A stretch of 20,000 nucleotides of DNA from IMG/VR virus record IMGVR_UViG_3300006137_000106. One strand, 5' to 3'. Source of the DNA: an uncultured virus (IMG/VR IMGVR_UViG_3300006137_000106). Lineage: Duplodnaviria; Heunggongvirae; Uroviricota; Caudoviricetes. The notes beneath the pieces are model-generated. The model did not search any database. It was not told the DNA's origin and worked only from the letters and a program-made list of their open reading frames with translations. The translations under genes and the position numbers were made by a program. Positions 1 through 20,000 of the stretch are shown piece after piece. The stretch's first letter is position 1. Every line of letters begins with the position of its first letter.

Positions 1-2
1 AA

Positions 3-257
3 GTGCCTGTTACATCAAATGAAATTAAGATGGTTTTTGGTATCTTGCAAATGACAGCGGAAGAAAGCATCAAAGCAATTGCAGATGTTAAAGAGGAAAA
101 TATTTTGGTACTTCTCTATGCAGCAGACAGCAGAAAAACAGTCAAGAATGCGGCAAAAGAGCAGGCAGATAAATTATTTTCTACAAAAACAGTTTCAAAC
201 GAATCTACAGGCGGTAACGAAGCCATAGGAACCAATACAGAGGGAGTTGATGCCTAA
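3..257 (+). CDS. 3' part of a hypothetical phage protein (5'-truncated by window edge)
   Basis: Open frame from window edge; TAA overlaps ATG of next gene (TAATG). Confidence 0.7.
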   Translation: MPVTSNEIKMVFGILQMTAEESIKAIADVKEENILVLLYAADSRKTVKNAAKEQADKLFSTKTVSNESTGGNEAIGTNTEGVDA

Positions 258-670
258 TGGCAAAAGGTACATACACATATGATCCGGGGAATATTAAGGA
301 ACCTGGAAAGGACCGTATGAGGTTTGAACTTGGTGATGTTATGGTAGAAGGTCTTTCTGACACTACAGCACTAACCGACGAAGAAATCCAAGCAGCAATT
401 GAATCTTATCCAAAATCATGGAAAAGAGCAAAGCTTATGCTGTTAGAAAGTCTATGCCGCCGCTTTGCTTATGAGGTTGATACAAAGACTGGTCCTTTGC
501 AATTATATATGCAAGAAAGAGCAAAGCTGTGGAGAGCAGATTATGATAAACTGAAAAAGGAAGTATCAGCGGAGTCCTGCAATATACCACAGCTTGGAAA
601 TAAGGCATATAATAAACCACCATACTTCTACCTTGGTATGCAGCAGAATGAAAGGGCTAGAAACAAGTGA
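257..670 (+). CDS. Putative head-tail adaptor/connector protein
   Basis: RBS GGGAG upstream; 137 aa with RFELGD...LTDEEI motif reminiscent of phage head-completion proteins; first gene of neck cluster. Confidence 0.6.
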   Translation: MAKGTYTYDPGNIKEPGKDRMRFELGDVMVEGLSDTTALTDEEIQAAIESYPKSWKRAKLMLLESLCRRFAYEVDTKTGPLQLYMQERAKLWRADYDKLKKEVSAESCNIPQLGNKAYNKPPYFYLGMQQNERARNK

Positions 671-1023
671 ACAATGCAAGATTAATGTATATAAGACCAG
701 GGAATCTCTTCAAAGATTTTATCATTGAAGAGAATAAACAGGTTGTGACAAGCACAGGAAGGGTGGCAAATAGCCATAGTGGTGATGGAACAAAAACCTT
801 GAAAGGGTGTCTTGCAGAGGCTTCTGACGAGGATAGGACAAACCATAATCAGAAAGATCATGTTATTACACATACCATTGTACAGGCTGGAAGTCCCAAG
901 GCAAAGCGTACTGACAAATTGGTGCTTGGAGAACGTGTGTTTTACATTGTTGATATTGATGATACTGGTTCTCTTGATATATCAACAATATATTATGCGG
1001 AGGAAAGGCGAGATGCAAAGTGA
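667..1023 (+). CDS. Putative head-closure (stopper) protein
   Basis: 118 aa, GTGA overlap with previous gene; size, beta-rich character and position between adaptor and gp10-like gene. Confidence 0.6.
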   Translation: MNNARLMYIRPGNLFKDFIIEENKQVVTSTGRVANSHSGDGTKTLKGCLAEASDEDRTNHNQKDHVITHTIVQAGSPKAKRTDKLVLGERVFYIVDIDDTGSLDISTIYYAEERRDAK

Positions 1024-1478
1024 AATTATGGACAGATGGAAAAAATGGAAGTGCAGGAAGTGCTATTCGTGCAACGATAAAAGAACAAATATCAGAAGTT
1101 AACCGAAGGGTAATTTCCAGAGGAGTTCGTGCAGTAAATGCAATTAGAAATGCCGAACTAGAAGTGTTAAAAGGGCAGCGGAGTGGAAAAGTTTATAGAA
1201 AACCTTATACAAAACACGCAACATACACAGCATCAGCTCCAGGGGAAGCGCCAGCTAGACGAACAGGCAATCTGCGTATGCATTGGAACGGACAAATAAG
1301 AAGCGAAAGTTCCTCCGACGGAGGAGTTGCAATCATAGCAGAGATTGAAAGCCAAGAGTTATATGCAGGTATTTTGGAGAATGGAACCTATAAAATAGCA
1401 CCTAGACCATTTGTAGATAAAATAAAAGAAAAAGCTATACCAGAAATCCAGAAAATTTACAATGAGCCTTATACATAA
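1020..1478 (+). CDS. HK97 gp10-like neck/tail-completion protein
   Basis: Motifs APARRTGNLR, YAGILENGT..IAPRPF typical of HK97 gp10 family; RBS GGAGGAAAGG. Confidence 0.8.
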   Translation: MKLWTDGKNGSAGSAIRATIKEQISEVNRRVISRGVRAVNAIRNAELEVLKGQRSGKVYRKPYTKHATYTASAPGEAPARRTGNLRMHWNGQIRSESSSDGGVAIIAEIESQELYAGILENGTYKIAPRPFVDKIKEKAIPEIQKIYNEPYT

Positions 1479-1489
1479 GGGGGTAAAAT

Positions 1490-1813
1490 ATGTCATTGAT
1501 AATAGAGAAACCGACAACTGCTTTCGATATGTCTCAAATTAAGCGTGGAGATTTGTTTTGGGGGAAACATTATACATGGAATGAGGGAAAAGCAGGGTTT
1601 GTAACATCAGCAGCAGAGGACCAACTAATTGTGCAGTATTACCCCGGAATTGGAAATGTAACAAACCATTTTATGATTCCTGTGGCTGAGGTAGTAAGCG
1701 GGCAATGGGAAATCAGATGGTCGACTGATATGTCGGAAGTATTTGAGTATGGCATTCAGGCAGACAAAGAACAGCAGGAAACGAAAGGAGATGAGGGAGA
1801 AAGTGAAGCTTGA
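1490..1813 (+). CDS. Hypothetical phage protein
   Basis: RBS AAGGGGGT, 107 aa ORF in operon. Confidence 0.75.
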   Translation: MSLIIEKPTTAFDMSQIKRGDLFWGKHYTWNEGKAGFVTSAAEDQLIVQYYPGIGNVTNHFMIPVAEVVSGQWEIRWSTDMSEVFEYGIQADKEQQETKGDEGESEA

Positions 1814-2678
1814 GGAATTGATTTATAAAAGGTTTATTAATTCAGTGAATCTTGTAAAGCATCTTGCAATATTTTCTGGGGCACCTGCTGTTTTTAGCCC
1901 AGAACCGCCAGAAGAAAGCCAGGAAGGGTGGGGCGGCAATACACAGTATCCAATGATTGTCTACAATTTTGACCTACAGGCAAATGAAGAAAGACACAGT
2001 GCTGGTACATTGTCTGTATCATTATTATGTCAAAACACAACAGAAATCATACCAGAGGCGATTGAACCACTGGTAAGGGACTGCCTGCGAGATGTAGTCT
2101 TAAAGCCAGCAGAAGGCACACCATACTGTTTTACATGGGCGAGGACAGATGCCTTCACTATAGATAGTGAAAAAGGGAATGTAACAATTGGAAGTGAAGT
2201 GCGGTTTGACATTCTGGAATACCCTTCCCAAGAAACATCTGACCCTGATCCAATTATGGCAGTTAATAAGTACATCAAAGAACTATGTCCGGAATGCCTG
2301 ATTATCGGATATGACAGAATGGAAGAGATAACAGAAGCAACAACAGAAAAACCAATAGTTTATTGTAGGCTAGTATCAATAGAGAAATCTACAGAAACGA
2401 ATACAGTTGCTTGGATGGACAGTAGAATTGCTGTCCATATTTTATGTCCAGATAATGAATTGAGAATAAAAATCACAGGAATTATTGCACAAAAAGTATC
2501 TCTTGATGGAGAAATTATTATGCTGGATTACTCGCCTATGTTTGTAAAACACTTGCAGGTAAACTATAAGGCCGACTACTTGAAAGAAGGTCAGATTTTT
2601 GTAACGGGTCATTATGGGCTGCTAAGATACAAAGCAAAAGGGCATACGTTAACAGCCGCCCATACAAAGTATTTATAA
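1803..2678 (+). CDS. Putative tail terminator/tail-completion protein (start re-assigned to GTG 1803, 291 aa)
   Basis: RBS GAGGGAG just before GTG 1803; position directly before sheath; function inferred from synteny. Confidence 0.55.
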   Translation: MKLEELIYKRFINSVNLVKHLAIFSGAPAVFSPEPPEESQEGWGGNTQYPMIVYNFDLQANEERHSAGTLSVSLLCQNTTEIIPEAIEPLVRDCLRDVVLKPAEGTPYCFTWARTDAFTIDSEKGNVTIGSEVRFDILEYPSQETSDPDPIMAVNKYIKELCPECLIIGYDRMEEITEATTEKPIVYCRLVSIEKSTETNTVAWMDSRIAVHILCPDNELRIKITGIIAQKVSLDGEIIMLDYSPMFVKHLQVNYKADYLKEGQIFVTGHYGLLRYKAKGHTLTAAHTKYL

Positions 2679-2689
2679 GGAGGGACCAC

Positions 2690-2929
2690 ATGGCAAAAGA
2701 AACAAAAAATGTAGAAACAATTGAAACTGCACAGAACAGAAGCCCATCTGCAAAAGTTCCAGAGGAATCTGTCTATAAGGTGGAGGAACTTGCAGCAAAT
2801 GCCAAAACTGTATTTGGCACAAGACCAGAGTGTATAACAGCCGCTTTAAAAGAGGGTGGAAAAAAGGAATACACTGTGTCTGAAGCAAAAGTAGTAGTAC
2901 AGAAATTTTTGAAAAAGGAGGTAAAGTAG
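2690..2929 (+). CDS. Small YqzN/YkzM-like phage protein
   Basis: RBS AAGGAGG; 79 aa with YKVEEL...FG.RPE...AAL...YTVSEAK..V.KFLKKEV; this type of gene precedes the sheath in PBSX/skin-like elements. Confidence 0.65.
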   Translation: MAKETKNVETIETAQNRSPSAKVPEESVYKVEELAANAKTVFGTRPECITAALKEGGKKEYTVSEAKVVVQKFLKKEVK

Positions 2930-2930
2930 A

Positions 2931-4340
2931 GTGGCTGGTACATTTATGTTAGGAGAAACAAAGGTGCGCCCTGGTTCCTACTTCAATATTCAGAGGAAAG
3001 GTTCAAACGCGACAGCAGGTATTTTAAATGGAATAACAGCCGTCATCTTCCGAGCAGACTTTGGACCGCTTAATGAAGCGGTAGAATTATCAGTAGAAGA
3101 TGGTTACGAAGGAATATTTGGAATTGGACTTACCACAGATGCGTTAAGGGAAGCATTTGCAGGTGGAGCAAAAACTATTATTGCCTGTCGTGTTGGTAAC
3201 GGAGGCAGACAAGGAACAATTACATTAAAAGACAAAGATGATATGGAGGCTGTCACTATTACAGCAAAATATCCGGGAGATAAGGATTTTACAGTGACAA
3301 TCCGCGAAAAGCTTTCCGATTCTAGCTTAAAAGAGTGTATTGTTTACACAGGTACAACACAGTTTGAAAAGTTGGAATTTGCAGCCGGTGTGGGAGAGGT
3401 AAAGGCTCTTGTGGAGGCTTTTGCTACATCTAAAAATTTCAAGGCTGAGGCAAAAGAGAGAGAAGATGAAAAAATTGTAGCCAATGTGTTACAGAGTGTT
3501 TTCACAAAAGGAACAAATCCAGAAGTGACAAGCGGGGATTATTCCAATGCATTTGCACAAGTGGAACCATTTGAGTACAATACGATTTGTGTTGACACAG
3601 AGGAAACCTCAATCCACATGCTTCTACAGTCTTTTATTAACCGTATTTTTGATGCTGGCTCTCTGACACAGGCAGTTATAGCAGAAAAACAGTCTGTTGA
3701 CTTAGAGACTAGAATTATGCACGCAGCATCTTTCAACGATGAAAAGATAAACTATGTGCTGAATGCAAAGGTTGATGAACAGGGTGTAATTATTGACGGT
3801 TATCAGACAGCGGCAAGGATTGCTGGTATGATTGGCGCATGTGCCTCCAACTCGTCGCTAACGCATACGGTAATTAACGGCTTTTCTGAGTTAAAGGAGA
3901 GTTTGTCTAATACAGATATGATTGCCGCAGAGAAAAAAGGCTGTATTGTACTTAGCTATAATAAGTCAAAGCAAGTGTGGATTGACAATGCAATCAATAC
4001 CCTTATAACTCCAGCAGACAACCAAGATGATGGCTGGAAGAAAATCCGCAGGGTAAAAACCCGTTTCGAGCTGATTCGCAGGATTAACAACACCGCCGAC
4101 GATTTAGTGGGAAAAGTTGATAATGACACAAACGGCAGGCAGACAGTAATTAGCCAGCTACAGGGTGTTGGTGATGACATGAAAGCTGAGGGTAAATTAG
4201 TAGCTTGCACAGTAACGGAGAGTAGTGCCTATTTATCAGATGGAGACAGCGCGTGGTTTGACATTGATGTAATTGATAAAGACAGCATGGAACATATCTA
4301 TCTGACATTTACTTTCCGTTTTAGTACAAGGGAAGAGTAG
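2931..4340 (+). CDS. xkdK: Contractile tail sheath protein (XkdK-like)
   Basis: 469 aa; N-terminal GETKVRPG.Y, C-terminal AINTL...WKKIRRVKT and D.MEHIYLTF; RBS AAGGAGGT. Confidence 0.92.
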   Translation: MAGTFMLGETKVRPGSYFNIQRKGSNATAGILNGITAVIFRADFGPLNEAVELSVEDGYEGIFGIGLTTDALREAFAGGAKTIIACRVGNGGRQGTITLKDKDDMEAVTITAKYPGDKDFTVTIREKLSDSSLKECIVYTGTTQFEKLEFAAGVGEVKALVEAFATSKNFKAEAKEREDEKIVANVLQSVFTKGTNPEVTSGDYSNAFAQVEPFEYNTICVDTEETSIHMLLQSFINRIFDAGSLTQAVIAEKQSVDLETRIMHAASFNDEKINYVLNAKVDEQGVIIDGYQTAARIAGMIGACASNSSLTHTVINGFSELKESLSNTDMIAAEKKGCIVLSYNKSKQVWIDNAINTLITPADNQDDGWKKIRRVKTRFELIRRINNTADDLVGKVDNDTNGRQTVISQLQGVGDDMKAEGKLVACTVTESSAYLSDGDSAWFDIDVIDKDSMEHIYLTFTFRFSTREE

Positions 4341-4351
4341 GAGGATAGCTT

Positions 4352-4813
4352 ATGAGAAATGAAAGAGCAGCAGGTGATTCCAGACATGCAAGAACCGGTA
4401 AAGATGGAGCATTCTACAATAAAGATGGGGTTATGCTTGCAACTGTGGAGCAGTTTACGTCGAATGTTAATTGGAATAATAGTAAATATAATGTGCTTGG
4501 AGATGCACAGGAACATGAGACGGCGAATACTTTTTCTGTTAGTCTTACCATGTCGCAGATTGTAGTAGAAGATGATGAATTTATTGTTGAGCTTATGACC
4601 GCATTGGAGACACAGGTTATGCCAGTATGGGACTTTCAGGGTTCTCTTTTAGGGAGAAATGGATCGGAAGAGCGTGTAATCTATCGAGATTGTATTCCTT
4701 CAGGGCAGGTGGACATTCAGAATGTTTCTGTAGGTGATGTAATTAAGCGCAACTGGAATTTCTTTGTGAACAAGGCGCCGAAGTTACAGACCTTACTTAG
4801 TATCGACAGTTAG
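4352..4813 (+). CDS. xkdM: Tail tube protein (XkdM-like)
   Basis: 153 aa immediately after sheath; RBS AGGAGG; FQG.L...NGSEERVIYRDCIPSG motif. Confidence 0.88.
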   Translation: MRNERAAGDSRHARTGKDGAFYNKDGVMLATVEQFTSNVNWNNSKYNVLGDAQEHETANTFSVSLTMSQIVVEDDEFIVELMTALETQVMPVWDFQGSLLGRNGSEERVIYRDCIPSGQVDIQNVSVGDVIKRNWNFFVNKAPKLQTLLSIDS

Positions 4814-4836
4814 TAAAAATTTAAGTAACAACGATG

Positions 4837-4866
4837 GAGAGTGGCAGGGTGTCACTCTCTTTTATT
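4837..4866 (+). terminator. Rho-independent terminator after tail tube
   Basis: Stem GAGAGTGGCA/TGTCACTCTC (one G:U), loop GGG, followed by TTTTATT. Confidence 0.75.
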
Positions 4867-4976
4867 ATGCGTAGACCTGTGCAGAGGGAATATGCCATTA
4901 AAGTAGTGCACCGGTCGCGCGATAAGTAGGGGAAACAACTTTCCCTACCTTGATTACAGAGTTGGAGGAAAATCAG

Positions 4977-5540
4977 ATGTCAAAAGAATTTGTAAAAGGT
5001 GTAACGAGAAGAGAAAGTGAGCCTGAAGTAGAAAGTACGCAACACATAGGAGAATATGAGACAGATACAAAAGATACTCAAGCATTGATGCGGGCAAATG
5101 AAGAGGATTTTATACAGGGACTGATTGCTGCGGCAAAGTTCGTGTCTGAGGAAACGCAGCGCATTGAGATTATTCGGGATAAGAGGCTGTTCTTTGCATT
5201 CAATATTCGCCCCCTTAGTTCACAGGAATATGAGAAGTGTAAAAGAAAGCATACCAAGTATGTGCGCAATAAGCAGCTTGGAATGAAACTGCCAGAGGAG
5301 ACAGACCGGATTAAATATCAATCTGCGATTATTTATGAGGCGACAGTGGCAGAAGATAGGGCGAAACTGTGGGATAACCGTAAAATATGGGAGGCGCTAA
5401 ACGCTAAAAAAGACCGTATTATGAACGGTTTGGACGTGATTGAATATACACTTAAAGCTGGGGAAAAAGACAGGATTTTGGAAGCAATCGACAAGCTGAG
5501 TGGGTATGAAGACAATCTGGAGGACGTAATAAAAAACTAA
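4977..5540 (+). CDS. xkdN: Tail assembly chaperone (XkdN-like), start at ATG 4977, 187 aa
   Basis: RBS GGAGG at 4964-4968; lies between tube and tape measure; L.AGE...I...I.KLSGY...IKN C-terminus; ends in slippery A AAA AAC. Confidence 0.85.
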   Translation: MSKEFVKGVTRRESEPEVESTQHIGEYETDTKDTQALMRANEEDFIQGLIAAAKFVSEETQRIEIIRDKRLFFAFNIRPLSSQEYEKCKRKHTKYVRNKQLGMKLPEETDRIKYQSAIIYEATVAEDRAKLWDNRKIWEALNAKKDRIMNGLDVIEYTLKAGEKDRILEAIDKLSGYEDNLEDVIKN

Positions 5541-5713
5541 TTTGTGCAGGGGGAAAAACCTGTCTGTTACACCACATTTTTCAGACAACAGGCATTACCC
5601 CTGATGAATTTTATAAAAAGCCAGAAGGCATACAAAAATTTATACTTGCCTCTATGAGAGTAACCGTAGAATCACGAATGAAAGTAGGTGAGGATAATAG
5701 CACAGACACTTAA
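5531..5713 (+). CDS. -1 frameshift extension of the tail chaperone (gpGT-equivalent; adds 58 aa LICAGGKTCLLHHIFQTTGITPDEFYKKPEG...)
   Basis: A AAA AAC at 5531-5537 immediately before stop; -1 frame is open to TAA 5711-5713; absent from ORF track. Confidence 0.8.
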   Translation, partial: KKLICAGGKTCLLHHIFQTTGITPDEFYKKPEGIQKFILASMRVTVESRMKVGEDNSTDT

Positions 5714-8700
5714 AATTGAAATACCAATCGAGACTGTAGATAAGACAGAACCTGAGCTGTCAAATCTGATTCGAAAAATAGGAAAACTAGAGGAGGCAGC
5801 AGAGAAAACAGGAAATTCTTCCAAGAAGGCAGGAGAACAGGTTTCCCAGTTTGACAGACAGGCCCAAAAAACAGAGAAAAGTCTGGCAAGCTGGGCGAAA
5901 GAAAAATATCAAATCTTGCTGGAGGCGAAAGAAAAAATTACTCCAATTATCTCCAAAATCGGAAATGGTCTAAGAAGTTTCGCTGGAAAAACGTGGAGTG
6001 TTACTATGCGAGCCGCTGACTTTATTACTTCACCTGTAAGGGGGATTATAAACCTGTTGAAAAATCCTATTTTTCAAGCTGGGGCAGTTCTTGGAGTCAG
6101 TATAGGATTAAAAGATACAATAGATACCTATAAGGGCTTTGAGGCTGCCATGTCACAGGTGGAAGCTATAAGCGGCGCTACTGGTTCGGAAATGGTAAAA
6201 TTGACCAATAAGGCAAAGGAAATGGGTGCCACAACTAAATTCACGGCTTCCGAATCAGCAGAAGCGTTTAATTACATGGCTATGGCAGGCTGGAAGACAG
6301 AGGATATGCTTGGCGGGATTGAAGGAATCCTCAATCTTGCCGCAGCATCAGGAGAGAGTCTTGGTACAACATCTGACATTGTGACTGATGCATTAACCGC
6401 CTTTGGAATGAAGGCAAGTGAAGCGGGGCATTTTGCTGACGTTATGGCGGTAGCAGCATCGAACTCCAATACAAACGTTTCTTTGATGGGAGAGACCTTT
6501 AAATATGCAGGGGCTATGGCTGGAACACTGAAATATTCTATTGAAGATGTTGCACTGGCAACTGGGTTGATGGCGAATACAGGAGTTAAAGGTAGTATGG
6601 CAGGTACAGCGTTAAATTCTATATTTACTAGACTGTCTACAAATACAAATGGTGCTACTGATGCGCTAAAGAAATTGGGTGTAGAATTTTATAATTCAGA
6701 TAAAACTGCCAGACCACTTAAAGAGGTTATGGATGACTTACGAGCAGCAACAGAAGATTTTAAGCCTGCACAGAAATCAATGATTGCTAATACAATAGCA
6801 GGGACATATGCACAAAAAGGACTGATTGCAATTTTAAATGCGTCTACAGAGGATTATGAAAAGCTGTCTAAGGCTGTAAATAATGCAGATGGAGCTGCTG
6901 CAAATATGGCTGAAATTATGATGGATAATCTGCAGGGTTCGATTAAAATACTGCAGAGCGCCGTGGATGGGGTAAAGCTCTCTTTTGGGGAGAGACTATC
7001 GCCATATGTGAGAAATCTTGCTGAATGGCTTACTGCTCAGATGCCTGTAGTAGAACAGGGATTAAATGAATTTATGGACTGGGTTGACGGGAAAATTGAC
7101 CAGATGCAGAGGAAATTCAATGCGATTGCAGATACAAAGGAGTGGCAAGATGCAGATTTCTTCGGAAAGGTCAAGATAGCTTGGGACGAATTTATTGCTG
7201 AACCATTCTTAGAGTGGTGGAACAGCACTGGCAAAGTAAAATTTGCAGAGTTTGCACAGAGTATTGGTAATGGAATTGGAGCAGGATTAAAGTCTGGCAT
7301 TATGACGCTGTTAGGAATAGATATTAGTGAAACTTTAGATGAAGGGGTAAGTATTGGTGCTGCATTTGCAAAAGGATTTTCACAAGGATTTGATTTTGAT
7401 TCAATTTCAGGAGGCTTATGGCAGGGATTTAAAAGTATGGTTTCCAGTGCAGGGAAGCTGCTGCCAGGTGGCGAGTCAGCAGGTTTATCCTCTATTTTAT
7501 CAGCGGTTATGCTTAGTAAGATTGCCGCCCCGTTTATTGGTATGGGAAGAGGAGCGACAAGTCTTGGAAAAGGGCTGTTTGGAATAAATCCAGAAACGGG
7601 AACCTCACTTATGGGTTCTTTTCTAGGATCAGCAGCGTCAGGTACAGGGTTGCTCGGAAAGTCTGCTATGCTGGCAATCAATTTAGGAGCCGGGAACTTG
7701 GCGGGCGGTGCATCCATGAGTACCGGAGCATTGGCGGCGACCGGATTGGGAGCTGGTATTGGTACGGTTGCGGCAGGCGCTACACTAATAAGTAGTGCGC
7801 TGGACGCATACAAGGCAATTAAATCAGACAATAAGGAAGAATCGAAAGCCTATGGAGAATCAGCAGCATGGAAAGCCGGAGGAGTTGCGGCAGGTGCTGC
7901 AACCGGTGCAGCGATAGGCACTATTATTCCTATTCCTGGAATTAGCACAGCGGTAGGTGCTTTAATTGGTGCTGGTGTTGGCGGTATTACCGGTTGGATT
8001 AAGGGAAACAAGATAAAGGAAGAATACCAGGAAAATGTAGAGGAAATGCAAAAGGAAGCGGAAAAGGCACAGAAAGTCTTTCAAGCTACGGGATTGGCAA
8101 TTGAAGATGTTAAATTTAAGAATGAAGCATTGACGCAGGCTATGAATGATGCAGGGGTTTCTGCTTCCCAGTTCGCGGTAATGTTTCAGGAAGAATGTGC
8201 GAATGTGGCTAAGAGAGCTTTTGGGGATATTTCCTTGTCTTTAAAAGAAGTAAAGAAAGTTGCAAGCGAAATCACCTTTGCCGGAATGGCAAAGGAATTA
8301 GATGAGTTTGCAAATGTAGTGGCTAATACAGAAGAGGGGTTTAATAACCTAAAATCTTCTGTAACAAATCTGAAAAAGGAAAACTGGAAGGTAGGTCTTG
8401 GAATGGAGCTGTCTGAAACAGATAAGGACAGTTACAGGGGTGCAGTTGAAAACTTCCTAAGCACAAGCCAGGATTTCATTGATAATAACCATTACCAAGC
8501 AACAGTTGCTTTGAAACTGCTGACAGGAGAAGAGGCAGATACTACCAATCTGGATAGTTACTATGGCTGCTTGAAAAGCCAGCTTGAGGATTTAGGTACA
8601 AAACTAGCGGATTCCATGAATGCTGCTTTGGAGGATAGTATAATTACTCCAGACGAAGCCATAGATATTGAAAACAGGCAAAATCAAATTTCAGATATTA

Positions 8701-10364
8701 CAAACAAGCTGGCAGATGCAAAGACCGATGCAGCGTTTCAGACACTACAAATTAAGCATAAAGGCGCTGCACTTAATGTAGATAGCTTTAATGCACTTCA
8801 AGAGGAGCTTCAAGTGCTTGTAGCATCTGCATCAGAGCAATATGACAATGCCTTAACAATGAGAATTACAGACCTAAATTTACAGCTTGAAGATAAAGCA
8901 ATTACAGAAGAAGAATACCAAAAAAAAGTTGAGGAGGCTACAAAGGGTTATTATGCAAATATAAATGAGATGGATGTAAGAGTGAGGACTTTTAATCTTG
9001 ATAGTATTGCCACTGCTTTTGAGGAACAATTGTCAGACATAATGCCTGATATAGAAGGAACAGTGTCAGAAAAGCTTAGCCATGCTTTAGATGATGCAAT
9101 GATAAAGAATCCAAATATAGCAGAATGGGAATCGCAGGATATTGTTAAATGGCTAGGGCTTGATAAGCTGGATCTTGATACGTCAGAGCAAACCACAATT
9201 GCTCTGGAACTGAAGCAGATTGCGCTTGCAGTCCCAGAAGGAACAAAAAAGCAGATTTTAAGCAGTTATTTAAGCCAGATTCCTACAGCAGAAGAAATTA
9301 AGAATGCCATAGATTGGTCTGCATTAACCAATAATGATATTAGTGAAATAATGCAGCAGGCAGGTGCTGTGGTGCCAGATAATGGAGTAAAGCAGGGTGA
9401 GATGCCTCTTGAAAAGTGGGCAGAACTGTATGGGAAGGATTACGAGGAGTTAATAAGTAATTATGCCAAGCAGATAAATACTGCCTTGTCTGGGAACAGA
9501 AGCACTGAAAATCTGGAAGCTTTTACGCAACAGTATATGCCCAATTTTTCAGGTTCTAGTGATATAAAAGATATAATGTCACAGTATGGTCCAGTCTCAA
9601 ATGAACGTTATGACGAGCTATCAAAAAAGTGGGAGGATACTGGACTTTATTTTGGCACAGCACTTAGTCATGGAGCTTCGGCGGCATTATTGGATTCCTC
9701 TTCGCTTTTAAGAACAGATATGCAGACAGCATTGGATACAGCGACTGAAAATCCTTTTACCATCAGTCCATTAATAAATATGACACCAACTTACAACATG
9801 ACTACTCCTACACTTCCAACGGTTAGTCAAGAAATAAGTGGTCATGCAGCGGGAGGTTATGTAAGTGGAGGACCACAGCTTTCATGGCTGGCAGAAGAAG
9901 GCTATGGAGAGTTTGTAATTCCAACAAATCCAAGCCGCAGGGCAAGGGCATTAGATTTATACCAGCAGGCAGGAACTGCATTAGGAGTATCTGCCCATGC
10001 AGCCGGAGGTTTTGTAGGAGGCTCAAATTTAAGCGATAATAAGGCAGGCTATCATTTATTTAATAAGGCAAATAAAAACGCTCCTACAGCCTACAACGAA
10101 ACTGCAGAGGATAATTACAGTGATACAACTCCAATATACAAGCCTGTTTCTGTAGAAAGGGAAAACAGTTCTAGTGTGACACCAGTACAGATTCAAGTAA
10201 GCCTTCAGCCACAGTTTGTTATTAATGGTGGTGATGGGCAGAGTGAAAAAGATATTATGCAGGTAATAAGGCGGCATTTAAAGGAAATGGCTGACGAACT
10301 AGGCGGAGAAATAGCAGCGAATTTAAGCCAGGTATTTTCTAATATGCCATTAAAGAAGGTGTAA
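5688..10364 (+). CDS. Phage tail tape measure protein (TP901-family core)
   Basis: 1558 aa; FEAAMSQV.AISGATG...AKEMGATTKFTASESAEAFNYMAMAGW core; Gly/Ala-rich hydrophobic middle; HAAGG motifs near C-terminus. Exact start uncertain (5688 GTG or 5697). Confidence 0.95.
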   Translation: MRIIAQTLKIEIPIETVDKTEPELSNLIRKIGKLEEAAEKTGNSSKKAGEQVSQFDRQAQKTEKSLASWAKEKYQILLEAKEKITPIISKIGNGLRSFAGKTWSVTMRAADFITSPVRGIINLLKNPIFQAGAVLGVSIGLKDTIDTYKGFEAAMSQVEAISGATGSEMVKLTNKAKEMGATTKFTASESAEAFNYMAMAGWKTEDMLGGIEGILNLAAASGESLGTTSDIVTDALTAFGMKASEAGHFADVMAVAASNSNTNVSLMGETFKYAGAMAGTLKYSIEDVALATGLMANTGVKGSMAGTALNSIFTRLSTNTNGATDALKKLGVEFYNSDKTARPLKEVMDDLRAATEDFKPAQKSMIANTIAGTYAQKGLIAILNASTEDYEKLSKAVNNADGAAANMAEIMMDNLQGSIKILQSAVDGVKLSFGERLSPYVRNLAEWLTAQMPVVEQGLNEFMDWVDGKIDQMQRKFNAIADTKEWQDADFFGKVKIAWDEFIAEPFLEWWNSTGKVKFAEFAQSIGNGIGAGLKSGIMTLLGIDISETLDEGVSIGAAFAKGFSQGFDFDSISGGLWQGFKSMVSSAGKLLPGGESAGLSSILSAVMLSKIAAPFIGMGRGATSLGKGLFGINPETGTSLMGSFLGSAASGTGLLGKSAMLAINLGAGNLAGGASMSTGALAATGLGAGIGTVAAGATLISSALDAYKAIKSDNKEESKAYGESAAWKAGGVAAGAATGAAIGTIIPIPGISTAVGALIGAGVGGITGWIKGNKIKEEYQENVEEMQKEAEKAQKVFQATGLAIEDVKFKNEALTQAMNDAGVSASQFAVMFQEECANVAKRAFGDISLSLKEVKKVASEITFAGMAKELDEFANVVANTEEGFNNLKSSVTNLKKENWKVGLGMELSETDKDSYRGAVENFLSTSQDFIDNNHYQATVALKLLTGEEADTTNLDSYYGCLKSQLEDLGTKLADSMNAALEDSIITPDEAIDIENRQNQISDITNKLADAKTDAAFQTLQIKHKGAALNVDSFNALQEELQVLVASASEQYDNALTMRITDLNLQLEDKAITEEEYQKKVEEATKGYYANINEMDVRVRTFNLDSIATAFEEQLSDIMPDIEGTVSEKLSHALDDAMIKNPNIAEWESQDIVKWLGLDKLDLDTSEQTTIALELKQIALAVPEGTKKQILSSYLSQIPTAEEIKNAIDWSALTNNDISEIMQQAGAVVPDNGVKQGEMPLEKWAELYGKDYEELISNYAKQINTALSGNRSTENLEAFTQQYMPNFSGSSDIKDIMSQYGPVSNERYDELSKKWEDTGLYFGTALSHGASAALLDSSSLLRTDMQTALDTATENPFTISPLINMTPTYNMTTPTLPTVSQEISGHAAGGYVSGGPQLSWLAEEGYGEFVIPTNPSRRARALDLYQQAGTALGVSAHAAGGFVGGSNLSDNKAGYHLFNKANKNAPTAYNETAEDNYSDTTPIYKPVSVERENSSSVTPVQIQVSLQPQFVINGGDGQSEKDIMQVIRRHLKEMADELGGEIAANLSQVFSNMPLKKV

Positions 10365-10367
10365 GTT

Positions 10368-11051
10368 ATGGACATAAAATTAATTCCTGTTGGAAGCGGT
10401 GCAAAGTTTACGTTTCCATCACTACCCGAAAAGATACAGGGCAAGTATGGGGCAAAGTACCAAAGTTTTGACATTATATCTCAGGGAACTGTAAAAGTCC
10501 CAAAAGGAACAGCAGTATCAGAGTTTTCATGGGAAGGTGTTTTTTTTGGAAAATCAAAAAAAATGGAGCCTATTGTAAAACAAAACAGTTGGAAAGAGCC
10601 CAAAGAATGTGTAAAAATACTGGATAATTTTATAAAAAATGAAACCATATTGAATTTGATTGTGACAGAAACATGGATTAATGTAGATGTTACAATCTCC
10701 TCTTTTCAAGTGCGGCCTATAGGCGCATATGGAAATGTCGAGTATTCTATAACTTTTGTCCAGAAAAAGTCTTTAAAAATTTATACGACAGAAGAGTTTG
10801 GAATTGTAAAAGCAACAAAACCAAGAGAGGATTCTAGTGACTCGAACAGTGAAGGAGGCACTTATATTGTAGTAAGTGGTGATACTTTATGGGGTATCGC
10901 AGCAAAAAAATTAGGGAGTGGCAGTAAATGGACCTCTATCTATGATGCTAATGTCCAAACAATAGAGGCAGAAGCGAAAAAACATAAAAAAGAAAGTTCG
11001 GATCATGGTCATTGGATATGGCCTGGAGAAGTTTTGACAATACCAAGATAG
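10368..11051 (+). CDS. xkdP: LysM-domain tail tube initiator/baseplate protein (XkdP-like)
   Basis: C-terminal LysM YIVVSGDTLWGIA...W.SIY.AN...IWPGEVLTIP; follows tape measure. Confidence 0.88.
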   Translation: MDIKLIPVGSGAKFTFPSLPEKIQGKYGAKYQSFDIISQGTVKVPKGTAVSEFSWEGVFFGKSKKMEPIVKQNSWKEPKECVKILDNFIKNETILNLIVTETWINVDVTISSFQVRPIGAYGNVEYSITFVQKKSLKIYTTEEFGIVKATKPREDSSDSNSEGGTYIVVSGDTLWGIAAKKLGSGSKWTSIYDANVQTIEAEAKKHKKESSDHGHWIWPGEVLTIPR

Positions 11052-11065
11052 GAGGCGTTTTTCTT

Positions 11066-12313
11066 TTGATTGATTTAGCGAATATAAAATATCACGTTTT
11101 AGTAATGGATTCATCTGGAAATGAATATAACATTGGAGATTTCGTTCAGAATTTAGGCTGGGAAGAAAATGAAAATGAAATTTCAATGCGTTCTTCTTTT
11201 ACAGTTCGCAACAATAAAACAGCAAAAGGCTACCTATCAAGTCTTATTAAGCCTGGATGCTTAATAGGAATTTTTGCTACAGATGGGCTTATTTATGAGG
11301 AAGTAGCTAGAGGATATGTAGAAAATTGGAATCAAGTAGAAAAGAATAGTGAGAATTGTTTGAAATGTACCTGCTATGATGAACTATATAAACTGCAAAA
11401 AAGTCAGGATAATCGTTATTATCCTTCTGGAACTGGAACAAAGTGGGCAATTCAAGGAATTTTTAACGATTGGGAGATATTGCAGGGGGATTACAATGGA
11501 CCAAATGCTTCACATGGAAAAACAGTATGTAATAATAAATACCTGTCTGATATTATATTAGAATTTCTGGATGATGCAGTTAAAAAAGGGGAAGAAAAGT
11601 GTATTATACGAGCCGCAAAGGGATATACCAGCGTGATTCCGTGGGGCAGCAATAAAACAGTATATGTATTTAGTGTAGATAATACCCAATCGTTTAGTAA
11701 AAATGTTAGTACAGAAAATTTAATTACTAGAGTAAAAGTTGTTGGTCAGGCAGATAAAGAAGGGAAACATAGAGTAGAAGCTACACGAAATGGTGCAATT
11801 GAGTATGGTATCCGACAAAGAATTTATATTAGAGGAAAAGATGAAACATTAAGCGATGCAAATCTGGCAGCACAAAAGATACTTGATGAAGAAGGCGCAA
11901 TTGAAAAGAAGATGACAGTACAAGGACCAGACGTTCCATTTATACGGAAAGGTGATCTTGTTTATATTCTAAGCAGCATAACTTCAAGCTACTATTATGT
12001 TAAAAGTATTCAGCATAATGCGGATAATTACAGTATGTCAATGGATTTGGAGTATGCTGAGTCAGAAGAATTAAAAGAAAACAGTAATGACGGACAGACA
12101 AAGAAAGAATACCAAGTGGGTGATATTGTGAATTTTCATGGTGGTACCCATTATGTTAGTAGTTATTCTGATGCCAAAGGATACAACGCAAGGGCGGGAA
12201 AGGCGAAAATTACAATTAAGAACGGTTCTGGAAAAGCACACCCGTGGCATCTTATCCATACGGACAGTGGTAGTAATGTCTATGGCTGGGTAGATGATGG
12301 AACATTTGATTAA
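11066..12313 (+). CDS. Baseplate hub protein (XkdQ/YqbQ-like) with extra C-terminal domain; likely start TTG 11066
   Basis: RBS GGAGG 11051-11055; ITRVKVVG...YGIRQ...G..VPFIRKGDLV...YYVKSIQH motifs; synteny. Confidence 0.8.
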   Translation: MIDLANIKYHVLVMDSSGNEYNIGDFVQNLGWEENENEISMRSSFTVRNNKTAKGYLSSLIKPGCLIGIFATDGLIYEEVARGYVENWNQVEKNSENCLKCTCYDELYKLQKSQDNRYYPSGTGTKWAIQGIFNDWEILQGDYNGPNASHGKTVCNNKYLSDIILEFLDDAVKKGEEKCIIRAAKGYTSVIPWGSNKTVYVFSVDNTQSFSKNVSTENLITRVKVVGQADKEGKHRVEATRNGAIEYGIRQRIYIRGKDETLSDANLAAQKILDEEGAIEKKMTVQGPDVPFIRKGDLVYILSSITSSYYYVKSIQHNADNYSMSMDLEYAESEELKENSNDGQTKKEYQVGDIVNFHGGTHYVSSYSDAKGYNARAGKAKITIKNGSGKAHPWHLIHTDSGSNVYGWVDDGTFD

Positions 12314-12328
12314 GGGGAGGCAGTACAG

Positions 12329-12712
12329 ATGGAAGGGTTTGATGGATATCGCGGAACAACAAAATTGGCATCAGTCCTGAGCAATCGAATGAAAAGCGAG
12401 AATGAATCTCCTTTAACATTGGATTTTGGAGAGATACAGGCAAATGACAGCTTAGTAACAAATACATTTCCAGTTCCAATTCCCAAAGGGGATTACTCTA
12501 TTTGTAGGTCCGTTAATGGGTATACGCTAGGGACATCAGAATCTAGCTGGATAGGACATTTACAGGAGGATAAGCATATACATGATAATCCTTCTGGTTT
12601 TTCAGGACACAGTCATGATGTGTTGCTGCCAAAACTGAAAGCAGGAGACCGTGTTTTAGTGGCATGGGTGCAGAGTGAAGCAGTAGTAATAGATGTAATT
12701 GAAAGGGCATAA
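12329..12712 (+). CDS. Baseplate spike-like protein (XkdR/DUF2577-like)
   Basis: 127 aa; LKAGDRVLVAW...VVIDV end; HxH motifs; RBS GGGGAGG. Confidence 0.7.
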   Translation: MEGFDGYRGTTKLASVLSNRMKSENESPLTLDFGEIQANDSLVTNTFPVPIPKGDYSICRSVNGYTLGTSESSWIGHLQEDKHIHDNPSGFSGHSHDVLLPKLKAGDRVLVAWVQSEAVVIDVIERA

Positions 12713-12726
12713 AGGAGGCGAGGCAA

Positions 12727-13161
12727 ATGTCACAATCGTTATTTCCAGTGGTTCAAGTACCAGAGTTTACACCACAAAATACAAAATATGATATGGAATA
12801 CAGGCGGAGTGCCAAATGGGACCCTGTTTGTGGCGATTTTGTTAGAGATGGAACAAACCGTGTTGTAGAATGTGATGGTAAAGAGGCTTATTCTACATGG
12901 TGTTTTAAGATTGCCCAAACAGAACGGTATCGCTGCCTTGCATATCCAAATTCTATTGGGGTTGAAATGGAACGTGCTCTGGATAATGACGATGTGGAAA
13001 CAGTTGAATCTATGGTACAGAGAACAATTACAGAGGCACTTATGGTAAATCCTAGAACAGAAGATGTCTGGAATTTTGAATTTTCTTGGAAAGGTGACAA
13101 TATGCATTGTAGGTTTAAGGTAAAAGGCGTCGATTGTGATGAAATTACAATTGCAATTTAA
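12727..13161 (+). CDS. Baseplate wedge/sheath initiator (XkdS/DUF2634, gp25-like)
   Basis: W..K...TERYR.LAY...IGVE and ITEALMVNPRTE.V..FEF motifs; RBS AAGGAGG. Confidence 0.82.
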   Translation: MSQSLFPVVQVPEFTPQNTKYDMEYRRSAKWDPVCGDFVRDGTNRVVECDGKEAYSTWCFKIAQTERYRCLAYPNSIGVEMERALDNDDVETVESMVQRTITEALMVNPRTEDVWNFEFSWKGDNMHCRFKVKGVDCDEITIAI

Positions 13162-13180
13162 GAGGAAGAAGTGTGAGAGT

Positions 13181-14299
13181 ATGCAGCCGGAATTTATAAG
13201 GCCAGAATTTATTGAAAATAATAGTGCAGAGGAAATACACCAGAGAATGATGAATAATCTGCCAGCGGATATTGATAATACACCAGGAGGCTTTCCCTAT
13301 GATTTTACAAAACCTGCTGCACTGGAAAAAGATGAGTTTATCAATTACCATTTAGTAAGGGCATTAATGATTGCGTTTCCTCAGTATGCATGGGATGAAT
13401 GGCTGGACCTCCACGGACAGCAAGTACATCTTGAACGGCACCAGCCAGAAAGTGCATCCGGAAAAGTAAAGGTTACTGGCACACCAGGGACAGTAATTGC
13501 AGAGGGAACAATATTTTGTACACCAGCAACAGACAGCGGACCTTCCATTCAGTTTTGTTCTACGCAGGAAAAAGAGATTGAAACAAATGGTACAGTCCTT
13601 ATTCCTGTATTGGCGGTGGAAAGCGGCAGGGGTTCCAATGTGCCAGCTAATACCATAACCCTTATGGCAAAACCAGATAAAAACATCACTGATGTAATCA
13701 ATCCTGAACAAATTAAAGGAGGCACCGAACGGGAGAGCAATGATAATTTCTATGACAGAATTGCAACAGAGTATGATAACAGTCTTACATTTTTAGGAAA
13801 TGACAGTGATTATATTCGTTGGGCGAGAGAAGCTGGTGCCGGTGATTGTATTGTGATTCCGACAGCGGAAGGTGTGGGAACAGTAAAACTGGCACTGGTA
13901 GATGGTAATGGACAGCCTGCCAATGAAGAACTGGTACAAGAAGTGTATCATTATATTGTATCTCCAGAAGATAGAAGTAAACGGTTACTGCCTACTGCTT
14001 GCGCAAAATTAATATGTGTACCTGCCACAACTGTAGAGATAAATTATACAATTACTGGACTTTTATATGATAAAACAACATCAATTGAACAGATTAAAAC
14101 GGATTTTACGCTTGCGATAAAGGGAATCTATACACTGGCAAAACAACAGGATATACTGCGTTATAATGATGTAAGACCGATTATTTCTGATATTACTGGT
14201 GTAACAGATTTCCATGAGTTTTTTATGAATGGAGAGATGCAAAACATTAGACTAAATAGAGAAGAGTATCCAGAAACTGGCATTCTTAATTTTTGTTAG
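13181..14299 (+). CDS. xkdT: Baseplate J-like protein (XkdT-like); likely start ATG 13181
   Basis: PGGFPYD..P.ALE, WLDLHG, A.E.G..SNVPANTI, GGTERE, GN.SDY.RWA.E, G.GTVK motifs. Confidence 0.9.
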   Translation: MQPEFIRPEFIENNSAEEIHQRMMNNLPADIDNTPGGFPYDFTKPAALEKDEFINYHLVRALMIAFPQYAWDEWLDLHGQQVHLERHQPESASGKVKVTGTPGTVIAEGTIFCTPATDSGPSIQFCSTQEKEIETNGTVLIPVLAVESGRGSNVPANTITLMAKPDKNITDVINPEQIKGGTERESNDNFYDRIATEYDNSLTFLGNDSDYIRWAREAGAGDCIVIPTAEGVGTVKLALVDGNGQPANEELVQEVYHYIVSPEDRSKRLLPTACAKLICVPATTVEINYTITGLLYDKTTSIEQIKTDFTLAIKGIYTLAKQQDILRYNDVRPIISDITGVTDFHEFFMNGEMQNIRLNREEYPETGILNFC

Positions 14300-14310
14300 G
14301 AGGCAATTCT

Positions 14311-15657
14311 ATGAAGAAATTTGATCTGGAAAACTTTCCTACAAGTAAGAGTGCTAAGAAGATGCTCAGTTATGTGTCAGATGGATTTTATGATGAATCC
14401 TATGTGGGAAAATGGCTGTTTCAGGTGATGGGAGTGGAGTATGACAAGGCGCTGGAGATTGTGGAGGACCTGCCTGCACAATTCTTTCCAGAAACTGCCA
14501 CATGGGGATTGATGTACCATGAGATGAAATGGGGACTGCCAATTCGATTAAATCTATCCTATGAAGAACGGCGCGGTTTAATTTATCAGAAAAGAGACTG
14601 TAGAGCACCTATGACCCCATATCGAATGGAAAGATATCTGGAAAATGTAACTAATTTTGAGGTACATATTGCAGACGTAAATGATTTAGGAGCGTATGGT
14701 TTTATTCCTTCTCACCCTAATATTTTTAAGGCTTATTTTTTAGGAGAAGGAACATTAAATTCAAAACTGGTGCATGATGTATTAAATAAGTTAAAGCAGT
14801 CCCATACAATGTATATTGTAAACGACAGGGTTGAAATTCCTTTTATTAATACATATTTAGAGCGAATTAGAGCTGTTTGTATATTTATTTTATATATTCC
14901 ATTTTGGGGAGATGATATTTATACAGGACCATACTGCTATGATGGCACACTTACATATAACGCTGTAAGAAAATATAAAATTAGGGTTTTAATAAGATAC
15001 TTGATGCGTATGCAAACACAGCAAAATGTAGTATATAGTAAAAGCAGCATTAAGGCATTTATACAGGGAAAGGAATCTATAAACTTATATTTGTGCAGTC
15101 TATACAGTATAAGCTTTTGGGGTTGTCCTGTATATAATGGTCAAGACCGATATGATGGAAGTACACAATATAATGCTGTAAGAAACTATAAAATCAGTAT
15201 TGTAGTAAGCTATCATATAGGTGTTTTTATATTGCAAAGGTTCATATGCAGTAAAAATTATTTAAGAATGCTGATACAAAATAAAATACAAACCAATGCT
15301 TTATTGTGCATCGTTAATCAAATCAGGCATAAAAAATTGATTCTTCAGGTAGAAACAAAAAATTTAGTAAAACTAAATATAGCAGAAAAAGTAAGGCATA
15401 CGAATCAGATTTTGTATATCCAGACGTTACATAAGAATATCTTAAATATTTGGCAAAGGTACAAAGACAAGATTCAGAATGGTCAGACTAAAATGGTAGG
15501 TAATATTAAGACGCATATGCAGATAAACAATCCCTGTGGACAAATAGGAAATATGCAGATCATAACGTTGCGGAATGTAGCTTATTATGATGGGACGTTA
15601 AGATATGATGGAACCGCAAAATATGACGCACTGTACAAAGAAGAAAGGGTGGAATAA
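14311..15657 (+). CDS. Baseplate protein (XkdU/DUF2313-like N-terminus) with long C-terminal extension containing YDG repeats
   Basis: RBS AGGAGG 14298-14303; QFFPETATWGL...E..WGL...LSYEERR motif; follows baseplate J. Confidence 0.8.
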   Translation: MKKFDLENFPTSKSAKKMLSYVSDGFYDESYVGKWLFQVMGVEYDKALEIVEDLPAQFFPETATWGLMYHEMKWGLPIRLNLSYEERRGLIYQKRDCRAPMTPYRMERYLENVTNFEVHIADVNDLGAYGFIPSHPNIFKAYFLGEGTLNSKLVHDVLNKLKQSHTMYIVNDRVEIPFINTYLERIRAVCIFILYIPFWGDDIYTGPYCYDGTLTYNAVRKYKIRVLIRYLMRMQTQQNVVYSKSSIKAFIQGKESINLYLCSLYSISFWGCPVYNGQDRYDGSTQYNAVRNYKISIVVSYHIGVFILQRFICSKNYLRMLIQNKIQTNALLCIVNQIRHKKLILQVETKNLVKLNIAEKVRHTNQILYIQTLHKNILNIWQRYKDKIQNGQTKMVGNIKTHMQINNPCGQIGNMQIITLRNVAYYDGTLRYDGTAKYDALYKEERVE

Positions 15658-15659
15658 GA

Positions 15660-16052
15660 ATGAGTGCAACAAACAAAAATGTAGTAATAACAAAAGCAGC
15701 AAGAATGAAGTTAGTAAAGGCTAGGGCAGGAGCGATAACGCTTCCAAAGGTTGTAGGAATGGCGTTTGGGAATGGAGGCGTAGAGGCAGATGGAACAGTG
15801 ATAGAGCCACCAGACAGTCAAGCAGCTTTGAAAAATGAATTGTATAGAAAGCCGATTGATGGGTATAGTTTCCCAGAAGATACCATATGTCGCTATGAAT
15901 GTACGCTCATGGGGAATGAGCTTGCAGGAGAGGAAATAAGTGAGGTTGGATTATACGATGAAGATGGCGACATTATCTGTATCAAGAATTTTACCAGAAA
16001 GGGTAAAGATGATGATGTGGAACAGACGTATGTATTGGAAGATATATTCTAA
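15660..16052 (+). CDS. Tail-collar/fibre attachment protein (stand-alone fibre N-terminal-like domain)
   Basis: MAFGNGG...P...Q.ALKNELYRK and ISEVGLYDEDGDII...F..K motifs resemble tail-collar fibre N-termini. Confidence 0.75.
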   Translation: MSATNKNVVITKAARMKLVKARAGAITLPKVVGMAFGNGGVEADGTVIEPPDSQAALKNELYRKPIDGYSFPEDTICRYECTLMGNELAGEEISEVGLYDEDGDIICIKNFTRKGKDDDVEQTYVLEDIF

Positions 16053-16067
16053 AGAAAGGGGTAAATT

Positions 16068-17726
16068 ATGAAAAAATATACATCTGACAATCCTGTATTT
16101 TCGGAAGAAATAGATATTGTGGAGCGGGCAGACCTTGTAAATAACGAGAATAAAACAAAGGCAGAGAAGCAGCTTCTCCAAAACGATTTAGTATTAAAAC
16201 AACGAATGGACAAATACCTTGGTGATGGTAATACACCGGAATTTGTAGAAGGCATAGAGGCAGACAATGTTATCGATGCGGTGAATGAGGTTTTTACGCT
16301 TGGCAGTGAGAAGAAAAGACAGCTTGTGGAAAATCTTACTGCCTTGGGAATTACAGCTTCCGCAGGTGATACATGGGAAACATTACTAAACAAAGTGTTA
16401 GGCTTAATCAATACATCTGATGATACTGTTACTGCGGAAGCACTTCTAAGTGGATACACAGCGCACAATGCTGCTGGCACAAAGATTACTGGCACACTTG
16501 CGGATAAGACAAATATAGCAGACTACAGTACAGATGCATCTTTAGACGCAGCAAATAAGCGGTTAAAGTTAAAAGTACCTGCATCGGGAAAGTATGGCAC
16601 AAGTAATTACTTGTATGCAGCATTTAGCGCAATTGCGAACTTAATTGGACTTACAGCGGCAAAGCTTGTTAAGGGCAATACGATTTTAGGAATAACAGGC
16701 AATAACAATAACATGGATACCAGTGGAGCAGATGCAGCAGCAGGAAATATTTTATCTGGTAAAAAAGCAGCAGTAAAGGGCACTTTAATTACAGGAACAA
16801 TGCCAAACAAAGGAGCGTGGACAGGAGCTACAACAGGAAGTGGAAATGTAACAATCCCAGCAGGCTATCATAATGGAAGTGGACATGTGTCTGGTGCAGG
16901 GGCATATAATGCCGGAGTAAGTGCCGCAGATGGGCGGGTAAATGCGGATAGTGCCAACTACAAGGGTGGGTACAATGCAGGAGTAAGTGCCACCAAAAAG
17001 GGAACAGCAGGAGCAGGAGACGTACTGTCTGGAAAAACATTTACAAATGGCAGCAGTGTAGGTGCAAGTGGAACAATGCCAAACAAAGGAGCGTGGACAG
17101 GAGCTACAACAGGAAATGGAAATGTAGCAATCCCAGCAGGCTATCATAATGGAAGTGGCTATGTGTCTGGCGCAGGGGCATACAATAAAGGCGTTACAGA
17201 TGCGGACAACAGGGTAAATACAAATAGTGCCAACTACAAAGGGGGGTATAACGCAGGAGTAAGTGCCGCAGACGGGCGGGTAAATGCAGACAGTGCCAAC
17301 TATAAAGGTGGCTACAATGCAGGAGTAAGTGCCACCAAAAAGGGAACAGCAGGAGCAGGAGATGTGCTATCTGGAAAAACATTTACAAATGGCAGCAGCG
17401 TAGGTGCCAGTGGAACGATGCCAAACAAAGGAAATACAACACAAGATGCAGGAGCAACTACACAAGATGATACCTATACATATTTGACAGTTCCAATAGC
17501 AGGGTATTATGATACAGCCAGTAAGCTTAGGACGAAAAATAGTAATTTAGAAAAAGATCTTACAATAGTCGTGAATGTAAGGCAAAGCATACTTGGACAT
17601 ACTCCACCGACAGAATATCGAGATCTAAACATTGAAGTATTAAGAAGTGGGGTATCTGTATATAAAAGTGGTTGGCACGGGGCGGGAAGTGGTACCGAAC
17701 GCAAAACATATAGTATAAAGGTTTAA
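16068..17726 (+). CDS. Tail fibre / receptor-binding protein; constant 490 aa plus switchable C-terminus (cassette A, 62 aa)
   Basis: RBS AAAGGGG; Gly/Ala/Thr-rich repeats (GTMPNKG, IPAGYHNGSG, DVLSGKTF); position after baseplate; recombination site in frame at 17537. Confidence 0.88.
   Translation: MKKYTSDNPVFSEEIDIVERADLVNNENKTKAEKQLLQNDLVLKQRMDKYLGDGNTPEFVEGIEADNVIDAVNEVFTLGSEKKRQLVENLTALGITASAGDTWETLLNKVLGLINTSDDTVTAEALLSGYTAHNAAGTKITGTLADKTNIADYSTDASLDAANKRLKLKVPASGKYGTSNYLYAAFSAIANLIGLTAAKLVKGNTILGITGNNNNMDTSGADAAAGNILSGKKAAVKGTLITGTMPNKGAWTGATTGSGNVTIPAGYHNGSGHVSGAGAYNAGVSAADGRVNADSANYKGGYNAGVSATKKGTAGAGDVLSGKTFTNGSSVGASGTMPNKGAWTGATTGNGNVAIPAGYHNGSGYVSGAGAYNKGVTDADNRVNTNSANYKGGYNAGVSAADGRVNADSANYKGGYNAGVSATKKGTAGAGDVLSGKTFTNGSSVGASGTMPNKGNTTQDAGATTQDDTYTYLTVPIAGYYDTASKLRTKNSNLEKDLTIVVNVRQSILGHTPPTEYRDLNIEVLRSGVSVYKSGWHGAGSGTERKTYSIKV
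16794..17432 (+). repeat. Intragenic tandem repeats of tail fibre: units start at 16794, 17070 and 17412 (partial); 276-bp and 342-bp periods with nested 66-bp module
   Basis: Near-identical DNA units beginning GGAACAATGCCAAACAAAGGA; second unit has one extra 22-aa module. Confidence 0.92.
17537..17553 (+). repeat. Shufflon crossover site 1 (AAATAGTAATTTAGAAA), inside fibre gene
   Basis: Exact 17-mer present four times; encodes NSNLE in fibre frame. Confidence 0.9.
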
Positions 17727-17739
17727 TCAGTACAACGAG

Positions 17740-18036
17740 TCACAAAATTCCTATTACTATGCCACAGTGATTGTAGTATGCACGCAGCGATATAGTAGTA
17801 CCCGCTTCACAATTCAATGCGTATCCCATTGTTACACTCATGTCAGGCTCACGACCATATTTTCGGTTGTTGCAAATGTAGACAATACCAGGTATATTCA
17901 CACTGGATGACGGGCCTCCGGTATCCTGACCTGCGGAAAGCGCGACGATGCAAGAATATTTTTTGCTAGTAGTTATTGTTGTATTTCCCCCGACATGCAA
18001 GATTTCAATTTTGTTGACAATTTCTAAATTACTATT
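17740..18036 (-). other. Silent alternative tail-fibre C-terminal cassette B (98 aa, NSNLEIVNKIEILHVGG...IVIGIL), copy 1
   Basis: Begins at inverted site 2 in the same NSNLE frame, lacks own RBS/start, stop converges on cassette A stop. Confidence 0.88.
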
Positions 18037-18042
18037 TATTGT
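18014..18042 (+). promoter_or_regulatory. Putative sigma-A promoter straddling crossover site 2
   Basis: TTGACA (18014-18019), 17 bp, TATTGT (18037-18042). Confidence 0.5.
18021..18037 (-). repeat. Shufflon crossover site 2 (inverted)
   Basis: TTTCTAAATTACTATTT is the reverse complement of site 1. Confidence 0.9.
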
Positions 18043-18073
18043 CCTAGATGATTATAAAAAGGAGAAAAAATGA

Positions 18074-18232
18074 GTGAAATTTATTATAGAACAAATATCT
18101 ATAGTAAAAGAAATACGTTTTGAAAAGGAAGATGCGGATAAATATTCTGTTCCAGCCGGATATTATGTTCCGAAACGGAGAGCATCTCAAAGCGATAGAG
18201 AAAAGTTATCAAATTTGAATAAGATCAAATAG
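18074..18232 (+). CDS. Small hypothetical protein, 52 aa (MKFIIEQISIVKEIRFEKEDADKYSVPAGYYVPKRRASQSDREKLSNLNKIK)
   Basis: AAGGAG at 18059-18064, GTG 9 nt downstream, open to TAG 18230-18232; below ORF-track cutoff. Confidence 0.5.
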   Translation: MKFIIEQISIVKEIRFEKEDADKYSVPAGYYVPKRRASQSDREKLSNLNKIK

Positions 18233-18240
18233 ACAGCAAA

Positions 18241-18300
18241 CATAAGAAATAATCCTTCTATGGTACAATTAAGTAAAAAATAGGAGGGTTATTTCTTATG
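18241..18300 (+). promoter_or_regulatory. RBS/start-codon-sequestering hairpin of recombinase gene with extended -10 (TGGTACAAT) in the loop
   Basis: 18241-18260 pairs with 18281-18300: 18 Watson-Crick + 2 G:U pairs; 3' arm contains GGAGG and ATG. Confidence 0.75.
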
Positions 18301-19293
18301 AAAGATGAATTTATAACAAATATTCTGGCTAAAATGTTAGGTACGCTTACACAAGAACAGTGTACAGAACTAAAAACAGCATTGTACATGGAATTACAGG
18401 AGTACGAGTTAGAAAAACGGTGTACAGAACTTATGGACGTGGACCAAAGTTATATACATTACCTACAATTGTTTCTTGCACGCAAGAAAACAGAAGGCAA
18501 ATCGGATAGGACAATAAAACAATACAAACTGCATCTTGCCCATATGTTACAAAATCTTAATATGCCAATAGAAAAGATAACAGAGAATGACTTGTTTGTG
18601 TATCTGGCAAAATATAAAAAGGATAAGAATGTGTCTAATGTCTACTTAGATAATATCAGACTTGTATTTAGCAGCTTCTTTACATGGCTTAATGCAAAAG
18701 GCTATATATGTAAGAATCCAACAGAGGGACTTGAACCTATCAAGGTGGAGAAAAAAATTAAGCAACCGTTTAGTGATGAAGAACTTGAAAAATTAAGACG
18801 AATCTGTGAACAAGAAAGAGATTTAGCATTAATAGAATTTTTGTATAGTACAGGCGTTAGAGTATCAGAATTAGTTGCACTAAATAAAAAGGACATAGAC
18901 TTTTATGGTAAAAATGTAGTGGTATATGGAAAAGGAAGCAAAGAGCGGGAAACATATTTAAATGCTGCATCATGCCTGCATTTAAAAGCATACCTTGATA
19001 GTCGAAATGATGATAATGAGGCTTTATTTGTAAGTGCTAGAGCACCATATACCCGTTTAACAGTTGCAGGTGTAGAGAAAGTATTACAAAGAATTGGAAA
19101 AGAGGCAGGAGTACAGAAAGTGCATCCACACCGATTTCGACGAACAATGGCAACTAATGTGCTAAAAAAAGGAATGCCTTTAGAGGAAGTAAAGGAACTT
19201 CTAGGGCATACCAAGTTAGATACAACTATGATTTATTGTACAGTTAGTAAAGAGAATGTGAAACATTCACACCAAAAATTAATGAGTGCATAG
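18298..19293 (+). CDS. Tyrosine recombinase (XerC/D-like), probable shufflon invertase
   Basis: Catalytic set: TGVRVSEL (R), GKGSKER (K), HPHRFRR (HxxR), LLGH, TTMIY (Y); RBS AGGAGG; flanked by crossover sites. Confidence 0.95.
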   Translation: MKDEFITNILAKMLGTLTQEQCTELKTALYMELQEYELEKRCTELMDVDQSYIHYLQLFLARKKTEGKSDRTIKQYKLHLAHMLQNLNMPIEKITENDLFVYLAKYKKDKNVSNVYLDNIRLVFSSFFTWLNAKGYICKNPTEGLEPIKVEKKIKQPFSDEELEKLRRICEQERDLALIEFLYSTGVRVSELVALNKKDIDFYGKNVVVYGKGSKERETYLNAASCLHLKAYLDSRNDDNEALFVSARAPYTRLTVAGVEKVLQRIGKEAGVQKVHPHRFRRTMATNVLKKGMPLEEVKELLGHTKLDTTMIYCTVSKENVKHSHQKLMSA

Positions 19294-19325
19294 ATATGTA
19301 AAAAACCCTATACAAGTAGTTTATC

Positions 19326-19349
19326 AGACCCTTGTCAATGGGTCTTTTT
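19326..19349 (+). terminator. Rho-independent terminator after recombinase
   Basis: AGACCC-TTGTCAAT-GGGTCT followed by TTTT. Confidence 0.75.
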
Positions 19350-19439
19350 GTGGTTAGATTTAAGTAAGATACAATAATTGACAACAAATGTAATAGTATT
19401 TGGGGCTACAGAAAATGATTTCTATATAAGAAGGCTAAT

Positions 19440-19456
19440 AAATAGTAATTTAGAAA
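19440..19456 (+). repeat. Shufflon crossover site 3
   Basis: AAATAGTAATTTAGAAA exact. Confidence 0.9.
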
Positions 19457-19629
19457 AAGATCTTACAATAGTCGTGAATGTAAGGCAAAGCATACTTGGA
19501 CATACTCCACCGACAGAATATCGAGATCTAAACATTGAAGTATTAAGAAGTGGGGTATCTGTATATAAAAGTGGTTGGCACGGGGCGGGAAGTGGTACCG
19601 AACGCAAAACATATAGTATAAAGGTTTAA
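19441..19629 (+). other. Silent tail-fibre C-terminal cassette A, copy 2 (62 aa)
   Basis: Same translation as last 62 aa of fibre; downstream of terminator; no RBS. Confidence 0.88.
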
Positions 19630-19642
19630 TCAGTACAACGAG

Positions 19643-19939
19643 TCACAAAATTCCTATTACTATGCCACAGTGATTGTAGTATGCACGCAGCGATATAGTA
19701 GTACCCGCTTCACAATTCAATGCGTATCCCATTGTTACACTCATGTCAGGCTCACGACCATATTTTCGGTTGTTGCAAATGTAGACAATACCAGGTATAT
19801 TCACACTGGATGACGGGCCTCCGGTATCCTGACCTGCGGAAAGCGCGACGATGCAAGAATATTTTTTGCTAGTAGTTATTGTTGTATTTCCCCCGACATG
19901 CAAGATTTCAATTTTGTTGACAATTTCTAAATTACTATT
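19643..19939 (-). other. Silent tail-fibre C-terminal cassette B, copy 2 (98 aa)
   Basis: Identical to 17740-18036; starts at site 4. Confidence 0.88.
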
Positions 19940-19940
19940 T
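19924..19940 (-). repeat. Shufflon crossover site 4 (inverted)
   Basis: TTTCTAAATTACTATTT exact. Confidence 0.9.
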
Positions 19941-20000
19941 ATTTCCCTAAATGACCGCATATGAGCACCAAAAAAGAAATTTGGCGTTGATATGCGTTTA

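Follow-up and report, generated by a model that had tools for sequence, protein, structure and literature searches.

A DNA-inversion switch that exchanges the tail-fibre tip in a prophage of a mouse-gut Lachnospiraceae bacterium

Among known phage switches, the Rin shufflon is one of the closest to the locus studied here. Rin, in which a tyrosine invertase encoded by the phage switches a receptor-binding protein, was published in 2018 for prophages of Bifidobacterium breve and B. longum (Mavrich et al. 2018, PMC6109161) and has also been reported in Eggerthella lenta prophages (PMC8778435), so that the kind of switch described here is not new. An earlier note on this DNA had listed Gin, Cin and Rci as the established precedents, a list that was incomplete in that it omitted Rin (PMC6109161). 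As the system is outlined in the sections of these papers that bear on it, Rin and our locus are both phage-encoded, place start-less C-terminal cassettes behind a short site in a constant N-terminal receptor-binding or fibre gene, have an armless Xer-like tyrosine recombinase adjoining, and display inversions at the sites in sequence data; the likeness is one of layout. In the same outline, Rin differs in its Actinobacteria hosts, in its 11-bp rix core (TTCCCTAACCC, another sequence than the present core), and in having rin at the end of Rv cassettes that all lie on one side; in our locus, two arms of two cassettes each flank an invertible recombinase module. Of the traits of a Rin-type system, an in-frame 3' site, several start-less cassettes, an armless tyrosine recombinase and inversions in the data were found at our locus; the 30 phage hits to its recombinase at E<=1e-20 included no Bifidobacterium record.

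In the shufflon of R64 and IncI plasmids, the Rci recombinase acts at sfx sites, which are conserved in the core and one arm only, and multiple inversions swap the C-terminal ends (tips) of the PilV adhesin. Our locus is alike in that multiple inversions, probably by a tyrosine recombinase, exchange adhesin C-termini and in the one-sided conservation of its sites, seen here in 46 of them; it differs in that the target is a phage fibre rather than a conjugative pilus adhesin, and in that the recombinase lies inside the invertible region, not outside it. This likeness is to the Rci system as generally described, the present enzyme being filed as XerA-type by NCBIfam, and a plasmid tblastn search with the recombinase gave no Rci row among the matches listed (40 of at least 5000). 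The fibre switches of Mu Gin, P1 Cin and p15B Min also provide alternative tail-fibre C-termini by DNA inversion, but by serine recombinases with another chemistry, as summarised in PMC6109161, whereas the present locus carries a tyrosine recombinase. Among the 20 ORFs that were scanned, there was no second recombinase match, the tyrosine family being the only one. The invertible segments of Gin, Cin and Min also carry fibre-assembly genes, and an ORF family scan found none of these in the present invertible segments.

The DNA analysed (hereafter the window) is a stretch of 20,000 nucleotides from an uncultured virus, a prophage of a mouse-gut Lachnospiraceae bacterium, and our analyses confirm that it carries a DNA-inversion switch exchanging the tail-fibre tip. 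The hosts are Lachnospiraceae, which agrees with the earlier assignment to a Firmicutes prophage. Upstream are genes for sheath, tube, an XkdN-like chaperone, tape measure, baseplate J, a Mu gp48-like protein and a tail-collar N-terminal domain; the Rin phages, for their part, are presumably siphovirus-like. Downstream of site 4, as seen in the relative L008, are small membrane ORFs and an ORF that we read by eye from its translation as an amidase-type lysin. A search of GenBank phage DNA with the region gave a sole match, of 375 bp at 70% in the tail-collar gene. The features of the locus are collected in Table 1.

Table 1. Features of the tail-fibre shufflon, in window coordinates
Feature	Positions	Strand	Remarks
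Fibre constant part, 490 aa	16068..17537	+	within ORF 16068-17726; ends ...YYDTASKLRTK
Site 1	17527..17553	+	17-mer at 17537-17553; left arm, with AGG, conserved in part; in-frame position in fibre gene
Invertible unit 1, 504 bp	17537..18040	.	identical to unit 2; ends are sites 1 and 2
Tip A copy 1, 62 aa + stop	17538..17726	+	currently expressed tip
Tip B copy 1, 98 aa + stop	17740..18036	-	silent, start-less; convergent with tip A, 13-bp gap
Site 2	18021..18046	-	
Small ORF, 52 aa from GTG	18074..18232	+	related to 62-aa ORF of L001 and L008
Conserved stem-loop	18241..18300	+	upstream sequence pairs with recombinase Shine-Dalgarno (18282-18288) and ATG (18298)
Tyrosine recombinase, 331 aa	18298..19293	+	Xer-like, two-domain; presumed invertase
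Terminator-like hairpin + T-run	19326..19355	+	after recombinase gene
Site 3	19432..19456	+	
Invertible unit 2, 504 bp	19440..19943	.	ends are sites 3 and 4
Tip A copy 2	19441-19629	+	in unit 2
Tip B copy 2	19643-19939	-	in unit 2
Site 4	19924..19950	-	

The 17-mer AAATAGTAATTTAGAAA occurs in exactly four copies, at 17537(+), 18021(-), 19440(+) and 19924(-), and our exact search thus agrees with the positions and strands (+,-,+,-) that had been reported. With up to three mismatches allowed, there are 5 matches against 0.45 expected, a number reached in 0 of 200 shuffles. The core, ~16 bp long, consists of short inverted arms (TAAAT ... ATTTA) about an asymmetric centre; the flanking arm on its constant side is partly conserved and the cassette side is variable. 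Across 46 distinct sites, the conserved stretch reaches from ~12 bp to the left of the core as far as TTTAG, beyond which, on the cassette side, conservation ceases. Within the left arm, site 1 reads ...GACGAAA and sites 2-4 read ...AATA. Sites 1 and 3 form a direct repeat, as do sites 2 and 4, with 1.9 kb between; such pairs could in principle delete the intervening 1.9 kb, a point that we counted against a shufflon reading.

Site 1 lies in frame, as had been claimed, at codon 490/491 of the 552-aa fibre gene (ORF 16068-17726), and the fibre DNA is 81% identical to that of L001 and L008 as far as the site, then diverges. The frames opened at all four sites begin NSNLE; they had all been described as start-less, and this part of the description does not extend to sites 3 and 4, where the ORF finder gives upstream candidate starts (TTG 19378, ATG 19960). 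In the frame of the first tip B copy, a stop codon lies 5 codons upstream of the site. Tip A would give a fibre of 490+62 = 552 aa and tip B one of 490+98 = 588 aa, and the two tips have no BLASTP alignment with each other. The two units, each with tip A and tip B converging, flank the recombinase module and form a perfect direct repeat of 504 bp whose ends are the cores. Because the units are identical, the four sites offer a repertoire of two tips, not four; of the multi-site cassette picture given by the earlier note, the four sites stand, but the cassette pairs are identical and hold only two different tips. The relative L042 has its own cassette-pair duplication, a 627-bp perfect repeat also ending at the cores. 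Since the repeat stops exactly at the cores, we infer that the identical pairs arose via double site-specific exchange between two genome copies.

Neither tip belongs to a family in Pfam or PHROGs, and a Pfam search with 10 cassettes, nine of them from relatives, gave 0 families above cutoff. We looked for a full-length protein ending in tip B among 55 longer-protein candidates and found none at E<=0.001. A HMMER scan of 1.84 billion representatives with tip B gave 6 hits, one of which is the window's own 119-aa ORF at site 4. The remaining five hits are weak repeat matches to long proteins from various families (PPC, Ig, FG-GAP and others); four of these proteins aligned in several stretches at 25-35% identity, and we take all five to be compositional. 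The best ESM Atlas scores for tip B (0.85-0.87) are to viral hypothetical proteins, which we treat as leads only, and an AlphaFold2 model of tip B alone, with eight strands, had a pLDDT of 46.4, too poor for a fold search. With the tips outside any family and the tip B model poor, it is their position that suggests that they are receptor-binding ends altering host range.

The recombinase in the middle of the locus is intact, as had been noted: it matches PF00589 (6e-38) and PF13495 (5.7e-10) in Pfam, with no family match in the first ~55 aa, and its catalytic residues are all in place (R188, K215, H278, R281, H304, Y313). Its best solved relative is the XerC-like 4a8e (1.9e-34), with the R, K, H-x-x-R, H and Y aligned. 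It scores 247.7 bits against the XerA-type NCBIfam model NF040815 (cutoff 220), and falls below cutoff for each of the XerC, XerD and XerS models. The label "Rci-like" holds only as an analogy; the enzyme itself scores as XerA-type and its nearest non-phage relatives are invertases of hsdS shufflons. Recombinases 85-95% identical to it were found in Lachnospiraceae MAGs and IMG/VR contigs. The cultured Clostridia phages TPELB_ph1 (39%) and phiCp-D (31%) have a related "integrase" between the last tail gene and the holin, and no inverted repeats fitting a shufflon pattern were found in either phage. The recombinase of the locus is probably the catalyst of the inversion.

The start of the recombinase gene is covered by a stem-loop that folds at -28.5 kcal/mol (z -8.8), equalled by 0 of 200 shuffles, and that has compensatory changes at 5 of 12 pairs among 10 sequences; its loop carries an invariant TGnTACAAT at 18261-18269. 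We propose that the stem-loop blocks translation of the recombinase from read-through transcripts, and that a promoter in its loop may yield a transcript with a free ribosome-binding site. The small ORF that precedes the stem-loop does not share its frame with the ATG found upstream of it in the window. This ORF was considered as a general accessory factor and rejected, as we found it nowhere beyond the window, L001 (which is the same contig as L030) and L008.

Evidence of inversion comes from public sequencing data, in which the window stretch is present in 19 runs of 10 studies. We analysed Logan contigs of four runs from four studies (X16, X5, X11 and X4). In each of them the unit is a single contig of 501-504 bp at ~2x flank depth: 590.3 against flanks of 295.9, 215.1 and 247.2 in X16, 93.5 against 49.7 and 55.1 in X5, 1680.7 against 829.7, 792.8 and 824.9 in X11, and 21.9 against 16.7 and 11.9 in X4. 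Alternative junctions were found at all four sites. The site-2 flank is joined to tip A in 4/4 runs, as read from loose contig ends, and the site-4 flank to tip A also in 4/4 (in X16 via a loose end at 19437), while the site-3 flank is joined to tip B in 3/4. The junction that the earlier note had proposed to look for, fibre to tip B, was found in one of the four runs, the deepest (X11); these data are contigs and not reads, so the counts give no junction frequencies. The missing fibre-tip B loose end in X16, X5 and X4 is not evidence of absence. Since alternative junctions occur at all four sites in public runs, inversion happens in nature. As most of these runs are metagenomes, the two states may represent strains living side by side instead of a clone that switches. 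Relative to the fibre side, the recombinase module has a depth of 71-111%, which gives no clear indication that it is lost.

The related Lachnospiraceae phage loci retain the in-frame site (N-S-N-L/I) and the two-armed layout with other tips. The 52 cassettes collected from 22 sources are of 30 types, and the site is kept in frame ahead of other cassettes, a comparison that the earlier note had proposed for related prophages. Some types occupy both active and silent positions: type 0 is the fibre tip of L033, L034 and L038 and a silent cassette in L001, L008, L024 and L043, and type 1 is the fibre tip of L008, L032 and L040 and a silent cassette in L037. All four sites and both arms are present in the window, L003, L004, L008 and L042. 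Four different cassettes in the two-armed layout are found in L008, in L003, in L002 with L005, and in L043, so the layout is ancestral. The recombinase is oriented opposite to the fibre genes in L003, and most of its gene has been lost in L024. Together, the junctions in public runs and this conservation support the central claim of the earlier note, a multi-site inversion system, beside a tyrosine recombinase, that swaps the C-terminal tip of the fibre.

The best explanation, to which we give a probability of roughly 0.85, is that a Lachnospiraceae prophage with a contractile tail carries a shufflon on its tail fibre. The recombinase would pair sites of inverted orientation and invert the DNA between them. 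Recombination of site 1 with site 2 or site 4 would place tip B behind the constant part, that of site 2 with site 3 would flip the recombinase module, and that of site 3 with site 4 would flip the second unit. Each batch of virions would then be built with one of two tips, most likely binding different receptors.

Other explanations have to be weighed against this one. On one hand, the second unit could be an assembly artefact or a passive duplicate, leaving only a simple two-site flip at the fibre; a perfect 504-bp repeat is unusual for short-read assembly, and the contigs of several relatives end just past site 3 (L001, L002), which indicates that assemblers struggle here. We nevertheless find this highly improbable, because the doubled depth of the unit recurs in 4/4 runs, contigs run from the recombinase module into site 3 and from the far flank into site 4, with alternative junctions at both of these sites, and relatives carry cassettes on both sides of the recombinase. 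On the other hand, the recombinase and one unit could be a 1903-bp mobile circle integrated into a fibre gene that already had the same unit, with excision and integration as the main reaction. A perfect direct repeat around the recombinase is the expected remnant of integration through a shared unit, site 1 by site 3 recombination would excise exactly such a circle, and L042 has the same repeat-flanked pattern. Yet the two-armed layout with four different cassettes is ancestral, the junctions observed are inversion junctions, and the module is present at 71-111% of fibre-side depth, which together make a mobile circle quite unlikely.

It is unlikely, too, that inversions were rare events of the past whose products are now fixed in different strains, the switch having ceased to work at a useful rate. 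The contigs come from mostly metagenomic runs, the fibre-tip B junction is rare (1/4 runs) and site 1 is unlike sites 2-4 just left of the core, all in line with such a history; but both states occur at sites 2 and 4 in 4/4 runs from 4 studies, even at depth 12-17, and the recombinase is intact and 85-95% conserved in relatives. That the recombinase is a prophage integrase or a Xer-type dimer resolvase, with the repeats unrelated to it, deserves almost no credence, even though PHROGs and GenBank annotators label such genes "integrase" and this one has the score of a Xer-type recombinase. It sits between the fibre gene and the lysis genes, inside the four sites, a place kept by all 12 fibre-type recombinases of our tree, and its sister clade consists of invertases inside hsdS shufflons with a nearly identical core. 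The traits of a prophage integrase (a position at the prophage end beside attL/attR, an arm-binding N-terminal domain) were not found, the domain set being Xer-like.

The shufflon reading also connects this phage locus with bacterial defence. The nearest non-phage enzymes, at 43-49% identity, are the hsdS-shufflon invertases, which form a sister clade with support of 97/91; in 7 of 10 such relatives the gene has hsdS ORFs as neighbours, and in one further case hsdR. The hsdS core ATAAATGATAATTTAG (L013, L014, L015, L017, L029) and the fibre core ATAAATAGTAATTTAG differ only in two central bases. One of these loci, L029 (MT835621), was considered as a four-site fibre shufflon and rejected, as its translation shows an hsdS shufflon. 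Such hsdS "epigenetic invertons" of Type I restriction-modification have been described, in some loci with the invertase gene inside the invertible region, in the sections of Huang et al. 2020 (PMC7672463) that concern them. These invertons, including PsrA/CreX of S. pneumoniae, are like our locus in the relatedness of the invertase and the near-identical core, but what they exchange, in bacteria and plasmids, is the target-recognition halves of HsdS, whereas the present locus swaps phage fibre tips. Methylase_S had no Pfam match in the window ORFs scanned, the neighbours of the recombinase being fibre cassettes. We tentatively propose, as a possibility that we would sooner bet against than for, that the fibre shufflon and the hsdS invertons are one portable toolkit (a recombinase and a ~16-bp core) that moved between defence and host-range genes, with arms that trade cassette pairs and a hairpin that shields recombinase synthesis from the late operon. 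Both proteins would then keep the motif N-D/S-N-L-E as a trace of the move. In the phage, double site-specific exchange between genome copies would let the arms swap entire cassette pairs, which would explain the independent core-ended perfect duplications in the window and L042, and a hairpin hiding the ribosome-binding site, with the recombinase gene's own promoter in the loop, would shield the recombinase from the late operon.

The range of bacteria to which a phage can attach is set by its tail-fibre tips, and switching the tip in part of the progeny is a form of bet-hedging that shapes the dynamics of phages and hosts in the gut. For Lachnospiraceae, a dominant family of the gut of which few phages have been studied, the locus is a well-supported example, with evidence of flipping in public data from several studies. 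The short defined site and small recombinase could also serve as a cassette-exchange tool in Clostridia. As both enzyme and site are tied to the invertases of restriction specificity, the sequence comparison suggests that one recombination module may serve both sides of the conflict between phage and bacterium.

The fibre gene of this phage ends in a shufflon whose four sites serve only two different tips. The 17-mer AAATAGTAATTTAGAAA occurs in the window as four exact copies, at the positions and on the strands claimed in the earlier note; at up to three mismatches it has five matches against 0.45 expected, a number reached by 0 of 200 shuffles. Also as described there, site 1 lies in frame inside the fibre ORF, NSNLE opens a reading frame at every site, and the fibre would be 588 aa rather than 552 aa long with tip B (98 aa) in place of tip A (62 aa). 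BLASTP gives no alignment between the tips, which had been called unrelated. The note was right about the four sites and missed the identity of the two cassette pairs: the two units form a perfect 504-bp direct repeat with sites 1–2 and 3–4 as its ends, and therefore there are only two tips in two copies each, tip A framed behind sites 1 and 3, tip B behind sites 2 and 4.

Features of the fibre switch in the window and in related loci
Locus	Feature	Coordinates	Remarks
Window	Fibre ORF	16068-17726	552 aa
Window	Long direct repeats, constant part of fibre	16794-17432	193-198-nt copies at 86-92% identity, with spacings of 276 and 342 nt; GTMPNKGAWTGATTG...SANYKGGYNAGV units recur in the encoded protein
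Window	Site 1	17537 (+)	
Window	Site 2	18021 (-)	
Window	Site 3	19440 (+)	
Window	Site 4	19924 (-)	
Window	First unit	17537-18040	
Window	Second unit	19440-19943	
Window	Small ORF	18074-18232	Between the units; match to relatives over 18071-18232
Window	Stem-loop	18241-18300	
Window	Tyrosine recombinase, 331 aa	18298-19293	Between the units; PF00589 6e-38, PF13495 5.7e-10
Window	Terminator-like hairpin	19326-19345	Between the units
Window	Outer flank of site 4	19941-19990	
L001	Similar outer flank	5727-5766	
L008	Transposase-like ORF (IS transposase gene), 410 aa	3738-4970 (-)	Inside first cassette arm
L024	Decayed system	5509-7156	
L042	627-bp perfect repeat	17-643, 2387-3013	Either side of recombinase
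L029 (MT835621.1)	Four-site hsdS shufflon	4210-7113	
L027 (PP197244.1)	Xer-like gene	3896-4891	Annotated "integrase"
L028 (MW478291.1)	Xer-like gene	4004-4981	Annotated "integrase"

Over 46 distinct sites, conservation opens with a GG some 11 bp to the left of the core, continues through A-AAATAG-Y-AAT-W-TA and ends after TTTAG; the constant side is therefore conserved and the cassette side free. The core is an asymmetric centre between short inverted arms (TAAAT / ATTTA). Just left of it, site 1 is unlike nearly all other sites (GAAAAATAG vs ATAAATAG), which fits a lower recombination rate at the expressed gene, though it is not proof of one. In several loci the outer flanks of sites 2 and 4 are alike: the cassette strand reads ...AHMRSFR.I and the opposite strand ATGAGCAC..., a likeness that fits an old duplication of one arm plus ~50 bp of its flank.

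The window represents the tail module of a phage with a contractile tail, with sheath, tube, XkdN-like chaperone, tape measure, LysM protein, baseplate J, Mu gp48-like and tail-collar N-terminal genes ahead of the fibre. In the close relative L008 (Lachnospiraceae MAG, contig of 98 kb), small membrane ORFs follow site 4, and we read the next ORF, by eye from its translation rather than by a family scan, as a probable amidase-type lysin; by this gene order, the switch is positioned between tail and lysis genes. The small ORF of the window matches a 62-aa ORF of L008 and of the IMG/VR contig L001 and is absent from more distant relatives; its upstream ATG is out of frame, leaving GTG 18074 as the sole start.

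In public data the stretch turns up in 19 runs across 10 studies; these runs are mostly metagenomes of the mouse gut. Junctions and depth were checked in the Logan contigs of X11, X16, X5 and X4, each run from a different study. In all four, the 501–504-bp unit is one single contig at about twice the depth of its flanks, contig depth being a rough measure only (1680.7 against 829.7, 792.8 and 824.9 in X11; 590.3 against 295.9, 215.1 and 247.2 in X16; 93.5 against 49.7 and 55.1 in X5; 21.9 against 16.7 and 11.9 in X4). The duplication is therefore real and no artefact of assembly. Of four junctions that are not in the window, two join the site-2 flank to tip A (GTAAGATCTT before 18021; 4/4 runs) and the site-3 flank to tip B (TTGTCAACAA behind 19456; 3/4 runs). 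The site-4 flank is joined to tip A in all four runs, directly in X5, X11 and X4 and via CATTTAGGGA before 19437 in X16. A junction of fibre and tip B (TTGTCAACAAAAT behind 17553), which the earlier note had proposed looking for, was found in contigs of one of the four runs, X11, the deepest.

These alternative junctions, which come from short contigs with loose ends and were matched to the window by eye, are the products expected of inversion between oppositely oriented sites. Contig data yield no frequencies of the arrangements, and co-existing strains rather than switching could also lie behind the junctions, given that most runs are communities. The fibre–tip B junction was seen once only. 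The observation itself is confirmed, and its reading in the earlier note, as a multi-site switch of the fibre tip, is supported; an effect on host range would follow from it.

For such switching, we propose that the recombinase would pair sites in inverted orientation and invert the intervening DNA, so that site 1 with site 2 or 4 would change the fibre tip, site 2 with site 3 would flip the recombinase module, and site 3 with site 4 the second arm. A locus whose four cassettes all differ, such as L008, could bring any tip to the fibre in two steps or fewer; the repertoire of the window is A and B only. The tips have no protein family match and their sole model is poor; from their distal position in the fibre gene and their turnover we infer that they bind receptors. 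Ahead of the recombinase gene, upstream sequence is paired with its Shine-Dalgarno sequence and ATG in a stem-loop (-28.5 kcal/mol, z = -8.8; 0/200 shuffles fold as well) that ten relatives retain, 5 of its 12 pairs showing compensatory changes. The loop motif TGnTACAAT is invariant in all ten, n excepted, and we read it as a putative extended -10 promoter. A transcript from this promoter would begin within the loop, so that its ribosome-binding site would stay accessible, and transcripts entering from outside would have it hidden; the hairpin could thus shield the gene from read-through transcription. Such control would resemble the fold-back inhibition of IS10.

Recombinases 85–95% identical to that of the window occur on IMG/VR contigs L001–L004 (L005 is a fragment) and in four Lachnospiraceae genome bins (L008–L011), and a scan for the fibre–site junction added six viral and eight metagenome loci. 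All these relatives keep the in-frame site as N-S-N-L/I behind ...SKLRTK. L001 and L008 match the window at 81% DNA identity as far as the site and once more in the recombinase module, with unrelated cassettes in between. The earlier note had suggested searching relatives for the site with other cassettes, and these abound: in 22 sources, the 52 cassettes that follow a site sort into 30 types when grouped at 80% identity (L030 and L031, which are identical contigs to L001 and L002, and L004, with a variant core, were left out, and the two cassettes of L009 were too short). Two types change position between loci: type 0 (120 aa) is at the fibre in L033, L034 and L038 and at silent sites in L001, L008, L024 and L043, and type 1 (124 aa) is at the fibre in L008, L032 and L040 and at a silent site in L037. 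L003 has its recombinase reversed relative to the fibre and baseplate genes, and L002 and L042 combine identical recombinases with wholly different cassettes.

The full layout (fibre, site, tip, inverted tip, site, recombinase, site, tip, inverted tip, site) is found in the window, L003, L008 and L042, and also in L004 with the core variant TCAGYTAAATAGCAA. In L042 the cassette pair is duplicated as a perfect repeat ending at the cores, with tips that differ from those of the window; this is the same duplicated state, arrived at independently. Because both duplications end exactly at cores, we infer two site-specific exchanges between two genome copies, and such a double exchange would carry a whole cassette pair from one arm to the other. 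Two relatives show decay. The transposase-like ORF of L008 cuts its fibre-joined tip to 54 aa, the same tip having 123 aa in L032 and L040, and in L024 site 2 is gone and only the last 60 codons of the recombinase gene survive, along with three sites and three cassettes.

The recombinase is intact, as had been claimed, with its PF00589 match and catalytic residues R188, K215, H278, R281, H304 and Y313 all in place. It passes NCBIfam NF040815 (247.7 bits, cutoff 220), stays below the XerC, XerD and XerS family cutoffs, and has the XerC-like protein 4a8e as best solved relative (1.9e-34). Among ten more distant relatives (L012–L021, 39–49% identity), the neighbours are HsdS-domain ORFs in seven and HsdR, a DUF1016 nuclease and a phage replication module in one each; the best plasmid match among those listed, at 46%, has hsdS genes on either side of it on Lactococcus pJM2A. 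In a tree of 29 rows, whose midpoint root gives no direction of transfer, 12 fibre-type recombinases form one clade (support 100/100), sister to 11 restriction-linked ones (97/91); fragments (L005, L024), duplicates (L030, L031) and loci without a 200-aa match were left out. Around the recombinase, hsdS loci L013, L014, L015, L017 and L029 carry at least three copies of ATAAATGATAATTTAG in both orientations, translating as N-D-N-L-E at the start of HsdS halves, and only two central bases separate this core from the fibre core. The core of L044 is AAATCATCATTTAG, and no site of the ATAAATGATAATTTAG type was seen in L012, L016, L018 or L019. The recombinase belongs to the hsdS-invertase lineage. 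Among phage records, L029, filed as "Bacteriophage sp." from human faeces, has a recombinase 44% identical to that of the window and a core two bases off the fibre core. In two cultured Clostridia phages (L027, L028) the Xer-like gene has the last tail gene on one side and the holin on the other, with no inverted sites matching the pattern; the record of one of them, TPELB_ph1, includes another gene annotated integrase at a different place.

The principle of a fibre-tip shufflon is already known. Mavrich et al. (2018) describe the Rin shufflon of Bifidobacterium prophages as a constant RBP gene with Rv cassettes behind 11-bp rix sites, its inversions seen in prophage and virion data (PMC6109161); a Rin shufflon is also reported from Eggerthella lenta prophages (PMC8778435). 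Milman et al. (2023) include tail-fibre genes among programmed-inversion targets (PMC9881135), in a text without the words Lachnospiraceae and Clostridia, and Huang et al. (2020) treat hsdS invertons and their invertase clades (PMC7672463), in a text without the words prophage and tail. Among the papers searched, mostly from outside the subscription journals, none dealt with a fibre shufflon run by a tyrosine recombinase in Lachnospiraceae or other Firmicutes, or with a link between a fibre shufflon and hsdS invertases. In its mode of action the system resembles the Rin and R64 shufflons, and it is best classed with them; what deserves a short follow-up is its layout, the signs that it flips in nature, the repeated occurrence of core-bounded duplications and the near-identity of its core with a restriction-shufflon core.
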